Notes under the pieces: model-generated
What the model was told of the DNA's origin: nothing
The model's database searches: none
The model's input: only the letters and a program-made list of their open reading frames with translations
Part shown: one piece after another, positions 1 to 7,929 of the stretch
How positions within the stretch are numbered: position 1 is the stretch's first letter
Layout of the letters: every line of letters begins with the position of its first letter
IMG/VR virus record: IMGVR_UViG_2690316273_000016
Source: a virus
Taxonomy: Duplodnaviria > Heunggongvirae > Uroviricota > Caudoviricetes
Direction: 5' to 3' (one strand)
DNA: 7,929 nucleotides
Made by a program: the position numbers and the translations under genes

Positions 1-1074
1 ATGGGAAGAGGGACACAACCTGAACGCGTTAAGCTGGGAAATTATCCCGATCTGAGTCTGAAAGCAGCCAGGGAAAAAGCCGCCCAGTGTCGCGCATGGC
101 TGGCTGAGGGGAAAAATCCACGCTATGAACTGAATTACACCATGCAGGAAGCGTTAAAGCCTGTAACGGTTGGCGATGCGCTCACCTATTGGCTTGAGTC
201 GTACGCAAAGGAAAAGCGCACAGATTACGAATCACTGAAAAGCCGGATCAATAAAAACATAATCACCAAAATTGGTGCTATGCCGCTGGATAAATGCGAG
301 CTACGGCACTGGCTGGCCTGCTTTGACCAGGTGGCAAAGCGAACACCTGTTACTGCCGGATTCGTGCTACAGACATGCAAACAGGCGCTTAAGTACTGCC
401 GGAGGCGGCGCTATGTAATCAGTAACGTTCTCGATGATCTGAACGTAGCGGACGTTGGGAAAAAACCGGATATAAGCGAACGTGTCTTAAGCAATAAAGA
501 GCTGGGCGAATTATTGCAGGCACTGGACAAAAAAATATTTTCCCCCTACTACATCGCGCTAATCCGCCTCCTGATTGTGTTCGGATGCCGGACGGTCGAA
601 CTTAGGTTATCGGAGATCGGCGAGTGGGATTTTACCGAAATGCTCTGGACCGTTCCGAAGGAGCACAGCAAAACGAAGGTAGCCATATTCCGGCCTATAC
701 CGGAAGCAATACTGCCGTTCATCACGCAGCTGGTGGAGCAGAACAGGCACACGGGCTTATTGCTGGGGGAAGTGAAACAGGAGGCCAGCGTATCGCAGTA
801 TGGAAGATTAGCGCACAGGAGGCTTAATCACCCCCACTGGTCACTGCATGACATCCGGCGCACCTTTACAACCATGCTGAACGATTTAGGCGTTGATCCG
901 CATGTCGTGGAGCAGCTTACAGGACACCAGATGCCAGGGATGCAACGAGTCTATAATCACTCCCGTTATCTGGATGCGAAACGCAATGCGCTGGATATGT
1001 GGACGGAGCGGTTAGGGATACTGGCGGGAGCACATGAAAACGTAACCGCACTACCAGCAGCCAGAAGAAAATAA
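1..1074 (+). CDS. int: P4-family tyrosine integrase (site-specific recombinase), 5'-partial
   Basis: Open frame runs from the window edge to TAA at 1072-1074. Translation carries tyrosine-recombinase catalytic features: HxxR box (WSLHDIRRTF), a downstream His (LTGHQ) and a C-terminal Tyr (RVYNHSRY). The visible N-terminus (KLGNYPDLSLKAAREKAAQCRAWLAEGKNP) aligns with an internal part of the P4-type N-terminal domain, so about 50 residues are probably missing; the ATG at 1-3 is likely an internal Met. Confidence 0.9.
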   Translation: MGRGTQPERVKLGNYPDLSLKAAREKAAQCRAWLAEGKNPRYELNYTMQEALKPVTVGDALTYWLESYAKEKRTDYESLKSRINKNIITKIGAMPLDKCELRHWLACFDQVAKRTPVTAGFVLQTCKQALKYCRRRRYVISNVLDDLNVADVGKKPDISERVLSNKELGELLQALDKKIFSPYYIALIRLLIVFGCRTVELRLSEIGEWDFTEMLWTVPKEHSKTKVAIFRPIPEAILPFITQLVEQNRHTGLLLGEVKQEASVSQYGRLAHRRLNHPHWSLHDIRRTFTTMLNDLGVDPHVVEQLTGHQMPGMQRVYNHSRYLDAKRNALDMWTERLGILAGAHENVTALPAARRK

Positions 1075-1120
1075 TTTTTTTCGTGTTTTTTCAGTATGCG
1101 CATACTGGATAAGCACACAG

Positions 1121-1170
1121 ATACAACGGCGAACAATGTGAAACAACGTGGAACAACCACGAACAAGAGG
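1121..1170. repeat. Array of five tandem 10-bp units, consensus (G/A)AACAA-N4; putative protein-binding sites
   Basis: Read directly: atacaacggc / gaacaatgtg / aaacaacgtg / gaacaaccac / gaacaagagg at exact 10-bp spacing. 1148-1166 matches the reverse complement of 7348-7377 at about 18 of 19 positions. Confidence 0.5.
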
Positions 1171-1260
1171 CGAAAAAGTACACAGGTTTATAAGTGACTG
1201 ATTTTATTTGTATGACTGGTTTTTTATACATTAGCGAATAACGCTTTAACGCGTGAGAAA

Positions 1261-1289
1261 AAAGGCATAAAACGAGATTTTATGCCTTT
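1261..1289. terminator. Perfect 12-bp stem hairpin, putative bidirectional intrinsic terminator between int and alpA
   Basis: AAAGGCATAAAA (1261-1272), loop cgaga, TTTTATGCCTTT (1278-1289). On the minus strand the stem is followed by a T-run (complement of the A-run at 1254-1260); on the plus strand by A/T-rich gtattaatat. Confidence 0.4.
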
Positions 1290-1449
1290 GTATTAATATG
1301 AATTTAAATGATTTTATCCTGATTGTTCCTCTTTCTGTAAACCATACGGACTCAACATTTGCCAACTCTGAATCATCCTGACACAATCAGACACAACCCA
1401 ACCCAATAACCCACCCAATGACTCTTTAAGAAACAACAAAGGGGGAATT

Positions 1450-1638
1450 GTGTTAAGCACAGATCGCTTTATACGTGAAAAAGAATGTCAGCAACTTACA
1501 GGCCTGAGCCGCTCATGTCGGTATCGCCTGGAGAAGACCGGACAATTCCCATCACGGCGTAAACTCGGCGGTCGTTCCGTTGGCTGGTCTTTATCCGAAG
1601 TTCTGGCATGGAAGGACAGCCGCGAGGCAGTTCACTAA
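1450..1638 (+). CDS. alpA: AlpA-family phage transcriptional regulator (HTH)
   Basis: 62 codons, GTG start at 1450 four nt after GGGGG (1441-1445), stop TAA 1636-1638. The segment LTGLSRSCRYRLEKTGQFPSRRKLGGRSVGWSLSEVLAW fits the AlpA family pattern (TG-S--Y---G-FP---LG-RSVGW--EV--W). Position directly downstream of a P4-type integrase is typical. Confidence 0.85.
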   Translation: MLSTDRFIREKECQQLTGLSRSCRYRLEKTGQFPSRRKLGGRSVGWSLSEVLAWKDSREAVH

Positions 1639-1884
1639 TCAGGCTGGCGGCGCACCGCCGCCACCCATCCACTAACACAGAGATCTAACCATGAATACTG
1701 GATATACGCCCGAACAGGGGCGGGGCTTCGTTCGTCCTGGTGAAACTAAAAAGCCATGTTATCGGGTATTTTCAGGCATAAAAAAAGCGGCCCCGATAAG
1801 GAACCGCCTTTCTGAACAATTAACCTGCTGCGAAAAAAATGGATCAGTGCAGGGGAATTATATCAACCGTGTGGTGAAGCGCCA

Positions 1885-1922
1885 CTATTGCCGGATAACA
1901 AGCAAAACAAAGGCGACCGCAA
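1885..1922 (-). terminator. Putative intrinsic terminator for leftward transcription
   Basis: Stem GGCGACC (1902-1908) / GGTCGCC (1916-1922), loop gcaaaag. On the minus strand it is followed by TTTGTTTTGCTTG (complement of 1885-1901). No T-tract follows on the plus strand. Confidence 0.4.
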
Positions 1923-1998
1923 AAGGGTCGCCAGTGGGAACAAGGGAAAACAAAAGCATCGCCAACAATGCCACATTTGCGGCTGGTGGGCAATGCAA

Positions 1999-2187
1999 TC
2001 AGTCTGGTTCAGTTCGTTGCCATACCTGCAATGAGCGCTTTTCCCTGTACTCTTTAAGGAATTGCTCAAGGGCAAAAGCACATGGCGCGAATCTTTCTGA
2101 TTCATGCTCTATCTTTCTGCGCCGTCTTTTCCGTGCCGGTGATAATGTTTTGGTCAATTCTTTATCGGTCATTGTGTTGTCCTGCAT
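1999..2187 (-). CDS. Hypothetical small basic protein (57-62 aa), possible second gene of the leftward transcript
   Basis: Minus-strand ORF from the track; translation (…TDKELTKTLSPARKRRRRKIEHESERFAPCAFALEQFLKEYREKR…) looks more protein-like than the overlapping plus frame. Internal ATG at 2172 has an AGGA 7 nt upstream; the first ATG at 2187 has no clear SD. Lies between the upstream regulator gene and the 1885-1922 terminator. Weak support. Confidence 0.3.
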   Translation of the reverse strand: MQDNTMTDKELTKTLSPARKRRRRKIEHESERFAPCAFALEQFLKEYREKRSLQVWQRTEPD

Positions 2188-2229
2188 AGCAATGCGCCGT
2201 AATACCTTACACCACGGCGCTGGTGATGG

Positions 2230-2409
2230 TTATTCCTGCTCTTTGGCCTTGCGACGCTGGCGGTATTCAACTTCTCGCTTTAATGCTGCTGTTACAAACT
2301 GCCCTGTACTTTCACCAGGCATTTTTACCGCCTCAACATTGTTCATAACTTCATGCGGAACCCTTGCCGCAACTGTTTGTGATTTTGCGTTTACTGCTTT
2401 TGTTGCCAT
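2230..2409 (-). CDS. Small putative DNA-binding regulator (59 aa), possibly ribbon-helix-helix; repressor-like
   Basis: Absent from the ORF track (below 60 aa). Hand translation of the minus strand from ATG (complement of 2407-2409) to TAA (complement of 2230-2232): MATKAVNAKSQTVAARVPHEVMNNVEAVKMPGESTGQFVTAALKREVEYRQRRKAKEQE. SD AAGGGG sits 8 nt upstream. Putative strand-helix-GxS/T turn-helix layout is reminiscent of Arc/CopG RHH proteins. Divergent from a promoter region with three palindromic operators. Confidence 0.5.
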   Translation of the reverse strand: MATKAVNAKSQTVAARVPHEVMNNVEAVKMPGESTGQFVTAALKREVEYRQRRKAKEQE

Positions 2410-2438
2410 GTTGTGTACCCCTTACAAAAAACAAATGC

Positions 2439-2511
2439 AGTATGCAGGAAAAAAAATAAGTGTTCAACACTTGACGTGTTTAACACCAGAGCTTAAATTG
2501 GTGTTCAACAC
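2439..2511. promoter_or_regulatory. Divergent promoter/operator switch: three palindromic operators GTGTT(C/T)AACAC over back-to-back sigma70-like promoters
   Basis: Operators at 2460-2470 (GTGTTCAACAC), 2476-2486 (GTGTTTAACAC) and 2501-2511 (GTGTTCAACAC, flanked g…c). Rightward promoter: -35 TTGACG 2471-2476, 17-bp spacer, -10 TAAATT 2494-2499. Leftward promoter on the minus strand: -35 TTGAAC (complement of 2462-2467), 17-bp spacer, -10 CATACT (complement of 2439-2444). Operators overlap both -35 elements and the rightward start site. Confidence 0.55.
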
Positions 2512-2608
2512 CTTGCTGATGCAAGGTGCAGAAACGACGAAACCCGGCAGTGCGCTAACACTAACCGGGCTTCTAACCACCAACGATAGAAAGCGTATCG
2601 AGGTAGCT

Positions 2609-2812
2609 ATGAGAAATTATACCAGACACCCGCAAGGGCGGGACTCGTACAACCTGAATAAATACATCTGGCGTTTTATCGCCCTGAGCACGGCACAACC
2701 GCGCGTGATTACCATTGAGGCCACCAGCGAACAGGAAGCGCGTCAGCAATCTCCTGATGGCTGCGTGATGGTATTCGCTGCCCGTATTCGCCAGGGGGAA
2801 CACCATGATTAA
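2609..2812 (+). CDS. Hypothetical small protein (67 aa), first gene of the rightward replication operon
   Basis: ATG at 2609 with GAGG 5-6 nt upstream; stop TAA 2810-2812 overlaps the next start (ATGATTAA). It is the only protein-like part of the 373-aa stop-free frame. An in-frame ATG at 2519 is possible but lacks an SD. Confidence 0.55.
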   Translation: MRNYTRHPQGRDSYNLNKYIWRFIALSTAQPRVITIEATSEQEARQQSPDGCVMVFAARIRQGEHHD

Positions 2813-3014
2813 CCTGTCACTTACCGACCTTAACCGCGTTCAGTTTCGTGAGAAATTTACCGGGCAGCTACTGGTCAATGTGGATAAAGGTCGCGTGGTG
2901 TGTAATTACCACCTGCCAGATGAAGCCATTGTCGCAACAAGGGAATCATTACAGGAACTCGCAGAACGTGCCGGAATGATTAATGCGAATATTCAGGGGG
3001 TGAGACATGCATAA
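2805..3014 (+). CDS. Hypothetical small protein (69 aa), paralog of the next gene
   Basis: ATG 2805 preceded by GGGG; stop overlaps the next start. Shares a motif block with the downstream ORF (TGQLLVNVDKGRVVCNYHL versus TGRVLVYLEKGRVKCQCRL). Confidence 0.65.
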   Translation: MINLSLTDLNRVQFREKFTGQLLVNVDKGRVVCNYHLPDEAIVATRESLQELAERAGMINANIQGVRHA

Positions 3015-3219
3015 TCATGAATCGCACTTACCTGTAGTGCTGAATGTGCCGTCAGATTATACGGGGCGCGTACTGGTGTATCTGGAAAAAGGCCGGGTTA
3101 AATGTCAGTGCCGTTTAATGGAAAACGAATTTATCAGCACTCTTGCGGGATTTTCTGAAATGCTCACTAAATCGGGTGTTAGTGCAGACCAGCTACGCGG
3201 GGGCGATTATGCGAAATAA
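3007..3219 (+). CDS. Hypothetical small protein (70 aa), paralog of the previous gene
   Basis: ATG 3007 six nt after GGGGG; overlaps the previous stop (ATGcaTAA). Shares the TG--LV---KGRV-C block with 2805-3014. Confidence 0.65.
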   Translation: MHNHESHLPVVLNVPSDYTGRVLVYLEKGRVKCQCRLMENEFISTLAGFSEMLTKSGVSADQLRGGDYAK

Positions 3220-3427
3220 ACATGATATTGAAGACCTGGCATTTGAAGCCCTGCACTCTGCGAAAAAAATCAGGGAAGTCGTCAATATGTGGATGAACAG
3301 CCTTAGCACCGATAAATCCGATAGCAGAGAAGAAATTCTTATTTCTTTGTTGTTAGACCTGGCAAATACACAGGTTTCTCTGACATCTGATATTGAGCTC
3401 GCCGCTAAAAAGCTGCCTCTGGAGTAA
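3209..3427 (+). CDS. Hypothetical small protein (72 aa)
   Basis: The track frame opens at 3143, but the ATG at 3209 follows a G-rich SD (gggggcgatt) and overlaps the upstream stop (TAA 3217-3219), matching the coupling seen elsewhere in this operon. Stop TAA 3425-3427. Confidence 0.5.
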   Translation: MRNKHDIEDLAFEALHSAKKIREVVNMWMNSLSTDKSDSREEILISLLLDLANTQVSLTSDIELAAKKLPLE

Positions 3428-3433
3428 AAAAAC

Positions 3434-3721
3434 ATGAAAAAGAAAAATTCTGGCTTTACTGCCAGCGGCCCCGCTCGGCCTGAAATCCGCCCCGGCGATA
3501 TTTTCCGGGATAACTATGGCGGCACGGTAACGATAAAAGGCGTGGCAGAACGGCGCATCACTTACCGCCGTGATGGCTACGAATATGACTGCGTGATGCC
3601 TGTTTATCAGTTCCGGCGTGATTTCACGCTGGTGGGCCATCGTAAAGCCGTAAATCAGAAACGTGCAGCAAGTCATATCCGCAAAATTCGTGAAATGCTG
3701 GTCGCAGGGGGTAAAAAATGA
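3434..3721 (+). CDS. Hypothetical basic protein (95 aa)
   Basis: ATG 3434 with GGAG 9 nt upstream; stop TGA 3719-3721 overlaps the primase ATG at 3718 (ATGA). Protein-like composition, basic C-terminus. Confidence 0.6.
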   Translation: MKKKNSGFTASGPARPEIRPGDIFRDNYGGTVTIKGVAERRITYRRDGYEYDCVMPVYQFRRDFTLVGHRKAVNQKRAASHIRKIREMLVAGGKK

Positions 3722-5532
3722 AACTGGCACCGAACGTAAAACAGCAGTCACGCGGCATAAAACACAAAGAAACAGAAGTCATTATTTTTGCGGGTAGTGA
3801 TGCCTGGTCACACGCAAAACAATGGCAGGAACATGACGCGCGTATGGCCGGAGATAATGAGCCTCCTGTGTGGCTTGGGGAGCAGCAGTTATCCGAACTG
3901 GATAAGCTGCAAATTGTGCCGGAAGGCAGAAAATCCGTGCGCATATTCAGGGCCGGATATCTTGCGCCAGTAATGATAAAGGCGATTGGTCAGAAGCTGG
4001 CGGCGGCAGGCGTACAGGATGCAAATTTTTATCCTGAGGGTATGCACGGTCAGGAGGTGCAGAACTGGCGCGGATATCTGGCCCGTGAGCGCCAGAATCT
4101 TTCTGATGGTCTGGTGATTCAGCTTCCTGTTAAGAAAAAAACAGAAGACAGCGCCGCACCACTGGCGCTTAACCAGATGGGAGCAAGCCAGCGCGGCGAA
4201 GTTCTCCTGGCACATTATGGCGGTGAACTGGCGATTCATGCCGACTCTGACACTGTTCACCATTACAACGGCGTTGTATGGGAGCCGATTCAGGATAAAG
4301 AGTTACAGCGTGCTATGGCGCAGATTTTCATTGATGCGGAGATCAGCTATTCGCAGAACGCCATTAAATCGGCGGTCGATACCATGAAGTTAAGTTTGCC
4401 TGTAATGGGGAATACAGCCCGTAACCTGATTGGATTCAGTAACGGGGTATTTGATACCAGAACAGGTAATTTTCGGGAGCATAACAAAAACGACTGGTTG
4501 TTAATTGCCAGTGAATTACCTTTCAGCCCACCAGCAGAGGGGGAAACGCTGGCAACACATGCGCCGAATTTCTGGAAGTGGTTACGCTGCTCGGTGGCAG
4601 AGAATGACCGCAAGACGGATCGCGTGCTGGCTGCATTATTCATGGTGCTGGCGAACCGGTACGACTGGCAGTTATTCATTGAGGTAACAGGTCCAGGGGG
4701 AAGTGGTAAAAGCGTGATGGCGGAGATTTGCACTATGCTGGCGGGTAAGGCCAACACAGTATCGGCAAGCATGAAGGCGCTGGAAGATGCAAGGGAACGC
4801 GCGTTAGTGGTTGGCTTTTCGCTGATTATCATGCCGGATATGACCCGCTACGCTGGTGATGGCGCAGGAATTAAGGCCATTACAGGCGGTGACAAGGTGG
4901 CAATCGACCCGAAGCATAAAGCCCCCTACTCAACACGCATTCAGGCGGTCGTGCTGGCGGTGAACAATAACGCCATGTCATTCAGTGACCGCAGCGGGGG
5001 GATCTCACGTCGTCGGGTGATATTCAATTTTTCGGAGGTTGTACCGGAGAACGAGCGCGACCCCATGCTGGCAGAAAAAATAGAAGGAGAGCTGGCGGTT
5101 GTGATTCGCCATCTGCTTACTCGTTTTTCTGACCAGGACGAAGCTAAACGCCTGCTGTATGAGCAGCAGAAATCAGAAGAAGCTCTGGTGATAAAACGCG
5201 AGGGCGATTCGCTGGTGGACTTCTGTGGCTATCTCATGTCGTCGGTAATGTGTGATGGTCTGTTAGTGGGTAATGCCGAAATTATTCCGTTCAGTCCGCG
5301 CAGGTATCTTTATCACGCCTATCTGGCATATATGAGGGCACACGGATTCGGTAAACCTGTAACACTGACGCGCTTCGGTAAAGATATGCCGGGGGCAATG
5401 GCGGAATATGGCAGGGAGTATATAAAACGGAAAACGAAGCACGGTTTGCGTTCAAATGTGACACTGACAGAGGATTCAGAAGACTGTATGCCATCATGTG
5501 CATCGGTCACAAATGACGACAGCAAAAATTAA
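3718..5532 (+). CDS. P4-family phage/plasmid primase C-terminal domain protein (D5-like SF3 NTPase/helicase); element replication initiator
   Basis: 604-aa ORF. Walker A GPGGSGKS (…FIEVTGPGGSGKSVMAEI…). Flanking blocks (NGVFDTRTGNFREH…, …ITGGDKVAIDPKHKAPYS…, …RRRVIFNFSEVVPENERDPMLAEKI…) match the conserved layout of P4-family primase C-terminal / D5_N-type proteins. SD GGGGG precedes the start. Confidence 0.88.
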   Translation: MKLAPNVKQQSRGIKHKETEVIIFAGSDAWSHAKQWQEHDARMAGDNEPPVWLGEQQLSELDKLQIVPEGRKSVRIFRAGYLAPVMIKAIGQKLAAAGVQDANFYPEGMHGQEVQNWRGYLARERQNLSDGLVIQLPVKKKTEDSAAPLALNQMGASQRGEVLLAHYGGELAIHADSDTVHHYNGVVWEPIQDKELQRAMAQIFIDAEISYSQNAIKSAVDTMKLSLPVMGNTARNLIGFSNGVFDTRTGNFREHNKNDWLLIASELPFSPPAEGETLATHAPNFWKWLRCSVAENDRKTDRVLAALFMVLANRYDWQLFIEVTGPGGSGKSVMAEICTMLAGKANTVSASMKALEDARERALVVGFSLIIMPDMTRYAGDGAGIKAITGGDKVAIDPKHKAPYSTRIQAVVLAVNNNAMSFSDRSGGISRRRVIFNFSEVVPENERDPMLAEKIEGELAVVIRHLLTRFSDQDEAKRLLYEQQKSEEALVIKREGDSLVDFCGYLMSSVMCDGLLVGNAEIIPFSPRRYLYHAYLAYMRAHGFGKPVTLTRFGKDMPGAMAEYGREYIKRKTKHGLRSNVTLTEDSEDCMPSCASVTNDDSKN

Positions 5533-5544
5533 ACTTATGGAATA

Positions 5545-5775
5545 ACTGTTCACCACTGTTCACCCTGTTATAAATATCTTTTATATCAGTACATTATAGG
5601 GTGAACAGTTATTTGTGAACTGTTCACCAAACTATTCACTGTTCACCTTTTTGATTATTTATTGAGCTTTAAGGGTGAACAGTGGTGAACAGTTGGTGAA
5701 TAGTTTTTGTGAAACTGTTCACCCCTTAACATTATGAATAAAAAGGGAAAATCTCAAAAGGTGAACAGGTGAAGG
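5545..5775. repeat. Iteron array in both orientations (CTGTTCACC / GGTGAACAG) with AT-rich spacers; putative replication origin
   Basis: Forward TGTTCACC at 5547-5554, 5557-5564 (two tandem 10-bp ACTGTTCACC units), 5621-5628, 5640-5647, 5716-5723, plus variant CTATTCACT at 5632-5640. Reverse GGTGAACAG at 5600-5608, 5674-5682, 5684-5692, 5760-5768, variant GGTGAATAG at 5695-5703, half-site GTGAAC at 5615-5620. Lies directly 3' of the primase gene. Confidence 0.6.
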
Positions 5776-5819
5776 GTTAAAATGCAAAAATTTTATTTTA
5801 TTGCTGTGAGGTAAAGCCT

Positions 5820-6065
5820 GTGACAACGAAGCACGCAAAAAAACCACAATCTCACGCCCTTGATTTGACAGAACACTGGCTGAGGGTGGCGATAAAAATC
5901 ATCGACCGCAACGCGGGAGAAGGGTACGCAAAAGCACATCCCGAACTGATAAGCGCATTCATGACCACGGCGGCAGCAAACTTTGCCACGCTGACAGAAC
6001 GGGAGATTGCCGAAGCGGAACAGGTGACAACCATCAACGTTAAAACCGGAGAGCAGACAGCATGA
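5820..6065 (+). CDS. Hypothetical protein (81 aa), first gene of the accessory operon
   Basis: GTG start at 5820, GAGGT (5808-5812) 7 nt upstream; stop TGA 6063-6065 overlaps the ssb ATG at 6062 (ATGA). No family recognised by eye. Confidence 0.5.
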   Translation: MTTKHAKKPQSHALDLTEHWLRVAIKIIDRNAGEGYAKAHPELISAFMTTAAANFATLTEREIAEAEQVTTINVKTGEQTA

Positions 6066-6487
6066 CAGCACAGATAGCGGCTTACGGGCGGCTGGTGGCT
6101 GACCCGCAGTTAAAGACCACCAGCAAAGGGACACAAATGGCGATGGCGAGTATGGCGGTTCCCCTGCCGTGCAGCCAGGCAGATGACGGAACGGCGACGA
6201 TGTGGTTATCTGTCCTGGCGTTTGGCAGACAGGCCGACGCACTGGCAAAACACCACAAAGGCGAACTGGTGAGCGTGGCGGGTAACATGCAGGTGAGCCA
6301 GTGGACAGGCCAGAACGGGGAAACGCGGCAGGGCTGGCAGGTTATTGCAGACAGCGTAATCAGTGCGCGAACGGCGCGACCGGGCGGCAAAAAAGGTCAA
6401 CAGGGCCAGGCCACTGACGCACTGAACAGGGCAAAACAACAGACAAGCCAGCACGATGACCCGTACGGGGATAACATACCGTTTTAA
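6062..6487 (+). CDS. ssb: Single-stranded DNA-binding protein (SSB), OB-fold with acidic C-terminal tail
   Basis: 141 aa. N-terminal and core blocks parallel canonical SSB (IAAYGRLVADPQL resembles VILVGNLGQDPEV; MWLSVLAFGRQADALAKHHKGELVSVAGNMQVSQWTGQNGETRQGWQVIADSV resembles the SSB L45/OB core). A low-complexity G/Q-rich linker precedes a C-terminal …DDPYGDNIPF matching the SSB partner-binding tip (D-I-P-F). Confidence 0.85.
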   Translation: MTAQIAAYGRLVADPQLKTTSKGTQMAMASMAVPLPCSQADDGTATMWLSVLAFGRQADALAKHHKGELVSVAGNMQVSQWTGQNGETRQGWQVIADSVISARTARPGGKKGQQGQATDALNRAKQQTSQHDDPYGDNIPF

Positions 6488-6523
6488 TTCACAACAGCGA
6501 ACAGAGTAATTACAGGGGAAGGC

Positions 6524-7054
6524 ATGACAACGCTGACCATTAACCGGAAGCCGAAAGGCATTTACGGCACGCCGCAGAAAACGACGCAGGCGGCGCAAGA
6601 GCAGGATAAAACCACATCGGCGCATAAAGTGATACCCGGCAATCAGAACGCACAGCAGAAGCCCACAGGGGCGACACCGTGGCAGCATATGACCAAAAGG
6701 CAGCGCAAAAACCGCCGACGCGTTAACCGCCTCACTGAGATGTGGCCTGACTTATTCAGCCATAAAGCACCGAAGCCGCTTAAGGTGGGGATATTCGACG
6801 ACCTGATGCAGGATATCGCCGTCAGGGGGCTGGCATTCGGGCCGGGGGTATTACGTGCGACGCTGGCATCCTATGCGCAGTCTCCGCGCTATTACCGCGC
6901 CCTGATAGCTGGTGGCGCACGTTACGATCTGAAAGGCCAGCCATGTGGGGAAGTGACACCACAGGAACAGCAGGAGGCAGAAACACGGCTGATGGTGCTG
7001 AATGAGAAGCACAAGCGCCAGCGCCGGGCAGCAAAGGGGGATACATGCCAGTGA
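6524..7054 (+). CDS. FinO/ProQ-domain protein (putative RNA chaperone)
   Basis: 176 aa. Basic, low-complexity N-terminal half, then a block MWPDLFSHKAPKPLKVGIFDDLMQDIAVRGLAFGPGVLRATLASYAQSPRYYRALIAGGARYDLKGQPCGEVTPQEQQEAE that aligns by eye with the F-plasmid FinO core (WWPGLF…GIRDVLLEDVAQR…[40 protein letters not shown]). Stop overlaps the next ATG. Confidence 0.8.
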   Translation: MTTLTINRKPKGIYGTPQKTTQAAQEQDKTTSAHKVIPGNQNAQQKPTGATPWQHMTKRQRKNRRRVNRLTEMWPDLFSHKAPKPLKVGIFDDLMQDIAVRGLAFGPGVLRATLASYAQSPRYYRALIAGGARYDLKGQPCGEVTPQEQQEAETRLMVLNEKHKRQRRAAKGDTCQ

Positions 7055-7293
7055 CATTTGAAGAAGTTCAGCAACATAAAAAGCTTCATGGTTTTGATGA
7101 TCTGGAAACCACGACAGCAAAAAAATATCGTCGGTTGCTTTCTTCCGATGCGTTATTTTTTGTGGATCATCATGATTTTCTGCGTAGCTCACTGACCGGG
7201 GAAATTTTCGCAACCAACCGTGAGCAGGTGGAAGCGATGATCGAATATTTGTGGAAAATAAGACGCAGAATGCGGGAGCCAGTGAAACAATAA
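7045..7293 (+). CDS. Hypothetical protein (82 aa), last gene of the accessory operon
   Basis: ATG 7045 four nt after GGGGG (7036-7040), overlapping the upstream stop (TGA 7052-7054); stop TAA 7291-7293, followed immediately by an intrinsic terminator. No family recognised. Confidence 0.6.
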   Translation: MPVTFEEVQQHKKLHGFDDLETTTAKKYRRLLSSDALFFVDHHDFLRSSLTGEIFATNREQVEAMIEYLWKIRRRMREPVKQ

Positions 7294-7302
7294 AGCGATA
7301 AA

Positions 7303-7329
7303 GGCCCGGATTTTTTCCGGGCCTTTTTT
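7303..7329 (+). terminator. Rho-independent terminator closing the accessory operon
   Basis: Stem GGCCCGGA (7303-7310) / TCCGGGCC (7316-7323), loop ttttt, then TTTTTT (7324-7329), ten nt after the stop of the last ORF. Confidence 0.75.
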
Positions 7330-7347
7330 CAGGTTTTGTAAATTATT

Positions 7348-7377
7348 TGTTCGTGGTTGTTCCAGGTTGTTCGGTGA
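7348..7377. repeat. Three tandem 10-bp units TTGTTC-N4 (ttgttcgtgg / ttgttccagg / ttgttcggtg), inverted copy of the 1121-1170 array
   Basis: Read directly; its reverse complement (caccgaacaacctggaacaaccacgaacaa) matches 1148-1166. Sits just upstream of a candidate -35 at 7390. Confidence 0.5.
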
Positions 7378-7389
7378 TTCTGGCTGATG

Positions 7390-7417
7390 TTTACATACTG
7401 ATTTTTATGTATATGTT
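7390..7417 (+). promoter_or_regulatory. Candidate sigma70-like promoter for the capsid operon
   Basis: -35 TTTACA (7390-7395), 16-bp spacer, -10 TATGTT (7412-7417). Predicts a leader of about 140 nt before the ATG at 7567. Weak, sequence-only. Confidence 0.3.
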
Positions 7418-7566
7418 GGCGTGTGGCACTCAGACGTGAGCCGCCACAATGCCGCCTGACCCCCTGCGCGATGCCGGGTTGATCTGCGAGATGCCGAGAG
7501 TGTCGGGCGGCGCTCCCCCCGTGTTGGTTTCACGTCCTGAATCTTAACCAATGCGAGAAAACCTTC

Positions 7567-7929
7567 ATGAAGAAATTAATCGAACTCCGCCAGCAAAAAA
7601 CCGCCCTGAAAAACCAGATGCGATCCCTGCTGGAAAAAGCCGACAGTGAAAACCGCAGCCTGAACGATGACGAAGGCAAACAGTTTGATGAACTGCGTGC
7701 AAAAGCCGATTCCCTCGACACAGAAATTTCCCGCCTCGAGTCTGTGGCTGATGAAGAACGTAACCAGCCTGGTGTTCCCGTCGAAGATAAAATCACCAAA
7801 AATGAGCTACGCTCTTACATTCTGACCGGGGAAACCCGCAACCTGTCCGGCAGTGTTCCGGCTGATGGTGGTTATACGGTTATCCCGGAACTGAACAGAG
7901 AAATTATGCGTCAGCTTTCTGATGAGTCG
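7567..7929 (+). CDS. HK97-family major capsid protein, N-terminal 121 aa (3'-partial, runs off the window)
   Basis: Not in the ORF track (no stop inside the window). ATG at 7567, open in frame to 7929. Translation: a charged coiled-coil-like N-terminus (MKKLIELRQQKTALKNQMRSLLEKADSENRSLNDDEGKQFDELRAKADSLDTEISRLES…) followed by …PADGGYTVIPELNREIMRQLSDES, matching the characteristic GGYLVP-E---I--L motif near the start of HK97-fold capsid proteins. Confidence 0.7.
   Translation, partial: MKKLIELRQQKTALKNQMRSLLEKADSENRSLNDDEGKQFDELRAKADSLDTEISRLESVADEERNQPGVPVEDKITKNELRSYILTGETRNLSGSVPADGGYTVIPELNREIMRQLSDES

What the first reader, a model, noticed from the sequence alone, without database searches (positions are those of the whole stretch)
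1121..1170. Inverted pair of 10-bp-periodic ACAA / TTGTTC repeat arrays bracketing the regulatory and replication region (left array)
Five tandem 10-bp units (G/A)AACAA-N4 at 1121-1170 reappear, reverse-complemented and nearly identical over about 19 bp, as three tandem TTGTTC-N4 units at 7348-7377 some 6.2 kb away. Ten-bp phasing places each unit on the same helix face, typical of cooperative binding by an activator or of integrase arm-type sites. The right array sits just upstream of the candidate capsid promoter; the left array sits between int and alpA. The two arrays may therefore be targets of one element-encoded regulator (AlpA is the obvious candidate) coordinating the two ends of the module. 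Which protein binds is inference.
Basis: partly seen in the sequence, partly recalled or inferred. Interest (0 to 1): 0.62.

Follow-up and report, generated by a model that had tools for sequence, protein, structure and literature searches.

The report
Candidate AlpA operator arrays in a phage satellite
The two 10-bp-periodic repeat arrays are real, conserved protein-binding sites of a capsid-forming phage satellite (cf-PICI), and they most likely let its small excisionase-like regulator AlpA couple excision, its own expression and switch-on of the satellite's capsid genes, which is a known type of mechanism not previously mapped in these elements.

Summary
Five (R)AACAA-N4 units lie at 1121-1170. 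Three TTGTTC-N4 units, plus a fourth TTGTAA unit, lie at 7336-7376. The two arrays form a 25-nt inverted repeat with 24/25 matches, far above chance.

The window is the left 8 kb of a cf-PICI: int, alpA, P4-like primase and origin, ssb, then a capsid operon.

The arrays are not an isolated pair. In close relatives the same phased units also occupy both attachment-site arms. A weaker array overlaps the predicted alpA promoter.

All 55 distinct int-alpA spacers examined keep 5-7 phased units, with an invariant ACAA core and variable spacers. The right array is the best-conserved block of the pre-capsid spacer and sits 17 nt upstream of a sigma-70-like promoter.

Separate 12-bp doublets (GGTGTAGTTAAT x2) occur only in the att arms and co-vary with the integrase arm-binding domain. 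These doublets, not the arrays, are the likely arm-type sites.

AlpA is 46% identical to the P4 excisionase/regulator Vis and has an excisionase-type winged-helix fold. Proteins of this class bind head-to-tail on direct repeats one helical turn apart.

The best reading is that the arrays are AlpA operators. Binding itself is inferred, not shown. This is a new member of a known kind, of moderate interest.

The parts
1121..1170 (+). Distal int-alpA array: five 10-bp units with an (R)AACAA core on the + strand
   Evidence: All 55 distinct int-alpA spacers from related islands carry 5-7 phased units. Core frequencies are A 1.00, C 0.87, A 0.98, A 1.00, and the spacers vary.
7336..7376 (-). Pre-capsid array: TTGTAA, then 11 bp on, TTGTTC x3 at 10-bp spacing on the + strand (AACAA on the - strand)
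   Evidence: The block is 40/43 identical between two capsid lineages, whereas the flanks are 41-55% identical. It is present in all 31 distinct pre-capsid spacers examined.
1381..1416 (+). Weaker proximal array ACACAATCAG ACACAACCCA ACCCAATAAC CCACCC, overlapping the -10 region and start of the predicted alpA promoter
   Evidence: Phased ACACAA/GAACAA-like units are kept in all sub-lineages although the sequence differs. This part carries moderate confidence.
1359..1387 (+). Predicted alpA promoter: TTGCCA, 17 nt, CACAAT, with an upstream TG
   Evidence: Consensus scan. TTTGCCA is conserved in all spacers. No transcription start site data are available.
1261..1289 (.). Conserved hairpin between the distal array and the alpA promoter. 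It looks like a terminator on both strands, with a U6 tail on the - strand
   Evidence: Folding z-score is -3.8 on the + strand and -5.7 on the - strand. The hairpin is conserved in alignment A1.
1450..1638 (+). alpA, 62 aa: the candidate binder of the arrays
   Evidence: Pfam PF05930, E = 2.7e-18. PHROG 'excisionase and transcriptional regulator'. 46% identical to P4 Vis. Model pLDDT 88; best structural matches are the GIsul2 excisionase 8c3t (TM 0.80), RdfS, TorI and BldC.
1..1074 (+). int, a tyrosine recombinase with an arm DNA-binding domain. Its 5' end is cut off by the window
   Evidence: Pfam PF00589, PF13356 and PF22022. The full-length protein is 409 aa in relatives.
7303..7332 (+). 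Intrinsic terminator that ends the ssb-proQ-orf82 unit, immediately upstream of the right array
   Evidence: Folding energy -21.7 kcal/mol, z-score -5.45, followed by U6.
7390..7417 (+). Predicted capsid-operon promoter: TTTACA, 16 nt, TATGTT. Array units would centre near -54, -64, -74 and -85
   Evidence: Consensus scan. The -35 element TTTAC sits at a near-constant distance (16-19 nt) downstream of the array in every lineage.
7567..7929 (+). 5' part of the HK97-type major capsid gene, the first gene of the packaging operon
   Evidence: Annotation of relatives.

Best explanation
The arrays are operator arrays for AlpA, the island's 62-aa winged-helix protein, which is an excisionase-type recombination directionality factor and activator. 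As in Xis, Cox, Apl and Vis, monomers would bind head-to-tail and cooperatively to direct repeats one helical turn apart and bend the DNA.

The same kind of array occurs at four or five places in the element:
- in both att arms, next to the integrase arm-type doublets, where it would direct excision;
- downstream of int, and again over the alpA promoter, where it would act in autoregulation;
- centred about -54 to -85 upstream of the capsid-operon promoter, just after a strong terminator, where it would act as an upstream activator site.

Once a helper phage turns on alpA, one protein would therefore couple excision with expression of the satellite's own capsid and packaging genes.

What is shown: the arrays, their phasing, their positions, their conservation, and the family and fold of AlpA. 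What is inferred: that AlpA binds them, that the right array activates transcription, and what the distal left array does.
For: (1) The arrays are real and far above chance.

(2) Selection acts on the phased core. In 55 distinct int-alpA spacers the ACAA core is 87-100% conserved at a 10-bp period while the spacers vary. One island gained an extra unit by an exact 10-bp duplication.

(3) The right array is the conserved island of its spacer. It is 40/43 identical between capsid lineages that are 74% identical in protein, against 18/44 for the promoter and 21/38 for the terminator. The -35 element TTTAC lies a near-constant 16-19 nt downstream in 31 distinct spacers.

(4) The same units occur in both att arms of relatives: 5+4 units in the int-proximal arm (P') and 3 in the distal arm (P). 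Those arms are island DNA, because joining the flanks recreates an empty allC-allE site found in more than 5300 E. coli genomes.

(5) The arm-type sites are a different element. GGTGTAGTTAAT x2 occurs only in the arms and follows the Int N-terminal sequence: RHSTSGL with TTAAT in 16 loci, KYLTSGK with TCACT in 8 loci, and three further variants in a distant lineage. AlpA alleles A3 and A6 each occur with both doublet types. The geometry matches the annotated P4 attP arm repeats and the doubled motif of HE-PICIs (PMC10111431).

(6) int and alpA are the only genes shared by all array-bearing islands. The primase type (D5/P4-alpha, DUF927, RepA), the gene upstream of the capsid promoter (orf82 or PerC, with no detectable similarity) and the late genes all vary.

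(7) Units change with the AlpA/Int lineage. Where AlpA is 63-69% identical, the arm units and pre-capsid units 2-3 read nnGTTCR or nnTTTCA instead of TTGTTC.

(8) AlpA belongs to the right class of protein: PF05930, 46% identical to P4 Vis, and an excisionase/MerR-type winged-helix fold.

(9) Published data fit. RDFs bind direct repeats one turn apart and often double as regulators (PMC7498355; RdfS, PMC11963761). [quoted passage not shown] An alpA mutant of a cf-PICI is neither induced nor transferred (bioRxiv 10.1101/2022.09.08.507074).
Against: - There are no binding data.
- The AlpA lineage and the broad Int lineage are linked, so the change in unit sequence in the distant lineage does not separate the two proteins. 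The separation rests on the doublet/Int covariation, which involves only about five independent classes.
- The first two right-array units (TTGTAA, TTGTTC) are the same in both AlpA lineages.
- Island L002 carries a 53%-identical AlpA with an unchanged right array. This is a recent recombinant and may reflect cross-recognition or a mismatch.
- The left arrays have the opposite polarity to the right array relative to the downstream gene. The distal left array lies about 190 bp, and across a hairpin, from the predicted alpA promoter, and the proximal units overlap the -10 and +1 positions, where binding would normally repress rather than activate.
- Classical PICIs with the same AlpA lack an array before their late genes.
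- The att arms were seen only in relatives, because the window starts inside int.
Confidence: 0.6

Rival explanations
1. The arrays are arm-type binding sites for the N-terminal domain of the integrase. The internal copies would serve Int-mediated regulation or higher-order intasome contacts.
For: Int carries an arm DNA-binding domain (PF13356). Tandem arm sites spaced about 10 bp apart are known in lambda (own knowledge). The arrays do occur in both att arms, and the unit type changes together with the broad Int lineage.
Against: A second repeat, the 12-bp doublets, is confined to the arms. It has the geometry of the annotated P4 arm repeats and of the HE-PICI doubled motif, and it co-varies with the Int N-terminal residues, whereas the arrays stay unchanged across those Int variants. 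The window arrays lie 1.3 kb and 7.5 kb from the core, and one sits in a promoter-upstream position.
Confidence: 0.12
2. The arrays, at least the two internal ones, are bound by another factor. Candidates are the unidentified helper-phage inducer that turns on alpA, another island protein, or a host nucleoid protein.
For: Helper phages activate alpA transcription through an unknown factor (PMC6092414). The first two right-array units are invariant across AlpA lineages. L002 keeps the array with a divergent AlpA.
Against: The same units sit in the att arms, where an RDF is expected. No other island gene is shared by all array-bearing islands. The units differ between island lineages living in the same hosts, which argues against a host factor. 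The units do not fit the IHF consensus (own knowledge).
Confidence: 0.12
3. The arrays are auxiliary replication sites for the P4-alpha-like primase/helicase, analogous to the P4 crr region, acting together with the origin at 5540-5770.
For: TTGTTC overlaps part of the P4 type I iteron TGTTCACC. P4 needs a second cis site several kb from its origin (annotation).
Against: The origin iterons in the window are (C)TGTTCACC, not TTGTTC-N4 (D1 and I1). The arrays are unchanged in islands with unrelated initiators (DUF927 primase, RepA helicase).
Confidence: 0.02
4. The arrays are a chance occurrence or a compositional artefact.
For: GAACAA alone is only mildly enriched in the window (11 hits against 5.9 expected).
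Against: The phased pattern is 20-fold enriched, with 0 of 200 shuffles reaching the observed count. The arrays are conserved at the same positions in dozens of diverged islands.
Confidence: 0.01

Closest known systems
Coliphage 186 Apl and P2 Cox: dual-purpose recombination directionality factors
   Same: A small DNA-binding protein binds arrays of 5-7 direct repeats spaced 10-11 bp apart, both in the att site and at promoters, and so links excision to transcription control (PMC7498355). P2 Cox also activates the late promoter PLL of the satellite P4; three tandem 10-bp repeats are annotated next to that region in P4 (attribution to Cox from own knowledge, Saha et al. 1989).
   Different: Apl and Cox mainly repress the lysis-lysogeny switch promoters of a true phage. 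Here the protein is an AlpA/Vis-family member of a satellite. The promoter-proximal array sits in an activator position before a capsid operon. The unit sequence (AACAA) is different.
Satellite phage P4 Vis (ORF88), with the P4 Int attP arm repeats
   Same: AlpA is 46% identical to Vis, which is annotated as an excisionase and transcriptional regulator. The P4 attP has tandem 12-bp arm doublets about 75 and 134 bp from the core, the same geometry as the GGTGTAGTTAAT doublets here.
   Different: I could not retrieve the Vis binding sites. P4 has no capsid operon of its own. The Int proteins are only 25% identical. The arm repeat sequence differs (GGGGGCA against GGTGTAG).
AlpA of EcCICFT073 and other Gram-negative PICIs and cf-PICIs
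   Same: The protein is the same (97% identical), the int-alpA spacer with its array is the same, and the att-arm arrays are the same. AlpA is the activator of the PICI cycle and of its own promoter (PMC6092414). The window is a cf-PICI of the EcCIEDL933 kind.
   Different: The papers found describe no operator sequences. Classical PICIs lack the pre-late-gene array. The direct link to the capsid promoter appears specific to cf-PICIs.
Doubled attP motif of helper-embedded PICIs (tgTGTATTGCa x2)
   Same: A co-oriented tandem doublet in each attP arm, about 81 bp from the centre on one side and about 132 bp on the other, with the binder left open between the Int arm domain and AlpA (PMC10111431). 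The doublets in relatives of this island have that layout.
   Different: That motif corresponds to the doublets, not to the finding's arrays. The paper reported it as absent from other PICIs. Here a sequence variant of it is present, and it co-varies with the Int N-terminus.
RdfS of ICEMlSymR7A, lambda Xis, TorI and BldC: winged-helix proteins that oligomerise head-to-tail on DNA
   Same: The fold class is the same. RdfS binds attP and promoters and couples excision with transfer functions.
   Different: No clear sequence motif was found for RdfS. These elements are ICEs or phages, not satellites.

Membership tests
Operator arrays of recombination directionality factors (Xis/Cox/Apl/Vis type) | Three or more direct repeats in the same orientation, spaced one helical turn (10-11 bp) apart | tested here: met
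   5-7 phased units are present in all 55 distinct spacers.
Operator arrays of recombination directionality factors (Xis/Cox/Apl/Vis type) | Copies lie in an att arm next to integrase arm-type sites | tested here: met
   Met in close relatives: L001 11684-11795 and 26185-26214, adjacent to the doublets. The arms of the window's own island lie outside the window.
Operator arrays of recombination directionality factors (Xis/Cox/Apl/Vis type) | The element encodes a small winged-helix RDF | tested here: met
   alpA has PF05930, is 46% identical to P4 Vis, and has an excisionase fold.
Operator arrays of recombination directionality factors (Xis/Cox/Apl/Vis type) | The RDF binds the repeats cooperatively and bends the DNA | not testable with these tools
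   This needs EMSA, footprinting or ChIP.
Integrase arm-type sites | Located within the attP arms, within roughly 150 bp of the crossover core | tested here: not met
   The two arrays in the window lie about 1.3 kb and 7.5 kb from the core. The arm copies do meet this feature.
Integrase arm-type sites | The sequence follows the specificity of the Int N-terminal arm-binding domain | tested here: not met
   The arrays are unchanged between Int N-terminal classes, whereas the 12-bp doublets change with them.
P4-type origin/crr iterons | Type I iteron TGTTCACC, with a sequence tied to the initiator protein | tested here: not met
   The iterons are at 5540-5770. The arrays persist with unrelated initiators.
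Capsid-forming PICI (cf-PICI) | int, alpA and pri-rep plus the island's own capsid, protease, portal, connector, HNH, terS and terL genes; about 15 kb; no tail or lysis genes; a dedicated att site | tested here: met
   Annotation of the 99.4%-identical island in AST240.
Pseudomonas aeruginosa AlpA antiterminator and its binding element (ABE) | A 21Q-like multi-helix protein that binds GGGACG between the -35 and -10 elements and loads onto RNA polymerase | tested here: not met
   That protein's DNA-contacting residues are numbered 128-142 and it has eight helices. This AlpA has 62 aa, and its sites are repeats upstream of the promoter.

The most novel reading that the evidence does not exclude
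A single 62-aa excisionase-type protein runs the whole induction programme of capsid-forming satellites through one polar operator code. Arrays in both att arms license excision, arrays around alpA set a feed-forward threshold, and an array at the capsid promoter makes the satellite's own head and packaging operon directly AlpA-dependent, and therefore independent of helper late-gene activators. The inverted polarity of the int-alpA arrays relative to all the others would then reflect looping or insulation between int and the induced genes, rather than simple activation.
Probability: 0.3. Interest if true: 0.55.

Novelty: new member of a known kind. Interest (0 to 1): 0.45.

Why it matters
AlpA is known genetically as the master activator of Gram-negative PICIs, but the papers I could find do not describe its DNA targets. 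These arrays give concrete, testable operators.

They suggest how excision, autoregulation and capsid-gene expression are tied to one signal in cf-PICIs. They also help explain why cf-PICIs can build their own capsids on induction.

The analysis separates AlpA sites from integrase arm-type sites. This addresses a question left open for the doubled attP motif of helper-embedded PICIs.

The motif could also improve annotation of satellite boundaries and promoters, and help in engineering PICI-based delivery vehicles.

Tried and rejected
- **Rfam, whole window, permissive threshold.** It found nothing relevant to the arrays or to the capsid leader.
- **Antitermination by analogy with P. aeruginosa AlpA.** Rejected. 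That protein is a large 21Q-like factor with a single GGGACG site inside the promoter and shares only the name.
- **crr/iteron idea.** Rejected, because the arrays are independent of the replication module.
- **Binding by the product of the gene just upstream of the right array.** Rejected. orf82 here and PerC in other lineages show no detectable similarity, yet the array is the same, and array-bearing islands exist without either gene.
- **Antisense promoter driven by the left array, by analogy with the right one.** No -35/-10 match lies at the equivalent distance on the - strand, and the palindrome there is absent from the CFT073 sub-lineage.
- **A + strand promoter directly downstream of the left array.** No consensus match.
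- **Scan of genome contigs with AlpA.** Returned only 3 loci. The IMG/VR scan with an AlpA alignment was used instead.
- **Reading the GGTGTAGTTAAT direct repeats as the att core, with the flanks as remnants of an older element.** Rejected after reconstructing the empty site.
- **PDB code 8c3t.** Not found in the paper library.

Full report
**What the window is.** The ORFs and their domains are as follows:
- a tyrosine integrase with an arm DNA-binding domain, cut off at its 5' end by the window (1-1074);
- a 62-aa AlpA-family protein (1450-1638);
- a leftward YlcI/YnfO-like gene (2230-2409);
- several small ORFs, including a DUF4222 protein;
- a D5/P4-alpha-type primase (3718-5532);
- an iteron-rich origin (about 5540-5770);
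- SSB, a ProQ/FinO protein and an 82-aa ORF;
- the start of a capsid gene (7567 onward).

Megablast against complete E. coli genomes finds 99.4%-identical islands covering 92% of the window. In strain AST240 (locus L001) the capsid gene is followed by protease, portal, connector, HNH, terS and terL genes. That is the gene set of the capsid-forming PICIs typified by EcCIEDL933. L001 coordinates equal window + 12000 on the left and window + 11845 on the right.

**The observation.** The two arrays are real.
- An inverted repeat joins 1142-1166 and 7347-7371, 25 nt and 96% complementary.
- TRF calls period 10 at both places.
- RAACAA-N4-RAACAA with at most 1 mismatch gives 8 hits against 0.41 expected, and no shuffle out of 200 reached 8.
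- The left array has five units (1121-1170).
- The right array has three TTGTTC units (7347, 7357, 7367), preceded by a TTGTAA unit at 7336.

The same pattern search on L001 also hits the spacer upstream of int and the far end of the island.

Joining L001 up to 11670 with L001 from 26333 onward recreates a contiguous allC-allE junction. That junction is present at 95-100% identity (100% in the best hits) in more than 5300 E. coli genomes. The island therefore runs from 11671 to about 26332, flanked by a 7-bp ATATCCC repeat, and the arms are island DNA.

- The int-proximal (P') arm holds five TGTT units at 11684-11733 and four TTGT units at 11756-11795.
- The distal (P) arm holds three units at 26185-26214.
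- All are in the orientation of the right array.
- Each arm also holds a tandem 12-bp doublet, GGTGTAGTTAAT x2.

The same layout recurs in every island with this int/alpA pair, whatever its integration site, replication module or late genes. Examples are CFT073 (EcCICFT073), an O157 EDL933-type island, a Shigella flexneri island, STEC346 and ETEC-2264.

A weaker phased array (ACACAA-N4 x3-4, 1381-1416) overlaps the -10 region of the predicted alpA promoter, and it is kept in all sub-lineages despite sequence change.

**Evidence of selection.**
- In 55 distinct int-alpA spacers (73 loci from E. coli genomes and IMG/VR), every one has 5-7 phased units.
- The core is A 1.00, C 0.87, A 0.98, A 1.00. 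The neighbouring positions are variable, apart from a weaker G preference at two spacer positions.
- One island has an extra unit made by an exact 10-bp duplication.
- In the pre-capsid spacer, the array block is 40/43 identical between the window lineage and the O157 lineage, whose capsids are 74% identical. The terminator is 21/38, the promoter 18/44 and the leader about 50% identical.
- Across 31 distinct pre-capsid spacers the array is always present. A TTTAC -35 element lies a near-constant distance (16-19 nt) downstream, followed by a TAT-rich -10 element.
- A strong intrinsic terminator (7303-7332; -21.7 kcal/mol, z -5.45) lies just upstream, so the capsid operon needs its own promoter.
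- With a start site near 7424, the units centre near -54, -64, -74 and -85. This start site is inferred from the -10 element.

**Who binds: Int or AlpA?** The doublets occur only in the att arms, and they follow the Int N-terminal arm-binding segment.
- Int with ...LSVRHSTSGLLTW goes with GGTGTAGTTAAT (16 loci).
- Int with ...LSVKYLTSGKLTW goes with GGTGTAGTCACT (8 loci).
- In a distant lineage, three further Int variants go with GGTGTAGTCAGT, GGTGTATCACAA and GGTGCAGTCAGT, although the AlpA helix-turn-helix is identical there.
- L002 has GGTGTATCACTT with yet another Int.
- AlpA alleles A3 and A6 each occur with both of the first two doublet types.

The doublet geometry is roughly 80-90 bp from the core on one side and 132-144 bp on the int side. 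This equals that of the annotated attP arm repeats of P4 and of the doubled motif reported for helper-embedded PICIs, whose binder was left open (PMC10111431).

The doublets are therefore the likely arm-type sites. The arrays do not change with the Int arm domain and also occur far from att, so they need another binder.

The only other gene shared by all array-bearing islands is alpA. The gene upstream of the right array differs between lineages without detectable similarity.

In the lineage where AlpA is 63-69% identical, with a different recognition-helix region, the arm units and pre-capsid units 2-3 read nnGTTCR or nnTTTCA rather than TTGTTC. Int differs there too, so this agrees with the AlpA reading but does not prove it.

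**AlpA is the right kind of protein.**
- It matches PF05930 and the PHROG 'excisionase and transcriptional regulator'.
- It is 46% identical to P4 Vis.
- Its AlphaFold model (pLDDT 88) matches best the GIsul2 excisionase 8c3t (TM 0.80), then the MerR-type DNA-binding domain of CarH, and further down RdfS, TorI, BldC and other MerR-type winged helices.

RDFs of this class bind head-to-tail, cooperatively, to direct repeats one helical turn apart. Several also regulate promoters, including Apl, Cox, Vis and RdfS (PMC7498355; PMC11963761).

In EcCICFT073, which has the same AlpA (97% identical) and the same arrays, AlpA activates its own promoter. It is necessary, and when overexpressed sufficient, for int-dependent excision and replication. 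It did not change int promoter activity (PMC6092414). An alpA mutant of EcCIEDL933 is neither induced nor transferred.

**Proposed mechanism.** A helper phage turns on alpA. AlpA then polymerises on the phased units.
- In the att arms it would bend the DNA next to the Int arm sites and favour excision.
- At 7336-7376 it would recruit or stabilise RNA polymerase at a promoter with a good -35 element and a weak -10 element, turning on capsid, protease, portal, terS and terL.
- Around its own gene it would shape autoregulation.

The role of the distal left array is the weakest point. It lies in the int 3' untranslated region, about 190 bp and one terminator-like hairpin (1261-1289) upstream of the predicted alpA promoter. 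Its polarity is opposite to that of all the other arrays. Looping to the proximal units, insulation of alpA from int read-through, and a threshold-setting sink are all possible. None was tested.

**Limits.**
- There are no binding or expression data for these sites.
- The related loci are not independent samples.
- The Int/doublet covariation rests on about five classes.
- The window's own att arms are not visible.
- L002 combines a 53%-identical AlpA with an unchanged right array. Its arms do contain TTGTTC-like units, so cross-recognition is plausible.
- Classical PICIs with the same AlpA have no array before their late genes. The capsid link therefore seems specific to cf-PICIs.

**Novelty.** I found no description of AlpA operators in PICIs. 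The mechanism class, a dual-purpose RDF acting on phased direct repeats, is well known. This is a new member of a known kind. It is of moderate interest and directly testable.

Noticed in passing
L001 11799-11822 and 26228-26251 (att arms of a 99.4% relative; outside the window): Tandem 12-bp doublets, GGTGTAGTTAAT x2, occur in both att arms and nowhere else in the islands. Their sequence follows the Int N-terminal arm-binding segment across about five variants and is independent of the AlpA allele. The geometry matches the P4 attP arm repeats and the 'doubled motif' of helper-embedded PICIs, which was reported as absent from other PICIs.
   Followed up: yes
window 7422-7448: A conserved hairpin, GTGGCACTCA-GACG-TGAGCCGCCAC, lies at the predicted 5' end of the capsid-operon transcript. 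In the O157 lineage three inner-stem pairs change on both sides (CTCA/TGAG to CCAG/CTGG) while the GACG loop is kept. There is no Rfam match. A ProQ/FinO-family gene lies just upstream in this island.
   Followed up: partly
window 2460-2511: Three palindromic operator-like sites (GTGTTCAACAC, GTGTTTAACAC, GTGTTCAACAC) lie in the divergent region between the leftward ylcI/ynfO-like gene and the rightward icd-like/replication operon, overlapping a promoter-like site at 2471-2499. This looks like a separate repressor switch for the replication module.
   Followed up: no
window 1092-1107; 7394-7401; L002 8516-8557: A perfect 16-bp palindrome, CAGTATGCGCATACTG, lies just after int. The half-site CATACTGA recurs overlapping the -35 element of the capsid promoter. 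It also recurs as a 10-nt inverted repeat upstream of the divergent alpA of L002. The palindrome is absent from the CFT073 sub-lineage. Its meaning is unknown.
   Followed up: partly
window 5531-5770: The replication origin downstream of the primase has (C)TGTTCACC / GGTGAACAG iterons in inverted clusters. This is the same octamer as the P4 type I iterons.
   Followed up: partly
L001 11664-11671 and 26326-26345 (island junctions): The island is inserted exactly at the allE start. The native ATG stays on the attR side and the attL side reads AAG-GGA-TAT. allE is annotated 14 codons short and is separated from allDC, so integration probably impairs allE expression.
   Followed up: partly
L002 (E. 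coli E2528-C1), whole island: A natural mosaic. Its replication and packaging modules are 98.7% identical to the window from position 1975 onward. Its int is different (47% identical), there is an extra gene, and its 94-aa AlpA is 53% identical. It is integrated at the hpt start and replaces the 5' end of hpt.
   Followed up: partly
L080-L091, just upstream of alpA: In the distant lineage a G+C-rich hairpin followed by a T-run (GCCCTCGAAC..CGAACGAGGGC-TTTTTATATG) ends 5 nt before the alpA start codon and includes the GAGGG ribosome-binding site. Some members also carry two GGTGATATCACC palindromes just upstream. This suggests a different control of alpA there.
   Followed up: no
window 1313-1341 (- strand) with the hairpin at 1261-1289: A conserved TTTACA-17-GATAAA match lies on the - strand, with one GAACAA unit in its spacer. 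It points toward the hairpin, which has a U6 tail on that strand. It could make an RNA of about 50 nt upstream of, and divergent from, the predicted alpA promoter. This rests on consensus matches only.
   Followed up: no
window 1691-2812 and 1891-1958: The 373-aa ORF listed mechanically here is not a gene; relatives annotate a pseudogene fragment. The region holds terminator-like hairpins on the - strand (1912-1932, 1955-1972), flanked by two further AACAA-N5-AACAA pairs. Whether these belong to the arrays is unclear.
   Followed up: no

Follow-up and report, generated by a model that had tools for sequence, protein, structure and literature searches.

A predicted alpA promoter and leader with candidate operator units in an Escherichia coli phage-inducible chromosomal island

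The sequence directly in front of alpA in a 7,929-nt stretch of viral DNA (IMG/VR record IMGVR_UViG_2690316273_000016; the whole stretch is called the window below) is rich in A and C, which raises the question of whether it carries binding sites for a regulator, a signal for translation, or neither. The original prediction was that positions 1381–1449 hold units phased at 10 bp that share an ACAA core with an array further upstream, and that these units are either additional sites for the protein that binds the array, with possible autoregulation of alpA, or a C/A-rich translational enhancer. The reading that we favor, to which we give a probability of roughly 0.55, is that this stretch is the alpA promoter together with its leader, that the first two units (U1 and U2) are weak AlpA operators, and that the rest is filler.

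The island, its relatives and the alpA promoter

The window is the left part of a capsid-carrying E. coli phage-inducible chromosomal island (PICI), and in the matching genome record the capsid, protease, portal and terminase genes come after the SSB and ProQ/FinO-family genes. The genes needed for orientation are as follows:

1–1074: int
1450–1638, + strand: alpA, 62 aa with a GTG start that matches the RefSeq annotation; Pfam Phage_AlpA
3718–5532: P4-alpha-like primase gene
6524–7054: gene for a ProQ/FinO-family RNA-binding protein, adjoining the SSB gene

AlpA scored 66 bits against Pfam PF05930 (Phage_AlpA; cut-off 21) and was 46% identical to P4 Vis. Strain E200139 was 100% identical to window bases 1075–1700 and carries the element inserted between roxA and phoQ. 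Of 5,426 complete E. coli genomes, 876 contained the int-alpA spacer, usually at 80–90% identity, and at the O157 locus, which occupies the roxA|phoQ site as well, it was 82–88% identical to that of the window. When species-representative genomes were searched with the spacer, a single close relative was returned, in Shigella, and the spacer had no nucleotide match in the phage database. E. coli genomes, IMG/VR and metagenomes together supplied approximately 130 related loci, which gave 22 distinct promoter-leader variants; conservation of the upstream region was counted over 77 distinct upstream regions.

Elsewhere in the island, 1691–2812 holds a 373-aa open reading frame where the closest genome record has a pseudogene, a minus-strand YlcI/YnfO gene and an Icd-like gene, and the 80-bp shift in coordinates from alpA to the primase gene between window and record indicates an indel relative to strain E200139 in that zone. 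PICIs are said to have immunity RNAs around the zone of the Icd-like gene, and near the start of that gene as annotated in relatives we observed a weak minus-strand Rfam match to the SymR antitoxin RNA (2536–2608; 32.8 bits against a gathering score of 61; E = 0.003). Directly 3′ of the primase gene lies an AT-rich region (5573–5753) with many TGTTCACC/GGTGAACAG iterons in both orientations, which also gave spurious microRNA matches in Rfam; since the iterons have the same sequence as the P4 “ori type 1 repeats,” this is presumably the replication origin of the island.

The elements that we assign to the alpA promoter, its surroundings and the translation start are these:

1261–1289, + strand: hairpin with a 12-bp stem (AAAGGCATAAAA/TTTTATGCCTTT), conserved, between int and the alpA promoter
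1359–1364, + strand: −35 hexamer TTGCCA, found by consensus scan and invariant in 22/22 distinct variants
1382–1387, + strand: −10 hexamer CACAAT (AACAAT in other alleles), extended by a TG at 1379–1380
1420–1434, + strand: conserved leader block GACTCTTTAAGAAAC, nearly invariant in the 77 distinct upstream regions, with variable flanks
1441–1452, + strand: Shine-Dalgarno sequence (SD) GGGGG at 1441–1445, a 4-nt spacer and the GTG start at 1450

The combination TTGCCA-17-CACAAT matched the consensus at 9 of 12 positions and was the sole sigma-70-like site in 1000–1750. Every one of the 22 variants kept TTGCCA, a spacing of exactly 17 nt and CACAAT or AACAAT, with spacer and leader sequences that differed by allele type, and this promoter was also the single prediction common to three diverged alleles (O157, KY176 and TW10590). 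This conservation of the sigma-70 elements points to 1381–1449 as the alpA core promoter and 5′ untranslated leader, with transcription probably starting at approximately 1393–1395, within U2. The first of the units originally described thus coincides with the −10 hexamer, and the description of the whole stretch as a leader was partly wrong, because 1381–1392 would be promoter DNA that is not transcribed. On the minus strand, 1300–1450 contained no promoter- or terminator-like site and only a 48-aa open reading frame without support.

We also considered a second promoter, in which U1-U2 would replace the −35 element and TTTAAG would serve as the −10, and rejected it, since the distance from units to block ranges over 15–25 nt in the variants read and such a promoter would have no fixed architecture. 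In the TW10590-type allele (L009, 781–810), U1 and U3 together form a second promoter-like site, CTGACA-18-CACAAT, which implies that turnover of the units can create or destroy tandem promoters.

Further upstream, a 9-nt element at 1333–1341 (TTCTGTAAA), approximately −61 to −53 from the predicted alpA start, was invariant in all alleles, and is a candidate for the site at which a helper-phage or host factor induces alpA. An A-run and a short T-run border the hairpin at 1261–1289, which in the KY176 allele scored as a terminator on the + strand; one allele has a change after which the bases pair only on the + strand, as G-U. Probably this hairpin terminates int transcription and insulates alpA. 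Right behind int, 1092–1107 is a perfect 16-bp palindrome (CAGTATGCGCATACTG) that one clade conserves and the other has replaced.

Repeat units in the promoter and leader

The bases on which the original prediction rested read as quoted, with acacaatcag / acacaaccca / acccaataac / ccacccaatg beginning at 1381 and aaacaacaaa (1431–1440) abutting the SD. The richness in A and C was likewise borne out: the A+C fraction over 1381–1440 was 0.83, which ranked first among 15,740 sixty-nt windows on both strands, with 21 C against 3 G, and the 29 nt of 1391–1419 are free of G, tying for the longest G-free run on the + strand of the window. The 10-bp phasing held in part. GACACAA occurs exactly twice at that spacing, at 1380 and 1390, but the remaining units fall out of step, with CCCAA repeating at 5 and 12 nt. 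Identity at lag 10 over 1381–1420 was 0.50, which is not significant for the composition (p = 0.10; p = 0.66 for any lag of 3–15), the strongest self-identity was at lag 12, and Tandem Repeats Finder reported a period-12 repeat at 1395–1419 (AACCCAACCCAAT), not one of period 10. The units of the stretch, together with the array upstream, are as follows:

1120–1169, + strand: upstream array of five 10-bp units GnAACAAYnn, approximately −274 to −225 from the alpA start
1380–1389, + strand: U1 (GACACAATCA), overlapping the −10 (approximately −14 to −5), GnAACAAY match
1390–1399, + strand: U2 (GACACAACCC), over the predicted start, GnAACAAY match
1395–1419, + strand: CCCAA / ACCCAAT simple repeats (units 3–4 of the original description) in the 5′ UTR, slippage-prone and not motif-like
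1430–1439, + strand: GAAACAACAA, a motif match in window-type alleles only, with two ACA triplets beside the SD

In the upstream array, the AACAA core was at least 97% conserved over the 77 distinct upstream regions, and the flanking positions varied. Its copy number was 5–6 depending on the allele, and the second clade had a differently built array with more units. The array lies immediately 3′ of the int stop codon, and approximately 225–275 bp is an odd distance for an activator site.

Using a weight matrix built from the array units, we obtained scores of 8.1 at 1380, 6.7 at 1390 and 10.8 at 1430, compared with −0.7 at 1400 and −9.4 at 1410. The shared ACAA core was thus recovered in the first two units and at 1430–1439, but not in the units at 1400 and 1410. 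For comparison with shuffled sequence, we left the array decamer identical to U1 out of the matrix, and with this rebuilt matrix the in-phase pair at 1380/1390 was reached by 0.5–0.8% of composition-matched shuffles. The window contained five in-phase pairs in total, and the four besides U1-U2 were all in arrays. A decamer identical to U1 (GACACAATCA) also occurs inside the upstream array of the 2011C-type allele.

Across alleles the units behaved differently. U1 scored 4.7–11.3 in every allele, a constancy confounded by the fact that its core is the −10 hexamer. U2 scored 5.0–7.8 in the window, O157 and KY176 types and fell to −0.4 and −4.2 in the commonest alleles, O26 and TW10590, respectively; in the UTAK allele it was lost altogether. 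The CCCAA units had negative matrix scores in every allele, and outside window-type alleles the unit at 1430 read GAAACGAAAG (score 0.3) or GAAATATCAA instead, so that neither the CCCAA units nor aaacaacaaa can be upheld as sites of the array-binding protein. Of the additional sites that had been proposed for that protein, and of the autoregulation of alpA through them, U1 and U2 are what is left, as they match GnAACAAY beyond chance.

It could be argued that even these two need no regulator, and that the locus is a plain promoter and leader in which the units are residue of tandem duplication and slippage and RNA polymerase is the sole binder of 1380–1449. Copy number and length vary freely (1–4 units, 1–3 copies of CCCAA, a leader of 42–62 nt) with alpA intact, U2–U4 have decayed in many alleles, the 10-bp periodicity is not significant, and −10 function by itself explains the conservation of U1. 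Against this, the in-phase match of U1-U2 is improbable from composition alone (p ~0.005–0.008), and outside this pair the motif family is restricted to arrays, which lie at regulatory or attachment positions. Moreover, since PalpA responds to AlpA, a site must exist somewhere in the int-alpA spacer. We regard the plain promoter as a rather unlikely account of the units.

The remainder of the stretch is leader. In the window it runs from approximately 1394 to 1449 (~55 nt) and ends GGGGG-AATT-GTG; among alleles the distance from the −10 to the start codon was 42, 50–52, 57 or 61–62 nt, and the leaders differ by insertion or deletion of 5, 10 or 20 nt at the repeat units. The A+C fraction of the variable part was 0.69–0.92 in most alleles (0.55 in KY176 and 0.50 in UTAK). 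Folding of 88 nt gave a minimum free energy of −11.5 kcal/mol with z = 0.01, and a second z-score of −0.24, indicating no significant structure, and an Rfam search of 1075–1449 with E up to 1 returned no match. We rejected sequestration of the SD by a 9-nt perfect complement at 1542–1550, because the SD side changes without compensation in other alleles and the complementarity is likely due to chance.

The leader has retained its composition but not its sequence, and the simplest reading is accordingly that the CCCAA units and aaacaacaaa serve as filler that keeps it unpaired. They are probably compositional in nature, generated by slippage and variable among alleles, and their A/C richness would keep a suboptimal ribosome-binding site (GTG start, 4-nt spacer) free of pairing. 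Most of the A/C-rich repeat is evolutionarily unstable, which makes a role as a specific site unlikely. The conserved block within the leader has a CTTTAAG core resembling three P4 “ori type 2” decamers (GCTTTAAGTG and similar) upstream of vis. We rejected a P4-like CTTTAAG decamer as the AlpA site, given that CTTTAAR occurs 6 times in the island, against an expectation of 5.2, and so shows no enrichment.

A more active role for the leader was the second half of the original prediction, namely that its A/C richness acts as an ACA-motif or C/A-rich enhancer of translation, to which one may add possible silencing by the small RNA GcvB. ACA motifs upstream of the SD enhance translation and are GcvB targets (PMC3879156), and the consensus target of GcvB R1 is CACAACA (PMC4104026). 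Consistent with this idea, nearly all alleles retain an A+C fraction of 0.69–0.92 despite turnover of sequence, the leader is unstructured, the initiation region is weak and, in the window allele, two ACA triplets abut the SD. However, duplex energies of K-12 GcvB R1 with nine alleles were no better than those of composition-matched shuffles (p 0.09–0.93), on which basis GcvB targeting was rejected; the commonest alleles, which read GAAACGAAAG, lack the ACA motifs beside the SD, and the KY176 and UTAK leaders are not A/C-rich. Taken whole, this alternative is improbable. Its enhancer part is plausible and compatible with the promoter-leader-operator explanation that we favor, and only the GcvB part is disfavored.

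GnAACAAY arrays in the island and their candidate binder

If U1 and U2 belong to a motif family, the positions of the other members bear on what binds them. Besides the array behind int, we located the following:

7344–7373, − strand: second array of three GnAACAAY units, inverted, with a 10-bp period and a 17-mer in common with 1150–1166
222–241, 275–304 and 14946–14965 of the full island (L138): attP-arm GnAACAAY arrays, upstream of int and near the right end
320–345 and 14981–15006 of L138: doubled 13-mer CGGTGTAGTTAATGGTGTAGTTAATT on each attP arm, approximately 90 and 140 bp from the junction

The second array lies right behind a strong intrinsic terminator (7300–7329) and 16 bp upstream of a promoter-like site, TTTACA-16-TATGTT (7390–7417), which precedes the capsid operon (ATG at 7567). 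The region thus looks like an activator-dependent late promoter. Beside this array, at 7394–7401, we again found CATACTGA from the palindrome region at 1092–1107. At the ends of the island, comparison with K-12 placed the insertion junctions at approximately 188 and 15080 of L138, with a core of about GGACATATTT, and the attP-arm arrays fall within the inserted DNA on both arms of the reconstructed attP when set against the empty roxA-phoQ spacer of K-12. The O157 island, which has the same int-alpA module and different cargo, showed the same array layout.

Recombination directionality factors (RDFs), among them lambda Xis, 186 Apl and P2 Cox, bind cooperatively and in head-to-tail fashion to direct repeats spaced by one helical turn, and Apl and Cox bind at att sites and promoters alike (PMC7498355). 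PICI induction depends on AlpA, which also activates the promoter of its own gene, and alpA is turned on by helper phages (PMC6092414, PMC11773190). In the island, U1 and U2 are 10 bp apart, the arrays have a 10-bp period, the motif is present at the attachment site, and there is a gene for a small winged-helix protein of the RDF type. From this repeat layout, the class of AlpA, the adjacency of int and the autoactivation, we infer that GnAACAAY may be the AlpA operator.

The integrase of the island is another candidate binder, for which the GnAACAAY units, U1 and U2 included, would be arm-type sites. The arrays lie on both attP arms, the usual position of integrase arm sites, and the integrase carries an Arm-DNA-bind_3 domain. 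P4 would offer a precedent, in that Int and Vis both reportedly regulate its int promoter, to go by the title of the 2006 paper by Piazzolla et al. Three observations count against this. Each attP arm also bears a distinct doubled 13-mer, placed like the P4 arm repeats and the doubled motif of HE-PICIs, and this is the stronger candidate for the arm sites of the integrase, leaving the decamer arrays to some other protein; a transcription factor better explains arrays that lie 1.3 kb from the core, over PalpA and ahead of the capsid operon; and head-to-tail arrays of 3–6 units at 10 bp are the typical layout of recombination directionality factors. We consider assignment of the units to the integrase doubtful, and a shade less probable than the enhancer.

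Two further proposals for the promoter-leader region are highly improbable. In one, U2 would be a −10-like element (approximately −2 to +4) that pauses sigma-70 RNA polymerase for loading of an antiterminator such as a helper Q; its position resembles that of CACGAT at −1 to +5, which is needed for loading of Pseudomonas aeruginosa AlpA (PMC9371919), and helper phages do induce alpA, but U2 of the window reads CACAAC and lacks the critical final T (CACAAT in O157 alleles), the element is degenerate in many alleles, no terminator was found in the leader, diverse helpers with unrelated Q proteins all induce, and the DNA-contact residues of P. aeruginosa AlpA extend to position 142, compared with 62 aa here. 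In the other, the C-rich, G-poor leader would be a Rho loading (rut) site that keeps alpA silent, as its base counts and 29-nt G-free run might suggest, but the C richness is allele-specific (the variable leader of the O157 type is 0.69 A+C, G included) and only ~55 nt of leader precede the ribosome-binding site.

Under the reading that U1 and U2 are weak AlpA operators over the −10/+1 region, AlpA, a small winged-helix protein of the Xis/Vis type, would assemble head-to-tail on GnAACAAY repeats and fill the strong five-unit array at 1120–1169 first. At higher AlpA levels the weaker U1 and U2 (1380–1399, approximately −14 to +6) would also be filled, and their occupancy would cap or tune alpA synthesis. 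AlpA would have further sites of action on the arms of the attachment site and ahead of the capsid operon.

Several findings speak against this model. A site at −10/+1 predicts repression, whereas the published data describe activation of PalpA by AlpA, and an array lies just upstream of int, yet no effect of AlpA on the int promoter was seen (PMC6092414). In addition, U2 is degenerate in the commonest alleles, and the phase between array and promoter is not conserved in one clade. On the last point, we rejected the idea that the upstream array is helically phased with the promoter units or loops to them, because the phase from array to U1 was 0 mod 10 in one clade and 1, 2, 3, 4 or 9 in the other.

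In a wider proposal, the GnAACAAY decamers are the AlpA operator of Gram-negative PICIs and link excision, the promoter of alpA itself and the capsid/packaging operon. We hold this tentatively, with the odds somewhat against it. If it is true, U1 and U2 are the autoregulatory end of an AlpA circuit that takes in the attP arms, the five-unit array and the capsid operon. This would matter because AlpA is the switch that helper phages flip to mobilize PICI satellites. Our literature search found no described alpA promoter elements, start site, AlpA operator or helper inducer in E. coli PICIs; what is new here is the map of the GnAACAAY motif, which is a practical lead. From the analysis come a defined core promoter, a predicted start and a candidate operator motif whose copies are mapped, and the element that responds to the inducer can now be sought in the conserved portions of the 375-bp spacer.

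Comparison with known systems

Among published Gram-negative PICIs, the order int then alpA is the same as at PalpA of EcCICFT073, EcCIEDL933 and EcCIMP1, and int and alpA of the closely related EcCIEDL933 are described as identical to those of EcCICFT073. PalpA of EcCICFT073 is autoactivated by AlpA and induced by helper phages (PMC6092414, PMC11773190); compared with the published PalpA, the promoter elements given here are predictions.

The P4 late promoter PLL is likewise helper-responsive and lies directly upstream of an AlpA homologue, vis. P4 also has decamer direct repeats (the “ori type 2 repeats”) upstream of vis, and the island in turn has the P4-type iterons TGTTCACC, but the repeat sequences differ, with CTTTAAG decamers in P4 and GnAACAAY here. 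A TGT-N12-ACA dyad defines the P2/P4 late promoters, and on reading the sequence we found no such activator dyad at −55 of the alpA promoter. The doubled 13-mer is placed like the doublets of the P4 “attP arm sequence repeat,” and it resembles a doubled motif reported as unique to HE-PICIs.

Like the GcvB targets yifK, dppA and oppA, the window has an A/C-rich unstructured stretch right upstream of the SD and a near-consensus CACAAC; unlike them, it has no excess complementarity to GcvB R1, and the ACA motifs close to its SD lack conservation from allele to allele. The AlpA of P. aeruginosa, which is a Q-like antiterminator, is much larger and has its name in common with the island protein.

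The closest parallel is to 186 Apl, P2 Cox, lambda Xis and P4 Vis. As in those systems, the gene for a small winged-helix protein lies next to int, and the candidate repeats are one turn apart, come in 2–6 units, and occur at the att site and at promoters, including the protein’s own. Unlike in those systems, the main array is unusually far (~225–275 bp) from the start, and a search of the P4 genome found no GnAACAAY arrays, so that homology to Vis gives no direct evidence on sites and its footprints are not transferable. By analogy with the other factors, the units may belong to the class of RDF operators, and the region is ordinary in kind, consisting of a promoter with a short leader and the probable operators of a regulator of the excisionase type.

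Follow-up and report, generated by a model that had tools for sequence, protein, structure and literature searches.

The window analyzed in this study is a stretch of 7,929 nucleotides of viral DNA (IMG/VR record IMGVR_UViG_2690316273_000016). It is a satellite of the PICI/P4 type, with the gene order int, alpA, a leftward repressor operon (ylcI and orf62), and the icd-like and primase genes; the FinO/ProQ-type gene previously noted on the island is indeed a FinO/ProQ-domain gene. The alpA gene (1450–1638, plus strand) encodes an AlpA/Vis-type regulator, based on a match to Pfam Phage_AlpA (E=2.7e-18) and on the PGAP call in relatives. Within the leftward operon, the ylcI/ynfO-family gene (2230–2409, minus strand; NCBIfam NF041551, E=2.1e-16) is of the Arc-like ribbon-helix-helix type; its relatives in other genera match the Arc-like repressor phrog_228, and its product is presumed to be a repressor. 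The second gene, orf62 (1999–2187, minus strand), encodes a small conserved protein (phrog_21027, E=1.6e-15) with 36 homologous clusters at 64–98% identity, and its start codon is probably the ATG at 2172. The 3′ untranslated region of orf62 (1933–1998, minus strand) contains a stable hairpin at about 1996–1956 and a second weak terminator-like site at 1972–1955 in the terminator scan; the fold of 1998–1905 reaches −37.2 kcal/mol (z = −5.8). Three predicted 11-bp palindromic operators, GTGTTYAACAC, are located at 2460–2470, 2476–2486 and 2501–2511 (three matches vs 0.01 expected) and flank a predicted internal rightward promoter for icd, TTGACG-17-TAAATT (2471–2499, plus strand; consensus scan only). 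This predicted promoter lies upstream of the icd-like (Kil-like) gene (2609–2812, plus strand; NCBIfam phage_ICD_like, E=9.6e-20) and inside an Eta-like long frame of 373 codons (1691–2812, plus strand), of which icd is the nested C-terminal part. The long frame contains no stop codon and reads antisense across both the leftward operon and the operator sites.

An orf62 search of species-representative genomes found no relatives, after which the loci of relatives were collected by other routes. The E. coli sequences are related to each other, so their counts are not independent. The stretch at 1639–2000 is missing in many relatives, in which the distance between alpA and orf62 is 110 nt. In the phage collection, 1770–1940 gave no DNA match, the Icd protein matched one record only, and P4 was not among the BLAST matches. 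The initial annotation had described 1639–2000 as hairpin-rich, and this holds for both strands when the folds are compared with shuffles (z = −3.0 for the plus strand and −4.1 for the minus strand). The minus strand forms the more stable fold, at −133 vs −119 kcal/mol.

Hairpin 1 (1645–1663, plus strand) lies 7 nt past the alpA stop codon and consists of a GC-rich 8-bp stem (1645–1652/1656–1663) with a CAC loop. Its folding energy of −18.5 kcal/mol (z = −4.1) and the lack of a U tract bear out the earlier description of a stem-loop without a T-tract at this position. Hairpin 1 is retained as a 7-bp stem within the same alpA variant group; at this site, the remaining alpA variants have either a true terminator or T2/T3 (described below). 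A canonical terminator follows alpA in some variants (L004 and L005), which argues against simple read-through in those islands. Hairpin 1 is likely the 3′ stem-loop of the alpA mRNA or a leaky barrier, and roles as terminator, protein-binding site or mRNA stabilizer are equally possible.

At its 5′ end, the long frame begins with the stump of an anti-repressor gene (antA/antB, Bro network), comprising the ATG and the first 16 codons (1691–1738, plus strand). In tblastn alignments the stump is identical at 10 of 11 residues to the intact 266-aa AntA/AntB of strain E148 and at 15 of 16 residues to the remnant in NCTC86. In L003, L004 and L005, alpA is separated from the leftward genes by intact antA/AntB or BRO-N genes. 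Within 1691–2000 no Pfam or PHROG match to an intact Bro-N or AntA domain was obtained, only the 16 N-terminal codons being alignable, and the Bro-N fragment of NCTC86 scored below threshold (17 bits vs a cut-off of 25.6). Judging from these comparisons, deletion has reduced an antA/BRO anti-repressor gene to a start codon and 16 codons, and the stump now opens the long frame. The deletion scar (1739–1786), at which NCTC86 and CFT073 have 63+7+86 additional bases, contains the left arm of a second hairpin that had been proposed from the sequence. The complementary octamers of this hairpin (1759–1766/1792–1799) are present, but their pairing is missing from the minimum-energy fold and the local fold is at shuffle level (z = −0.2). 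Moreover, the arms flank the deletion scar, the pairing is not kept in NCTC86 or CFT073, and the right arm belongs to a different, conserved hairpin at 1787–1807.

That conserved hairpin and the third hairpin of the initial annotation are terminators of the minus strand. The third hairpin, GGCGACC/GGTCGCC, is real, but the position assigned to it (1902–1922) was off by 10; its arms occupy 1912–1918 and 1926–1932. It forms T2 (1902–1932, minus strand), the intrinsic terminator of the ylcI-orf62 operon, in which the stem 1932–1926/1918–1912 is followed by UUUGUUUUGC, as detected in the terminator scan. T2 is 100% paired in seven variants, with one compensatory pair (G-C to C-G), and is found immediately after orf62 in L005-L019. 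T3 (1780–1807, minus strand) has the stem 1807–1800/1794–1787, a loop at 1799–1795 and a U7 run at 1786–1780, and its model, R2, scores 87.8 bits. Across eight sequence variants, 8/8 pairs of T3 are standard; compensatory changes occur at two pairs, and three pairs swap C/U opposite G, which is workable only as minus-strand RNA. In O157-type islands the orf62 mRNA is ended directly by T3. Both elements thus show a GC-rich stem-loop and a U tract on the transcribed strand, 3′ of orf62-family genes, as intrinsic terminators do, and their stems are maintained by compensatory changes and strand-specific wobble pairs. The assignment of T2 and of the hairpin at 1787–1807 to the minus strand follows from the minus-strand-only G·U pairs and the U tracts on that strand. 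Examination of the stem-loops in related islands, which the initial annotation had suggested, separated these two conserved stems from the unconserved pairing of hairpin 2.

A candidate small RNA of ~70 nt, antisense to the long frame, was located between T2 and T3 (1780–1851, minus strand; 5′ end deduced); its fold has an energy of −24.2 kcal/mol (z = −3.6). The extended −10 element assigned to it, TGATATAAT (1857–1865, minus strand), is one of two matches to TGNTATAAT in the 7.9-kb window, where 0.19 are expected, and both matches sit 7–10 nt ahead of predicted structured RNAs. TGATATAAT is retained in 11 of 13 variants; L003 and L035 have a different, near-consensus promoter, TTCACT-17-TATAAT, at the same place and the same distance from the same core. 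This core, GCGCAGCRGGUUAWYUGUUC (1808–1835, minus strand), is a single-stranded segment upstream of T3 that is nearly invariant in E. coli variants and recognizable in Pectobacterium (L040), although the hairpin differs there. The unit of promoter, core and T3 also exists without T2 in another context (L033). These observations suggest that a small RNA gene probably lies between T2 and T3. They speak against a rival account, in which T3 merely backs up T2 against read-through, no separate small RNA is made, and TGATATAAT is conserved through the youth of the sequence. We regard that account as doubtful, albeit with a good deal to recommend it. Column identity averages 81% in the alignment of nine T2-T3 sequences. 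The candidate promoter has no −35 element and was not called by the consensus scan, which required both hexamers. A 5′ hairpin considered for the RNA was rejected, being broken in L004 and L032 without compensatory changes. The best duplex between the core and a trans target within the window (−33 kcal/mol) falls inside the range of shuffled cores (−27 to −40 kcal/mol), and a second copy of the core was not found.

A further RNA on the minus strand, which lies outside the region singled out initially, is strongly supported and much better so than the candidate at 1851–1780. It is a predicted antisense RNA opposite the ribosome-binding site and start codon of icd (2529–2624, minus strand; RNA about 2611–2529), with an extended −10 element, TGGTATAAT, at 2624–2616, a first hairpin at 2608–2575, and a second at 2573–2539 followed by a U-rich tail. 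Compensatory changes were found at 7 of 13 pairs in 23 sequences from nine genera. Pairing is retained in 98.7% of the cells of the alignment on the minus strand vs 83.9% on the plus strand, a result reached by 0 of 500 shuffles, and the corresponding model, R1, matches at this position in 29 of 32 sources. Its arrangement resembles that of SymR and SymE (RF01809), since it is a two-hairpin RNA of ~80 nt whose promoter lies in the first codons of the target and which covers the Shine-Dalgarno sequence and the start codon. However, its best Rfam match, to symR, reaches 32.8 bits (33.3 bits in NCTC86), far under the gathering score of 61, and its target is an Icd-like gene and not SymE; membership in the SymR family was therefore rejected.

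The Rfam scan of the window and 10 relatives at E≤1 returned the below-threshold symR match at 2536–2608 and an int-alpA RNA that is in L003 and not in the window; covariance models, another check suggested at the outset, gave no match in 1639–2000. These results bear on the proposal that 1639–2000 specifies a structured RNA on the plus strand, namely an immunity RNA like P4 CI or P1 C4. The plus strand does fold better than its shuffles, P4-type satellites use RNA immunity, and, in the published passages we draw on, C4/isrK-type RNAs occur in this zone of some Gram-negative PICIs. Nevertheless, neither C4 (RF01695) nor isrK (RF01394) was detected in the window at E≤1, with a library that finds P4 CI at 74.9 bits and seqA at 60.8 bits. 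Hairpin 2 is neither significant nor conserved, T2 and T3 have U tracts and G·U pairs that fit the minus strand only, the minus strand has the more stable fold, and many relatives lack the stretch altogether. We give this proposal almost no credence. What survives of the suggested non-coding RNA is the minus-strand candidate at ~1851–1780; likewise, the improbable frame, the icd-like final codons, the non-coding nature of the stretch and the presence of RNA elements all stood, and the plus-strand structured or immunity RNA did not. The predicted RNA at the icd start is like P1 C4 and P4 CI in being placed to block translation of an Icd/Kil-type gene that heads an operon. It differs from them in that C4 and CI are processed from the transcript of their own targets and act via short complementary sites, whereas the RNA in the window lies on the opposite strand, has its own predicted promoter, and matches neither family in sequence or structure.

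As the initial annotation had stated, plus frame 2 contains an open frame of 1122 nt; it is open from 1676, with the first ATG at 1691 and the end at 2812. The description of this frame as improbable was supported by segment-wise shuffles, with dinucleotide shuffling of the non-coding parts and, for the two antisense genes, synonymous resampling or resampling of codon order; the joint probability of zero stops was about 1.7e-5. In this interval, 13 and 18 stops interrupt the remaining two plus frames. In nearly all loci examined, a rightward frame free of stops and about 220–536 codons long extends across the leftward module; in the E. coli locus L025 it is broken by a cargo gene. The frame is open in all 13 species-representative loci, which come from 11 genera (219–418 codons; stop density 0.055 in other frames). 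Open frames of 501 codons in L023 (across four leftward genes), 536 in L003 and 433 in CFT073 traverse non-homologous promoter modules. The plus frame sharing their third codon positions has 0 stops in 22 of 22 leftward regulatory genes from 12 loci, and an inserted cargo gene on the same strand has 12 stops in the corresponding frame. Frameshifting indels in the long frame occur as compensating pairs. In E. coli/Shigella loci without a fusion to icd the long frame ends within ~30 nt of the icd ATG, and in three Pectobacterium loci it passes through icd in a different frame. The Shine-Dalgarno match of the ATG at 1691 is weak (−2.9 kcal/mol), and this codon is located behind a stable hairpin; where islands have kept the BRO gene intact, the open frame starts ~136 nt past the BRO stop codon, without a good start codon.

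The pattern of openness, together with the pN/pS values given below, indicates that selection keeps the frame stop-free without conserving its amino acids, probably so that ribosomes can traverse the control region. A functionless frame, opened by chance or as a shadow of the real genes opposite, would have in its favor that the antisense frame sharing third positions has fewer stops (probability of zero stops 0.14–0.36 per 60-codon gene) and that PGAP treats portions of the frame as a pseudogene. We consider it highly improbable, as the non-coding portions are likewise open (P = 0.012 and 0.019), openness recurs across non-homologous modules and 11 genera, the same-strand cargo gene is not open, indels offset each other, and P4 has a homologous long frame that has been studied experimentally. 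Openness by itself would equally be expected if selection acted on the protein and not on translation, that is, if the frame encoded a functional, rapidly evolving protein that resembles Eta and has an Icd-like C-terminus. The middle part of P4 Eta, a Bro-network protein, matches regulator families, and PGAP names the long forms "Icd-like protein". At the protein level, however, the non-overlapping parts of the frame have pN/pS values of 1.44, 1.01 and 0.81, compared with 0.27 for icd and 0.11 for alpA. Values of about 1, together with the absence of family matches for 1691–2608, agree with the earlier remark that most of the translation is not protein-like; the conservation of the icd-like part upheld the companion remark that only the last 67 codons look real. 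Nine long frames have family or domain matches limited to the C-terminal 60–70 residues, compensated frameshifts swap out whole stretches of sequence, the composition is typical of antisense translation, and the fusion to icd is absent in several islands. A protein-coding role for the complete frame is thus unlikely.

In P4, which has the nested genes eta and kil, escape from immunity termination depends on translation (Forti et al., 1999, through the summary in PMC10111431). The P4 ORF at 8168–8812, whose start lies within the 3′ end of vis, matches phage_ICD_like at residues 161–208 (E=1.4e-20); the same profile (NF033153) matches the window frame at residues 325–368 (E=1.5e-18). The link to P4 is a profile match only, as a BLASTP comparison of the window frame with the P4 ORF was not significant (E=4.6). 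In phrog searches, phrog_6928, which ranks first for the P4 eta ORF, was matched by the C-termini in seven of the eight relatives' long frames that gave matches. The M16 start in P4, presumably yielding a product of 199 aa, overlaps the vis stop codon; the long frame starts 53 nt after the alpA stop in the window, 45 nt inside alpA in L023, and overlapping the ant stop in L003. Like P4 eta/kil, the window frame starts near the end of the alpA/vis homolog, spans the control region (the immunity region in P4), and has an Icd-like domain at its end, where a shorter gene is nested in the same frame. The predicted promoter at 2471–2499 would correspond to the internal early promoter of P4. The order of regulator, long frame and replication genes ending in primase is also shared. 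On this evidence we regard the long frame as the counterpart of P4 eta/kil. Unlike in P4, where the CI RNA and its targets are on the same strand in the immunity region, the window has no such elements; its frame runs antisense through the ylcI-orf62 protein-repressor operon and its terminators, a predicted cis-antisense RNA covers the icd start, and the N-terminal part lacks conservation at the protein level.

Taken together, we are fairly confident that 1639–2000 is the decayed "Bro zone" of a phage-inducible chromosomal island, that its hairpins are mostly terminators of the opposite strand, and that the 373-codon frame is the island's version of P4 eta. This reading builds on the anatomy of the locus, on the homology with P4 eta/kil, on the strand assignment of the hairpins and the covariation within them, and on the finding that the frame is open time and again, all observed here. 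The mechanism we propose supposes, in addition, that the frame is translated, that Rho plays a role, that the YlcI-like protein is the repressor and that both RNAs are expressed. During quiescence, this repressor and the antisense RNA over the icd ribosome-binding site would keep icd and the replication genes off. A helper phage would then activate alpA, giving rise to rightward transcripts from the alpA promoter, and ribosomes starting at the anti-repressor stump would translate across the antisense module and the blocked icd start. Such translation may shield the transcript from Rho and the antisense RNAs, allowing the replication operon to be expressed; we infer this translation-dependent read-through by analogy. 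More broadly, and with somewhat less than even confidence, we propose that AlpA-type satellites across Enterobacterales use a translation-and-antisense switch. A sequence-unconstrained "ribosome bridge" of more than 300 codons, antisense through the satellite's own repressor operon, would carry ribosomes from the helper-induced alpA transcript past an icd start blocked by an undescribed cis-antisense RNA, possibly opposed by the second small RNA at 1851–1780.

A full-text literature search, which included the RNA sequences, found no description of either RNA or of the antisense arrangement. The island is of the same type as the Gram-negative PICIs with a "Bro zone" between alpA and the replication genes in the passages of Mageeney et al. 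(2023) that we consulted; those passages, and the ones consulted from Fillol-Salom et al. (2018), mention no antisense YlcI operon in a stop-free frame, no such terminators and no such RNAs. The T2-T3 module and the antisense RNA motif also occur in EcCICFT073 (Fillol-Salom et al., 2018), together with a frame of 433 codons. If the proposal is true, the switch would be a variant of P4 RNA immunity that combines a protein repressor with an antisense RNA, in which selection acts on the openness of a frame and not on its product; the locus would then be a case of a frame conserved for translatability. The analysis also offers a concrete layout for the silence of a Gram-negative PICI and its switch-on by AlpA, with EcCICFT073 as the model island. 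This layout comprises a leftward operon with a presumed Arc-like repressor, two terminators on the minus strand, two antisense RNAs, of which one is strongly supported and the other a candidate, and an eta-like frame that selection keeps open. Finally, a recurrent annotation artefact in RefSeq is explained, in that the long "Icd-like" proteins and the pseudogenes with a "missing C-terminus" correspond to the long frame.

The window represents a Gram-negative PICI/P4-type phage satellite. Its plus strand encodes a truncated integrase (1–1074), alpA (1450–1638), an icd-like gene (2609–2812), small ORFs, DUF4222, a D5/P4-type primase gene (3718–5532), an SSB gene adjoining a ProQ/FinO-domain gene (6524–7054; PF04352, E=1.2e-23), and a putative capsid gene assigned by eye and lacking a Pfam match. 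Two genes lie on the minus strand: orf62 (1999–2187), a member of the small protein family phrog_21027 (36 clusters, identity down to 64%), and a YlcI/YnfO-family gene, ylcI (2230–2409). Near-identical copies of the window reside in E. coli chromosomes; part of the region 1400–2650 was matched in 1562 of 5426 complete genomes, with at least 80% of it present in 245, and the same module occurs in the model island EcCICFT073.

The initial annotation had drawn attention to an improbable 373-codon frame without stops (plus frame 2, 1691–2812). The frame does exist: the open stretch spans 1676–2812, and its first ATG falls at 1691. It was divided into parts, each shuffled by a suitable scheme, and the probability of no stop was 0.012 for 1676–1998, 0.33 for the part antisense to orf62, 0.63 for the spacer, 0.36 for the part antisense to ylcI and 0.019 for 2410–2608, giving a product of 1.7e-5; the improbable frame is real. 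Nearly all related loci have one plus frame with hardly any stops, beginning directly downstream of alpA (or of the anti-repressor gene) and reaching the start of icd, and the remaining two plus frames contain 12–39 stops; the exception is the E. coli locus L025, in which the frame is broken by a cargo gene. Open lengths reach 536 codons in L003 (E. coli E148), 501 in the related locus L023, where four leftward genes are crossed, and, across a promoter module non-homologous to that of the window, 433 in CFT073. The leftward regulatory genes, which represent several families, all (22 of 22) lacked stops in the plus frame sharing their third codon positions; an inserted cargo gene had 12. Across 13 species representatives of 11 genera, including Klebsiella, Enterobacter, Pectobacterium, Rahnella and Rosenbergiella, a leftward Arc/YlcI-like gene is crossed by 219–418 open codons. 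The long frame is fused to icd or else terminates, as seen at the E. coli and Shigella loci, no more than about 30 nt from the icd ATG; three Pectobacterium loci (L040, L041 and L048) depart from this rule, the frame passing icd in another phase and continuing about 370 nt further.

Within the gene-free parts of the long frame pN/pS is 0.8–1.4 (icd, 0.27; alpA, 0.11), frameshifting indels occur as compensating pairs, and family matches are confined to the last 60–70 residues, which together argue that openness, not protein sequence, is conserved. In relatives L001, L020, L024, L025, L029 and L030, PGAP labels in RefSeq range from a 135–540-aa "Icd-like protein" to a 247-aa hypothetical protein or "missing C-terminus" pseudogenes; one stop-free frame underlies all of these labels, and their use is not consistent from one genome to another.

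The P4 ORF at 8168–8812 is eta, with kil nested within it (the P4 work is summarised by Mageeney et al., 2023; see also Fillol-Salom et al.). This ORF begins within the 3′ end of the alpA homologue, vis, and carries its Icd-like domain C-terminally; the frame in the window is therefore the counterpart of eta. Unlike in P4, however, it crosses a protein-repressor operon in antisense, and the CI and seqA RNAs of the P4 immunity region are both absent from the window; the P4-type immunity RNA initially considered found no support. The frame is a variant of a known P4 device, and the variant itself is new.

The strongest RNA finding lies outside the stretch originally highlighted (1639–2000), 600 nt further right. 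The TGATATAAT consensus occurs twice in the window (0.19 expected), and the second occurrence (TGNTATAAT; extended −10 TGGTATAAT) lies on the minus strand at 2624–2616 inside the first codons of icd. A two-hairpin RNA (2611–2529, minus strand) is predicted to begin about 8 nt downstream, overlying both the Shine-Dalgarno sequence and the start codon of icd, with a U-rich tail at its end. Among 23 distinct sequences from nine genera, compensatory changes affect 7 of the 13 pairs of hairpin 2; on the minus strand 98.7% of cells pair (plus strand, 83.9%), a level that neither shuffles nor slid registers approached. R1, the covariance model built from these sequences, gave one match at the icd start in 29 of the 32 sources, some of them loci outside the training set, and none in P4. 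The RNA is not in Rfam (the best match, symR at 32.8 bits, is far below threshold), and no description of it was found in the literature. Between ylcI and icd, the 11-bp palindrome GTGTTYAACAC is present in three copies within 2460–2511 (0.01 expected), overlapping predicted divergent promoters; these are presumably the operators of the YlcI/Arc-like repressor. Visual inspection suggests a leftward TTGAAC-17-CATACT promoter overlapping the first of them. The anti-icd motif occurs twice in each of two relatives, L021 (2099–2176 and 2847–2922) and L023 (2091–2167 and 2838–2913), the inner copy lying midway through an enlarged leftward module and, in L021, at the phase change of the frame; this suggests tandem duplication of the control module.

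In the switch that we propose, the repressor and the antisense RNA would hold icd and the replication genes silent, and helper-induced AlpA would drive rightward transcripts. Ribosomes translating the bridging frame would pass through the antisense module and over the blocked start of icd, and this translation would prevent both Rho-dependent polarity and antisense interference. Three points weaken the model: the ribosome-binding site of the ATG at 1691 is weak, and this ATG sits behind the hairpin at 1645–1663; no obvious start codon serves the frame in islands with an intact BRO gene; and true terminators follow some alpA variants.

The region 1639–2000 had been described as hairpin-rich, and it does out-fold shuffles on both strands, the minus strand better. 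Its content is nevertheless largely ordinary: a gene stump, opposite-strand terminators and one candidate small RNA. Fold analysis reproduced the hairpin at 1645–1663 as described. The one placed at 1759–1799 is missing from the minimum-energy fold, is no better than shuffles (z=−0.2), and has arms that straddle a deletion junction. The GGCGACC/GGTCGCC hairpin exists, at 1912–1932 instead of 1902–1922, and the terminator scan assigned it to the minus strand. The stump is that of a Bro-type anti-repressor gene: L003 carries an intact 266-aa AntA/AntB protein, and L004 and L005 carry 192-aa BRO-N proteins, between alpA and the leftward genes. RefSeq annotates the counterpart of 1691–2228 as a pseudogene without C-terminus, labelled BRO-N in NCTC86. 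In the window only the start codon and 16 codons persist; NCTC86 and CFT073 retain a longer mosaic remnant, relative to which 63+7+86 bases are missing. Many other relatives have no such DNA, and there alpA and orf62 converge 110 nt apart.

Beyond the orf62 stop lie a structured 3′ untranslated region and then T2 (1932–1912, minus strand; GGCGACC-N7-GGTCGCC-UUUGUUUU), which is the operon terminator in L005–L019. Its pair cells are standard in 49 of 49 cases, and NCTC86-type sequences show the compensatory GGCCACC/GGUGGCC. T3 (1807–1780, minus strand; stem 1807–1787, then U7) exists as three sequence types with 8 pairs kept in each; two pairs vary in both partners, and at three a G faces either C or U, an alternation that on the plus strand would yield A·C mismatches. 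In O157-type islands the orf62 mRNA is ended directly by T3 with its conserved upstream core. On this evidence, T2 and T3 are minus-strand terminators, either alternative or tandem.

The T2–T3 spacer is present in 289 genomes and carries TGATATAAT at 1865–1857. This extended −10 is kept in 11 of 13 variants, and the spacer and first transcribed bases vary. A promoter-core-T3 unit without T2 occurs in L033; L003 and L035 place a non-homologous promoter, TTCACT-17-TATAAT, at a similar distance before the same core; and a covariance model combining the core with T3 extends to Pectobacterium L040, which keeps the core and has a different hairpin. The candidate lacks a −35 element, the promoter scan gave no match at its start, its 5′ hairpin is unsupported, and no trans target was found in the window. 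We judge the chance that a small RNA is made between T2 and T3 to be slightly above even. ProQ/FinO proteins bind the terminator hairpins of antisense and 3′UTR-derived RNAs, and the ProQ/FinO-domain protein is for this reason a candidate partner of the two minus-strand RNAs.

Downstream of the primase gene, a dense array of GTGAACAG/CTGTTCACC repeats (5560–5760) was the source of spurious microRNA-family matches in Rfam. PICIs carry an iteron-type replication origin downstream of pri, and the array looks like one. In L003, the Rfam int-alpA RNA motif (RF02996) was detected between int and alpA at 1099–1166 (45.5 bits, above threshold); it was not detectable by Rfam in the corresponding spacer of the window. 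Clusters of GAACAA/TTGTTC repeats (e.g., GGAACAACCACGAACAA) occur upstream of alpA at 1125–1170 (plus strand) and, inverted, at 7335–7380 after the last small gene, and a similar run adjoins the small-RNA unit in L033; these clusters may be binding sites for AlpA or for the integrase arm domain.

Follow-up and report, generated by a model that had tools for sequence, protein, structure and literature searches.

The stretch of DNA analyzed here (the window, 7,929 nucleotides in its full length) is a Gram-negative phage-inducible chromosomal island (PICI), and it raises the question of what keeps such an island silent. In Gram-positive PICIs (SaPIs) the master repressors Stl/Rpr maintain the silent state, and the Gram-negative islands additionally need the activator AlpA (PMC6092414). 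An earlier note on this DNA had pointed to a gene of 59 codons on the minus strand as a regulator-like gene lying exactly where a repressor should sit. We examined this gene, the intergenic region upstream of it and the equivalent regions of related loci.

Organization of the island around the 59-residue gene

The features that define the neighborhood of the gene are:

1-1074, integrase
1450-1638, AlpA (PF05930)
1912..1972, minus strand, two terminator-like hairpins (1972-1955 and 1932-1912) at the end of the leftward operon
1999..2187, minus strand, small gene downstream of and co-oriented with the 59-residue gene (phrog_21027, 1.6e-15)
2230..2409, minus strand, 59-residue YlcI/YnfO-family gene with ATG start, predicted ribbon-helix-helix (RHH) repressor, protein MATKAVNAKSQTVAARVPHEVMNNVEAVKMPGESTGQFVTAALKREVEYRQRRKAKEQE
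2418..2423, minus strand, Shine-Dalgarno motif AAGGGG of the 59-residue gene (read 2423-2418 from the sequence)
2609..2812, plus strand, Icd-like gene of 67 residues, first gene of the rightward operon (NCBIfam NF033153, 69.9 bits; annotated in the E. coli locus L001)
3718-5532, D5-type primase in the rightward operon

The rightward operon is ordered as Icd-like gene, two phrog_340 genes, DUF4222, D5-type primase, SSB and ProQ/FinO. In the near-identical Escherichia coli locus L001 the genes for the capsid, protease and portal come next, indicating a capsid-forming PICI. The leftward operon appears to comprise the 59-residue gene and the small gene of 57-62 residues at 1999-2187; the latter probably starts at the ATG at 2172, which gives a product of 57 residues, and it is annotated in CFT073 as the 57-residue WP_000130015.1. 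The alpA gene is convergent with the 59-residue gene. A plus-strand ORF of 373 residues at 1691-2812 was rejected as a gene, given that it runs antisense through three supported features and that RefSeq shows only a pseudogene fragment there.

Coding potential and family affinities of the gene

Direct reading of the minus strand recovers what the earlier note had described, namely an ATG (2409-2407) preceded by AAGGGG with an 8-nt spacer (TACACAAC) and followed by an open frame of 59 codons. The note had presented this gene as missed, which is accurate with respect to the six-frame track on which it was based, where the ORF is absent because it lies just under the cutoff of 60 residues; an ORF list made with a minimum of 30 residues includes 2230..2409 on the minus strand. 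RefSeq, however, already annotates the gene, under the name 'YlcI/YnfO family protein' (e.g. WP_000201462.1 in L001).

Across its first 50 codons the gene differs from the copy in Edwardsiella hoshinae (L003) by 12 synonymous and 0 non-synonymous changes, and against more distant copies the dN/dS is 0.17-0.48. The note had asked whether related elements carry frameshifts or stops in this frame; homologues of 57-64 residues from Escherichia, Salmonella, Klebsiella, Pectobacterium, Serratia, Proteus, Xenorhabdus and others keep both frame and length. Judged by these patterns of substitution, the ORF is a real gene under purifying selection. The stretch 2230-2620 matches 1326 of 5426 complete E. 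coli genomes (about a quarter), with 644 of the matches reaching at least 80% cover.

A search of 5.8e9 clustered proteins recovered 74 homologues and one of 1.84e9 proteins recovered 80 cluster-50 representatives at E<=1e-3; the YlcI/YnfO-type homologue family is narrow. The window protein is a member of the YlcI/YnfO family, as it matches NCBIfam NF041551 with 59.7 bits (curated cutoff 30, E 2.1e-16), residues 9-50 aligning to model positions 1-42 of 42. It also matches phrog_949 of PHROGs (function unknown) at 4.7e-22. The family takes its name from E. coli K-12 prophage genes of unknown function, and the name itself implies none. Neither the gene nor the family name is new, and the guess of an RHH fold is also found in the UniRef label of one homologue (CopG-like RHH protein). 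The same small gene occurs at the equivalent position in the model island EcCICFT073 (C_RS30120, WP_000190587.1) and in an O157:H7 island between cspD and clpS; in both of these, as in capsid-forming PICIs, it is accompanied by the operators and the putative antisense RNA of the module described below.

Predicted fold of the protein

The earlier note had seen in the protein a succession of short strand, helix, turn and helix reminiscent of RHH repressors, and this suggestion receives moderate support from structure prediction and conservation. An AF2 monomer model with the homologue alignment as input (pLDDT 80.5) contains helices at residues 19-28 and 35-58, with pLDDT 90-94, joined by the turn G32-E33-S34. 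This turn is invariant in 40 close homologues, as are R16, H19, Q37-F38, E46 and R50, and residues 11-15 are variable across the same set. As modeled, the protein shares with the RHH superfamily the two helices with a tight G-x-S/T turn capping helix B, as well as structural similarity to solved RHH proteins. Residues 1-18 are of low confidence in the monomer model, with 10-18 partly helical and no strand, as would be expected of a strand that forms only in the dimer. A natural tandem relative (P0145) also gave no ribbon in AF2, its first repeat being poorly modeled and the pTM 0.39.

At the level of sequence profiles, several distant family members have sub-threshold matches to Pfam models of the RHH clan, i.e. 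PSK_trans_fac in five, RHH_1 in two and CB_ParB_C in two, plus TacA1. The search against profile HMMs of the RHH, Arc and CopG families, which the note had proposed as a check, turned out negative for the window protein itself: it has no above-threshold match to a curated RHH family, and its Pfam scan returns no RHH family, including CopG/RHH_1 (PF01402), the only match being a spurious one to Med10. In hhalign the probability is 7.9% against Arc and 3.5% against a CopG alignment verified with PF01402, both alignments being in the expected register, with TVAARV placed on RLTITL and GESTGQFVTAAL on GLSKSAMISVAL. Searching the PDB by sequence, whether from the protein or from profiles of the family, recovered nothing significant; the best match of the family profile is 3no7_A (E 0.28), which we take to be the RHH ParB of pCXC100. 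The model is too short for a Foldseek comparison with the PDB to be informative. Together, the predicted helices, the invariant turn and the weak matches of distant relatives make it likely, to our minds strongly so, that the protein is of the RHH fold, though it is not demonstrably a homologue of Arc, Mnt or CopG.

A putative operator array on divergent promoters

The 199-bp intergenic region between the 59-residue gene and the Icd-like gene contains three copies of an 11-bp element, GTGTTnAACAC (of the form GTG-N5-CAC), with three exact copies of GTGTTNAACAC falling within 52 bp. When one mismatch is allowed the whole window contains four matches against 0.29 expected, a count reached in none of 200 shuffles. 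The copies and the promoter elements around them are arranged as follows:

2439..2467, minus strand, probable leftward promoter P_L, recognized by eye: -35 TTGAAC (2467-2462), 17-nt spacer, -10 CATACT (2444-2439)
2460..2470, unstranded, putative operator O3, GTGTTCAACAC, overlapping the -35 of P_L and adjoining the -35 of P_R from upstream
2471..2499, plus strand, rightward promoter P_R, from a consensus scan: TTGACG (2471-2476), 17 nt, TAAATT (2494-2499)
2476..2486, unstranded, putative operator O2, GTGTTTAACAC, inside the P_R spacer and starting at the last base of the -35
2501..2511, unstranded, putative operator O1, GTGTTCAACAC, starting 2 nt after the P_R -10 and lying over the expected start site

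P_R is the sole promoter returned by the consensus scan of the intergenic region, and its CGTCAA (TTGACG on the other strand) is conserved in related loci. P_L matches 8 of 12 consensus positions, which is under the threshold of the scan; a TATACT or CATACT -10 is present at the equivalent place in related loci, and P_L would be the own promoter of the 59-residue gene. Sites so placed fit the expectation for a protein that represses both the rightward operon and its own gene. The fourth, one-mismatch match lies at the start of alpA (1450-1460) and was not taken as a target, since in 27 related loci the cognate 11-mer is never found outside the intergenic region.

Site sequence follows the N-terminal half of the protein

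We compared 35 loci from contigs chosen as one genome per species, along with further loci for selected homologues. In nearly all of them the layout is retained, with 11-bp sites at about -102, -77 and -32 from the ATG, of which those at -102 and -77 flank the conserved CGTCAA and that at -32 directly follows the TATACT -10. The third site lies over the -35 of P_L in the window and just after the -10 of P_L in most relatives. The site 11-mer of each locus occurs nowhere else in its 6 kb. The outer GTG...CAC arms are mostly kept, and the inner five bases vary together with residues 10-17 of the protein, defining about 12 classes of strand and site across about 35 related loci. Classes are listed by residues 10-19, followed by the site:

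SQT[VLI]AARVPH: GTGTTGAACAC (window, Edwardsiella, Pectobacterium, Kosakonia)
SKKLEARVPH or SRKLEARVPH: GTGTCAGCCAC (E. coli, Xenorhabdus, Pectobacterium, a metagenome-assembled Enterobacteriaceae genome)
SQ[SA]LK[SA]RVPH (SQSLKSRVPH or SQALKARVPH): GTGTGGCCCAC, GTGTGG(C/T)CCAC (includes EcCICFT073)
SKRFDVRVPH: GTGTC[CG]GACAC
SQKTSVRIPH: GTG(A/G)(C/T)GGACAC
SQK[VLI]Q[AT]RAPH: site core TGGAnTnCA
SQKMSARVPH: CTGGCACCCAG
SQSVTARIAH: GTGTCTTACAC
SQALRARVPH: GTGGTCTACAC

This correspondence allowed a forward prediction. The E. coli homologue P0044 shares SKKLEARVPH with the Xenorhabdus protein and has a different helix A; it was predicted to be accompanied by GTGTCAGCCAC before its loci were fetched, and the loci contain three GTGTCAGCCAC sites. 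There are also exceptions: L030 and L032 both have SQKIQARAPH and sites that differ at several positions (GTGGAGTACAC versus CTGGATTCCAG), and the homologue in L005 and L006 is without a three-site array.

A natural exchange narrows the association further. In the E. coli loci L038 and L039 the homologue is P0027, which has the same residues as the window protein from position 32 on and departs from it before that point, and the nucleotide identity of the window to these two loci changes along the region:

2231-2316, codons 32-59 of the 59-residue gene, 95% to L038 and 98% to L039
2317..2507, unstranded, specificity cassette with O1-O3, both promoters, the 5' UTR and codons 1-31, 55% to L038 and 56% to L039
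2508-2664, antisense-RNA region and start of the Icd-like gene, 92% to L038 and 88% to L039

The N-terminal half of the gene (codons 1-31) is the sole coding sequence in the exchanged block 2317-2507, and the sites have changed along with it.

Other proteins of the island do not follow the sites in this manner. AlpA of the window is 92% identical to that of L040 and 97% to that of CFT073, with three different sites, and AlpA is only 26% identical between L038 and L039 and 22% between L040 and L042, with the sites shared within each pair; AlpA was rejected as the operator binder, as its identity does not track that of the sites. The family of the Icd-like protein carries the PHROG label 'transcriptional repressor', and this protein was considered and rejected on the same grounds: it is nearly identical between the window and L038, where the sites are different, and two pairs of loci with identical sites, L038 with L039 and L040 with L042, start the rightward operon with different genes. 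The replication protein beside the same module likewise varies by locus, being of the D5/Pox_D5, DUF927 or AAA_25 type. Across the loci, site sequence co-varies with the N-terminal half of the 59-residue protein, and none of AlpA, the Icd-like protein and the replication proteins shows such co-variation. With three sites blanketing the divergent promoters, this co-variation over about 35 loci and the swap of the cassette, the earlier suggestion that the gene sits where a repressor should be is well supported.

A conserved putative antisense RNA over the start of the rightward operon

Between the operators and the Icd-like gene, the related loci conserve a second element on the minus strand:

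about 2530..2609, minus strand, putative antisense RNA of about 80 nt with two conserved hairpins, ending in a U-run and covering the ribosome-binding site (RBS) and ATG of the Icd-like gene
2621-2616, minus strand, putative -10 TATAAT of this RNA with TG at -15/-14, conserved as a TAnnnT box in related loci

The U-run, at 2538-2529, follows the second hairpin. An alifold consensus of 23 loci has an energy of -28.0 kcal/mol with 25 pairs for the minus strand as against -11.8 kcal/mol with 14 pairs for the plus strand. In the minus-strand structure 94.7% of the cells of the alignment pair, and compensatory changes are seen in 17 of the 25 pairs; none of 500 shuffles reached any of the observed values, and in slid controls about 40% of the cells pair. 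Many of the pairs are G-U and would be A-C mismatches on the opposite strand, so we assign the RNA to the minus strand.

The Rfam model SymR (RF01809) matches this element with 32.8 bits in the window and with 40.4, 36.4 and 32.3 bits in L011, L014 and L010, respectively, in each case over its full length (model positions 1-77) and at the same place and strand in all four loci. As in SymR, a cis-antisense RNA would overlap the RBS and initiation codon of the gene facing it; unlike SymR, the target is an Icd-like gene and not symE, and scores of 32-40 bits are far under the gathering score of 61 bits that marks membership of that family. The Rfam models for the C4 and isrK immunity RNAs have no match in the window. 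We suggest that this putative antisense RNA would provide a second layer of control.

A model for repression and its alternatives

The reading that best accommodates these observations, and one that we hold to be probable, is that the gene encodes a small dimeric RHH DNA-binding protein acting as the maintenance repressor of the phage-satellite island. Each 11-bp GTG-N5-CAC site would be bound by one dimer, which would insert its N-terminal strand into the major groove. With O2 in the P_R spacer and O1 at the P_R start site occupied, the genes from the Icd-like gene by way of DUF4222 to the primase would be silenced, and occupancy of O3 would limit the gene's own promoter, resulting in negative autoregulation. 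The antisense RNA of about 80 nt, if made constitutively, would base-pair with the first rightward gene across its RBS and AUG and serve as a second lock. In EcCICFT073 the helper phage induces alpA, and over-expression of AlpA alone induces the island and its replication (PMC6092414), which implies that AlpA must bypass or override any repression by the RHH protein. Such relief could come about by read-through from alpA, or by transcriptional interference, across the convergent RHH gene; alternatively, the helper might encode an anti-repressor.

Of the other readings, one would have the 11-bp repeats bound by a host factor or a helper-phage protein, with the 59-residue protein acting, e.g., as an anti-repressor or adaptor and the co-variation reflecting linkage only. 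Joint inheritance would indeed be expected in any case, since the 5' half of the gene adjoins the operators. Yet no host factor could keep pace with about 12 site sequences in a single species, the swapped cassette holds no further coding sequence, and site identity is decoupled from AlpA as well as from the Icd-like and replication proteins; moreover, the variable residues cluster where an RHH strand would read bases, and the helices and turn are conserved. We consider this reading unlikely. About as unlikely is a type II toxin-antitoxin pair in which the protein would be the RHH antitoxin and the gene at 1999-2187 its partner, such that the repeats would be autoregulatory and the rightward operon uncontrolled by them. 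Among loci with the same RHH protein the downstream gene varies, encoding unrelated products of 57, 69, 75, 108 or 126 residues, and it is absent in L039; a downstream gene so variable or even absent speaks against an antitoxin role. The protein has only a short basic tail after helix B, ending 10 residues past the conserved part of that helix; neither the conserved downstream toxin nor the C-terminal toxin-binding extension of type II antitoxins is present. Furthermore, it is P_R, and not the gene's own promoter, that carries two of the three sites.

Some RHH proteins, of the ParG, omega or pCXC100-ParB type, are centromere-binding segregation adaptors, and the repeats could by analogy be a partition site of the excised, replicating island. 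This is very improbable, as a ParA-type ATPase is encoded neither in the window nor in related loci, the sites are only three and lie exactly on promoter elements, and all matches to such proteins are far below significance. That the ORF is untranslated and its conservation reflects an RNA or DNA element is scarcely credible; the ORF is short, as such a reading would allow, but the exclusively synonymous changes relative to the Edwardsiella copy (12 against 0), the frame and length kept across many genera and a Shine-Dalgarno motif at the right distance all argue for translation.

The maintenance repressor proposed for this island might also be part of a more general phenomenon. Tentatively, and with rather less assurance than for the window itself, we suggest that the master repressor still missing for Gram-negative PICIs, EcCICFT073 included, is the YlcI/YnfO-type protein. 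The exchangeable cassette of strand and operators might then set apart a dozen or more 'immunity' types, by which several satellites could share one cell, and induction by AlpA might bypass or displace the repressor.

Significance and comparison with known systems

In the literature searchable without subscription we found no paper giving a function for this YlcI/YnfO gene in Gram-negative islands, or assigning the proposed repressor role to any other protein of these islands, and none describing the operator array, the classes of strand and operator or the swapped cassette; nor did any of it report that the sites are decoupled from AlpA, that EcCICFT073 carries the module, or the antisense RNA. 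Unlike the YlcI/YnfO family at large, the satellite-borne subfamily comes with a fixed module of operators, promoters and antisense RNA, and it has zero tblastn matches in 50,697 deposited phage genomes. If the protein is a repressor, it offers a testable handle on the silence and induction of widespread gene-transfer elements, and what keeps Gram-negative PICIs silent becomes a directly testable question. The natural classes of strand and operator would in that case also be a ready data set for the rules of RHH recognition and for orthogonal repressor-operator parts.

The nearest architecture known to us is the immI region of phage P22, in which the tiny RHH repressors Mnt and Arc are encoded divergently from P_ant and the sar antisense RNA provides a second control. 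The correspondence extends to the whole layout: a very small repressor gene divergent from the controlled promoter, operators on the -35, -10 and +1 of that promoter and on the repressor's own promoter, and a short cis-antisense RNA covering the RBS of the downstream gene. Homology of the repressor to Arc or Mnt is not part of this correspondence, as the low hhalign value against Arc indicates. The P22 operators are single elements of 17 and 21 bp and the controlled gene is an antirepressor, whereas the island has three 11-bp GTG-N5-CAC sites, the genes that would be controlled are the satellite Icd-like and replication genes, and it is the first of these operon genes that the antisense RNA would target.

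Among the PICIs, both the position and the operator layout of the 59-residue gene fit the class of master repressors. Like Stl/Rpr it lies next to int and divergent from the operon for excision and replication, and by analogy its presumed task of silencing would be the same. The Stl proteins are larger helix-turn-helix proteins, to which the 59-residue protein is unrelated in size and fold.

Mobility and variants of the putative repressor-operator module

In the Edwardsiella hoshinae locus L003 (2733-3174), which belongs to a different genus, the predicted ribbon-helix-helix (RHH) repressor is 58/58 identical to that of the window, with 12 synonymous differences between the two genes, while the genes flanking the module are unrelated to those of the window. 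The repressor-operator module is therefore transferred as a unit between islands and between genera. A tandem arrangement in one E. coli island suggests that the module has been duplicated or stacked in some satellites:

L040 3465-3864: second module, with a second 59-aa Arc-like gene (VSTHKNERRGNPPFQFRLDPDLREKMEKAQ...)

This second gene is preceded by its own RNA motif, comprising GGTTAGA plus a hairpin, and by palindromic TGTGTATATACACA repeats. In two further related loci, L005 and L006 (upstream of 3001 and 344), the homologue retains the strand residues SQTLAARVPH but occurs in a different context, in which the three-site array is absent and only one degenerate site, CTGTCGAACAG, is found after the -10.

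A distinct type of variation affects the N-terminus, where four loci (L026, L028, L030 and L032) display an M(T/S)(R)DN(V/I)NNKS-type sequence in place of the otherwise invariant MATKAVNAKS. As this replacement is accompanied by a tendency of the outer site arms to shift from GTG...CAC to CTG...CAG, there is a hint that the outer bases are read by the N-terminal arm of the protein.

A sequence that differs from the operator at one position, GTGTTAAGCAC, lies exactly over the GTG start of alpA (window 1450-1460, plus strand). Given that the cognate operator is confined to the intergenic region, with no occurrence outside it in 27 related loci, this resemblance is probably due to chance.

Neighboring genes and RNAs

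The region around the RHH gene encodes the following additional features:

Window 1999-2187, minus strand: small basic protein gene (phrog_21027), downstream of the RHH gene
Window 1972-1955 and 1932-1912, minus strand: terminator-like hairpins after the phrog_21027 gene
Window 2530-2609, minus strand: predicted two-hairpin antisense RNA (about 80 nt), conserved and carrying a U-run
Window 1691-2812, plus strand: 373-aa ORF, antisense through the small gene, RHH gene, operators and antisense RNA

The phrog_21027 gene is annotated in CFT073 as a 57-aa hypothetical; in the RefSeq record of the near-identical E. coli locus L001 it lacks annotation, a plus-strand pseudogene fragment being marked there instead. 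In other islands the same slot is empty or holds unrelated genes of 57-126 aa, and it is therefore a variable cargo position. Covariation across the predicted antisense RNA is strong, and one strand is clearly favored; its sequence complements the icd-like gene, the first of the rightward operon, at the RBS and ATG. Sub-threshold matches to SymR (RF01809) recur in the window, L010, L011 and L014. The 373-aa ORF, which ends by crossing the icd-like gene in frame, is almost certainly spurious, given that a real protein would hardly have such a composition.

A further RNA of the related islands, int-alpA (Rfam RF02996), was not detected in the window by Rfam at E<=1, and exceeds its gathering score in four loci:

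L004, L008, L010 and L026, near 5500-6040, minus strand of the locus: int-alpA RNA

Two features lie further rightward:

Window 2805-3014 and 3007-3219, plus strand: adjacent paralogous genes of phrog_340, function unknown
Window 5573-5753: AT-rich stretch downstream of the primase, with dense direct and inverted GGTGAACAG / CTGTTCACC repeats

The phrog_340 paralogs (E=5e-23 and 4e-20, respectively) show a start/stop overlap. The AT-rich stretch sets off false Rfam matches to plant microRNAs and looks like an iteron-type replication origin of the island.

Follow-up and report, generated by a model that had tools for sequence, protein, structure and literature searches.

A predicted small repressor with exchangeable operators and a putative antisense RNA ahead of the replication operon of a capsid-forming PICI-type phage satellite of E. 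coli

Three copies of a short palindrome lie between two divergent transcription units in the window, the 7929-bp stretch of DNA analyzed here, and the locus raises the question of which protein reads these copies and which genes they control. The first-pass annotation had placed the 11-bp sequence GTGTT(C/T)AACAC at 2460-2470, 2476-2486, and 2501-2511; all three copies were confirmed, and the window has no exact match to GTGTTYAACAC besides these. The mean number of matches expected by chance is 0.01, and none of 200 dinucleotide-preserving shuffles gave three. Chance is excluded as the source of the three palindromes.

The satellite and its divergent control region

The window corresponds to the left end of an island of ca. 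14 kb in E. coli AST240 (NZ_AP043633; 99.4% identity), which is located in the chromosome between allE and allC. According to the RefSeq annotation, the AST240 island begins with an integrase, an AlpA-type regulator, a pseudogene remnant, and a leftward "YlcI/YnfO family protein", followed by the rightward genes of an Icd-like protein, two small ORFs, DUF4222, a D5-type primase, SSB, and a ProQ/FinO-like protein. The last genes encode a major capsid protein, prohead protease, portal, connector, HNH, TerS, and TerL. The assignments of the integrase, AlpA, primase, Icd-like, and YlcI/YnfO proteins by Pfam, NCBIfam, and PHROGs were concordant, the Pfam matches in the window being the integrase, AlpA, and the D5 primase. 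A cf-PICI is defined by int, alpA, and pri-rep genes in one direction followed by its own capsid-to-TerL genes, a size of ca. 10-20 kb, and the absence of tail and lysis genes (bioRxiv 10.1101/2022.09.08.507074). By this gene-set definition, the element of the window is a capsid-forming PICI-type phage satellite of E. coli. The 59-aa regulator-like ORF on the left and the operon leading to the primase on the right are as the first-pass annotation described them. The transcription units and neighboring features are as follows.

1912 to 1932, minus strand: intrinsic terminator of the leftward transcript, GGCGACC-CTTTTGC-GGTCGCC then TTTGTTTTGC
1999 to 2187, minus strand: 62-aa ORF (phrog_21027), downstream of the repressor gene and absent from the RefSeq annotation
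2230 to 2409, minus strand: gene of the 59-aa YlcI/YnfO-family protein (NF041551; RefSeq name), the predicted repressor
2609 to 2812, plus strand: icd-like gene (67 aa), gene 1 of the rightward operon (RefSeq annotation and NF033153)
2805 to 5532, plus strand: remaining genes of the rightward operon, which overlap or lie close together (two phrog_340 paralogues, DUF4222, and the D5-type primase-helicase)
3718 to 5532, plus strand: D5-type primase-helicase of the rightward operon
5541 to 5770: dense iteron array of about 10 copies of ACTGTTCACC, downstream of the primase
6524 to 7054: ProQ/FinO-like protein gene

The Icd-like protein, a predicted inhibitor of cell division, matched NF033153 with 70.4 bits (cut-off, 25), and the ORFs that follow icd (starts at 2805 and 3007) overlap icd and one another. 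The 62-aa ORF is probably in the same leftward transcript as the repressor gene.

In the intergenic region, the palindromes coincide with promoter elements on both strands.

2439 to 2467, minus strand: P_L, predicted leftward promoter, with the -35 TTGAAC (2467 to 2462) in O1, a 17-nt spacer, and the -10 CATACT (2444 to 2439)
2460 to 2470: O1, predicted operator, GTGTTCAACAC, overlapping the leftward -35 TTGAAC and abutting the rightward -35 on its left
2471 to 2499, plus strand: P_R, predicted σ70-like rightward promoter, with the -35 TTGACG (2471-2476), a 17-nt spacer, and the -10 TAAATT (2494-2499)
2476 to 2486: O2, predicted operator, GTGTTTAACAC, starting on the final base of the rightward -35 and occupying the spacer
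2501 to 2511: O3, predicted operator, GTGTTCAACAC, beginning 2 nt past the rightward -10 and covering the expected transcription start
2508 to 2527, no strand assigned: hairpin CACCTTGC-TGAT-GCAAGGTG, directly 3' of O3

The start-to-start distances are 16 bp between O1 and O2 and 25 bp between O2 and O3. O1 and O3 are embedded in longer palindromes of 15 bp (AAGTGTTCAACACTT, 2458-2472) and 13 bp (GGTGTTCAACACC, 2500-2512), respectively. P_R was the sole promoter-like match in a scan of 2150-2900, and its transcripts would start at about 2506-2508. Because its hexamers lie at 2471-2476 and 2494-2499, the first base of O2 is also the last of the -35, and the remainder of O2 occupies the spacer. 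P_L agrees with the consensus at 8 of 12 positions, which is under the threshold of the promoter scan and weaker than P_R. About 30 nt separate its -10 from the downstream start codon of the 59-aa ORF, and nearly all related loci keep a CAGTAT(A) element where this -10 lies. The placement given in the first-pass annotation, with copies on the leftward -35, the rightward -35 and spacer, and the rightward start, thus holds for the hexamers TTGAAC and TTGACG/TAAATT. Other classes of related loci have an additional site at the leftward start point, which the window lacks. The hairpin at 2508-2527, a counterpart of which is present in most loci, showed no strand asymmetry across loci and might form a stem-loop at the 5' end of the rightward mRNA. 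A degenerate copy of the palindrome at 1450-1460, on the start codon of alpA, was at chance level, was not a match with one mismatch or fewer, and was dropped.

The 59-aa protein and its covariation with the palindromic sites

The 59-aa protein matched NF041551 over residues 9-50 with 59.7 bits (cut-off, 30; E = 2.1e-16), which places it in this family, and the identical protein in RefSeq is named YlcI/YnfO family. In an alignment of 29 homologues, the N-terminal arm MATKAVNAKS is invariant and residues 11-15 are hypervariable; these are followed by a conserved R-V-P, a helix, a G-E-S-T turn, and a long second helix. No Pfam family, including the curated ribbon-helix-helix (RHH) models, was matched by the 59-aa protein at E ≤ 0.01, and at E ≤ 10 the 29 homologues gave only faint and mixed Pfam matches, including CB_ParB_C and PSK_trans_fac. 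No meaningful match came from a profile search of PDB sequences, and Foldseek gave none in the PDB. The AF2 model of the monomer has no strand; the strand of RHH proteins pairs across the dimer. Short repeated sites at the protein's own promoter with specificity from strand residues, a trait of RHH proteins, were seen on comparative evidence, about ten classes of residues 11-15 each going with their own 11-bp site at fixed promoter positions. The 59-aa protein is probably an RHH (MetJ/Arc-type) dimer. No match to it was obtained by tblastn in 50,697 deposited phage genomes, and therefore this version of the module was not found in deposited phages. The YlcI of K-12 adjoins the DLP12 cos site and nohD and has no comparable operator layout; the family name is therefore uninformative about function here.

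About 30 loci from at least eight genera (Escherichia, Salmonella, Klebsiella, Edwardsiella, Pectobacterium, Xenorhabdus, Yokenella, and Dryocola) and a metagenome were compared. In all MAT-type loci, an 11-12-bp site with the pattern GTG-N5/6-CAC shares one base with a -35 of TTGAC(G/A) or TTGAAG. The -10 comes next, and then a second copy of the site 22-25 bp on (35 bp in L023), which is sometimes inverted. A third copy is found near the leftward CAGTATA or, in the class of the window, on the leftward -35. An equivalent of O1 with the same sequence and position is present in L020, L025, and L033, which have the same repressor class as the window. Across these loci, the central bases of the site vary with residues 11-15 of the repressor. 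The pairs of residues and sites are listed below.

QT[VLI]AA: GTGTTYAACAC (E. coli, Edwardsiella, and Pectobacterium)
[KR]KLEA: GTGGCTGACAC
QSLKS / QALKA: GTGGGCCACAC
QS[VL]TA: GTGTAAGACAC
QMTTV: GTGTATTTCAC
QLTTV: GTGTGTTTCAC
QALRA: GTGTAGACCAC
KRFDV: GTGTCCGACAC
KKIDV: GTGTCAGACAC
QKLQA: CTGGAATCCAG / GTGGATTCCAC
AQKKI: GTGTACCCCCAC

The same strand residues are accompanied by the same sites, even between genera. Furthermore, when the whole island was scanned for each class motif with up to one mismatch, the matches were confined to this intergenic region. L021, the sole locus with a different arm (MERDHINNKS), has CTG...CAG in place of the usual outer bases in two of its three sites. We infer that the invariant arm and R16 read the outer GTG/CAC, and that residues 11-15 read the central five bases.

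The sequence of the sites is independent of the alleles of AlpA, Icd, the 62-aa ORF, and the primase in the approximately 30 loci. L020 and L025 encode a repressor 100% identical to that of the window and carry its sites, with AlpA identities of 31% and 61%, Icd identities of 49% and 50%, and primase identities of 36% and 65%, respectively. Conversely, a different repressor allele and different sites are found in L023, in which Icd (97%), the 62-aa ORF (98%), and the primase (99%) are nearly identical to those of the window, in L028 (AlpA, 95%; Icd, 92%), and in L027 (AlpA, 90%; primase, 94%). Homology of E. coli genomes to the window often starts at exactly 2508, just right of O3, as expected if a swappable cassette ends there. 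In L032, the same cassette is joined to a KilA-N gene without the icd leader, and therefore the cassette behaves as an independent module. From this pattern, we propose that the repressor and its operators form an exchangeable specificity cassette, with at least a dozen allelic protein/site pairs among related islands.

Three other assignments of the palindromes have to be weighed against the same loci. If they were AlpA sites, through which AlpA switches the replication operon on, the requirement and sufficiency of AlpA for induction and its activation of downstream genes (PMC6092414) would be accounted for, as would the degenerate palindrome on the alpA start codon. However, the sites differ in L027 and L028, in which AlpA is 90-95% identical, and are the same in L020 and L025, in which it is only 31-61% identical; the spacer and +1 are positions of repressors rather than activators; and the copy at 1450 is at chance level, with no copy of one mismatch or fewer beyond the intergenic region. 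This assignment is very improbable. Still harder to credit is a role of the repeats as iterons of a replication origin, as packaging sites, or as targets of a recombinase. They are indeed short, multiple, and near replication genes, but a separate iteron array is present at 5541-5770, where the literature puts the PICI origin, downstream of the primase (PMC10111431). In addition, the sites are locked to promoter hexamers and do not follow the primase, which is 99% identical in L023 with different sites and 36% identical in L020 with the same sites. The 59-aa protein might also be an autoregulating antitoxin-type RHH protein that serves only a leftward two-gene module with the 62-aa ORF, the sites then acting on that module and not on the replication operon. 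Against this stands the location of two of the three sites on the rightward promoter, an arrangement that is the conserved part in all loci. Moreover, tblastn with the window proteins (E ≤ 0.001) found the 62-aa ORF in only five E. coli loci (L022, L023, L024, L027, and L028; same place, 44-100% identity), the annotated L021, L026, and L028 have no annotated gene downstream of the repressor gene, and the ORF is 98-100% identical in L022 and L023 despite different operators. An antitoxin restricted to its own module is improbable, if less so than the two preceding assignments.

Strong comparative evidence favors a 59-aa protein that would bind O1-O3, repress the icd-to-primase operon, and regulate its own gene. 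The first-pass annotation had read the region as a lysogeny-type repressor switch gating replication. The covariation in about 30 loci and the positions of the sites support its operator part, whereas no Cro-like regulator is evident and bistability is not borne out. These positions agree with repression of the operon leading to the primase and with autoregulation. AlpA is an activator that is necessary and, if over-expressed, sufficient for induction of such islands (PMC6092414; bioRxiv 10.1101/2022.09.08.507074; 10.1101/2025.02.11.637232), and it turns on downstream island genes (PMC6092414); the repressor therefore cannot be the sole gate.

The predicted antisense RNA over icd

The right half of the interval treated in the first-pass annotation (2512-2608) had been left uninterpreted. 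It encodes a predicted antisense RNA that is conserved and directed at icd, which opens the operon; its parts are as follows.

2528 to 2610, minus strand: predicted cis-antisense small RNA of about 80 nt, consisting of hairpin 1, linker, terminator hairpin, and U-rich tail
2616 to 2624, minus strand: predicted antisense promoter, consisting of a perfect extended -10 TGGTATAAT (2624 to 2616) within icd codons 3-6
2609 to 2574, minus strand: hairpin 1, carrying the anti-Shine-Dalgarno CUACCUC
after hairpin 1, minus strand: invariant linker GGUGGUUAG
2573 to 2539, minus strand: long, GC-rich terminator hairpin, next to which is the U-rich tail

The start of this RNA is predicted at 2608-2610, and the RNA would cover the ribosome-binding site and start codon of icd. 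Every locus with an MRN(Y/H)T-type icd has retained TGGTATAAT or TGGTATGAT. In the other type of icd, the antisense promoter is a 4/6 hexamer overlapping conserved codons; a convincing promoter is predicted for the E. coli-type icd alone.

The minus strand folds with -36.5 kcal/mol (z, -4.8). In 24 distinct sequences, compensatory changes were observed at 14 of 18 pairs, and 96.7% of the cells pair (412 of 426); none of 500 shuffles reached these values, and slid controls gave about 40%. The plus strand folds as well (-34.8 kcal/mol; z, -3.6), and the hairpins at 2539-2609 might act in the leader of the rightward mRNA, through attenuation, protein binding, or immunity of the C4/CI RNA type, with no antisense RNA being made. 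Sense-strand immunity RNAs of PICIs have been described (PMC10111431). Moreover, the same operon in the sister island L027 bears isrK and C4, both above the gathering score, on the sense strand between the same operators and icd. The two strands can, however, be told apart. At 36 cells, a G-U pair on the minus strand is an A-C mismatch on the plus strand, and the reverse was seen once; plus-strand pairing reached only 377 of the 426 cells. The minus-strand fold was the more stable one in all 25 loci folded (for example, -35.8 versus -15.2 kcal/mol). The G-U asymmetry and the stability of the minus strand indicate that the structure was selected in the leftward transcript. The perfect extended -10 and the U-rich tail are likewise both on the minus strand, and the window has no match to the C4 or isrK models, either as a whole (E ≤ 1) or in 2400-2700 (E ≤ 10). 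A structure acting in the sense leader is unlikely, and the antisense RNA is the reading retained here.

Covariance models point to the same strand. The Rfam model of SymR matched the minus strand of the window over its full length (2608 to 2536) with 32.8 bits, compared with a gathering score of 61 (E = 0.003 for the window and 1.2e-4 in a 301-nt search). Matches to this model recur on the same strand at the equivalent position of L005 (40.4 bits), L026 (34.8 bits), and L009 (32.1 bits). A covariance model of the island RNAs, R1, gave 60-78 bits in loci outside its training set. When applied to the annotated symR of K-12, R1 gave a full-length match on the right strand with 26.1 bits (E = 3e-4). 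In addition, GTGCGCCAACAC and CTAATCAC in the K-12 symE leader correspond to GTGCGCTAACAC and CTAACCAC of the window. By prediction, the RNA has the traits of SymR in being cis-antisense, starting at the start codon of its target, and having two covarying hairpins in about 77 nt; its target is icd-like rather than symE. We read it as a distant relative of SymR and not as a member by the Rfam criterion.

Proposed control of the operon and comparison with known systems

The icd-to-primase operon is probably under two layers of control, consisting of the 59-aa repressor on O1-O3 and the antisense RNA on icd. At the level of transcription, an RHH dimer of the 59-aa protein would occupy the three 11-bp palindromes. 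Occupation of O2 in the spacer and O3 at +1 would keep P_R off and the operon silent in the quiescent island. Occupation of O1 on the -35 of P_L would limit the repressor's own synthesis (negative autoregulation), the leftward unit being made up of the repressor gene, the 62-aa ORF, and the strong terminator running from 1932 to 1912. At the level of translation, the RNA of ca. 80 nt would run from the icd start codon to a terminator ca. 20 nt short of O3 and pair with the icd ribosome-binding site, so that transcripts escaping from P_R would remain untranslated. Because the genes of the operon overlap, the antisense RNA probably reduces downstream gene expression as well. The ProQ/FinO-like protein of the island could, as a speculation, serve as an RNA chaperone of this antisense RNA.

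Over-expression of AlpA alone induces such islands (PMC6092414; bioRxiv 10.1101/2025.02.11.637232), and repression must therefore be overridable. Between alpA and P_R, only weak terminator-like matches are found on the plus strand, the strong hairpin at 1912-1932 being a terminator of the leftward strand only. Read-through from the AlpA-activated alpA promoter into the operon, convergent with the repressor gene, is therefore plausible. Binding of the repressor by a helper-phage antirepressor is a possible second route of induction. A broader scheme is offered tentatively and seems to us possible rather than likely: the YlcI/YnfO-type protein would be the master repressor of Gram-negative PICIs, its cassettes would define immunity groups of satellites, and induction would occur by its removal, while the SymR-like RNA would be a fail-safe against a toxic Icd and the chromosomal symE/symR module of E. 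coli would descend from a domesticated satellite leader.

In the literature searched on Gram-negative PICIs, coverage of which was incomplete, no RHH repressor, operators, or antisense RNA has been described, and AlpA is the sole characterized regulator. A survey of PICIs describes a "Bro zone" with C4/isrK immunity RNAs and without a protein repressor (PMC10111431), and a survey from 2026 mentions "YlcI/YnfO, prophage-associated protein" only among the accessory genes of cf-PICIs (PMC13612085). The repressor-operator cassette and the antisense RNA give work on Gram-negative PICIs a specific candidate for their missing negative control, one that could be tested at little cost. Furthermore, the dozen or so matched protein/site pairs constitute a natural series on the change of specificity in a very small DNA-binding protein, and a possible origin of the SymR RNA of E. 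coli is suggested. The proposal is relevant to research on these satellites and is in principle unsurprising; its functional steps are those that we infer from sequence.

Several known systems share parts of this arrangement. Judged by family models, the region of the window is a member of none of them, the RHH models of Pfam, the SymR threshold, and the C4 model all having failed. The immI region of P22 combines the RHH repressors Mnt and Arc with the divergent promoters Pmnt and Pant and the antisense RNA sar. As proposed for the window, a small RHH repressor is encoded divergently from the operon that it represses, its operator overlaps both promoters, and a short antisense RNA from inside the operon covers a ribosome-binding site. 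On the other hand, the protein of the window has no detectable sequence homology to Mnt or Arc, and no second, Arc-like repressor was seen in the window. The window has three separate 11-bp sites where P22 has one operator of 17-21 bp, and its operon consists of icd-like and replication genes instead of an antirepressor gene. In the copy control of pMV158, the RHH repressor CopG acts together with the antisense RNA II on repB. This system resembles the proposal for the window in that an operon for replication is doubly controlled by an RHH repressor and a translation-blocking antisense RNA. The likeness is one of logic rather than of demonstrated homology: CopG is co-transcribed with repB and its operator is a single pseudo-symmetric element, whereas the repressor gene of the window is divergent and the predicted antisense RNA would target the first gene, icd, and not the initiator.

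The predicted RNA layer resembles SymE/SymR of K-12 (RF01809), which likewise has a cis-antisense RNA of about 77-80 nt with two hairpins starting at the start codon of its target, and in which the target promoter is also under a repressor (LexA for symE). The two RNAs share sequence blocks, namely, GUGUUAGCGCAC and GGUUAG in the window and GUGUUGGCGCAC and GAUUAG in SymR. Matches were reciprocal, with all scores below the gathering score of 61 and that of the window at about half of it. The systems differ in that the target in the window is icd-like and not symE, the element is a mobile satellite, and the repressor is a predicted island-encoded RHH protein and not LexA. An icd-like gene at the head of an RNA-controlled operon also recalls P1 immI (c4 RNA-icd-ant) and the P4 CI immunity RNA (Rfam C4, RF01695; isrK, RF01394). 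Unlike the processed sense-strand RNAs of these phages, the RNA of the window would be cis-antisense, and a predicted protein repressor is present in addition.

Stl proteins are large helix-turn-helix proteins that are inactivated by helper-phage proteins; the protein of the window has 59 aa and is RHH-like, and induction of window-type islands needs AlpA. Stl nevertheless has the role of a master repressor in SaPIs, which are Gram-positive PICIs (PMC6092414), and its gene also lies between int and the replication module, is divergent from the operon that it silences, and has many exchangeable alleles. An RHH repressor on divergent promoters and an antisense RNA are both classical, and the advance therefore lies in their placement in these elements and not in the principle. 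Classical as these parts are, their combination is new for satellites of this family, in which no negative control had previously been recognized.

Repeat arrays upstream of alpA and following the primase gene

The following repeat and promoter-like features were found in the window.

1119-1168, int-alpA interval: five tandem (G/A)AACAA(C/T) repeats with 10-bp phasing
1359-1387, adjoining the GACACAA units upstream of alpA: promoter-like sequence TTGCCA-17-CACAAT
1369-1398, immediately upstream of alpA: two more phased units, GACACAA
5541-5770, in the intergenic stretch from the primase gene to the following ORF: dense array of approximately 10 copies of ACTGTTCACC in both orientations

The array at 5541-5770 contains a perfect 23-nt inverted repeat (5544-5566 and 5672-5694). 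Because the ori of PICIs has been placed downstream of pri (PMC10111431), this array is probably the replication origin of the island. The same array produced spurious matches to microRNA families in Rfam. The repeats at 1119-1168 and 1369-1398 are candidate arm sites of the integrase or binding sites of AlpA. The int-alpA RNA (RF02996) of Rfam was found in one sister island (L003, 5893-5961) with 44.6 bits, above the gathering score, and was not detected in the window.

Open frames around the operator region

An open frame of 373 codons (1691-2812, plus strand) starts just past alpA and runs in frame into icd, crossing the repressor gene on its antisense strand and then the entire operator region. 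The RefSeq annotation treats 1691-2228 as a truncated pseudogene, and the PGAP icd ORF is stretched far upstream in sister loci. The frame may reflect chance plus antisense-frame bias. The following smaller coding features were also found.

1999-2187, minus strand: unannotated 62-aa basic ORF (phrog_21027), between the repressor gene and the leftward terminator
2805-3014 and 3007-3219, plus strand: two adjacent, overlapping and paralogous small ORFs (phrog_340) that come after icd
6524-7054: island-encoded gene of a ProQ/FinO-family protein

The phrog_21027 ORF is kept in five E. coli sister islands with 44-100% identity. The ProQ/FinO-family protein, which did not reach the cut-offs set by NCBIfam for genuine FinO and ProQ proteins, could possibly act as a chaperone of the predicted antisense RNA, by analogy with FinO/FinP.

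Comparison with a sister island and E. coli K-12

In the sister-island locus L027, whose repressor class differs from that of the window, isrK (66 bits) and the C4 antisense RNA (77.6 bits) were detected at 1992-2177, both above the Rfam gathering scores. They lie between the icd gene and an operator region of the same kind as that of the window. Therefore, protein-operator, SymR-like, and C4-type controls can be stacked within one operon.

The namesake of the YlcI/YnfO family, YlcI of the K-12 cryptic prophage DLP12 (L031, 2752-3170), shows an RHH-like pattern (NIRFP...GNFSAWV), and its gene immediately precedes the cos site and nohD; no operator layout comparable to that of the island was found there. 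The leader of K-12 symE with SymR (L030, 1336-1412) and the island icd leader with its predicted antisense RNA have sequence blocks and architecture in common. This similarity suggests that the chromosomal symER may derive from a mobile-element module like that of the island.

Follow-up and report, generated by a model that had tools for sequence, protein, structure and literature searches.

Two adjacent small proteins encoded in the early operon of a phage satellite, here called A and B, very probably belong to the GfoA/GftA/FsoA/Rem family of prophage antirepressors (PHROG 340), as judged by sequence comparison. Their genes lie in a stretch of 7,929 nucleotides from a virus of the Caudoviricetes (IMG/VR record IMGVR_UViG_2690316273_000016), referred to below at its full length as the window. 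The protein family and its mechanism are already known; what is new is the satellite context, a capsid-forming PICI (cf-PICI). The literature searched yielded no account of antirepressors of this kind from a PICI or cf-PICI. The only item joining PICI, antirepressor and Gifsy was a review, and the accession, PHROG and Pfam identifiers were absent.

Relationship of A and B to characterized antirepressors

A sequence-only reading of this DNA had described adjacent ORFs of 69 and 70 codons that overlap by 8 nt and share a motif block, and this description holds. The stop of A and the start of B share the 8 nt at 3007-3014 (ATGCATAA), and the motif F/YTG-Q/R-hLV-x-h-D/E-KGRV-x-C is common to both products. 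In a single pairwise BLASTP comparison, A and B were 29% identical over 52 aa, a significant similarity (E = 5e-9). Each also matches PHROG 340 over its full length (A, E = 5.1e-23; B, E = 3.7e-20), and because both match this profile end to end, their paralogy is well beyond chance. Purifying selection acts on both genes, with dN/dS values of 0.24 for A (against the O157 orthologue) and 0.19-0.59 for B. Orthologues elsewhere are intact, and neither gene is a pseudogene.

A and B are small single-domain proteins without a DNA-binding or catalytic motif. The AF2 model of A (pLDDT 77) consists of a beta-hairpin (residues 21-27/30-37) and a helix (46-55). Pfam and NCBIfam scans of A and B returned no domain, Pfam run on all 57 aligned family members assigned no family, and structure searches yielded no informative match. 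The sole result of a PDB sequence-profile search, an RNF4 motif, was spurious. A HicB-like beta-beta-beta-alpha-beta fold was considered for these proteins, and we do not claim it. When A was used as the tblastn query against phages, nothing was found; phage homologues were reached only with more consensus-like family members as queries. A scan of the genome contigs returned a single locus.

Characterized members of the family include the Salmonella phage proteins FsoA of Fels-1, GfoA/GfhA of Gifsy-1/3 and GftA of Gifsy-2 (Lemire, Figueroa-Bossi & Bossi 2011, PMC3121763). The characterized antirepressors hold short, non-cleavable CI-type repressors (GfoR, GtgR) in a stable A2B2-like complex. 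The repressor leaves its operator once bound, the antirepressor itself does not bind DNA, and non-cognate repressors of other prophages are hit as well (PMC3121763). FsoA, which is encoded in an early-left phage operon, acts on a heterologous prophage and has no role in the induction of its own phage (PMC3121763), and its action therefore sets a precedent for trans-acting use. The E. coli K-12 member is Rem (b1561, PF27490), an antirepressor of the Qin prophage that was discovered through its homology to GfoA and FsoA and frees the DicA-controlled promoter dicBp 165-fold (Ragunathan et al. 2023, PMC10448788).

We take Fels-1 STM0898.2n to be FsoA because it begins and ends with the residues that the published primers encode, le154 (MNSQQMM) at the N-terminus and le162 (...EAGIRFEEISNVG) at the C-terminus. 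Like A and B, FsoA matches PHROG 340 (E = 1e-26). By BLASTP, B is 39% identical to FsoA over 59 aa (E = 2e-13) and A is 32% identical over 41 aa (E = 2e-8). Both proteins also find E. coli Rem (A, E = 1e-3; B, E = 1e-4), and B finds a GfoA-like protein that phage SEN34 encodes in its dinI-flanked slot (E = 2e-4). A family HMM, built from the 57-sequence alignment and used to scan related loci, gave scores of 89 bits for FsoA, 30 for Rem and 27 for the GfoA-like protein. In hhalign, the family profile reached 96.3% against Rem and 96.4% against a profile of the GfoA-like phage protein together with Gifsy-2 GftA; similarity to GftA alone was not significant. Identity of A and B to the validated antirepressors is low (28-39%), and the C-terminal 'AGY-V-PP' consensus is degenerate in both. 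The precomputed Pfam tag PF27490 'Rem' is carried by the relatives P0153, P0059 and P0069, the tagged proteins being the Bro-N fusion P0153 and also two fusion proteins, and is not found on the A-type or B-type clusters.

FsoA, GfoA, GftA and the two satellite proteins fall in the same size range (69-83 aa), and none has a DNA-binding motif. The core of Rem is homologous to A and B, with which it shares a 'VENG' motif in the beta-hairpin and a C-terminal 'EFV-SL--L-E---AG' helix. Rem differs in having an extra N-terminal hairpin and in being a single gene near hokD in a prophage, whereas the shorter A and B belong to the operon of a satellite. Unlike FsoA, GfoA and GftA, A and B are borne by a cf-PICI, occur as two adjacent diverged copies and are coupled to an Icd-like gene. 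Since the family includes characterized antirepressors, the earlier label of 'unknown function' is superseded. The same reading had also proposed a regulatory factor, which was the right direction.

The early operon and its island

In the most similar complete genomes this island is present at 99% identity, with HK97-type capsid, protease, portal, connector and terminase genes after it. Because these 99% identical islands continue into capsid and terminase genes, we consider the element a cf-PICI, of the EcCIEDL933 kind described previously (10.1101/2022.09.08.507074). Blocks related to the window are present in about one third of complete E. coli genomes. In addition to the features in Table 1, the window encodes, among others, SSB and a ProQ/FinO-like gene.

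Table 1. Coordinates of features in the window
Feature	Position	Strand	Description
Integrase	1-1074	+	partial
AlpA	1450-1638	+	
YlcI/YnfO-family gene	2230-2409	-	divergent
Promoter-like site	2471-2499 (region 2461-2511)	+	TTGACG-17-TAAATT, consensus match only
Structured leader	2506-2608	+	fold z-score -3.7 (+ strand), -4.9 (- strand) against shuffled controls
Icd-like gene	2609-2812	+	67 aa; NCBIfam NF033153 phage_ICD_like, E = 1e-19
Exchangeable cassette (A + B + F4)	2801-3426	+	between Icd-like stop and DUF4222 start
Paralogue A	2805-3014	+	69 aa ORF; PHROG 340; A-type clade, very probable Rem/FsoA/GfoA small antirepressor family
Paralogue B	3007-3219	+	70 aa ORF; PHROG 340; B-type clade, same very probable family
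Third cassette gene, family 'F4'	3209-3427	+	72 aa; helical; weak phrog_2196 match
DUF4222 gene	3434-3721	+	Pfam DUF4222, E = 1e-25
D5/P4-type primase-helicase	3718-5532	+	Pfam D5_N, DUF5906, Pox_D5; TIGR01613
Iteron array	5541-5770		about 10 copies, both orientations

The gene order is Icd-like gene, A and B, joined by 8-nt ATGNNTAA overlaps. The end of the Icd-like gene and the start of A have 8 nt in common (ATGATTAA), with a Shine-Dalgarno sequence inside the end of icd, and translational coupling at this junction is therefore likely. A GGGG(G) Shine-Dalgarno-like run precedes each start within the 3' end of the preceding gene, and the junctions on either side of A are alike (CAGGGGG-N6-7-ATGNNTAA). 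The third gene of the cassette, F4, is unrelated to A and B and has orthologues in three related loci (L002, L010 and L011). A 373-aa ORF (1691-2812), which continues in frame to the end of the Icd-like gene, was rejected as an artefact.

The promoter-like site is the sole sigma-70-like promoter upstream of the icd-A-B operon. Three GTGTT(C/T)AACAC palindromes flank it, and the palindrome/promoter region is divergent from the YlcI/YnfO-family gene; by its sequence this region looks like the operator/promoter of the operon. In the predicted fold of the leader, the last hairpin masks the Shine-Dalgarno sequence of the Icd-like gene. An Rfam search of the leader matched no C4- or CI-type RNA at E<=1, and a symR-like match on the minus strand was below threshold. 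By analogy with P1 c4 or P4 CI, control of the operon at the RNA level is possible. No LexA box (CTGT-N8-ACAG, up to one mismatch) lies near 2400-2810, and the five LexA-type sites in the whole window are no more than expected by chance. The operon differs in this respect from the SOS-wired Gifsy module and resembles the early operon of FsoA, which acts in trans on the repressor of another element. Because FsoA is also free of LexA control, a LexA box is not needed for this antirepressor family.

The arrangement has likenesses in both P4 and P1. P4 epsilon is, like A and B, a small protein encoded in the early-left operon of a satellite, between the cI/Icd-like region and the primase, and the P4 cI region, epsilon and orf151 are joined by 8-nt overlaps identical to those at A and B. 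Epsilon is annotated as a 'helper derepression protein' and derepresses the helper P2 prophage; it works by binding the P2 repressor. Neither BLASTP nor HMM comparison detected similarity of A or B to P4 epsilon, and none was seen to P4 Cnr, alpha or ORF151, so the likeness to epsilon is an analogy and not membership of one family. In the c4-icd-ant arrangement of P1/P7 immI, an Icd-like gene likewise stands directly before the antirepressor gene or genes and is coupled to them, and Ant synthesis in P1 requires icd expression. Unlike P1 immI, the leader of A and B contains no C4 RNA by Rfam, and A and B have no Pfam match of any kind.

The cassette is followed by two conserved replication genes, the DUF4222 gene and the primase-helicase. 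The N-terminus of P4 ORF151 (L012, 7440-7895) is weakly similar to the DUF4222 protein (BLASTP, E = 0.035), which hints that this gene, located before the primase, has a P4 counterpart. Immediately 3' of the primase-helicase gene, an AT-rich region holds the iteron ACTGTTCACC / GGTGAACAGT and is probably the satellite replication origin; in Rfam the array gave spurious miRNA-family matches. After alpA, several relatives (L001, L004-L009) carry an AntA/AntB or BRO-N antirepressor-like gene, and a partial pseudogene is annotated in the equivalent region of the AST240 island. Given these relatives, window positions 1640-2230 are probably a decayed remnant.

Cassette exchange and distribution of the family

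Outside the cassette, the window and the AST240 cf-PICI (L024) are nearly identical (99.6% over positions 1-2800 and 99.2% over 3427-7929). Precisely in place of 2801-3426, AST240 has an unrelated 459-bp cassette of small genes (L024 8801-9259). This comparison indicates recent modular exchange at conserved ...GGGG-N-ATGNNTAA junctions. A cassette of A, B and F4 that is 99.6% identical to that of the window occurs in strain AST85, and the A + B arrangement as found here is present in only 5 of 5,426 complete E. coli genomes.

In the related loci scanned with the family HMM, the A/B domain occurs once, twice or three times per island. An O157 island (L010) has A alone and another locus (L002) has B alone. 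Five islands (L004-L008) encode a 121-aa protein in which two domains are fused (an A+C fusion), and in L009 and L003 the fusion is accompanied by a B-type gene. At least three other unrelated small-gene families occupy the same slot, and chimeras occur. A neighbour-joining tree, made from short sequences and of low resolution, agrees with the identity values. It places A beside the N-terminal domains of the two-domain fusions and B in a separate clade of 66-70 aa proteins, with the phage homologues in between. For each of A and B, islands without the other gene contain orthologues of 88-94% identity, and A-type genes stand beside differing B alleles. On these comparisons, A and B are two old paralogues carried in a unit whose exchange takes place at conserved gene junctions.

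The cassette is adjacent to a RepA-family helicase in L023 and to a D5/P4-type primase in the window. Near-identical cf-PICIs, among them a 99% identical island with the same primase, have no member of the family at all, so the satellite life cycle does not depend on it. Phage-encoded members are found in early-left operons and not close to replication genes. An exhaustive profile search recovered only 88 representative proteins. Some of the matches, long repeat proteins and MORN_2 proteins, have only an 'FTG...NG' hairpin motif in common with the family and were set aside as spurious or analogous. The 88 include two fusions to other domains. In P0150 (L016, L017), on an AlpA-containing satellite-like contig, the family domain is fused to a DnaG-type CHC2 zinc ribbon, and in P0153 (L018), on a phage contig, it is fused to Bro-N beside lysis genes.

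Possible functions of the two proteins

On balance, and with some reserve, we favor the reading that A and B are two diverged antirepressors in the early operon of a cf-PICI that would derepress resident or helper prophages. Activation of the satellite operon would supply A and B, which would bind dimers of short, non-cleavable CI-type prophage repressors of the GfoR/GtgR/DicA class. The bound repressors would quit their operators, and resident or helper prophages would become derepressed. In this role A and B would be the functional equivalent of P4 epsilon and P1 Ant. The presence of two paralogues, or of two fused domains, might provide two repressor specificities, or a pseudo-dimer that fills both sites of a repressor dimer. 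An optional cassette that is swapped between islands is what would be expected of a helper-range determinant. That A and B bind a repressor, which repressor this would be and how the satellite would benefit, we infer.

Several observations fit this proposal. The 121-aa two-domain fusions in the same slot would suit the action of two antirepressor units on each repressor dimer; for such a natural fusion, the AF2 model (pLDDT 64, pTM 0.38) was too poor to reveal how the domains pack. The Icd-like gene upstream of A and B fits the gene order of P1 immI and P4, and the accessory, replicase-independent nature of the cassette also counts in favor of an antirepressor. Arguing against it are the low identity to validated members together with the degenerate C-terminal consensus, the dispensability of the family in near-identical cf-PICIs, and the description of PICIs as awaiting helper induction and not causing it. 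The known cf-PICI helpers are HK106 and HK446.

A further observation comes from E. coli strain AST85 (L001 / L022, NZ_AP043644.1, approximately 1,247,000-1,283,000). Here a truncated copy of the satellite, extending from int to the middle of the primase and fused to gpJ, sits in the late region of a Qin-like prophage. This prophage carries a DicA-type repressor, dicB, hokD and its own Rem homologue. The repressor (135 aa, WP_001003379.1) is 56% identical to DicA (E = 1e-50) and is also similar to GtgR. The occurrence of the cassette together with a DicA-type repressor fits the antirepressor reading, as a single circumstantial case in a decayed element. The arrangement resembles the helper-embedded configuration reported elsewhere (PMC10111431). 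DicA-type repressors covering at least 80% of the full length were found in 29 phage records.

A broader version of the proposal is more doubtful, and we put it forward tentatively. According to this version, cf-PICIs and related enterobacterial satellites would not merely await the induction of their helper but would actively derepress resident prophages that have DicA/Gifsy-type repressors, by means of a swappable Rem/FsoA-type cassette to which an Icd-like gene is coupled. Such helper derepression would be like that of epsilon but of an origin independent of P4, and in it the identity and number of domains (one, two, fused or three) would set which prophages are awakened.

Alternatively, A and B could be members of the antirepressor family that have been retargeted to another HTH regulator or protein and act in interference or regulation without inducing a prophage, a possibility that we regard as unlikely though still to be reckoned with. 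Partners could include the satellite's own regulator at the GTGTTCAACAC operators, the regulator of another satellite, or a helper or host protein. The family diversifies fast, varies in copy number, forms chimeras and is exchanged as a cassette, as is typical of arms-race or specificity genes. The degenerate C-terminal motif in A and B, the absence of FsoA from the induction of its own phage, and the operator-like palindromes and divergent YlcI/YnfO gene adjoining the operon promoter would agree with such retargeting. Set against it, all four characterized relatives act on CI-type prophage repressors, and no result obtained here points to another partner.

We consider it very unlikely that A and B assist replication as accessory factors alongside DUF4222 and the primase-helicase, for example through origin or helicase loading, or through control of copy number in the manner of P4 Cnr. 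The earlier placement in a replication operon was accurate as to position, since A and B do belong to an early operon just upstream of DUF4222 and the satellite primase-helicase, and the fusion of the relative P0150 to a zinc ribbon of the DnaG type would suit a role in replication. No result links A and B to replication: the same cassette accompanies two unrelated replicases, of the RepA family (L023) and of the D5/P4 type (window), and a 99% identical island with the same primase does without the family. Moreover, the phage members lie far from replication genes, and A and B have no similarity to P4 Cnr or alpha.

Least probable of all is a recent tandem duplication in situ with one copy now drifting or redundant, and the local duplication proposed earlier is not supported: A and B are indeed adjacent, similar in length and bounded by similar junctions, but they are only 29% identical, fall into different clades, are each found alone elsewhere (L010, L002) with close orthologues, are both under purifying selection, pair in various allelic combinations or as fusions, and are swapped as one block, and for these reasons the pair did not arise by recent duplication in place.

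If A and B are active antirepressors, as we favor, PICI-type satellites could trigger the induction of helper or bystander prophages. The cassette would then be a directly testable determinant of satellite-helper range, for which Rem/DicA reporter assays already exist, and widespread 'hypothetical' small genes of satellites (PHROG 340) would gain a functional label. Should this prove true, it would bear on how prophage induction, the release of toxin phages and the spread of satellites are coupled in E. coli.

Follow-up and report, generated by a model that had tools for sequence, protein, structure and literature searches.

The DNA analysed here is a stretch of 7,929 nucleotides of viral origin (IMGVR_UViG_2690316273_000016), referred to as the window. 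Six ORFs at positions 2609-5532 form one co-directional, tightly packed block. The overall order is a promoter with operators, an Icd-like gene, two paralogous small genes, one further small gene, a DUF4222 gene, a replicase and iterons.

2609-2812, plus strand: gene 1, Icd-like, 67 aa (NF033153 70.4 bits, cutoff 25; phrog_6196, 6e-42)
2805-3014, plus strand: gene 2, 69 aa (phrog_340; dN/dS 0.26-0.53)
3007-3219, plus strand: gene 3, 70 aa (phrog_340; dN/dS 0.16)
3209-3427, plus strand: gene 4, 72 aa (weak phrog matches; PGAP annotation in locus L003)
3434-3721, plus strand: gene 5, DUF4222, 95 aa (PF13973 89.4 bits, gathering threshold 27)
3718-5532, plus strand: gene 6, replication protein, 604 aa (D5_N, SF3 helicase (DUF5906), P4-alpha-type C-terminal origin-binding domain)
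5541-5769, no strand assigned: replication origin directly after the replicase, at least 10 GGTGAACAG iterons in both orientations
5820-7293, plus strand: 81-aa ORF, SSB, ProQ/FinO-like protein and 82-aa ORF, with overlaps at 6062 and 7045
7301-7330, plus strand: strong intrinsic terminator read from sequence, AAGGCCCGGA-TTTTT-TCCGGGCCTT-TTTT

The earlier note took the small ORFs for real genes, and this view is borne out by family matches, by dN/dS values of 0.16-0.69 for genes 1, 2, 3 and 5, by PGAP annotation at identical coordinates in near-identical E. coli loci, and by junctions kept in 89 related arrays. The genes are under purifying selection (dN/dS 0.28-0.69 for gene 1 and 0.22-0.51 for gene 5). 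Gene 3 is a paralogue of gene 2 (E 5e-9), and homologues of the two exist fused as one 121-aa protein, with gene 2 corresponding to the N-terminal module (71% identity to residues 1-62 of P0145) and gene 3 to the C-terminal module. A structure model of the fused homologue, with a mean pLDDT of 50, was unusable for fold searching and showed no more than a repeated strand-strand-helix pattern. Among the small genes, gene 4 has the least support, with a narrow set of 13 homologues, all from E. coli and 85-100% identical. It is a rare allele of a family that always lies directly upstream of DUF4222, and is 32% identical to gene 3 of the E. coli locus L001. For gene 5, 332 homologues were found, and its model (pLDDT 75) has an SH3/KOW-like barrel and a C-terminal helix; the best PDB matches of this model (E at least 0.026, TM ~0.4) allowed no function to be assigned, and PDB sequence searches with gene 2 and DUF4222 found nothing. 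The small proteins belong to families that have been reshuffled between islands, with 1 to 6 small genes per island.

Gene 6 scored over the cutoffs of D5_N, DUF5906 and Pox_D5 and has a dN/dS of 0.11-0.22. Its residues 496-588 match PDB 1ka8, the P4 alpha origin-binding domain (E 8e-23). Residues 1-130 gave no match to a Toprim or primase catalytic domain, and the match to TIGR01613 (96 bits) is below the cutoff of 108.7, so that "primase" is an annotation label only. Rfam matches to a microRNA and to RUF2 at 5561-5753, within the origin, are artefacts of the iteron palindromes.

Stop/start junctions and ribosome-binding sites

Re-checking of the window sequence confirmed all junction positions given in the earlier note, together with the six-gene chain of overlapping stop and start codons, which comprises overlaps of 8, 8, 11 and 4 nt and one 6-nt gap. 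The junctions and Shine-Dalgarno (SD) sites, all on the plus strand, are listed below.

2600-2603: GAGG, SD of gene 1
2794-2798, 2996-3000, 3199-3203 and 3707-3711: GGGGG runs ending 5-6 nt before the ATG of genes 2, 3, 4 and 6, respectively
3421-3424: GGAG, SD of gene 5, 9 nt upstream of its start
ATG 2805, TAA 2810-2812: junction of genes 1 and 2, 8-nt overlap
ATG 3007, TAA 3012-3014: junction of genes 2 and 3, 8-nt overlap
ATG 3209, TAA 3217-3219: junction of genes 3 and 4, 11-nt overlap
TAA 3425-3427, ATG 3434: junction of genes 4 and 5, 6-nt gap, no overlap
ATG 3718, TGA 3719-3721: junction of genes 5 and 6, ATGA, 4-nt overlap
ATG 6062, TGA 6063-6065: downstream junction, 4-nt overlap
ATG 7045, TGA 7052-7054: downstream junction, 10-nt overlap

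SDs of genes 2, 3, 4 and 6 sit within the upstream coding sequence. A G-run had been claimed before nearly every start; it is present at these four of the six genes, and genes 1 and 5 have GAGG and GGAG instead. Recurrence of the pattern in the downstream genes, also claimed, was likewise found in part: both junctions overlap and GGGGG precedes the start at 7045, but the start at 6062 has GGAG without a G-run. Over the entire window, a run of at least four Gs ended 3-9 nt upstream of 7 of the 12 gene starts (p<5e-6). When the 29 plus-strand runs of this length in 7,929 nt were placed at random, a mean of 0.30 starts was reached, and 7 were never reached in 200,000 trials. Predicted duplexes with the anti-SD at genes 2, 3, 4 and 6 range from -8.6 to -10.7 kcal/mol, compared to a background mean of -2.7 kcal/mol over all ATG and GTG codons in the window; SD strengths across the operon span -5.9 to -10.7 kcal/mol.

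Related arrays were gathered by pattern scans of IMG/VR, and the survey covered 376 junctions in 89 complete, non-identical arrays. An SD-like purine run occurred in 165 of 168 distinct junction sequences. At the same junctions, GGGGG and GGAGG interchange among relatives, altering the C-terminal residue of the upstream protein; as GGAGG can take its place, the G-run was rejected as a special signal. Most junctions were overlaps of 8 nt (125), 4 nt (94) or 11 nt (46), gaps of at most 7 nt made up ~91, and wider gaps were limited to a handful. The type of junction depended on position. The gene after the Icd-like one overlapped it in all 89 arrays, inner junctions were mainly of 8 or 11 nt, and DUF4222 was joined to the replication gene by ATGA in 88 arrays, with replicases of three unrelated types. 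Overlapping stops and starts with internal SDs are conserved throughout the island family, in a form specific to each position. The overlap layout itself is ordinary, as phage and satellite operons routinely chain genes in this way.

Promoter region and a candidate antisense RNA over gene 1

Upstream of the operon, a divergent gene and several candidate regulatory elements are arranged around the leader.

2230-2409, minus strand: YlcI/YnfO-family gene, 59 aa (NF041551 59.7 bits, cutoff 30; phrog_949)
2460-2470, 2476-2486 and 2501-2511, no strand assigned: three copies of the near-palindrome GTGTT(C/T)AACAC, flanking or overlapping the promoter
2471-2499, plus strand: sigma-70-like promoter, TTGACG-17-TAAATT, predicted transcription start near 2506
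2506-2608, plus strand: 5′ leader of ~100 nt, holding the SD of gene 1
2616-2624, minus strand: extended -10 promoter TGGTATAAT, within gene 1 codons 3-6
2608 to ~2530, minus strand: predicted cis-antisense RNA similar to SymR, ~75 nt long, with two hairpins and a U-rich tail

The YlcI/YnfO gene is annotated at the same position in relatives, divergent from the operon, and its product may be a ribbon-helix-helix repressor of the operon promoter, with the three GTGTT(C/T)AACAC repeats as candidate operators. In other islands, different repeats were seen by eye at the operator site alongside different YlcI/YnfO alleles, a pattern that physical linkage of the two would also produce. The operon promoter matches the consensus at only 9 of 12 positions, and promoter-like matches in the window are no commoner than in shuffled sequence; its TTGAC and -10 region are conserved (alignment A1). 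No LexA box was seen in the sequence at this promoter, and a consensus scan found no convincing plus-strand terminator between it (2471) and position 7301. AlpA is the activator of Gram-negative PICIs, in which the existence of a repressor has been called unclear (PMC6092414).

The predicted antisense RNA has complementarity to the gene 1 leader, including its SD. Rfam family RF01809 (SymR) matched it over the full length with 32.8 bits, about half of and well below the gathering score of 61, and matched the same place in three relatives (L005, L012 and L014) with 33.3-35.3 bits. Predicted folding energy is -35.1 kcal/mol (z -5.0) for the minus strand versus -20.5 kcal/mol (z -2.1) for the plus strand. 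In an alignment of the RNA, 99.1% of cells were paired and compensatory changes were present at 6 pairs, values reached in none of 500 shuffles, and the structure, including its G.U pairs, is strand-specific. Invariance of helix 1 in alignment A2 is partly due to the search motif that collected the sequences; an independent sequence set contains a compensatory change from CGAUA:UAUCG to CGUUA:UAACG. In the minus-strand promoter, little or no change occurs at T-15, G-14, T-12, A-11, T-10, A-8 and T-7, variation being limited to -16, hexamer position 4 and the discriminator, and the third codon positions of gene 1 codons 2-11 are frozen. On these comparative grounds, a conserved, strand-specific SymR-like antisense RNA appears to lie over the gene 1 ribosome-binding site. 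Its terminator tail UUUCGUCGUUUCU is imperfect, so that read-on into the YlcI/YnfO gene is possible.

Such an RNA could gate a polar operon: by blocking the ribosome-binding site of gene 1, it would leave the chain untranslated and allow Rho to terminate transcription, providing immunity or a failsafe for replication comparable to that of P1 c4-icd-ant. We consider this role a serious possibility, with somewhat less than an even chance. The minus-strand promoter, strand-specific fold, compensatory changes and SymR geometry support it, although the RNA is a prediction that reaches about half of the score needed for Rfam gathering and whose helix 1 invariance partly reflects the search motif, even if the independent set still compensates. 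Three further observations point in the same direction: the operon opens with an Icd-like cistron, as does that of P1; gene 2 overlaps gene 1 in every array; and a genuine C4 RNA is present in one relative (L005), whose array includes the a1/b1 targets of this RNA. On the other hand, the minus-strand signal might rather be a second promoter for the YlcI/YnfO gene. No paper that connects SymR with PICIs or satellites came up in a literature search, and the HE-PICI paper mentions only C4/isrK matches, in its "Bro zone".

Possible translational coupling and alternatives

An overlap with an internal SD is a classic substrate for termination-reinitiation, which has been shown in other systems. In the mechanism that we propose, a ribosome that terminates on one cistron would be retained by the strong SD and start again at the overlapping initiation codon, located a few nucleotides upstream, and each cistron would hand translation and protection from Rho to the next. 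Linkage would be tightest between genes 2 and 3, whose products probably form a heterodimer, and between DUF4222 and the replicase. Entry into the chain would be controlled at gene 1, with its SD covered by the predicted SymR-like RNA, which would be made constitutively. Coupling along the operon is only plausible: given strong internal ribosome sites that are predicted to be accessible, independent initiation at each cistron is equally possible. No sequestration of the internal sites was seen in the predicted mRNA structure (opening-energy percentiles 0.04-0.76), and masking of these sites was accordingly discarded as an argument for obligatory coupling.

The earlier note also had the small ORFs expressed stoichiometrically with the primase. 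This claim finds no support, given the range of SD strengths (-5.9 to -10.7 kcal/mol) and the number of small genes, which varies from 1 to 6; moreover, coupling alone does not give 1:1 output. There are local hints of a fixed ratio, namely for genes 2 and 3, which have fused homologues, and for DUF4222 and the replicase with their near-invariant ATGA. Specific protein partnerships are suggested by the position-dependent junctions, by the split or fused state of genes 2 and 3 and by the unvarying connection between DUF4222 and the replicase.

A different explanation is that the overlaps reflect compaction only, driven by size pressure on a packaged element of ~14 kb, and that each cistron is translated independently, with neither coupling nor fixed stoichiometry. 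Strong SDs (-8.6 to -10.7 kcal/mol) and accessible internal sites would suit this explanation, as would the variable, shuffled content of small genes and the gap between genes 4 and 5 in the window. The packaging operon of this island is likewise rich in overlaps, which may be a matter of general compaction. However, compaction does not readily account for junction types that are conserved by position (ATGA in 88 of 89 arrays before three unrelated replicase types, and overlap after the Icd-like gene in every case) or for fused homologues of genes 2 and 3, and a stop overlapping an upstream start is an established configuration with demonstrated reinitiation elsewhere. We regard compaction alone as rather unlikely. 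It is highly improbable that some or all small ORFs are not genes, or that the true first gene is a 373-aa ORF (1691-2812) in frame with gene 1: that frame is open back to 1691, PGAP chose longer Icd-like forms in 3 of 11 loci and gene 4 has few homologues, but the long ORF would cross the promoter and the conserved YlcI/YnfO gene, the latter on the opposite strand, its upstream frame is closed in two relatives (L010 and L013), its 5′ part is a pseudogene fragment according to PGAP, its upstream in-frame starts have no SD, and genes 1, 2, 3 and 5 have both family matches and dN/dS below 1.

Identity of the element and comparison with known systems

Matches to Pfam, NCBIfam and PHROG place 2609-5532 in a PICI-type element, and sequence and gene order identify the region as the early/replication operon of a capsid-forming PICI (cf-PICI) of E. 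coli type, with int, an AlpA-type regulator, pri-rep and then the origin in the order of cf-PICIs. The E. coli locus L001, 99.4% identical and ~13.9 kb long, lies between allE and allC and carries int, alpA and the same operon, followed by capsid, protease, portal, connector, HNH, TerS and TerL genes. An HK97 capsid and a packaging set are present there within 10-15 kb and tail and holin genes are absent, which agrees with the definition of cf-PICIs by such packaging genes (PMC6092414, PMC10085698); the packaging genes are known from L001, as the window stops within the capsid gene, of which it includes just the 5′ end (7567-7929). Elements of this type are induced by helper phages and use helper tails (10.1101/2025.02.11.637232). 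Positions 2420-3730 matched 1,918 of 5,426 complete E. coli genomes, about one third; a scan of genome contigs with DUF4222 gave 3 loci only.

Our preferred reading, which we consider probable as a whole, is a cf-PICI replication operon made up of real genes, translated as a reinitiation chain and entered under antisense control. In terms of annotation, the five small ORFs are confirmed as genes and their starts are fixed. The genes between alpA and pri-rep are uncharacterised, and modules related to theirs are found in about one third of complete E. coli genomes. Gram-negative PICIs and cf-PICIs such as EcCICFT073 and EcCIEDL933 have the same order of int, alpA, replicase and origin. In the PICI literature (PMC6092414, PMC10085698), we found no description of the small-gene array before pri-rep or its junctions, of the divergent YlcI/YnfO gene with operators, or of the antisense RNA. 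If the antisense RNA is real, it would be an RNA-level brake on replication in Gram-negative PICIs besides activation by AlpA, and could be their repressor layer; it would also tie these elements mechanistically to P1, P4 and symE/SymR.

The left (alpha) operon of P4 consists of kil/eta, epsilon, orf151, cnr and alpha, followed by crr/ori. It likewise has small genes with 8-nt overlaps upstream of alpha and RNA-based control at the operon head, as proposed here, and P4 alpha shares a homologous C-terminal origin-binding domain, which together with the SF3 core is present in gene 6. However, P4 alpha has an N-terminal primase domain whereas gene 6 is without a recognisable one, and homology was not detectable between gene 1 and P4 Eta/"cI" or between DUF4222 and P4 Cnr. 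The CI RNA of P4 is a sense-strand RNA that acts by transcription termination, in contrast to the candidate cis-antisense RNA over an SD. An Rfam scan of the window gave no C4/isrK (CI/seqA) match (RF01695 or RF03163); both are present in the relative L005.

In P1, the C4 antisense RNA controls icd, and ant is coupled to icd. The immI region of P1 and P7 (c4, icd, ant) resembles the present operon in that an Icd-family first cistron is overlapped by the next one, here by 8 nt, and in that antisense control at the first ribosome-binding site reaches downstream genes via coupling, as is proposed here. The downstream gene of P1 immI encodes an antirepressor, whereas those here do not. In addition, C4 is processed from the same transcript, and the candidate RNA is encoded in cis opposite its target.

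The candidate RNA resembles that of symE/SymR in E. coli K-12, where an RNA of ~77 nt with two hairpins has its promoter in the first codons of the target (PMC1891008), the same arrangement as predicted here. With 32.8 bits against a gathering score of 61, the candidate is not a curated member of RF01809, and the target of SymR is a solitary AbrB-fold toxin, SymE, rather than an Icd-like first cistron of a six-gene operon. In both symR and the candidate, 7 nt separate the -10 element from the "AG" start and the SD/start region is covered, and the loops are similar (GUGUUAGCGCAC and GUGUUGGCGCAC). If the likeness holds, the chromosomal symE/SymR pair would be a relative of a satellite control module.

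Gene content and identity of the locus

Domain searches of the window gave the following gene map, in which genes 1 to 6 form the operon.

1-1074: tyrosine integrase, its 5′ end missing at the window edge
1450-1638: AlpA
1932-1912 and about 1815-1785, minus strand: two terminator-like hairpins after the 62-aa ORF
1999-2187, minus strand: 62-aa ORF (phrog_21027), following the YlcI/YnfO-family gene
2230-2409, minus strand: YlcI/YnfO-family gene, divergent
2609-2812, plus strand: gene 1, Icd-like protein
2805-3014, plus strand: gene 2, phrog_340 member
3007-3219, plus strand: gene 3, phrog_340 member
3209-3427, plus strand: gene 4, 72 aa, poorly conserved
3434-3721, plus strand: gene 5, DUF4222 protein
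3718-5532, plus strand: gene 6, replicase of 604 aa with D5_N, SF3 helicase and Pox_D5 domains
5541-5769: iterons GGTGAACAG, at least 10 copies, directly 3′ of gene 6
3′ of the iterons, in order: small ORF, SSB, ProQ/FinO protein, second small ORF
7301-7330: strong terminator, followed by the 5′ part of an HK97-type capsid gene

A 99.4%-identical copy of the locus lies in an E. coli chromosome, where the complete element occupies ~13.9 kb between allE and allC. Its capsid gene is followed by genes for prohead protease, portal, head-tail connector, HNH, TerS and TerL, and no tail genes were found in the ~13.9 kb. Because this gene content fits the published definition of phage-inducible chromosomal islands of the capsid-forming type (cf-PICIs; PMC10085698), we assigned the locus as the early/replication operon of such an island; the operon is a member of the cf-PICI replication module. 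At its C-terminal end, the gene 6 product matched the origin-binding domain solved for P4 alpha (1ka8, E = 8e-23). Domain searches detected no catalytic primase domain in this "primase", and TIGR01613 scored below its cutoff. Residues 1-130 (window 3718-4110) gave PHROG matches only, with no Pfam domain and no Toprim or primase catalytic motif, so primase activity is putative and the name is a label only.

Compared with known satellite and phage modules, the operon shares with the P4 left operon the 8-nt overlaps upstream of alpha. It would work like this operon and P1 immI but is a member of neither type; it contains no CI/C4 element and no homologues of Eta, Cnr or Ant. One related locus (L005, 2924-3128) carries a genuine C4 antisense RNA (RF01695, 72.6 bits, above the gathering score) with a1/b1 target sites, located inside the small-gene array before a second Icd-like ORF; this region is a P1 immI-type module nested in the PICI operon. 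In another locus (L003, E. coli AST85, 818-10297), the small-gene cassette of the window is matched at 99.8% inside a prophage portal gene, and the tail-tip gene gpJ replaces the replicase at the ATGA of DUF4222. It looks like a helper-embedded, rearranged island copy.

Stop/start junctions and ribosome sites

An earlier note on this DNA described a translationally coupled operon with overlapping stop and start codons and G-run Shine-Dalgarno (SD) sites. All of its coordinates proved correct when checked against the sequence. The junctions, all on the plus strand, are as follows.

2805-2812: gene 1/gene 2, ATG at 2805, stop TAA at 2810-2812, 8-nt overlap
3007-3014: gene 2/gene 3, start at 3007, stop at 3012-3014, 8-nt overlap
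3209-3219: gene 3/gene 4, start at 3209, stop at 3217-3219, 11-nt overlap
3425-3434: gene 4/gene 5, stop at 3425-3427, start at 3434, 6-nt gap
3718-3721: gene 5/gene 6, start at 3718, TGA at 3719-3721, ATGA with 4-nt overlap
6062: downstream start, ATGA
7045: downstream start, 10-nt overlap with the preceding stop

G-runs had been ascribed to nearly every start. GGGGG ends 5-6 nt 5′ of the ATG in genes 2, 3, 4 and 6, that is, at four of the six operon starts, whereas gene 1 has the SD-type sequence GAGG and gene 5 has GGAG. The proposed recurrence of the pattern downstream held for the overlaps at 6062 and 7045, but 6062 has no G-run. Within the window, 7 of 12 starts have a run of at least four G ending 3-9 nt upstream, far beyond chance (mean 0.30 under random placing of the window's 29 runs; p<5e-6), and, among all ATG/GTG positions, predicted anti-SD pairing at these starts falls within the top 0.3-3%.

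We drew related loci from two sources, complete E. coli genomes and some 120 IMG/VR contigs, and built arrays by chaining ORFs 3′ of the conserved leader; this reproduced the coordinates given by PGAP wherever both exist. The 89 complete, non-identical arrays contained 4 to 9 genes, with small proteins of about eight families in varying combinations. Junction type was position-dependent. The Icd-like gene always overlapped the next gene (by 8 nt in 53 and 11 nt in 28 of the 89 arrays), and 90 of 109 inner junctions were 8- or 11-nt overlaps. The junction into DUF4222 was a 2-7-nt gap with an A-rich spacer (83/89), and DUF4222 was joined to the replication gene by ATGA in 88 of 89 arrays, the sole exception being annotated as frameshifted. 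The ATGA junction was the same with primase-like (56), RepA-helicase-like (15) and DUF927-like (15) replicases. An SD-like purine run was present in 165 of 168 distinct junction sequences. GGGGG and GGAGG interchange at equivalent junction sites, altering how the upstream protein ends (Q-G vs Q-E), which implies selection on anti-SD pairing rather than on the G-run as such.

Termination-reinitiation is known to operate where a stop lies a few nucleotides past the next start with an SD between them. Conservation of the junctions argues that the overlap arrangement is selected, and dependence of each cistron on the preceding one is plausible. The internal ribosome sites have strong SDs and ordinary or low predicted opening energies (percentiles 0.04-0.76), so independent initiation at these sites is also possible. 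Overlaps are common in the packaging operon of the island as well. The suggestion that the small genes are expressed stoichiometrically with the replicase is unsupported, because SD strengths differ and gene number varies. The earlier note is a correct account of an ordinary feature that over-reached on stoichiometry; what is of interest beyond ordinary overlaps is the family-wide junction pattern, the split or fused gene 2/gene 3 pair and an antisense-RNA lead.

Small genes and the gene 2/gene 3 pair

That the small ORFs are real genes was borne out by family matches, dN/dS below 1 and agreement with PGAP, which gives the same coordinates in near-identical loci. Protein-family matches of genes 1, 2, 3 and 5 had E-values of 1e-20 to 1e-42. 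Pairwise dN/dS against diverged relatives was 0.28-0.69 for gene 1, 0.26-0.53 for gene 2, 0.16 for gene 3, 0.22-0.51 for gene 5 and 0.11-0.22 for gene 6. Gene 4 is the weakest case, with just 13 close homologues, every one from E. coli, and 32% identity to the family filling its slot in other islands. A 373-aa ORF (1691-2812) in frame with gene 1 was rejected as spurious: it is antisense to the YlcI/YnfO gene, spans the promoter and is closed upstream in other islands.

Genes 2 and 3 (2805-3219) are tandem paralogues (E = 5e-9). Other islands encode one 121-aa protein that fuses a gene 2-like N-terminal module (71% identity) to a gene 3-like C-terminal module, which makes this a gene fission or fusion located exactly at an 8-nt overlap junction. 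Homologues P0144, P0145 (the 121-aa fused type), P0151 and P0159 belong to this split-or-fused comparison. By a Rosetta-stone argument from the fused homologues, the two products may act together 1:1. Constant joining of DUF4222 to whatever replicase is present suggests that it is a replication accessory factor. Structure prediction gave an SH3/KOW-like barrel carrying a basic C-terminal helix, for which no significant structural match was found.

Operon promoter and a predicted SymR-like RNA

Features around the promoter and the start of gene 1 are listed below.

2460-2511: three GTGTT(C/T)AACAC near-palindromes, bracketing the operon promoter's -35 and -10 elements
2471-2499: sigma-70-like promoter TTGACG-17-TAAATT (consensus match only)
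2608 to ~2530, minus strand: predicted SymR-like antisense RNA
2624-2616, minus strand: extended -10 element TGGTATAAT, within codons 3-6 of gene 1

Rfam SymR gave a full-length but weak match at 2536-2608 on the minus strand (32.8 bits, below the gathering score of 61), ending one base before the ATG, and three relatives had a SymR match at the same position. The geometry of the candidate RNA is like that of SymR, and its sequence partly so, but it is under the Rfam threshold and its target is different. No ncRNA is annotated at this position in RefSeq loci of relatives, and we found no paper tying SymR to satellites. Independent features are in line with the SymR match. An 'AG' start lies 7 nt from the antisense -10 element, as it does in K-12 symR. 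Among 80 distinct sequences, T-15, G-14, T-12, A-11, T-10, A-8 and T-7 were invariant or nearly so, and variation was seen at -16, hexamer position 4 and the discriminator. The variable sites are non-synonymous in gene 1, and codons 2-11 are frozen at their third positions. A hairpin in codons 7-12 (CCCGC-AAGG-GCGGG, 2627-2644), which lies immediately upstream of the antisense -10 element, was nearly invariant in 77 sequences, synonymous sites included.

The minus-strand RNA has a predicted fold of -35.1 kcal/mol (z -5.0), compared with -20.5 kcal/mol (z -2.1) for the plus strand, a difference due to the many G.U pairs. Helix 2 occurred as at least seven different sequences, all pairing: 99.1% of cells were paired, with double changes at six pairs (matched by 0 of 500 shuffles), the 3′ arm of helix 1 being fixed by the motif used to collect the sequences. 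In a separate set gathered with a coding-region motif, helix 1 changed from CGAUA:UAUCG to CGUUA:UAACG. The predicted RNA places CCUC opposite the GAGG SD of gene 1.

From these features, we infer possible antisense-RNA gating of the replication operon. The RNA, made constitutively, would block the first ribosome site; the block would spread via the chained cistrons and via Rho, and the operon would stay silent until strong activation of transcription. Such gating would work similarly to that of P1 c4-icd-ant, and the candidate RNA would be a counterpart of P4 CI RNA.

Islands with other YlcI/YnfO alleles have other repeats at the place of the near-palindromes, suggesting that alleles and repeats could be cognate repressor-operator pairs. 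The YlcI/YnfO gene and the 62-aa ORF look like a small divergent two-gene unit, mostly missed by PGAP. In addition, a 25-nt inverted repeat AACAACGTGGAACAACCACGAACAA occurs at 1142-1166, between int and alpA, and at 7347-7371, between the terminator (7301-7330) and the capsid gene. Its two copies, 96% identical and 6.2 kb apart (chance expectation 0.04 matches), consist of GAACAA units spaced about 10-11 nt and are candidate sites at which AlpA or a Xis-type protein could bind.

Follow-up and report, generated by a model that had tools for sequence, protein, structure and literature searches.

A field of P4-type iterons next to the Rep gene of an Escherichia coli capsid-forming PICI, very probably its replication origin

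The window (the whole stretch of DNA that was analysed, 7,929 bp) contains an intergenic segment of 287 bp, between a gene labelled as a primase and a small downstream ORF, in which one short repeat recurs on both strands. Is this segment a replication origin, and if so, of which type and read by which protein? The segment was found at a coverage of at least 80% in 668 of 5,426 complete E. coli genomes, and among the matches listed no annotated feature lay under it.

Gene context and arrangement of the repeats

Judged by its gene content, the window is a capsid-forming PICI (cf-PICI) of E. coli, in which int, alpA, rep and ssb are followed by a capsid/portal/terminase operon. The gene layout matches that of the capsid-forming PICI described for EcCIEDL933 (10.1101/2022.09.08.507074). 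The main genes were assigned as follows.

1–1074, + strand: tyrosine integrase gene, 5'-truncated at the window edge (Pfam; RefSeq annotation of a near-identical island)
1450–1638, + strand: alpA, PICI activator gene and marker of Gram-negative PICIs (Pfam Phage_AlpA, E = 2.7e-18)
3718–5532, + strand: rep, encoding the predicted initiator/SF3 helicase Rep, 604 aa (Pfam D5_N, DUF5906 (SF3 ATPase) and Pox_D5 C-terminal domain)
5820–6065, + strand: 81-aa ORF, first gene downstream of the repeats (phrog_1231, function unknown)
6062–6487, + strand: island-encoded SSB gene of the replication module (Pfam SSB, E = 4e-16)
7567–7929, + strand: beginning of the gene for an HK97-type major capsid protein, truncated at the end of the window (translation; annotation of a near-identical island)

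The capsid gene at 7567 marks the element as a capsid-forming PICI. A near-identical island (99.4% identity) was located in E. coli AST240 between allE and allC, where it continues with genes for the major capsid protein, prohead protease, portal, head-tail connector, HNH, TerS and TerL. A PICI is recognized by int, alpA and rep, a length of ~14 kb, integration at a specific chromosomal site and the absence of tail and lysis genes; int, alpA and rep were found in the window, and the AST240 island has its place between allE and allC and carries no tail or lysis genes.

Several small ORFs are also present in the window, including a DUF4222 gene. A gene for a ProQ/FinO-family RNA-binding protein (6524–7054) lies just downstream of the SSB gene; EcCICFT073 carries a PerC-family regulator at this place. 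The ORF at 1691–2812 (373 aa) matched PHROG 'transcriptional repressor' families over its last 90 residues (phrog_6196, E = 1e-49) and had no match in Pfam or PADLOC; PADLOC likewise returned no match for the unknown ORFs of the window. At the equivalent position AST240 has a truncated pseudogene and a YlcI/YnfO gene instead, and since this region is replaced in an island that is otherwise 99% identical, 1691–2812 is a variable slot of the island. The adjacent, overlapping ORFs at 2805–3014 and 3007–3219 (69 and 70 aa) are both members of phrog_340, a family of unknown function, and point to a tandem duplication. Further downstream, a strong hairpin with a T-run (AAAGGCCCGGATTTTTTCCGGGCCTTTTTT, 7300–7333) closes the early/replication operon and is separated from the capsid start at 7567 by an AT-rich stretch followed by a GC-rich leader of ~110 bp (7420–7530). 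No Rfam family matched 7300–7333 or 7420–7530; the packaging operon could be regulated from the region 7300–7530.

Repeats between rep and the 81-aa ORF are enriched far beyond chance. Of the 11 copies of the octamer TGTTCACC in the 7,929-bp window, 9 lie inside 5547–5767; the chance expectation was 0.28 copies per window, with a maximum of 3 (200 dinucleotide-preserving shuffles). The 9-mer CTGTTCACC has nine exact copies in 5546–5768 (223 bp), five on the + strand (5546, 5556, 5620, 5639 and 5715) and four on the − strand (5600, 5674, 5684 and 5760). One iteron with a single mismatch (GGTGAATAG) starts at 5695, and three with two mismatches occupy 5614–5622, 5630–5638 and 5768–5776. With 13 sites in all, the dense field of repeats in both orientations over ~230 bp described in an earlier note was recovered, as were the tandem phasing of 10 bp (10 bp for 5546/5556; 10 and 11 bp for 5674/5684/5695), the palindrome at 5615–5627 (GTGAACtGTTCAC) and the AT-rich spacers (74–82% AT). 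The field starts 14 bp past the rep stop codon (5532) and ends 44 bp before the ORF at 5820. It was divided as follows.

5546–5776, no strand: whole iteron field, 231 bp, 13 sites, 10 of them with at most one mismatch from CTGTTCACC
5546–5647, − strand: left module, colinear in reverse complement with the P4 ori core (multiple alignment, site map)
5565–5599, no strand: AT-rich spacer of the left module, 80% AT, containing the least stable duplex segment of the putative origin
5648–5673, no strand: central AT-rich spacer, 81% AT, between converging triple-iteron arrays
5674–5776, + strand: right module, colinear with P4 ori core 9309–9415 (BLAST and multiple alignment)
5724–5759, no strand: AT-rich spacer of the right module, 75% AT, holding a conserved ATGAAT
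5777–5805, no strand: segment AAAATGCAAAAATTTTATTTTATT with an A-tract and a T-tract, adjoining the last iteron pair and conserved across genera (alignment)

The field consists of two ~105-bp modules in inverted orientation, with the triple arrays facing each other across the central AT spacer. Iterons of the left module start at 5546 and 5556 (+), 5600 (−), 5614 (−, degenerate), 5620 (+), 5630 (+, degenerate) and 5639 (+), and those of the right module at 5674, 5684 and 5695 (−), 5715 (+), 5760 (−) and 5768 (−, degenerate), which gives the site map >> AT < >(>)> AT <<< > AT <<. Positions 5664–5790, the reverse complement of 5662–5536 and the P4 ori core at 9300–9425 were colinear in a multiple alignment, and in the modules as in the P4 ori core three tandem sites are followed by a single opposed one, then by an AT-rich spacer and a tandem pair.

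Duplex stability was scanned across the window, and 5 of its 12 least stable 25-mers fell within 5524–5802. Three or four AT-rich stretches are named here as candidate melted segments, among them 5565–5599 as a candidate unwinding element and 5648–5673 as a candidate melting site. The segment at 5777–5805 also belongs to the stretches of lowest duplex stability in the window, and a counterpart (AAAAAAAACTTTTTT) follows each P4 crr repeat; the segment could serve as the unwinding element, form a bend or act as a weak promoter of the genes that follow.

Other origin or control signals were searched for around the field. No DnaA box (up to one mismatch), GATC or IHF consensus was found in 5500–5850, and Rfam returned no match for the whole window. 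A promoter and terminator scan of 5300–6000 gave nothing above chance, so that the field probably lies inside the rightward early transcript. A full-text literature search for TGTTCACC retrieved only unrelated primer sequences. The layout differs from that of plasmid origins of the RepA/pi/TrfA type, which have one-way direct repeats of 17–22 bp together with DnaA boxes, in that its units measure 8–9 bp and occur in both orientations.

Two isolated exact copies of TGTTCACC were found inside the rep coding sequence, at 4254–4261 (+) and 4959–4966 (−). Both were absent from all 8 relatives checked and from P4 alpha. An internal site comparable to P4 oriII was considered for these copies and rejected because of this absence, and they probably arose by chance or are specific to the lineage.

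The Rep protein and the comparison with satellite phage P4

Rep is labelled 'DNA primase family protein' in RefSeq. Over Rep aa 137–600 it aligned with P4 alpha 313–776, which comprises the helicase and origin-binding parts, at 49% identity. Three parts of the gene bear on how the repeats may be read.

3718–4125, + strand: Rep N-terminal domain, 136 aa, TOPRIM-like fold
5203–5481, + strand: origin-binding winged-helix domain, Rep aa 496–588 (PDB 1KA8, P4 alpha origin-binding domain, E = 8.3e-23)
5425–5454, + strand: predicted beta-hairpin 'wing', Rep aa 570–579, KRKTKHGLRS (alignment by iteron type; model residues 101–110)

In a structural model of the domain, the wing segment forms a beta-hairpin after the helices (pLDDT ~70 in the hairpin, 63 overall), and with medium confidence KRKTKHGLRS is assigned as the wing of the winged helix.

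The N-terminal 136 aa, in which E20, D28 and D46 are invariant, gave a weak match to a TOPRIM-like fold and no Pfam match, and no counterpart of the P4 alpha primase domain (residues 1–312) was found in Rep. This N-terminal domain is ~97% identical in the Rep of EcCICFT073, the remainder of which is only ~45% identical, and it also occurs fused to another helicase family (PF13481). Since the domain is shared in this way, 'primase' appears to be a database label only, and the assignment of that activity is doubtful. The statement that the field lies directly downstream of a primase/helicase gene therefore held in one part: the field adjoins a helicase/initiator gene, at 14 bp, and the primase label is weak, as the P4 primase domain is absent.

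P4 replication needs two iteron regions, ori and crr. The TGTTCACC repeats are the biochemically defined origin iterons of P4 that are bound by alpha; the origin-binding biochemistry of alpha was reportedly worked out by Ziegelin et al. in 1993 and Yeo et al. in 2002. For alpha–iteron binding in P4, the GenBank annotation and PDB entry 1KA8 were used as the basis.

The P4 record (GenBank X51522) gives TGTTCACC the label 'ori type 1 repeat' and places it in the origin (9310–9413) and in crr (4291–4590), the latter directly 3' of the alpha gene. By BLAST, window positions 5673–5730 matched the annotated P4 ori with 81% identity over 58 bp. P4 and the window thus have in common the identical octamer in multiple copies and both orientations, an ori core colinear with each window module, homologous helicase and origin-binding domains, and an iteron region adjoining the 3' end of the initiator gene (crr after alpha, the field after rep). 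An initiator-bound origin architecture had been proposed for the field, and P4 alpha-type iterons next to a protein with the matching origin-binding domain are what was found.

The two systems differ in several respects. P4 sites are split between ori and crr, ~4.7 kb apart, whereas the window island has its two modules head-to-head in 231 bp, and the bipartite arrangement of ori and distant crr was not seen in the whole island, which has a single cluster. Where alpha has a primase domain of ~300 aa, Rep has the 136-aa TOPRIM-like domain. The P4 type 2 repeats (CAYTTAAAGY, three copies) that stand beside type 1 are absent from the window, in which three scattered 1-mismatch matches correspond to the chance level. 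Finally, the window element lacks sid, delta and psu and carries its own capsid genes, as expected of a PICI and not of a P4-like satellite. Because P4 needs two iteron regions and the island has one, the P4 mechanism is not simply transferable.

In an alternative reading, the field would be a crr-like cis-acting enhancer: Rep would bind here and synthesis would start at a separate origin. The field occupies the exact position of P4 crr, immediately 3' of an alpha-type gene, and the modules can be aligned with a portion of the P4 crr repeat unit. Neither the window nor the remainder of the near-identical island, however, contained a second TGTTCACC cluster; the two isolated copies in rep, as described above, are not conserved. 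The likeness of the modules to the P4 ori core is also fuller than their likeness to crr, and for the homologous EcCICFT073 element, rep and the adjacent ori suffice for plasmid replication (PMC6092414). A role as enhancer with synthesis starting elsewhere is accordingly given little probability.

A more P4-like homologue was observed in Erwinia rhapontici (NZ_CP159261). It has no iteron field directly after the gene and has two TGTTCACC clusters (locus positions 31–116 and 6487–6582), ~2.9 kb upstream and ~2.1 kb downstream of the gene, an arrangement that resembles the split ori/crr of P4.

Conservation across relatives and the reading as an origin

In Gram-negative PICIs, the origin has been placed directly 3' of the initiator gene, where an AT-rich region has a set of iterons on either side (Fillol-Salom et al. 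2018, ISME J, PMC6092414). In that study a plasmid carrying EcCICFT073 rep and ori was maintained at the restrictive temperature, and deletion of rep or ori impaired this (PMC6092414). No iteron sequences were found in the supplements of PMC6092414, and EcCICFT073 was located in NC_004431 for comparison. The EcCICFT073 and window Rep proteins are 55% identical overall. The two elements are alike in the position of the field 3' of rep, in two opposed iteron sets with AT-rich spacers, in the order and orientation of the sites, and in gene order (int, alpA, icd-like, DUF4222, rep, small ORF, ssb). They differ in the iteron, which in EcCICFT073 is CTGTCTACC/TCTACC as against TGTTCACC in the window; in the helicase/binding part of Rep, only ~45% identical and with another wing; and in the structural genes, EcCICFT073 having capsid and decoration homologues only and the window island a full capsid, portal and terminase operon. 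The EcCICFT073-type origin is present in 413–564 complete E. coli genomes. The comparison of the field with a PICI replication module was in this respect well founded, EcCICFT073 being a close relative with a functional rep-ori at the same position (PMC6092414).

SaPI origins of Staphylococcus aureus have 6–12 short iterons just downstream of rep and an AT-rich centre (Qiao et al. 2022, PMC9371898). As in the window, the iterons are opposed in orientation on the two sides, and, as proposed for the window, a C-terminal winged helix of a self-loading helicase recognizes them (PMC9371898). SaPI Reps, however, belong to the MCM/pre-sensor II insert clade and not to the D5/SF3 type of the window, and their iterons measure 5–6 bp compared with 8–9 bp here.

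Cf-PICI counterparts from other genera were found in LR881103 ('Escherichia phage vB_KppS-Ant') and in an island of Klebsiella pneumoniae ATCC 13883, both with a Rep 74% identical to that of the window and the same iteron TGTTCACC at 11 sites in the same positions, although the spacers have diverged (~70% identity). Repeat count and span of the LR881103 origin region equal those of the ATCC 13883 island. LR881103 (16.5 kb) was deposited as an 'induced prophage' and has int, rep, capsid, portal and head-tail connector genes in this order, with no ssb or proQ between origin and capsid gene, in which it differs from the window; from this gene layout, which is that of a cf-PICI, the record seems to describe a satellite under the name of a phage.

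Genomes were scanned with the Rep protein, which yielded 72 loci in Enterobacterales and Pasteurellaceae. Repeats were measured as the commonest 8-mer, with one mismatch allowed, in the 450 bp past the stop codon. In the closer relatives (Raoultella, Kluyvera, Pluralibacter, Citrobacter, Klebsiella, Enterobacter, Serratia, Rahnella and Symbiopectobacterium) this 8-mer occurred 8–12 times within ~230–260 bp, compared with 4–6 times in a coding-DNA control. Site order and orientation in relatives were those of the window, and the layout was kept in more than 20 related loci. Homologues in Xenorhabdus and Photorhabdus had weaker downstream repeats (4–8 copies) of other sequences. Homologous elements with the repeats missing, which had been named beforehand as an outcome that would speak against an origin, were looked for in this comparison; the homologous elements keep the repeat layout.

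The iteron itself varies between lineages. Its core is TGTTCACC in most lineages, TGTCTACC in E. ruysiae, Kluyvera georgiana and Enterobacter hormaechei, CTGTCCGC or CTGTCCAC in Serratia, and CTCTACC in Symbiopectobacterium. When the C-terminal domains were aligned by iteron type, they were near-constant except for one segment (KRKTKHG-LRSN in the window), which was replaced or five residues longer exactly in the lineages with another iteron; this co-variation covers about five lineages and not many independent events. Within the TGTTCACC group, iteron columns were 76% identical to the window and other columns 54% (Mann-Whitney p = 2e-7). Conservation of the layout together with co-variation of iteron and wing is expected if the adjacent protein reads the repeats, and is hard to explain otherwise.

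These comparisons also bear on a regulatory interpretation, by which the repeats would mainly be an operator array through which Rep or another regulator controls the 81-aa, ssb and proQ genes, or Rep its own, with replication starting elsewhere or depending on a helper. The field is intergenic in a co-directional operon, no terminator separates rep from the downstream genes, and the conserved A/T-rich segment at 5777–5805 has weak −35/−10-like hexamers after the last iteron pair. The promoter scan of the + strand nevertheless gave nothing above shuffle expectation, the repeats are P4 origin iterons that co-vary with the origin-binding domain of Rep, and an operator would need far fewer than the 13 sites found here, set in two inverted modules with AT spacers. 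We regard a mainly regulatory function as still less probable than that of an enhancer, and binding of Rep may have a regulatory side effect on downstream expression.

The readings as a chance or non-functional cluster, as a CRISPR-like array and as a cos/pac site for packaging have nothing in their favour beyond the presence of short repeats and appear effectively refuted by the conservation and co-variation: the enrichment exceeded all shuffles, the layout is conserved across genera, no Rfam family matched, the HNH, TerS and TerL genes and the likely packaging site lie several kb away at the other island end, and units of 9 bp, irregularly spaced, inverted and without unique spacers, are unlike the 23–50 bp repeats and unique spacers of CRISPR, which had been set aside from the start.

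We therefore return to the reading of 5546–5776 as the replication origin of the cf-PICI, which we consider very probable from the sequence comparisons. It draws on repeats beyond chance expectation, their identity with P4 iterons, the homology of Rep and the colinear modules; on homology with EcCICFT073 and its working rep-ori, a layout kept in relatives and the co-variation of iteron and wing; and on unstable AT spacers, a single iteron cluster and an island SSB gene beside the field.

Proposed initiation scheme and significance

Initiation at this origin may be pictured as follows. AlpA-driven induction would lead to the production of Rep from 3718–5532, and the C-terminal winged helix of Rep, of the P4-alpha type, would bind the TGTTCACC iterons. 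Multimeric Rep assembled on both inverted modules would then melt one of the AT-rich spacers and load itself as an SF3 replicative helicase. Single strands would be coated by the island SSB and the DNA copied by host polymerase III, with primers supplied by host DnaG or, less likely, by the N-terminal TOPRIM-like domain of Rep. The scheme is modelled on P4 alpha and on the SaPI Rep paradigm (PMC9371898), and in it the binding, the melted segment, the helicase loading, the directionality and the source of primers are inferred.

The PICI origin as a kind, its position, its architecture and its iteron sequence (P4 type 1) are already published, and the finding reveals no new kind of system. Three points are specific to the present locus, each a modest refinement read from the sequence: a Rep allele in a cf-PICI appears to use the exact P4 octamer, the origin is an inverted duplicate of the P4-ori module, and iteron alleles change together with a small wing cassette. 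In structure, the PICI origin resembles the split ori/crr of P4 collapsed into a single inverted-duplicate origin.

The same iteron as in P4, together with a homologous binding domain, makes cross-talk between the origins of P4-like satellites and PICIs possible. PICIs with this Rep allele and P4-like satellites might fire, titrate or block each other's origins in a shared cell, and the Rep-wing/iteron alleles (TGTTCACC, TGTCTACC, CTGTCCGC and CTCTACC) might stem from an exchange of wing cassettes that escapes such cross-talk; we put this forward tentatively and think it rather less than even in likelihood, closer to doubtful.

For E. coli, the analysis provides a precise annotation for an intergenic segment that is unannotated in ~670 of 5,426 complete genomes. 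It ties P4 and the PICIs, two satellite families, to one initiator/iteron system, and the pairing of iteron variants with hairpin variants offers a natural experiment on the specificity of DNA recognition and on the incompatibility of co-resident satellites.

Follow-up and report, generated by a model that had tools for sequence, protein, structure and literature searches.

A FinO-domain gene of a capsid-forming satellite in a mosaic slot between replication and capsid modules

Introduction

Bacteria have three major classes of RNA chaperones, one of which is formed by the FinO-domain proteins. To our knowledge, their characterised members are either plasmid-borne (FinO, FopA) or chromosomal (ProQ, RocC, NMB1681). 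FinO domains bind intrinsic terminators (PMC12001967), and a tyrosine and an arginine (Y70 and R80 in ProQ, Y146 and R157 in FopA) have been reported to be essential to RNA binding (PMC7491321). Among the islands closest to the one described here, a proQ-like gene paired with a PerC-like gene had been annotated in EAEC 042 by 2010 and was listed as island cargo (PMC2808357). Further, a published classification of Gram-negative PICIs assigns SSB, along with the primase and ori, to the replication zone (PMC10111431).

In this work, we analyzed a window of 7,929 nucleotides (the whole stretch of DNA available, IMG/VR record IMGVR_UViG_2690316273_000016), in which a gene encoding a FinO-domain protein lies downstream of an ssb gene on a satellite island. 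An earlier note, made from the sequence of the window, had proposed that both belong to a four-gene accessory operon.

Results

Gene content of the island

The window covers the left half of a capsid-forming PICI (cf-PICI), an E. coli phage satellite of ~14 kb that is integrated between allE and allC. The island carries int, AlpA, DUF4222, the D5/P4 primase and iterons, followed by HK97 capsid, protease, portal, connector, HNH, TerS and TerL genes; tail and lysis genes are absent, as judged from the annotation of a 99.4% identical RefSeq island and from Pfam matches in the window. This content agrees with that expected of a cf-PICI (int/alpA, replicase/ori, an own packaging set, no tail or lysis genes, ~10–15 kb). 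It also resembles the cf-PICI prototype EcCIEDL933, which has int, alpA, a replicase and a full HK97/terminase set in a tail-less element of ~14 kb; however, ssb, FinO-like and orf82-type genes are not discussed in the paper on that prototype (10.1101/2022.09.08.507074). Going by its genes, the island would share the cf-PICI traits of induction by a helper phage and packaging into small capsids of its own that receive tails from the helper. The packaging module runs on past the end of the window.

Table 1. Position of the features in the 7,929-nt window.
Feature	Position	Strand	Description
D5/P4-type primase-helicase gene	3718-5532		Immediately before the origin; Pfam D5_N/Pox_D5/DUF5906, TIGR01613
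Iteron origin	5544-5769	both orientations	~10 copies of ACTGTTCACC/GGTGAACAGT, tandem and inverted repeat families; AT-rich, 36-42% GC
orf81	5820-6065	+	GTG start, 81 aa
ssb	6062-6487	+	141 aa; ATGA stop/start overlap with orf81
FinO-like gene	6524-7054	+	176 aa; 36-nt gap after ssb
orf82	7045-7293	+	82 aa; 10-nt overlap with the FinO-like gene
Intrinsic terminator	7300-7329	+	11-bp stem 7300-7310/7316-7326 including 3 A-U pairs, 5-nt loop, U-run
TTGTTC[G/C] repeats	7347-7373	+	Three, 10-bp spacing; TRF period 10, 2.7 copies
Predicted sigma-70 promoter, capsid operon	TTTACA 7390 / TATGTT 7417	+	Promoter scan; repeats and promoter (7347-7417) belong to the next transcription unit
HK97-family major capsid gene, 5' part	7568-7929	+	RefSeq annotation of identical island; full ORF in locus L012

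As the earlier note had described, a compact, co-oriented set of four genes lies between the iteron origin and the HK97 capsid gene and ends at a strong terminator (Table 1). Its description of four overlapping ORFs applies to two of the three junctions, but not to that between ssb and the FinO-like gene (hereafter finO), and its assignment of two of the products to the SSB and ProQ/FinO families was borne out by the profile searches detailed below. A Shine-Dalgarno sequence is visible before each of the four ORFs, and the same four CDS are annotated in near-identical islands in RefSeq. Since pairwise dN/dS values of 0.27 (orf81), 0.11 (ssb, the lowest of the four), 0.26 (finO) and 0.22 (orf82) were obtained, which indicate purifying selection on all four, we consider them real genes. 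No plus-strand promoter was predicted between ori and orf81 by the promoter scan.

Neighbours of the four genes in related islands

Synteny was surveyed in ~270 related loci, and genome counts were determined among 5,426 complete E. coli genomes. The locus sets were retrieved by exact peptide words and include near-identical contigs, so that locus counts are biased to close relatives; a scan of genome contigs with a single-protein query yielded one locus only, in E. ruysiae. Among islands, the slot contained nothing, orf81-ssb, ssb-perC, ssb-finO, finO-perC or finO-p138-perC. The complete four-gene arrangement was detected in 54 of the 5,426 genomes (1%), and ssb in 1,806 (33%) compared to at most 385 for finO, which was present in 23 of the 80 closest ssb loci. 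Upstream of finO we found ssb in 32 loci and the primase/ori in 24; downstream, the neighbour was perC (55 loci), orf82 (20) or a gene for a 138-aa protein (4). Conversely, finO lay immediately upstream in all 50 loci fetched with PerC. The usual neighbour of finO is hence a PerC-family gene rather than ssb. Within cf-PICIs, FinO and PerC are alternatives of each other, and sister cf-PICIs have PerC or nothing in the slot where the present island has finO. Judged by these neighbourhoods, the segment appears to be composed of three independently assorting pieces, namely orf81-ssb, the FinO-like cassette, and orf82 with the terminator.

This separate assortment bears on the proposal that the four genes are one co-conserved unit with a meaningful SSB-FinO pairing. 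Because the genes are not co-conserved, an outcome that the earlier note itself had named as refuting, the reading of the operon as a functional unit fails. The view of the slot as a place for cargo survives in part: its content does vary among islands, but orf82 is core and tracks the capsid module. Taken as a single cargo operon, the four genes would have SSB and the FinO-like chaperone work together and would provide an RNA layer that controls the island switch or hinders the helper. The compact co-oriented genes with overlapping or close junctions, the common terminator and the variable slot are in line with such an operon, as is the fact that FinO-family proteins are known repressors of mobile elements (PMC9977716). 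Nevertheless, ssb is mostly finO-less, finO often ssb-less and orf82 linked to the capsid module, the full arrangement is confined to 1% of the genomes, and a search with PADLOC defence models against the four proteins retrieved 0 families at E <= 0.01, all of which makes this proposal very unlikely. Instead, with a probability of roughly 0.6, we interpret the segment as a mosaic that forms the promoter-distal part of a cf-PICI's early (replication) transcription unit, comprising an SSB accessory, a FinO cassette whose product would act in trans, and an orf82 that belongs to the capsid module.

orf81 and the island SSB

The orf81 product is a member of phrog_1231 (1.4e-49), to which no function is assigned, and its AF2 model is a helical hairpin (pLDDT 73) for which the search of the PDB returned no fold match. 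It is the usual, non-obligatory upstream partner of ssb, being elsewhere absent or swapped for an unrelated 258-aa protein; kinship between the two was ruled out (hhalign probability 1.2%).

The SSB matched PF00436 with 59.4 bits (4e-16; cutoff 26) and TIGR00621 with 62.7 bits (cutoff 53.95), and its matches among solved structures were bacterial SSBs, down to 2e-10. It has a divergent bacterial-type OB-fold, a flexible linker rich in Gly and Gln, and a partner-binding tip at the C-terminus (...DNIPF), of which DGIPF and DEIPF variants occur, with IPF invariant across them. With regard to the E. coli reference sequence, equivalents of W54, F60 and W88 are kept, W40 is absent and His55 is changed to Leu; because of these two losses, the oligomeric state and binding mode of the island SSB may differ. 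The lineage is foreign to known coliphages, with the best matches (~30% identity) in SSBs of Gram-positive phages.

The location of ssb straight after the primase and the iteron ori is that reported for the replication zone of Gram-negative PICIs, with no substantive difference, and the present ssb is an ordinary instance of it (PMC10111431). Its small upstream partner orf81 is a previously undescribed component of this zone. Upon induction by the helper phage, the primase-helicase would open the adjacent iteron origin and the island SSB would coat the single-stranded DNA, its conserved IPF tip possibly recruiting host SSB-interacting replication and repair proteins. The orf81-ssb pair is a probable common replication accessory of Gram-negative PICIs, mostly FinO-less ones. 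Since many PICIs replicate without an ssb of their own, the gene is non-essential.

The divergent lineage, not common to known coliphages, and the dispensability of ssb in many PICIs might also be explained if the island SSB were mainly a conflict factor, i.e., a decoy or modulator of SSB-sensing defence or a competitor of helper replication, rather than a replication accessory; some defence systems are known to be controlled by phage SSB-like proteins (10.64898/2026.04.29.721553). We give little credence to this role, as ssb is consistently co-localised with the replicase and ori (PMC10111431), and the strong purifying selection and the conserved host-partner tip are those expected of a working replication SSB.

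The FinO-like protein and its clade

The product of finO matched PF04352 with 83.5 bits (1.2e-23; cutoff 27), with residues 64–168 covering profile positions 5–108 of 109. An N-terminal LTINRKPKGIY motif is followed by a hypervariable Q/T-rich linker, a basic TKRQRKNRRR stretch (residues 57–66), the FinO domain (~64–168) and a basic tail. Relatives among solved structures were the N-terminal domain of ProQ (1e-11), FinO (9e-11), NMB1681 and RocC. Across 34 members of the clade, conservation is 90% or higher for Y123 and R133, which correspond to the tyrosine and arginine of ProQ and FopA mentioned above. Scores fell below the cutoffs for both FinO proper (NCBIfam FinO, 65.5 bits vs. 136; the island is chromosomal and tra genes are absent) and ProQ proper (NF003434 equivalog, 58.4 bits vs. 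127, with the match confined to the region of the N-terminal domain). Classed by sequence, the protein is neither FinO, ProQ nor FopA, and represents a PICI-specific FinO-domain clade. Relatives at 60–80% identity were found in a different, PerC-less island type. A further ~14% of genomes have a sister clade, which is carried by other integrative islands.

The boundary of the cassette lies ~15–20 nt upstream of the finO ATG, and the conserved upstream flank is no longer than that. The gene is thus an optional cassette that brings along neither a promoter nor a leader and would be read from upstream as part of a shared transcript. The same cassette was found combined with three unrelated replicases (the D5 primase, a RepA helicase and, in locus L012, a 707-aa protein), and the iterons differ too.

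orf82, the terminator and the capsid module

The orf82 product belongs to phrog_1957 (4e-36), as do 42 of 42 aligned members of its family, which comprises 78 representative clusters. It is a small all-helical protein with the signature Y28 ... F-VDHH-x-LR ... AT-x-EQLD-LIE. The family profile gave no meaningful relatives in Pfam or the PDB, and the structure model (pLDDT 54) was too poor for use. Two candidate relationships were rejected: orf82 as a divergent PerC (PF06069) was ruled out by the lack of a Pfam match and an hhalign probability of 0.1% against 42 island PerC sequences, and a relationship to the alternative 138-aa partner by an hhalign probability of 0.3%.

In 46 loci, orf82 was preceded by finO (19), perC (15) or ssb (12); in other loci it directly follows the replicase, which holds even at 36–47% identity. 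Downstream, the capsid gene was found in every architecture surveyed. As it tracks the capsid module regardless of the preceding gene, orf82 belongs to the core genes of this cf-PICI lineage and is not cargo. The terminator (dG -25.3 kcal/mol, z = -5.95, with 0 of 200 shuffles as stable; dG -20.8 for the minus-strand fold) travels with orf82 and shows pair-preserving changes, whatever the gene before orf82. The intergenic region between orf82 and the capsid gene is conserved across capsid lineages, and the TTGTTC[G/C] motif was counted 8 times compared to 2.9 +/- 1.7 expected. Together, orf82 and the terminator would be parts of the capsid module that mark its left boundary.

Search for an RNA partner of the FinO-like protein

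No cis-encoded antisense partner of finO was found by Rfam, promoter scan, flank conservation or synonymous diversity. Rfam returned sub-threshold matches only, synonymous-site diversity along finO was flat with no trough, and a weak minus-strand hairpin at 6716–6699 had no detectable promoter. Since no such partner was found, the protein probably acts in trans. Two further candidates were rejected: the terminator of the operon was ruled out as a FinO-specific ligand, given that it accompanies orf82 irrespective of which gene (finO, perC or ssb) comes before, and SymR-like leader hairpins upstream of icd (2506–2608) showed no association with the presence of finO. Terminators follow finO-perC in many downstream-sequence classes, not in all.

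These results, together with the replicase combinations described above, also bear on a role of the FinO-like protein as a controller of replication or copy number, in which an antisense RNA would limit replicase expression in the manner of FopA with Inc RNA/repZ on IncI plasmids. Such a role has precedents in FopA and FinO (PMC7491321, PMC9977716) and would suit a gene that adjoins the origin and replicase and, in 24 loci, starts ~20 nt past the last iteron. However, one cassette occurs with three unrelated replicases and differing iterons, which speaks against an antisense partner specific to a replicase. In addition, the promoter scan showed no antisense promoter-terminator unit around the 5' end of the primase gene, and finO is absent from most PICIs with the same replicases. 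We therefore regard copy-number control as improbable.

Discussion

In our preferred interpretation, a mosaic end of the early transcription unit, the FinO-domain protein would most likely bind RNA of the hairpin-plus-U-tail (intrinsic terminator-like) kind, and during induction would probably act in trans on transcripts of the island, the helper phage or the host, modulating them post-transcriptionally. In other islands, finO would normally be translationally coupled to the gene for the PerC-family regulator, which it replaces in cf-PICIs. An RNA-based regulatory or interference role, as suggested in the earlier note, is possible for this protein.

The tight two-way linkage of finO to a PerC-family gene in classical PICIs raises the question of whether the FinO-like protein, together with PerC in islands that have it, is lysogenic-conversion cargo directed at the host that acts on LEE/ler or other H-NS-silenced or sRNA-controlled genes and not on the satellite life cycle. 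In support of this, LEE1 is silenced by a PICI PerC-like protein (PMC11773190), chromosomal ProQ represses LEE, an effect that PerC reportedly modulates in EPEC according to what is indicated in PMC12426089, and the proQ-like/PerC-like pair of EAEC 042 was listed as island cargo (PMC2808357). Conversely, the cassette is promoterless and the operon is expected to be silent before helper induction, given its AlpA dependence (10.1101/2022.09.08.507074), the present island has finO without PerC, and the carrier strains are mostly not LEE-positive pathotypes, going by record descriptions alone. On balance, we consider host-directed cargo rather unlikely.

A more specific, speculative proposal, whose odds we hold to be quite low, is that the PICI FinO-domain clade, alone or coupled to PerC, is a trans-acting post-transcriptional switch of the satellite, which on induction would bind terminator-type hairpins of helper or host regulatory RNAs and bias the helper's decision or host expression. 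Lambdoid antisense/leader RNAs and transcripts of the LEE/H-NS regulon are candidate RNAs here. If this were true, a satellite would for the first time be seen to interact with its helper or host through an RNA chaperone, and a FinO-domain protein to have its natural ligands encoded on another genetic element.

The satellite-borne clade is sizeable (~6–7% of complete E. coli genomes) and unstudied, and its usual companion is the PerC-family regulator. As it has no obvious cis-antisense partner, it lends itself to testing how FinO domains select their targets, and it could reveal cross-talk at the RNA level between satellites, helper phages and virulence regulons. In practical terms, the slot can now be divided into its core part, its replication accessory and its optional part, a division that may guide the choice of deletions.

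With regard to known systems, one close island is ROD34 of EAEC 042, a small integrase island of the same type in which the FinO-like gene (Ec042-2429, proQ-like) is adjacent to the PerC-like Ec042-2430 (PMC2808357); there, FinO and PerC form a pair, whereas in the window finO is followed by orf82 and the capsid module without PerC (a comparison of gene order). Similar to FinO of F-like plasmids and FopA/YafB of the IncI plasmid pCol1B9, the PICI protein is encoded on a mobile element, has a domain of similar size, keeps the Tyr/Arg pair and carries a basic N-terminal extension (PMC7491321). It differs from these in its low identity (~35% to FinO and ~30% to the best IncI-type plasmid matches), in its own conserved LTINRKPKGIY motif, in a gene that is chromosomal and satellite-borne (plasmid-located in 0 of 1,513 E. 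coli matches), and in that no FinP- or Inc-type cis-antisense RNA was found for it. ProQ provides the best structural match through its N-terminal FinO domain (1e-11), with PLKxGIF and RY...GxxRxDLxGxxCGE in common. However, the linker and the C-terminal Tudor-like domain of ProQ are missing from the PICI protein and, in contrast with the chromosomal gene of this global chaperone, finO is an accessory gene of a mobile island. Neither the SSB nor the operon structure is out of the ordinary; the new part is the FinO-domain subfamily on satellites.

Organization of the island

The features of the window are listed in the table. An island of E. coli AST240, 99.4% identical to the window, reveals the remainder of the element, which is ~14 kb long and inserted between allE and allC. 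Past the four-gene segment it encodes the HK97 major capsid, prohead protease, portal, head-tail connector, HNH endonuclease, P27-type small terminase and large terminase, and it lacks genes for a tail or for lysis. About 10 copies of ACTGTTCACC, in both orientations, lie in the AT-rich stretch right after the primase gene, which is an iteron origin.

Features of the window
Feature	Position	Strand
Tyrosine integrase gene (int)	1-1074	+
TTGTTC[G/C], three copies, int-alpA intergenic region	1130-1166	-
TTGTTC[G/C], further copy	1323	+
AlpA regulator gene (alpA)	1450-1638	+
373-aa ORF, probably spurious	1691-2812	+
Terminator-like hairpins	1972-1955 and 1932-1912	
TTGTTC[G/C], further copy	1937	-
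YlcI/YnfO-family gene and 62-aa ORF (short unit between alpA and Icd-like gene)	2409-2230 and 2187-1999	-
Predicted promoter TTGACG-17-TAAATT	2471-2499	
SymR-like match, sub-threshold	2536-2608	
Icd-like gene and several small phage-family ORFs	Icd-like ATG at 2609; between minus-strand unit and DUF4222 gene	+
Two phrog_340 genes	2805-3014 and 3007-3219	
DUF4222 gene	between small phage-family ORFs and primase-helicase gene	+
D5/P4-type primase-helicase gene	3718-5532	+
orf81	5820-6065	
ssb	6062-6487	
FinO-like gene (finO)	6524-7054	
orf82	7045-7293	
TTGTTC[G/C], three tandem copies	7347-7373	+
G+C-rich segment	7420-7567	

RefSeq labels one fragment of the 373-aa ORF a pseudogene. The leftward unit opposite it ends at the terminator-like hairpins and is convergent with alpA. 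The phrog_340 genes of the early operon, adjacent and overlapping, look like a tandem duplication.

The four ORFs and their families

The four ORFs read in the earlier note as one accessory operon pairing an SSB with an RNA chaperone are present with the limits tabulated, each preceded by a Shine-Dalgarno sequence. orf81 and ssb share an ATGA overlap, 36 nt separate ssb from finO, and finO overlaps orf82 by 10 nt; we infer that the four genes would be co-transcribed. The SSB assignment was confirmed by scores above both the Pfam and TIGRFAM cutoffs and by a solved-structure search that returned bacterial SSBs, and the ProQ/FinO assignment by a Pfam score of 83.5 bits vs. a cutoff of 27. Solved-structure matches of the FinO-like protein were the ProQ N-terminal domain, FinO, NMB1681 and RocC. 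The strong terminator said to close the segment was also recovered, as an 11-bp stem with a U-run (dG -25.3 kcal/mol, z = -5.95). Pairwise dN/dS values among the collected alleles were 0.27 (orf81), 0.11 (ssb), 0.26 (finO) and 0.22 (orf82); therefore, all four are real genes under purifying selection, which is strongest in ssb. None of the four proteins matched a known defence system.

Conservation of the gene order

Loci were collected from IMG/VR independently for each query by employing exact peptide words with tblastn confirmation, yielding 76 loci for the FinO-like protein, 46 for orf82, 62 for the capsid protein and 50 for the island PerC; the ssb set comprised the best 80 of 405. Annotated E. 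coli regions were added, and genes were labelled by tblastn vs. a reference set. The sets favour close relatives and include near-identical contigs, and neighbour labels are tied to the chosen references.

Directly 3' of finO, a PerC-family gene (PF06069, 3.4e-36) was observed in 55 loci, orf82 in 20 and an unrelated 138-aa protein followed by PerC in 4. The 5' neighbour was ssb in 32 loci and the primase/origin in 24, and was unlabelled in 15. In the PerC-fetched set, finO lay directly upstream of perC in 50/50 loci. Among the 80 closest loci for ssb, only 23 contained finO; ssb was found most commonly in a classical phage-inducible chromosomal island (PICI), where orf81-ssb is followed by a lambda-type capsid gene and a small terminase. 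orf82 was always directly upstream of the HK97 capsid gene and was itself preceded by finO (19/46), perC (15/46) or ssb (12/46); in other capsid-forming PICIs (cf-PICIs), the replicase is found in that position. The pattern extends to relatives only 36-47% identical. The cf-PICI orders seen were ssb-finO-orf82, ssb-perC-orf82 and ssb-orf82, while finO-perC-orf82 was absent among the cf-PICIs of the locus sample.

Among 5,426 complete E. coli genomes, ssb had a match in 1,806, finO in 337-385 (at least 80% coverage or identity) and orf82 in 135, vs. 54 genomes in which each of the four genes reached 80% coverage. Locus neighbours and genome counts therefore indicate that the four genes are not a co-conserved unit: the synteny survey did not find them kept together across the fetched loci, and the single functional unit proposed in the earlier note was not borne out. 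Three pieces make up this mosaic segment: orf81-ssb as a replication accessory, the FinO-like gene as an optional cassette, and the left end of the capsid module (orf82 plus terminator).

The replication and capsid ends of the segment

The island SSB is a divergent bacterial-type protein, 26% identical to E. coli SSB. Counterparts of the E. coli residues W54, F60 and W88 are retained, W40 has none and Leu stands in place of His55. The linker is rich in Gly and Gln, and all variants share the IPF tip; no close relative was found among deposited coliphages. Given its position and family, the most economical reading is that it would support island replication after induction. orf81 (phrog_1231), the usual gene before ssb, is swapped for an unrelated 258-aa protein, or missing, in some islands. 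The structure prediction proposed for it gave a model of a small helical protein, for which no fold match was found.

Whatever gene lies before orf82, the terminator and 273-nt intergenic region behind it are kept, even across capsid lineages only 69% identical, and stem changes preserve pairing. Judged by gene order, orf82 is a core cf-PICI gene that is not tied to any one upstream gene. Just past this terminator, the tandem copies of the TTGTTC[G/C] heptamer, at 10-bp spacing, lie ~17 nt before the -35 box predicted for the capsid operon; the window holds 8 occurrences of the motif vs. 2.9 +/- 1.7 expected. This suggests that the capsid promoter and the early control region both answer to a single regulator, perhaps AlpA or orf82. 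The G+C-rich segment, which runs from the predicted capsid promoter to the capsid ATG within the 273-nt region, is conserved even where capsid proteins are 69% identical. It folds barely more stably than shuffled sequence (z = -1.8), and may serve as a leader with a regulatory role or as a cos site for packaging.

A satellite-specific FinO-domain subfamily

The FinO-like protein belongs to a chromosomal, island-borne clade from Escherichia, Shigella, Salmonella and Citrobacter, with members 55-95% identical to the window protein. Common to the clade are an N-terminal LTINRKPKGIY motif, a hypervariable linker, a basic stretch (TKRQRKNRRR) and the FinO domain. Within that domain, Y123 and R133 show conservation of at least 90% and align with ProQ Y70 and R80, reported as essential for RNA binding (PMC7491321). 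We infer that the FinO-like protein would likewise bind RNA. It scores well below both the NCBIfam FinO and ProQ cutoffs and is ~35% identical to plasmid FinO; it belongs to the FinO/ProQ family without being any of its named proteins. The element of note is a satellite-specific FinO-domain subfamily whose gene-order partner is PerC, not SSB.

A second, more distant FinO-domain clade (60-80% DNA identity over the domain) occurs in 757 complete E. coli genomes. Two chromosomal examples (collected loci L261, 6881-7360, and L262, 6851-7359) lie in YagK/YfjJ-YfjI-type integrative islands, not PICIs, and in neither is PerC the next gene. In the classical PICIs L075-L078 (e.g. L075 9511-9927), the 138-aa protein between finO and PerC has no Pfam match and shares a 19-nt stop/start overlap with finO. 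The sole plasmid match >60% identical to the island protein (H61, NZ_OP290546.1 17586-18085) sits in an unannotated part of a 115-kb E. coli plasmid, into which a PICI, whole or in part, may have inserted.

Expression and candidate RNA ligands of the FinO-like cassette

In all architectures, the conserved upstream flank of finO is only ~15-20 nt, essentially the ribosome-binding site; therefore, the cassette has no promoter or leader and relies on upstream transcription. A FinP/Inc-type cis-encoded RNA partner was sought and none was found: there was no Rfam match above threshold, no trough in synonymous variation along the gene and no convincing antisense promoter-terminator unit. Replicases of three unrelated types accompany one and the same cassette, which argues against a replicase-specific antisense circuit. 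These are a 707-aa protein (locus L012, 7205-9328), a RepA-family helicase (locus L004, 6645-8051) and the D5/P4 primase of the window. Each has its own iterons and is joined to identical downstream ssb-finO-orf82-capsid cassettes, which points to recombination breakpoints at the origin.

Between its predicted promoter and the Icd-like ORF lies a ~100-nt leader with two hairpins. The minus strand of 2471-2612 scored 32.8 bits with Rfam SymR vs. a gathering score of 61, and the C4 and isrK models had no match there; this is the position where P1 and P4 encode C4/CI immunity RNAs. As a partner of the FinO-like protein the hairpins were rejected, since islands that lack finO have them just as often as those that carry it.

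FinO domains bind intrinsic terminator hairpins and their flanks (PMC12001967), so the FinO-like protein would most likely act in trans on terminator-type structures of island, helper or host RNAs. The terminator of the segment, with an A-rich 5' flank, G+C stem and U-tail, has the general form of a FinO-domain ligand, as have those after many FinO-PerC units; we regard it as a lead only.

Comparison with known systems

In full-text searches, FinO/ProQ-like genes of PICI-type satellites appeared only as annotations, and the searches yielded no functional work on the satellite clade. Annotation-only cases are an E. cloacae PICI (PMC13612085), Vibrio episomal capsid-forming satellites (PMC13230959) and, as a proQ-like/PerC-like pair, the small tRNA-Pro island of EAEC 042 (PMC2808357). 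A review of FinO/ProQ evolution mentions phage- and plasmid-derived homologues that have integrated into chromosomes, without detail (PMC9977716). PerC-like genes are regarded as common PICI cargo, and one silences LEE1 (PMC11773190); chromosomal ProQ represses LEE, an effect that PerC reportedly modulates in EPEC (PMC12426089).

The replication zone already assigned to Gram-negative PICIs comprises primase, ori and SSB (PMC10111431), and the island SSB is an ordinary replication accessory of that kind. The architecture of the AST240 island and the window element is the same as that of cf-PICIs, as described in 10.1101/2022.09.08.507074.

Follow-up and report, generated by a model that had tools for sequence, protein, structure and literature searches.

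Introduction

Capsid-forming PICIs (cf-PICIs) have been defined as islands of ~15 kb with a dedicated att site that encode the set from HK97-type capsid to TerL, without tail or lysis genes (bioRxiv 10.1101/2022.09.08.507074). In the prototype EcCIEDL933, an alpA mutant was neither induced nor transferred (bioRxiv 10.1101/2022.09.08.507074), and alpA overexpression has been used to drive reproduction of this island (bioRxiv 10.1101/2025.02.11.637232). The AlpA protein of EcCICFT073 activates PalpA, not Pint, and is required for induction and transfer, while its overexpression alone leads to excision and replication (PMC6092414). A link of this protein family to recombination is known from SEN1998, the AlpA-family RDF of ROD21, which binds attL and attR (PMC8844411). 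The step that leads from helper-induced alpA to excision, replication and capsid production in Gram-negative PICIs, and especially in cf-PICIs, has not been worked out. In the searchable literature, we found no description of AlpA binding sites, boxes or footprints or of capsid-operon regulation in cf-PICIs; a paper on Shewanella CP4So covers H-NS binding only and reports no AlpA sites.

For TorI of KplE1, which shares the fold of AlpA, the sites are known; it binds GTTCG/GATCG/GTCCG units arranged in one block of two and one block of three, the latter with 2-nt separations that give a 10-bp period (PMC2951348). These boxes are flanked by the att core and the Int arm sites, with the last unit abutting the -35 hexamer of PintS (PMC2951348). 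Read in K-12, the TorI-box sequence is caGTTCGtcatgGTTCGcttcaGATCGTTGACA.

Small excisionase-type proteins with more than one role are also known from the P2/P4 system, in which Cox and Vis occupy multiple direct repeats spaced by about one turn of the helix and act in excision as well as in promoter switching, including P4 late/morphogenetic promoters; P4 late promoters also need Delta/Ogr. Head-to-tail oligomers on direct repeats are formed by two further proteins with a MerR/Xis-like winged-helix fold, lambda Xis in its microfilament (X1-X1.5-X2) and BldC of Streptomyces. To our knowledge, lambda Xis has no role at late promoters and BldC is not a recombination factor.

Here, we analysed a stretch of 7,929 nt from the IMG/VR record IMGVR_UViG_2690316273_000016, referred to as the window; bare coordinates are those of the window, and L001 and similar designations stand for other loci. 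From the exclusion of Int, the analogy to TorI and the gene content of the island, we propose, with a probability of roughly 55%, that three TTGTTC-N4 units upstream of the capsid operon are AlpA boxes that couple capsid-operon transcription to induction.

Results

The window covers the left half, or 8 kb, of a capsid-forming PICI. This island, of the EcCIEDL933 type and ~14.6 kb long, is inserted at the 5' end of allE in the E. coli chromosome. At least 80% of the window is present in 19 complete genomes. Comparison of the annotated locus L001 with the empty K-12 site identified the att core as a 22-bp duplication (L001 11655-11676 and 26317-26338), the positions of which give the island length. 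The gene order in strain AST240 is int, alpA, a YlcI/YnfO-family gene, an icd-like and further small ORFs, primase, ssb, a ProQ/FinO gene and orf82, followed by the genes for the HK97-type capsid, protease, portal, connector, HNH, terS and terL. The locus L001 thus holds int, alpA, primase and ori together with the capsid and packaging set of a cf-PICI. Three genes of the window are needed in the following:

1-1074, + strand: int, P4-type tyrosine integrase with an arm-binding N domain (PF13356); the 5' end is cut by the window
1450-1638, + strand: alpA, winged-helix protein of 62 aa from the excisionase/AlpA family, which we propose to bind the TTGTTC units
7567-7929, + strand: 5' part of the HK97-type major capsid gene (RefSeq: phage major capsid protein), first gene of the packaging operon

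Between alpA and the primase gene, a 373-aa ORF listed at 1691-2812 is not a gene; RefSeq has only a partial pseudogene there, and leftward genes and terminators occupy this region. Two identical 11-bp near-palindromes GTGTTCAACAC (2460-2470 and 2501-2511) flank TTGACG-17-TAAATT (2471-2499), a predicted promoter for early rightward transcription, which diverges from the YlcI/YnfO-family gene (2230-2409, - strand). The pair resembles an operator pair for a repressor; no repressor has been defined for Gram-negative PICIs.

The region directly upstream of the capsid operon is composed as follows:

7300-7329, + strand: intrinsic terminator (-25 kcal/mol, z = -5.6, then a T run), which ends the ssb - ProQ/FinO - orf82 unit
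7334-7346, + strand: conserved TTTTGTAAATTAT block, which always precedes the right array and is also kept in the Klebsiella loci L216 and L217
7347-7376, + strand: right array, three 10-bp units TTGTTCGTGG / TTGTTCCAGG / TTGTTCGGTG; proposed AlpA boxes
7390-7417, + strand: predicted sigma-70 capsid promoter with -35 TTTACA (7390-7395), 16-bp spacer and -10 TATGTT (7412-7417); 9 of 12 consensus matches
7422-7448, + strand: hairpin with the loop GACG, at the very start of the leader predicted for the capsid mRNA

The TTGTTC hexamers of the right array occupy 7347-7352, 7357-7362 and 7367-7372 on the + strand in an exact 10-bp register. The first-pass annotation had recorded three repeats at 7348-7377; the repeats are real, while the span had been set one base too far to the right. 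Its inverted partner array was recovered as well (arms 1142-1166 and 7347-7371, 25 nt, 96% complementary), as was the position of the array behind the strong terminator of the preceding operon, and the distance of about 12 bp that it gave between the repeats and TTTACA is roughly right, with 17 bp counted from the last hexamer and 13 bp from the last 10-bp unit. The motif TTGTTC-N4-TTGTTC with at most one mismatch has six matches in the window against 0.07 expected, a number reached in none of 200 shuffles, whereas lone TTGTTC hexamers are not enriched (11 vs 6.1 expected); it is hence the 10-bp register that carries the signal. In the whole of the 31.8-kb locus L001, only three exact 5-mer arrays with at least three units and a 10-bp period exist, all of the TTGTTC motif. 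A possible degenerate fourth unit, TTGTAA (7336-7341), lies 11 bp before unit 1 within the conserved TTTGTAAATTAT block.

Counted from the predicted +1 (7424), the units start at about -77, -67 and -57, with the hexamer centres at about -74, -64 and -54. The succession of terminator, TTTGTAAATTAT, three units, 17-19 bp, -35, 16 bp, -10 and a leader of 150-230 nt recurs in related islands, and the order terminator, array, promoter was found before every HK97-type capsid gene sampled (~30 loci with 23 distinct upstream sequences in three leader families). Exceptions among the 23 upstream sequences are one with a point-mutated middle unit and one with a mutated third unit. The position of the -35/-10 pair is retained across the three diverged leader families, with the hexamers TTTACA/TATGTT in the L001 type, TTTACC-16-TATTCT and TTTATC-16-TATTCT in the other families (in both of which 19 bp separate the last hexamer from the -35) and TTTACT-16-TATCTT in a Klebsiella record. 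By blastn, 523 of 5,426 E. coli genomes match the region. Between the L001-type and EDL933-type leader families, only the array block (7320-7377) still aligns among the matches listed. No phage of the INPHARED set was seen to have the array, which suggests that it was added in the satellite to a capsid module of phage origin.

The GACG-loop hairpin begins 5-6 nt after the -10 hexamer in all leader families, including Klebsiella, and for three of its four inner pairs the families differ by compensatory changes; this conserved position supports a predicted transcription start near 7422-7425. The remainder of the 145-nt capsid leader is GC-rich and structured (z = -2.2), and a ProQ/FinO-family gene is located just upstream. 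In a search of the window against Rfam, no match reached the gathering score. The Klebsiella cf-PICI record L216 has a degenerate right array and a displaced -35, which is separated from the -10 by an inserted hairpin.

The same motif recurs inside the island and at both of its ends, where it is accompanied by a second repeat:

1117-1166, - strand: left array, five 10-bp units in register, TTGTTCGTGG, TTGTTCCACG, TTGTTTCACA, TTGTTCGCCG and TTGTATCTGT
1938-1953, - strand: two-unit site, TTGTTTTCCC TTGTTC, just before a leftward terminator; also in L009, L063 and L064
L001 11800-11824 and 26229-26253, one pair per att arm: tandem 12-bp GGTGTAGTTAAT x2 pairs, likely Int arm-type sites

The left array lies between int and alpA and is inverted relative to the right array. 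Its register is perfect in all islands with the AlpA allele A1; TTGT never varies, in contrast to the diverging positions 5-10, and such an invariant core with drifting spacers is the pattern expected of selected binding sites. No nearby promoter could be assigned to the left array with confidence. The best candidate for an alpA promoter (1359-1387) is ~190 bp downstream and in the opposite orientation, so that simple class I geometry or proximity does not explain an autoregulation of alpA. Two further elements were noticed in this gap: a perfect 16-bp palindrome CAGTATGCGCATACTG (1092-1107), which follows immediately on the int stop, ahead of the left array, and is kept in some, not all, related islands, and a hairpin at 1261-1289 between the left array and alpA, which is terminator-like on the - strand (T6 tail) and has a stem held by compensatory changes in related islands.

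A scan of the whole island revealed TTGTTC-type 10-bp units on both att arms, outside the window. The left arm, upstream of int, bears two three-unit blocks (L001 11684-11713 and 11756-11785) and the right arm two units (L001 26195-26214); on each arm, the block closest to the tandem GGTGTAGTTAAT pair sits 13 bp from it. Of these pairs, the left one precedes the int ATG by ~20 bp and window position 1 by about 200 bp, and the right one is found at the right end of the island. Repeats about one helical turn apart are thus found within the att arms and beside the likely Int arm sites, which links the TTGTTC element not only to a promoter but also to site-specific recombination.

To assign the two repeats, we drew on E. 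coli genomes and IMG/VR for a comparison of about 100 related islands. The GGTGTAGT pairs vary with the N-terminal domain of Int in three classes while the TTGTTC units stay constant, a co-variation within one Int family, as all E. coli matches carry the same one. Islands with the Int strand NLSVRHSTSGLLTWYFTY have GTTAAT or GTCAAT pairs, those with NLSVKYLTSGKLTWYFTY have GTCACT or GTCATT pairs, and the divergent Int of L113 is accompanied by GTGTATTGCA x2. The NLSVKYLTSGKLTWYFTY class was seen in two AlpA backgrounds that are also found with the NLSVRHSTSGLLTWYFTY class, including islands with identical AlpA. Since only the pairs co-vary with the Int N domain, we assign the GGTGTAGT pairs to Int as its arm sites and the TTGTTC units, unchanged across all three classes, to another protein. 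A search for islands that combine the same AlpA with an unrelated integrase, carried out as an AlpA scan of genome contigs, gave three loci, and the two distant ones are without TTGTTC arrays.

Encoded beside int, AlpA is a small winged-helix protein of the Xis/TorI/AlpA type. It matches PF05930 (E = 2.7e-18), and its structure model (pLDDT 88) finds in Foldseek the GIsul2 excisionase 8C3T as best match (TM 0.80-0.86), with RdfS, TorI and BldC also among the matches; a search of the PDB and the literature for 8C3T gave no DNA-site information. At the sequence level, AlpA is related to TorI with E = 8e-5 and ~26% identity over 42 residues. Beyond Int, AlpA and the primase, no sequence-specific DNA-binding protein is recognisable in the island, and the small ORFs gave no match to a DNA-binding family. 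With Int excluded, AlpA is left as the one recognisable protein with sequence-specific DNA binding that these islands share, and hence as the likely reader of the units. The first-pass annotation had taken the placement of the right array for that of a class I activator site at a late or morphogenetic promoter; the conserved position close to the promoter and upstream of the -35 without overlap would suit such a site, while the likely binder is the excisionase-type AlpA rather than a generic late activator. We infer both AlpA as the binder and activation at the capsid promoter.

The YlcI/YnfO-family protein was rejected as binder since it is absent from EDL933-type islands, which retain the arrays. 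An unbiased IMG/VR scan for three TTGTTC-N4 units yielded, outside PICIs, matches to unrelated repeats, none of them informative on the binder; the sole recurrent non-PICI family with an identified context lies directly downstream of a primase-like gene. A role as replication-origin iterons was discarded as well. The ori region of the island (5540-5770), downstream of the primase gene, has its own, distinct iterons, many copies of GTGAACAG/CTGTTCACC in direct and inverted orientation, and the same TTGTTC arrays are found with D5_N-type and DUF927-type primases.

Capsid-forming islands with the AlpA allele A2 (about 55-60% identical) have the same right array and no array between int and alpA. 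Either A2 reads the same TTGTTC core or another factor reads the right array in these islands. The flanks of the arm units differ between the two groups (TTGTTYCA with allele A1, TTGTTCGY with A2), which could reflect lineage drift rather than co-variation.

Discussion

In the mechanism that we propose, a helper phage would turn on alpA, and AlpA would then trigger excision and switch on or gate the capsid-operon promoter. Its protomers would line up head to tail along a single face of the double helix, one for each turn. From the boxes beside the Int arm sites AlpA might direct excision, and the boxes between int and alpA might serve feedback of AlpA on its own expression. The boxes before the capsid gene, about 55 to 77 bp upstream of the operon start and with hexamer centres from -54 to -74, would have the geometry of an upstream activator site. 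The units are most likely docking sites of AlpA, as the same motif stands beside the chromosomal attachment sites and beside the capsid promoter. We can imagine a more far-reaching version, in which a single excisionase-type protein and one 10-bp box would run excision, self-amplification and capsid firing, with AlpA filaments bridging the inverted interior arrays into a 6.2-kb loop that couples the regulatory and morphogenetic ends of the early region; this we regard as a long shot.

Could the TTGTTC units instead be arm sites for the N-terminal domain of Int, with constitutive Int also sitting on the interior arrays as a repressor or architectural protein? Int does have an arm-binding domain (PF13356), the units occur on both att arms as arm sites do, and the P'1-P'3 sites of lambda are tandem arm sites with a 10-bp period. 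Moreover, the strands of the Int N domain are the same in A1 and A2 islands, both of which retain the units. However, it is the GGTGTAGT pairs and not the units that co-vary with the Int N domain, and these pairs, placed 2 + 2 on the arms and directly upstream of the int ATG, already resemble the P' sites of KplE1 (PMC2951348). Two unrelated motifs would not be expected for one arm-binding domain, and contiguous arrays as long as 5-6 units are a trait of excisionases rather than of Int, so that we consider Int an improbable reader of the units. A reader supplied by the host or the helper phage, be it a response regulator of the OmpR/PhoB type or a helper-encoded inducer of alpA, appears rather unlikely to us for different reasons. 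Direct repeats at a 10-11-bp period are a hallmark of the OmpR/PhoB family, and the 'tor box' of TorR (CTGTTCATAT) shares TGTTC with the units. A2 islands retain the right array despite their different AlpA, and helper phages activate alpA transcription via an unidentified factor (PMC6092414). Yet the fixed distance of 13 bp to the Int arm sites on both arms points to an element-encoded recombination partner, and helpers as different as lambda, phi80 and a P22-like phage all induce these islands (PMC6092414, PMC11773190), which makes one shared helper DNA-binding protein unlikely.

The units might also be bound, by AlpA or by another protein, without activating the promoter, and act in repression, insulation, a block of read-through or looping to the left array 6.2 kb away. 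There is a precedent in TorI, which represses PintS from its three-unit block (PMC2951348), but the repressing TorI box abuts the -35 whereas the units described here stop 13-17 bp before it without overlap. The two interior arrays are mutually inverted, yet A2 islands are without a left array with which the right one could pair. With 9 of 12 matches, the promoter of L001-type islands is not particularly weak, whereas EDL933-type islands have a weak one (TTTACC / TATTCT) that probably needs help. Capsids are formed spontaneously by cf-PICIs, even without a helper (bioRxiv 10.1101/2025.02.11.637232), but AlpA activates wherever it has been tested in PICIs (PMC6092414). Taken together, binding without activation is an unlikely, though not far-fetched, explanation. 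Far less credible, in our estimate, is an array without function, either left over at the junction where recombination linked the capsid module with the PICI backbone or duplicated from part of an att arm. PICIs are mosaic, and TTTGTAAATTAT together with the units forms the left border of the capsid module and adjoins varied upstream genes. Such a remnant would hardly explain that the hexamers and their register are exact in >500 E. coli genomes while the flanking sequence has diverged beyond alignment, or that the core of the left array is invariant while its spacers drift.

AlpA boxes thus remain the reading that we prefer, and the wiring that they would suggest is a sensible, if hypothetical, one of a known type, that of dual excisionases and regulators such as Cox, Vis and TorI. 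If true, AlpA would be one more excisionase that a phage satellite has recruited to regulate late genes, like Cox/Vis, and no new principle. The AlpA-box reading is directly testable: a defined 10-bp box provides a testable regulon map that comprises both att arms, the gap between int and alpA, the site at 1938-1953 and the capsid operon, five arrays in all. Telling the Int arm sites (GGTGTAGTTAAT pairs) apart from the excisionase sites is useful for the engineering of such islands as DNA-delivery vehicles.

Compared with KplE1 (CPS-53), whose TorI sites at attL/PintS are the closest case known, the likeness extends to the protein, since TorI is also an element-encoded winged-helix excisionase (~65 aa), to the core GTTCG, which resembles TTGTTCG, and to a block located by a -35 hexamer through which the excisionase doubles as regulator. 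In contrast to TorI, which represses int, AlpA is predicted to have a positive effect, at a capsid promoter several kb from att; furthermore, the TorI boxes described are on attL, whereas units were found here on both arms. P2 Cox and P4 Vis share with the role proposed for AlpA the combination of excision and promoter control in a satellite/helper system, although Cox belongs to a different sequence family.

Classical PICIs of the EcCICFT073 type have the same AlpA family and allele group and the same int-alpA layout with an array in between (L008). Unlike the islands studied here, they carry neither an HK97 capsid operon nor a three-unit array, and at most a two-unit TTGTTT array is present before their packaging genes. 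In L008, this is TTGTTTTTAA TTGTTT at 20262-20277, ~260 bp upstream of lambda-type capsid/decoration/terS genes; equivalents are present in L027, L030, L037-L039, L062 and L080, and may be the counterpart of the right array.

The AlpA of Pseudomonas aeruginosa has the name in common with the 62-aa protein, without any sequence relationship, and both would act positively on a lysis- or late-type operon. It is a Q-like protein of >140 residues, of a type with an N-terminal ring-forming segment, that binds GGGACG between -35 and -10 and loads onto RNA polymerase (PMC7969949, PMC9371919). An antiterminator loading site of this type was rejected for the right array, which differs in position by lying upstream of the -35, and the AlpA encoded here consists of the winged helix only.

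CP4-57 of K-12, from which the name AlpA derives, shows the same attL layout as the PICI. Its attL (L218 530-660) contains (G)TCCG units at 10- and 20-bp spacing, followed by TAGGCCCAWYGA x2 (12-bp period) ~40 bp before the intA ATG. In L113 (IMGVR_UViG_2778261094_000010, 6600-8700), a capsid-forming island lies inside a prophage terminase large-subunit gene (helper-embedded type); besides its divergent Int with GTGTATTGCA x2 arm sites, it has two AlpA-like genes right after int and the same three-unit array before the capsid gene.

Two database records of phages contain related material from Klebsiella. L216 (LR881103.1, 'Escherichia phage vB_KppS-Ant', 16.5 kb; regions 4790-5120 and 7130-7324) is a packaged cf-PICI genome starting at terS, in which attP is intact, with TGTATAAACA x2 on both arms and three arrays of 10-bp period upstream of an AlpA-like gene (CATTCAACAG x4, GACACGTAAC x3 and TGTTCATCA x5). 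The 106-kb record L217 (PQ569648.1, Klebsiella phage P12620-1) carries at its right end, at 4400-7700 of the locus, a cf-PICI-type promoter and leader with a capsid/protease/portal block, which may be an assembly chimera or a captured satellite.

Follow-up and report, generated by a model that had tools for sequence, protein, structure and literature searches.

The architecture of capsid-forming PICIs (cf-PICIs) has been laid out previously (10.1101/2022.09.08.507074; PMC10085698). Helper-dependent induction, small tail-less capsids and transfer with hijacked tails have been established experimentally only for EcCIEDL933, EcCIGN02175 and KpCIDSM30104 (Alqurainy et al. 2022/23; He et al. 2025; 10.1101/2022.09.08.507074; 10.1101/2025.02.11.637232). 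AlpA is the helper-induced activator needed for cf-PICI induction (10.1101/2022.09.08.507074), and in EcCICFT073 it activates its own promoter (PMC6092414). A related island, vB_KppS-Ant, has been recovered as a packaged linear genome of 16.5 kb. Neither of the cf-PICI preprints 10.1101/2022.09.08.507074 and 10.1101/2025.02.11.637232 mentions a promoter for the packaging operon.

A described RNA control that bears on the present locus is that of repZ (repA) in IncI-alpha/IncB plasmids, where the loop of stem-loop I forms a pseudoknot with sequence adjacent to the ribosome-binding site; the pseudoknot is needed for translation and is blocked by the Inc antisense RNA (PMC8053102).

Gene content of the island and its capsid gene

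The stretch of DNA analysed here, 7,929 nt long (the window), contains an integrase, an alpA-type regulator, accessory genes, a primase, an SSB gene and a ProQ/FinO-like gene, and ends inside a capsid gene. Genes were assigned with Pfam and PHROG profiles, and the main features outside the control region are the following:

1-1074: integrase, with Phage_integrase and Arm-DNA-bind_3 matches
1450-1638: alpA-type regulator, a 62-aa protein (PF05930, E 2.7e-18)
3718-5532: primase-replicase of the D5/P4 type, with D5_N, DUF5906 and Pox_D5 matches
5540-5770: iteron-rich origin
7567-7929, plus strand: 5' part of the major capsid protein gene, with its ATG at 7567 and open to the window edge (363 nt, 121 codons)

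The best match to the whole window had 92% coverage and 99.4% identity, and among 44 E. coli chromosomes compared with positions 6500-7929 the best matches were 99.4-99.7% identical. The window itself holds only 121 codons of the capsid gene, and downstream gene content was inferred from these near-identical relatives. Two of them, the E. coli islands L001 and L179, are about 14.7 kb long, carry int, alpA and primase, and continue from the capsid gene through prohead protease, portal, head-tail adaptor, HNH and terS to terL. In L001, the S78 prohead protease (PF04586, E 7.5e-45) follows the capsid gene, the portal matches PF04860 (E 1.6e-91), a gp6-like adaptor (PF05135; phrog_40, Ad1) lies between portal and HNH, and the HNH and terminase genes match PF01844, PF05119, PF03354 and PF20441, terS being of the P27 type. 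To the right of terL the chromosome resumes at once, with phoQ in one case and allC in the second. The island type thus occupies two integration sites, roxA/phoQ and allE/allC, with the same compact gene set, and the 14.7 kb L001 island is flanked by direct repeats of 24-25 nt.

The earlier note had read the last 363 nt as the N-terminus of an HK97-type capsid protein, and this was borne out. An N-terminal region of about 100 residues precedes the PF05065 domain, and DGGYTVIPE occupies residues 100-108. A profile search had been proposed as the check: the fragment alone gave no significant Pfam capsid match, because the Phage_capsid domain starts at residue 101 and only about 21 of its residues are present, whereas the full-length relative from the near-identical islands (381 aa) matches PF05065 at profile positions 1-279 of 280 (E 8e-61, 206 bits). 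The identification therefore rests on full-length genes from the 99.4-99.7% identical chromosomes. The end-to-end PF05065 match and the neighbouring S78 prohead protease are the points of likeness to HK97-family capsids; similarity to HK022 gp5 is only marginal (BLASTP E 0.011). The closest solved structure is 9gyi, annotated as 'Major head protein' (E 3.8e-184), followed by the capsids of the Rhodobacter GTA, and the protein shares 74% identity with the capsid of the EDL933 type.

The annotated maps of L001 and L179 contain no tail or lysis genes. Together with the capsid-to-terL operon and the int, alpA and primase genes, this supports an assignment of the window, from its sequence relatives, to the left part of a cf-PICI, the capsid-forming satellite that had been suspected. 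A downstream extension had been called for, and the near-identical islands supplied it: protease, portal, adaptor and terminase genes are present and tail genes absent. The two outcomes named beforehand as speaking against a capsid satellite, a tail and lysis module or a capsid ORF that soon terminates, did not appear. The layout, with int, alpA and primase on the left, capsid to terL on the right and no tail or lysis genes, is shared with EcCIEDL933, EcCIGN02175 and KpCIDSM30104, and the length of about 14.7 kb falls within the 10-18 kb of the cf-PICI size criterion. By Pfam and PHROG annotation, 10 of the 11 core components of the SatelliteFinder cfPICI model (de Sousa et al., NAR 2023; PMC10085698) can be assigned, and none of its forbidden tail and holin genes, which corresponds to 'Type B', the class in which SatelliteFinder tolerates one missing head-tail joining gene (PMC10085698). 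The missing component is the second such gene (head closure, Phage_HCP), which is not found between portal and HNH in L001 and L179, whereas EDL933-type islands and vB_KppS-Ant carry it and both joining genes are present in the islands L002 and L003. Accessory genes differ as well, the window's island having the ProQ/FinO-like gene and L002 a PerC-like one. Such an island would make and fill its own small heads, with induction, tails and lysis as the only contributions of a helper phage. By itself the island adds little, cf-PICIs being already known as common in Enterobacteriaceae; its identity is known, the family having been described in 2022-23, and the new part is the leader RNA of its capsid gene.

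The control region upstream of the capsid gene

Between the accessory genes and the capsid ATG we distinguish the following elements, of which the last five belong to a structured leader of about 144 nt (7423-7566) that forms the 5' UTR of the capsid gene:

7300-7332, plus strand: intrinsic terminator at the end of the replication/accessory operon, AAAGGCCCGGA-TTTTT-TCCGGGCCTTT followed by a T-run
7336-7352, plus strand: conserved upstream box TTGTAAATTATTTGTTC
7347-7371, plus strand: three phased TTGTTC repeats with a period of 10 nt, TTGTTCGTGGTTGTTCCAGGTTGTT, a candidate operator for an activator (possibly AlpA)
1142-1166, minus strand: second, inverted 25-nt copy of this array, in the int-alpA intergenic region
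7390-7417, plus strand: sigma-70-type promoter with -35 TTTACA (7390-7395), a 16-nt spacer and -10 TATGTT (7412-7417)
7423-7447, plus strand: P1 hairpin GUGGC-A-CUCA-GACG-UGAG-CC-GCCAC, nearly invariant, with loop GACG at 7433-7436
7451-7511, plus strand: P2, a long hairpin of variable sequence with outer stem GCCGCCUGAC / GUCGGGCGGC
7512-7525, plus strand: pyrimidine-rich single-stranded linker GCUCCCCCCGUGUU, C/U-rich in all leaders
7526-7540, plus strand: P3 5' arm GGUUUC-A-CGU, overlapping UCACGUC at 7530-7536
7553-7563, plus strand: P3 3' arm GCGAGAAAACC, from minimum-free-energy (MFE) structures, the inner P3 pairs being also predicted de novo

The terminator stem (7300-7310 with 7316-7326) is a perfect 11-bp inverted repeat and its T-run extends to about 7332. 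A simple terminator scan overlooked it, probably as its stem reaches into the T-run, and also missed the hairpin before the ATG in EDL933-type islands; both were called from inverted-repeat and RNAfold results. From the terminator to the ATG is about 233 nt, close to the 'about 240' estimated earlier.

The capsid operon would have a sigma-70-type promoter to itself, which lies beyond the terminator of the accessory operon. The promoter scan found one site, which is about the chance expectation for the region; a TAnnnT -10 stands at the same position in all aligned leaders, and the 5-6 nt between it and P1 vary. We infer that transcription starts near 7423-7425, a predicted position that would place P1 at the 5' end of the transcript. 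From the end of the upstream box to the -10 we counted, by hand, 61-62 nt in the window, L003 and L004, and the box is kept also in cf-PICI lineages without the structured leader. The 25-mer of the TTGTTC array has two matches in the window against 0.00 expected; it recurs upstream of the capsid genes of 22 loci, and its duplication in the capsid and alpA regions is found also in L001, L179 and L002. As the TTGTTC repeats recur in the alpA control region, helper-induced AlpA is probably what switches the capsid operon on. The AlpA antiterminator of P. aeruginosa was considered as a model for the island AlpA and set aside: it is Q-like and longer, with DNA-contact residues at 128-142, and is not recognisably related to the 62-aa PF05930 protein.

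Within the leader, the GC-rich stretch reported at 7420-7560 is confirmed, with 62.4% GC against 49.6% for the whole window; it corresponds to P2, where 7451-7511 reaches 72%. The repeated GATGCCG motifs noticed there belong to two copies of a 13-nt repeat, CTGCGCGATGCCG at 7464 and CTGCGAGATGCCG at 7484, that are 92% identical. These copies (7464-7476 and 7484-7496) lie in the P2 interior and are degenerate versions of two small G-N-G-A-N pentaloop hairpins of the main leader family; the same interior module occurs in the locus L174. The outer P2 stem pairs 7451-7465 with 7497-7511. A further complementarity is long-range: GACGTGA at 7433-7439, the P1 loop with part of the P1 3' arm, is complementary to TCACGTC (UCACGUC in the RNA) at 7530-7536, and the P1-P3 pairing in the window can be extended to 10 bp with one bulged C. 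The only Shine-Dalgarno-like purines are the GAGA in the P3 3' arm, 9-12 nt before the ATG; P3 would cover this weak ribosome-binding site.

Conservation and covariation of the leader

The case for a structured leader, as the earlier note had suspected from its stem-forming segments, is a comparative one, since its folding energy is indistinguishable from that of shuffled sequence (z = -1.03, 36 of 200 shuffles folding equally well), so that thermodynamics alone is not significant. The leader is conserved in more than 200 loci from many genera, in cf-PICIs of Enterobacterales, and always lies directly upstream of the capsid start. Of 86 sources scanned with our covariance model R1, 28 gave a match, in each case on the plus strand and ending at the capsid ATG. 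In further viral contigs bearing P1, a capsid ORF lies 120-146 nt downstream in 115 of 120 cases, the other five being truncated or variant; no complete locus examined had P1 anywhere other than immediately before the capsid gene, and it occurs in only 3 of 50,697 phage records.

In structure S1, 94.4% of the positions expected to pair do so, compared with 87.0% in shuffles and 31-45% in slid controls. Thirteen S1 pairs show double changes, and the covariation score is 0.264 versus 0.121 (0 of 500 shuffles). De novo prediction with RNAalifold recovered P1, P2 and the inner part of P3, and P1+P2+P3 is the MFE fold in five divergent leaders. The P2 stem carries compensatory changes in 11 of 12 pairs. 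Compensatory variants of P1 include GUGAC..CUCC/GGAG..GUCAC, AUGGC/GCCAU and the EDL933-type CCAG/CUGG. In alignment A3 the MAFFT register of the window row is off around the P3 3' arm.

The long-range helix is paired at 98.2%, GACG with CGUC, extending to 7-10 bp. A three-way covariation links it to P1: the last base of the P1 5' arm, the first base of the P1 3' arm and the base 5' of CGUC change together. Among 66 distinct leaders the triplets are A:U:A (44), C:G:C (11) and G:C:G (11), without exception across 86 loci; since the main family shows almost no variation in P1 and the long-range helix, this covariation rests on three sequence classes and few evolutionary events. In loci with a variant P1, a matching downstream change is found in 13 of 13. 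The triplets were counted with anchored regular expressions, and a joint MAFFT alignment of main and EDL933-type P1 (A4), which had a 4-column gap in P1, was left unused. Modelled as a nested fold, the long-range state is less favourable than the MFE by 6-11 kcal/mol.

Some other cf-PICI lineages (Xenorhabdus, Gilliamella, Pasteurellaceae, and the L120 and L123 types) have short or unrelated leaders, and the leader is therefore dispensable for the cf-PICI lifestyle. Searches of Rfam 15 at three stringencies gave no match at E <=1 in the window, L003 or L002, and a focused scan of 7330-7620 returned only chance-level matches (E 6-9.5); the P1 sequence was not found in the searchable literature. 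The leader is thus a conserved folded element that has apparently not been described before, and in sequence it falls into another subfamily than the EcCIEDL933 leader.

Possible functions of the leader

We consider it probable, from comparison of sequences, that the window represents the left-hand 7.9 kb of a cf-PICI and that the capsid leader is a cis-acting riboregulator gating the capsid operon after transcription initiation. As the P1 loop GACG and one P1 arm are complementary to the P3 5' arm, the RNA could adopt two alternative states. In the first, P1 and P3 would form and the ribosome-binding site would be hidden; in the second, the long-range P1-P3 helix would form and leave it free. 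The leaders of EDL933-type islands have P3 followed by U7 just before the ATG, and the same logic would there be wired to a terminator hairpin. The main family, to which the window belongs, has no U-run, so that its control would be translational. The riboregulator may be a safety lock or a timing device, as the operon, which includes the cos-cutting terminase, should be silent when integrated. A more specific version, which we advance only tentatively, is that the leader represents an undescribed, satellite-specific family of cis-regulatory RNAs working as a two-state switch, in which the P1 loop competes with the RBS hairpin (in the EDL933 subfamily, with the terminator) for the same strand; a helper, host or island factor would set the state and so tie head production to the late phase of the helper.

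The likeness to IncI-alpha/IncB repZ is that a 4-nt G/C-rich loop of a 5' hairpin pairs with a tetramer about 100 nt downstream beside the RBS, and this complementarity between hairpin loop and RBS-adjacent sequence is maintained in evolution among the leaders. The two share no sequence similarity, no conserved leader peptide was found here, nor an antisense RNA, inspection by eye showing no promoter for one, and, unlike in repZ, the pairing extends into the P1 arm so that P1 must open. Mutually exclusive pairings in a leader before late structural genes, and the EDL933-type hairpin with U7, recall classical attenuators and lambda PR'-6S-tR', but no leader peptide, Q-like protein or Q-binding element was identified.

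The ProQ/FinO-like protein, encoded two genes upstream of the leader in the window's island, is one candidate for the factor that sets the state. The gene was found only in L001 and L179 among 97 loci tested. An 82-aa protein (phrog_1957) is enriched beside the leader, being encoded in about 24 of 42 leader-bearing loci compared with 2 of 55 others, and is absent from the complete island L003, in which no recognisable RNA-binding domain was found. With the one gene in 2 of 97 loci and the other missing from L003, we rejected an island-encoded RNA-binding partner. A leader peptide was likewise rejected: the window has small ORFs at 7347-7439, 7449-7547 and 7405-7551 (minus strand), but several genera lack the upstream ATG and P2 differs between leaders in both length and sequence, so that none of these ORFs is conserved. 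No antisense promoter against the leader was evident by eye.

These negative results for a conserved trans factor, antisense promoter or leader peptide would fit a static structured 5' UTR, in which a 5' hairpin and compact fold guard the long mRNA of the operon against 5'-end-dependent decay and the RBS is kept permanently open by the long-range helix, a constitutive enhancer of translation, with no switching. P1 does sit at the predicted 5' end, and as the RNA is transcribed the long-range helix could fold before the polymerase has reached the P3 3' arm. We nevertheless think a static UTR unlikely: base 7437 covaries with two alternative partners, which is expected only if both pairings are selected, and the coupling of the element to a terminator-like hairpin and U7 in the EDL933 subfamily makes little sense for a purely constitutive device.

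An antitermination RNA of the HK022 put type, a class defined by suppression of termination in cis through the zinc-binding domain of RNA polymerase beta', is a good deal less plausible; its two promoter-proximal stem-loops would bind the transcribing enzyme and take it past terminators within the 6 kb operon. Its attractions are the cis position of P1 and P2 directly after the promoter, as in putL (PMC9378689), the length of the operon, and the fact that HK022-like phages are known tail donors of cf-PICIs (10.1101/2025.02.11.637232). Yet we detected no similarity to put RNA: model R1, run at E up to 1, has no match in the HK022 genome. The interior of P2 differs from one leader type to another, and the conserved complementarity joins P1 to the RBS hairpin, which a put mechanism does not need.

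The alternative entertained in the earlier note, a small defective prophage whose capsid gene would be a decaying leftover, has very little in its favour. Phage-type structural genes beside an integrase, and the one head-tail joining gene missing relative to EcCIEDL933, are compatible with it, but the intact 10-component set is the same at two att sites (roxA/phoQ and allE/allC), no ORF is broken and the genes stand in cf-PICI order, and of 969 cfPICIs 459 are Type B, with 10 of 11 components (PMC10085698); in addition, the relative vB_KppS-Ant was obtained as packaged DNA and the leader and promoter are under purifying selection. Least credible of all is that the conserved intergenic sequence acts as DNA (a cos/pac site, origin or protein operator), for although the upstream box and TTGTTC array are clearly DNA elements, the packaged vB_KppS-Ant genome starts 22 nt before terS, so that cos lies between HNH and terS and the leader was rejected as a cos site (the packaged ends adjoin terS), the iteron-rich origin is elsewhere (5540-5770), and pairing in P2 is maintained as the sequence diverges, a hallmark of folding as a single strand.

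If the leader is a riboregulator, the island would have a control region made up of a promoter whose repeat array recurs in the alpA region and a leader RNA with two alternative pairings. How cf-PICIs silence capsid and terminase genes while integrated, and time their expression with the helper's tails, has not been described previously, and such a region could explain it as transcriptional activation plus a post-transcriptional lock. As P1 occurs only upstream of the capsid gene in complete loci and so rarely among phage records, the hairpin could also be used to recognise this cf-PICI lineage by sequence. The leader would bring a phage satellite into the small group of translational controls that work through long-range pseudoknots or anti-sequestors.

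Gene content of the island and its capsid gene

The window carries the left part of a putative capsid-forming phage-inducible chromosomal island (cf-PICI) and ends within the capsid gene:

1–1074 (+), tyrosine integrase
1450–1638 (+), AlpA-family regulator
between alpA and primase (+), small accessory genes, one of them for a DUF4222 protein
3718–5532 (+), D5/P4-type primase
between primase and ProQ/FinO gene (+), SSB
6524–7054 (+), ProQ/FinO-family protein
7045–7293 (+), 82-aa protein (phrog_1957, no Pfam match, function not assigned)
ATG at 7567 to the window edge (+), capsid ORF, 121 codons

As the Phage_capsid domain starts at residue 101 and only ~21 of its residues lie in the window, the 121-codon fragment alone gave no significant Pfam capsid match. 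However, positions 6500–7929 show 99.4–99.7% identity to the best matches among 44 E. coli chromosomes, in which the gene is annotated as "phage major capsid protein." A full-length relative of 381 aa covers PF05065 from end to end (E 8.1e-61) and also matches PHROG 10, "major head protein"; among solved structures, PDB 9gyi ("Major head protein," E 3.8e-184) is the nearest, followed by Rhodobacter gene-transfer-agent capsids, and sequence likeness to HK022 gp5 is marginal only. The GGY-V-PE motif that the earlier note had read here is borne out as DGGYTVIPE at residues 100–108.

The best genome match covers 92% of the window at 99.4% identity and, as no genome contains the whole window exactly, we inferred the downstream content from two close relatives, the islands of E. 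coli FDAARGOS_1249 (L001, flanked by roxA/phoQ) and AST240 (L179, flanked by allE/allC). Downstream of the capsid gene, both islands have, in this order, an S78 prohead protease, a portal, a single gp6/Ad1-type head–tail adaptor, an HNH endonuclease, a 61-aa ORF, small (P27-type) and large terminase genes, and a 94-aa ORF; the chromosome follows directly, and neither island has tail or lysis genes. The L001 island is ~14.7 kb long and bounded by direct repeats. This is the gene architecture of cf-PICIs (10.1101/2022.09.08.507074; 10.1101/2025.02.11.637232), and the island type corresponds to "Type B" of the SatelliteFinder cfPICI class, with 10/11 core components (PMC10085698). The suggestion that the element is a capsid-forming satellite, to be checked by extending the sequence downstream, is thus supported, while its alternative, a small defective prophage, is contradicted by a compact set of intact genes found again at different sites. 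As the island is an ordinary Type B member of a known satellite family, its capsid-forming nature as such is not new.

EDL933-type islands (L002) and the packaged cf-PICI vB_KppS-Ant (L003) have a head-closure protein, the one core component absent here; this type has only the Ad1-type adaptor (L001 20032–20334; L179 19376–19678) and no head-closure (Phage_HCP) gene. Tail specificity in cf-PICIs is set by the adaptor and the connector, and the lack of head closure may therefore change the range of usable tails.

Some other parts of the window deserve a comment. A 373-aa ORF at 1691–2812 (+), from a mechanical ORF list, is probably no gene; relatives annotate the stretch as a pseudogene fragment, a minus-strand YlcI/YnfO gene (2230–2409 (−)), and an Icd-like gene. 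Near the latter, 2536–2608 (−) resembles the SymR antitoxin RNA below the Rfam threshold (32.8 bits, gathering score 61, E 0.003); c4 antisense RNA precedes P1-type icd genes and, by analogy, this region may harbor a small regulatory RNA. The neighboring, overlapping small genes at 2805–3014 and 3007–3219 are paralogous (both phrog_340, function not assigned), and the segment 2808–3421 is not shared with L001, which makes the accessory region mosaic. Directly 3' of the primase gene, the AT-rich region 5540–5770 (~33% GC) contains ACTGTTCACC about ten times, in both orientations, and is probably the iteron-type replication origin of the island; it also produced spurious sub-threshold miRNA matches in Rfam.

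The leader as a conserved RNA structure

Capsid-based searches gave 80 genomic and 80 viral loci as a source of leaders. Escherichia, Klebsiella, Citrobacter, Enterobacter, Kosakonia, Kluyvera, Erwinia, Pantoea, Rahnella, Pectobacterium, Providencia, Proteus, and some Xenorhabdus share a leader with four common parts within 120–150 nt 5' of the ATG, here at 7423–7566:

7423–7447 (+), P1 hairpin, GUGGC-A-CUCA-GACG-UGAG-CC-GCCAC, nearly invariant
7451–7511 (+), P2 long hairpin, variable sequence
between P2 and the P3 segment (+), pyrimidine-rich linker
directly 5' of the ATG (+), segment UGGUUUCACGUCU ... ACGGAAACC

In a 35-sequence alignment, P1, P2, and P3 were paired at 94.4%, compared with 87.0% in shuffles and 31–45% in slid controls, with two-sided changes at 13 pairs and covariation in 11 of the 12 P2 pairs. 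Unguided RNAalifold recovered P1, P2, and the inner pairs of P3, and RNAfold gave the same three-helix architecture for each of five divergent leaders. A covariance model of the leader (R1), built from this alignment, had matches in 28 of 86 sources, always on the plus strand and ending at the capsid start, and nowhere else in the window. Among 120 further viral contigs retrieved by the P1 sequence, 115 have a capsid ORF 120–146 nt downstream; the remaining five comprise truncated contigs, a variant of the start region, and a decayed copy. In a decayed copy of the element (L272), the capsid starts with ATA rather than ATG, an in-frame stop is present, and both P2 and P3 carry mutations, showing what the leader looks like without selection. 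The 106.5-kb "phage" record of Klebsiella phage P12620-1 (PQ569648.1) ends in a cf-PICI-like leader, capsid, protease, and portal (102–106 kb); this block may stem from an assembly join or from co-assembly of a satellite with a phage.

The GC-rich stem-forming stretch pointed out in the earlier note proved to be P2, with an outer stem of GCCGCCUGAC / GUCGGGCGGC in the window, and the "GATGCCG" repeats belong to a 13-nt direct repeat, CTGCG(C/A)GATGCCG, at 7464 and 7484. These repeats correspond to two small G-N-G-A-N pentaloop hairpins that make a three-way junction inside the main-family P2; the hairpins are degenerate in the window, and the interior module recurs in another locus (L174). As the P2 interior differs between leader types, it is unlikely to be the universal functional core.

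The leader is present in only 3 of 50,697 phage records, one of them a packaged cf-PICI. No family of Rfam 15 matched it, and a literature search found no paper containing the P1 sequence. The leader is a real and conserved candidate for a cis-regulatory RNA that has apparently not been described before.

DNA elements upstream of the leader

Several elements precede the leader:

7300–7332 (+), terminator of the upstream operon, a perfect 11-bp hairpin and a T-run
7336–7352 (+), conserved box TTGTAAATTATTTGTTC, kept 5' of capsid genes across genera
7347–7371 (+), three TTGTTC repeats at 10-nt spacing, continuous with the box in the window
7390–7417 (+), predicted sigma-70-type promoter, TTTACA, 16 nt, TATGTT

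The box is conserved even in lineages with different leaders. The 25-nt TTGTTC array has a second, inverted, and identical copy at 1142–1166 (−) in the int–alpA intergenic region (2 matches in the window vs. 0.00 expected), and the duplication is also found in L001, L179, and L002. AlpA, induced by the helper, activates its own promoter (PMC6092414), and cf-PICI induction requires AlpA (10.1101/2022.09.08.507074). From this we infer that the array is possibly an AlpA operator, a candidate common to the alpA control region and the capsid promoter.

The −10 TAnnnT is fixed in position in all leaders, and the short stretch separating it from P1 is variable. L003-type loci (e.g., L003 12095–12130, L005, L056, L170) have a covarying GC-rich hairpin and T-run between the box and the −10. 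This hairpin, found in many islands, is the upstream operon's terminator and overlaps the −35 position; lacking a good −35, the capsid promoter of these loci is probably activator-dependent.

Alternative pairings and a proposed switch

The sequence GACGUGA (7433–7439), spanning the P1 loop and P1 3' arm, is complementary to UCACGUC (7530–7536), which overlaps the P3 5' arm (GGUUUC-A-CGU). The P3 3' arm, ACG-GAAACC or, in the window, GCG-A-G-A-AAACC, contains the sole Shine–Dalgarno-like purines there. The long-range helix is paired at 98.2% across the alignment, and this kept complementarity competes with the P1 inner stem and P3 in a conserved promoter-proximal RNA of three helices. We counted the bases at three linked positions in 66 distinct leaders from 86 loci.

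Bases at the last position of the P1 5' arm, the first position of the P1 3' arm, and the position just before the downstream CGUC
Main family: A, U, A; 44 leaders
Variant family: C, G, C; 11 leaders
EDL933 type: G, C, G; 11 leaders

The three-way covariation had no exceptions (0/66), and all 13 loci retrieved by a pattern excluding the main-family base carried the matching downstream change. One base covarying with two partners is what would be expected if two mutually exclusive helices were both under selection. The P1 partner of the EDL933 type, GCGUCCUGG, forms the 5' arm of a hairpin of 11 positions, which holds an AGGA Shine–Dalgarno and is followed by U7 and the ATG. The same sensor would thus act on a terminator-like platform in the EDL933 type and on a purely translational one in the window's family.

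A less likely alternative, a static 5' UTR that stabilizes or enhances, leaves the double covariation and the terminator-coupled variant unexplained. A put-like antiterminator RNA is not supported, as R1 finds no similarity in phage HK022. Of the roles at the DNA level, that of cos is excluded by where the packaged vB_KppS-Ant genome ends and that of an origin by the iteron cluster at 5540–5770. In the proposed switch between exclusive helices, P1 and P3 would form in one state and bury the ribosome-binding site, in the EDL933 type causing transcription termination; in the other, the P1 loop would capture the P3 5' arm and expose the site. In a nested approximation, the long-range state lies 6–11 kcal/mol above the MFE but gives up the P1 outer stem, which would be retained in a real pseudoknot; the long-range duplex alone has −11 to −20 kcal/mol.

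The closest mechanistic precedent for the long-range pairing is the IncI-alpha/IncB repZ leader, in which a hairpin loop must pair beside the ribosome-binding site for translation (PMC8053102). A plasmid ProQ/FinO protein represses by binding the first stem-loop of a leader (also PMC8053102). By analogy, the ProQ/FinO-like protein (6524–7054), encoded two genes 5' of the leader, is a candidate partner. Among 97 loci tested, its gene is found in this island subtype only; homologues of the 82-aa protein occur in ~24/42 leader-bearing vs. 2/55 leaderless loci. The complete island L003 lacks the latter and has no recognizable RNA-binding protein.

Leaders of the Xenorhabdus, Gilliamella, and Pasteurellaceae loci are short or unrelated. 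Viral contigs of other cf-PICI lineages (L120, L123, L124) have unrelated capsid leaders that are also structured, with a 5' sequence, CAUGUAGGU or CAUGCAGG, complementary to one or two copies just 5' of the start codon. For the island studied here, the two-state model of the leader is specific and testable.
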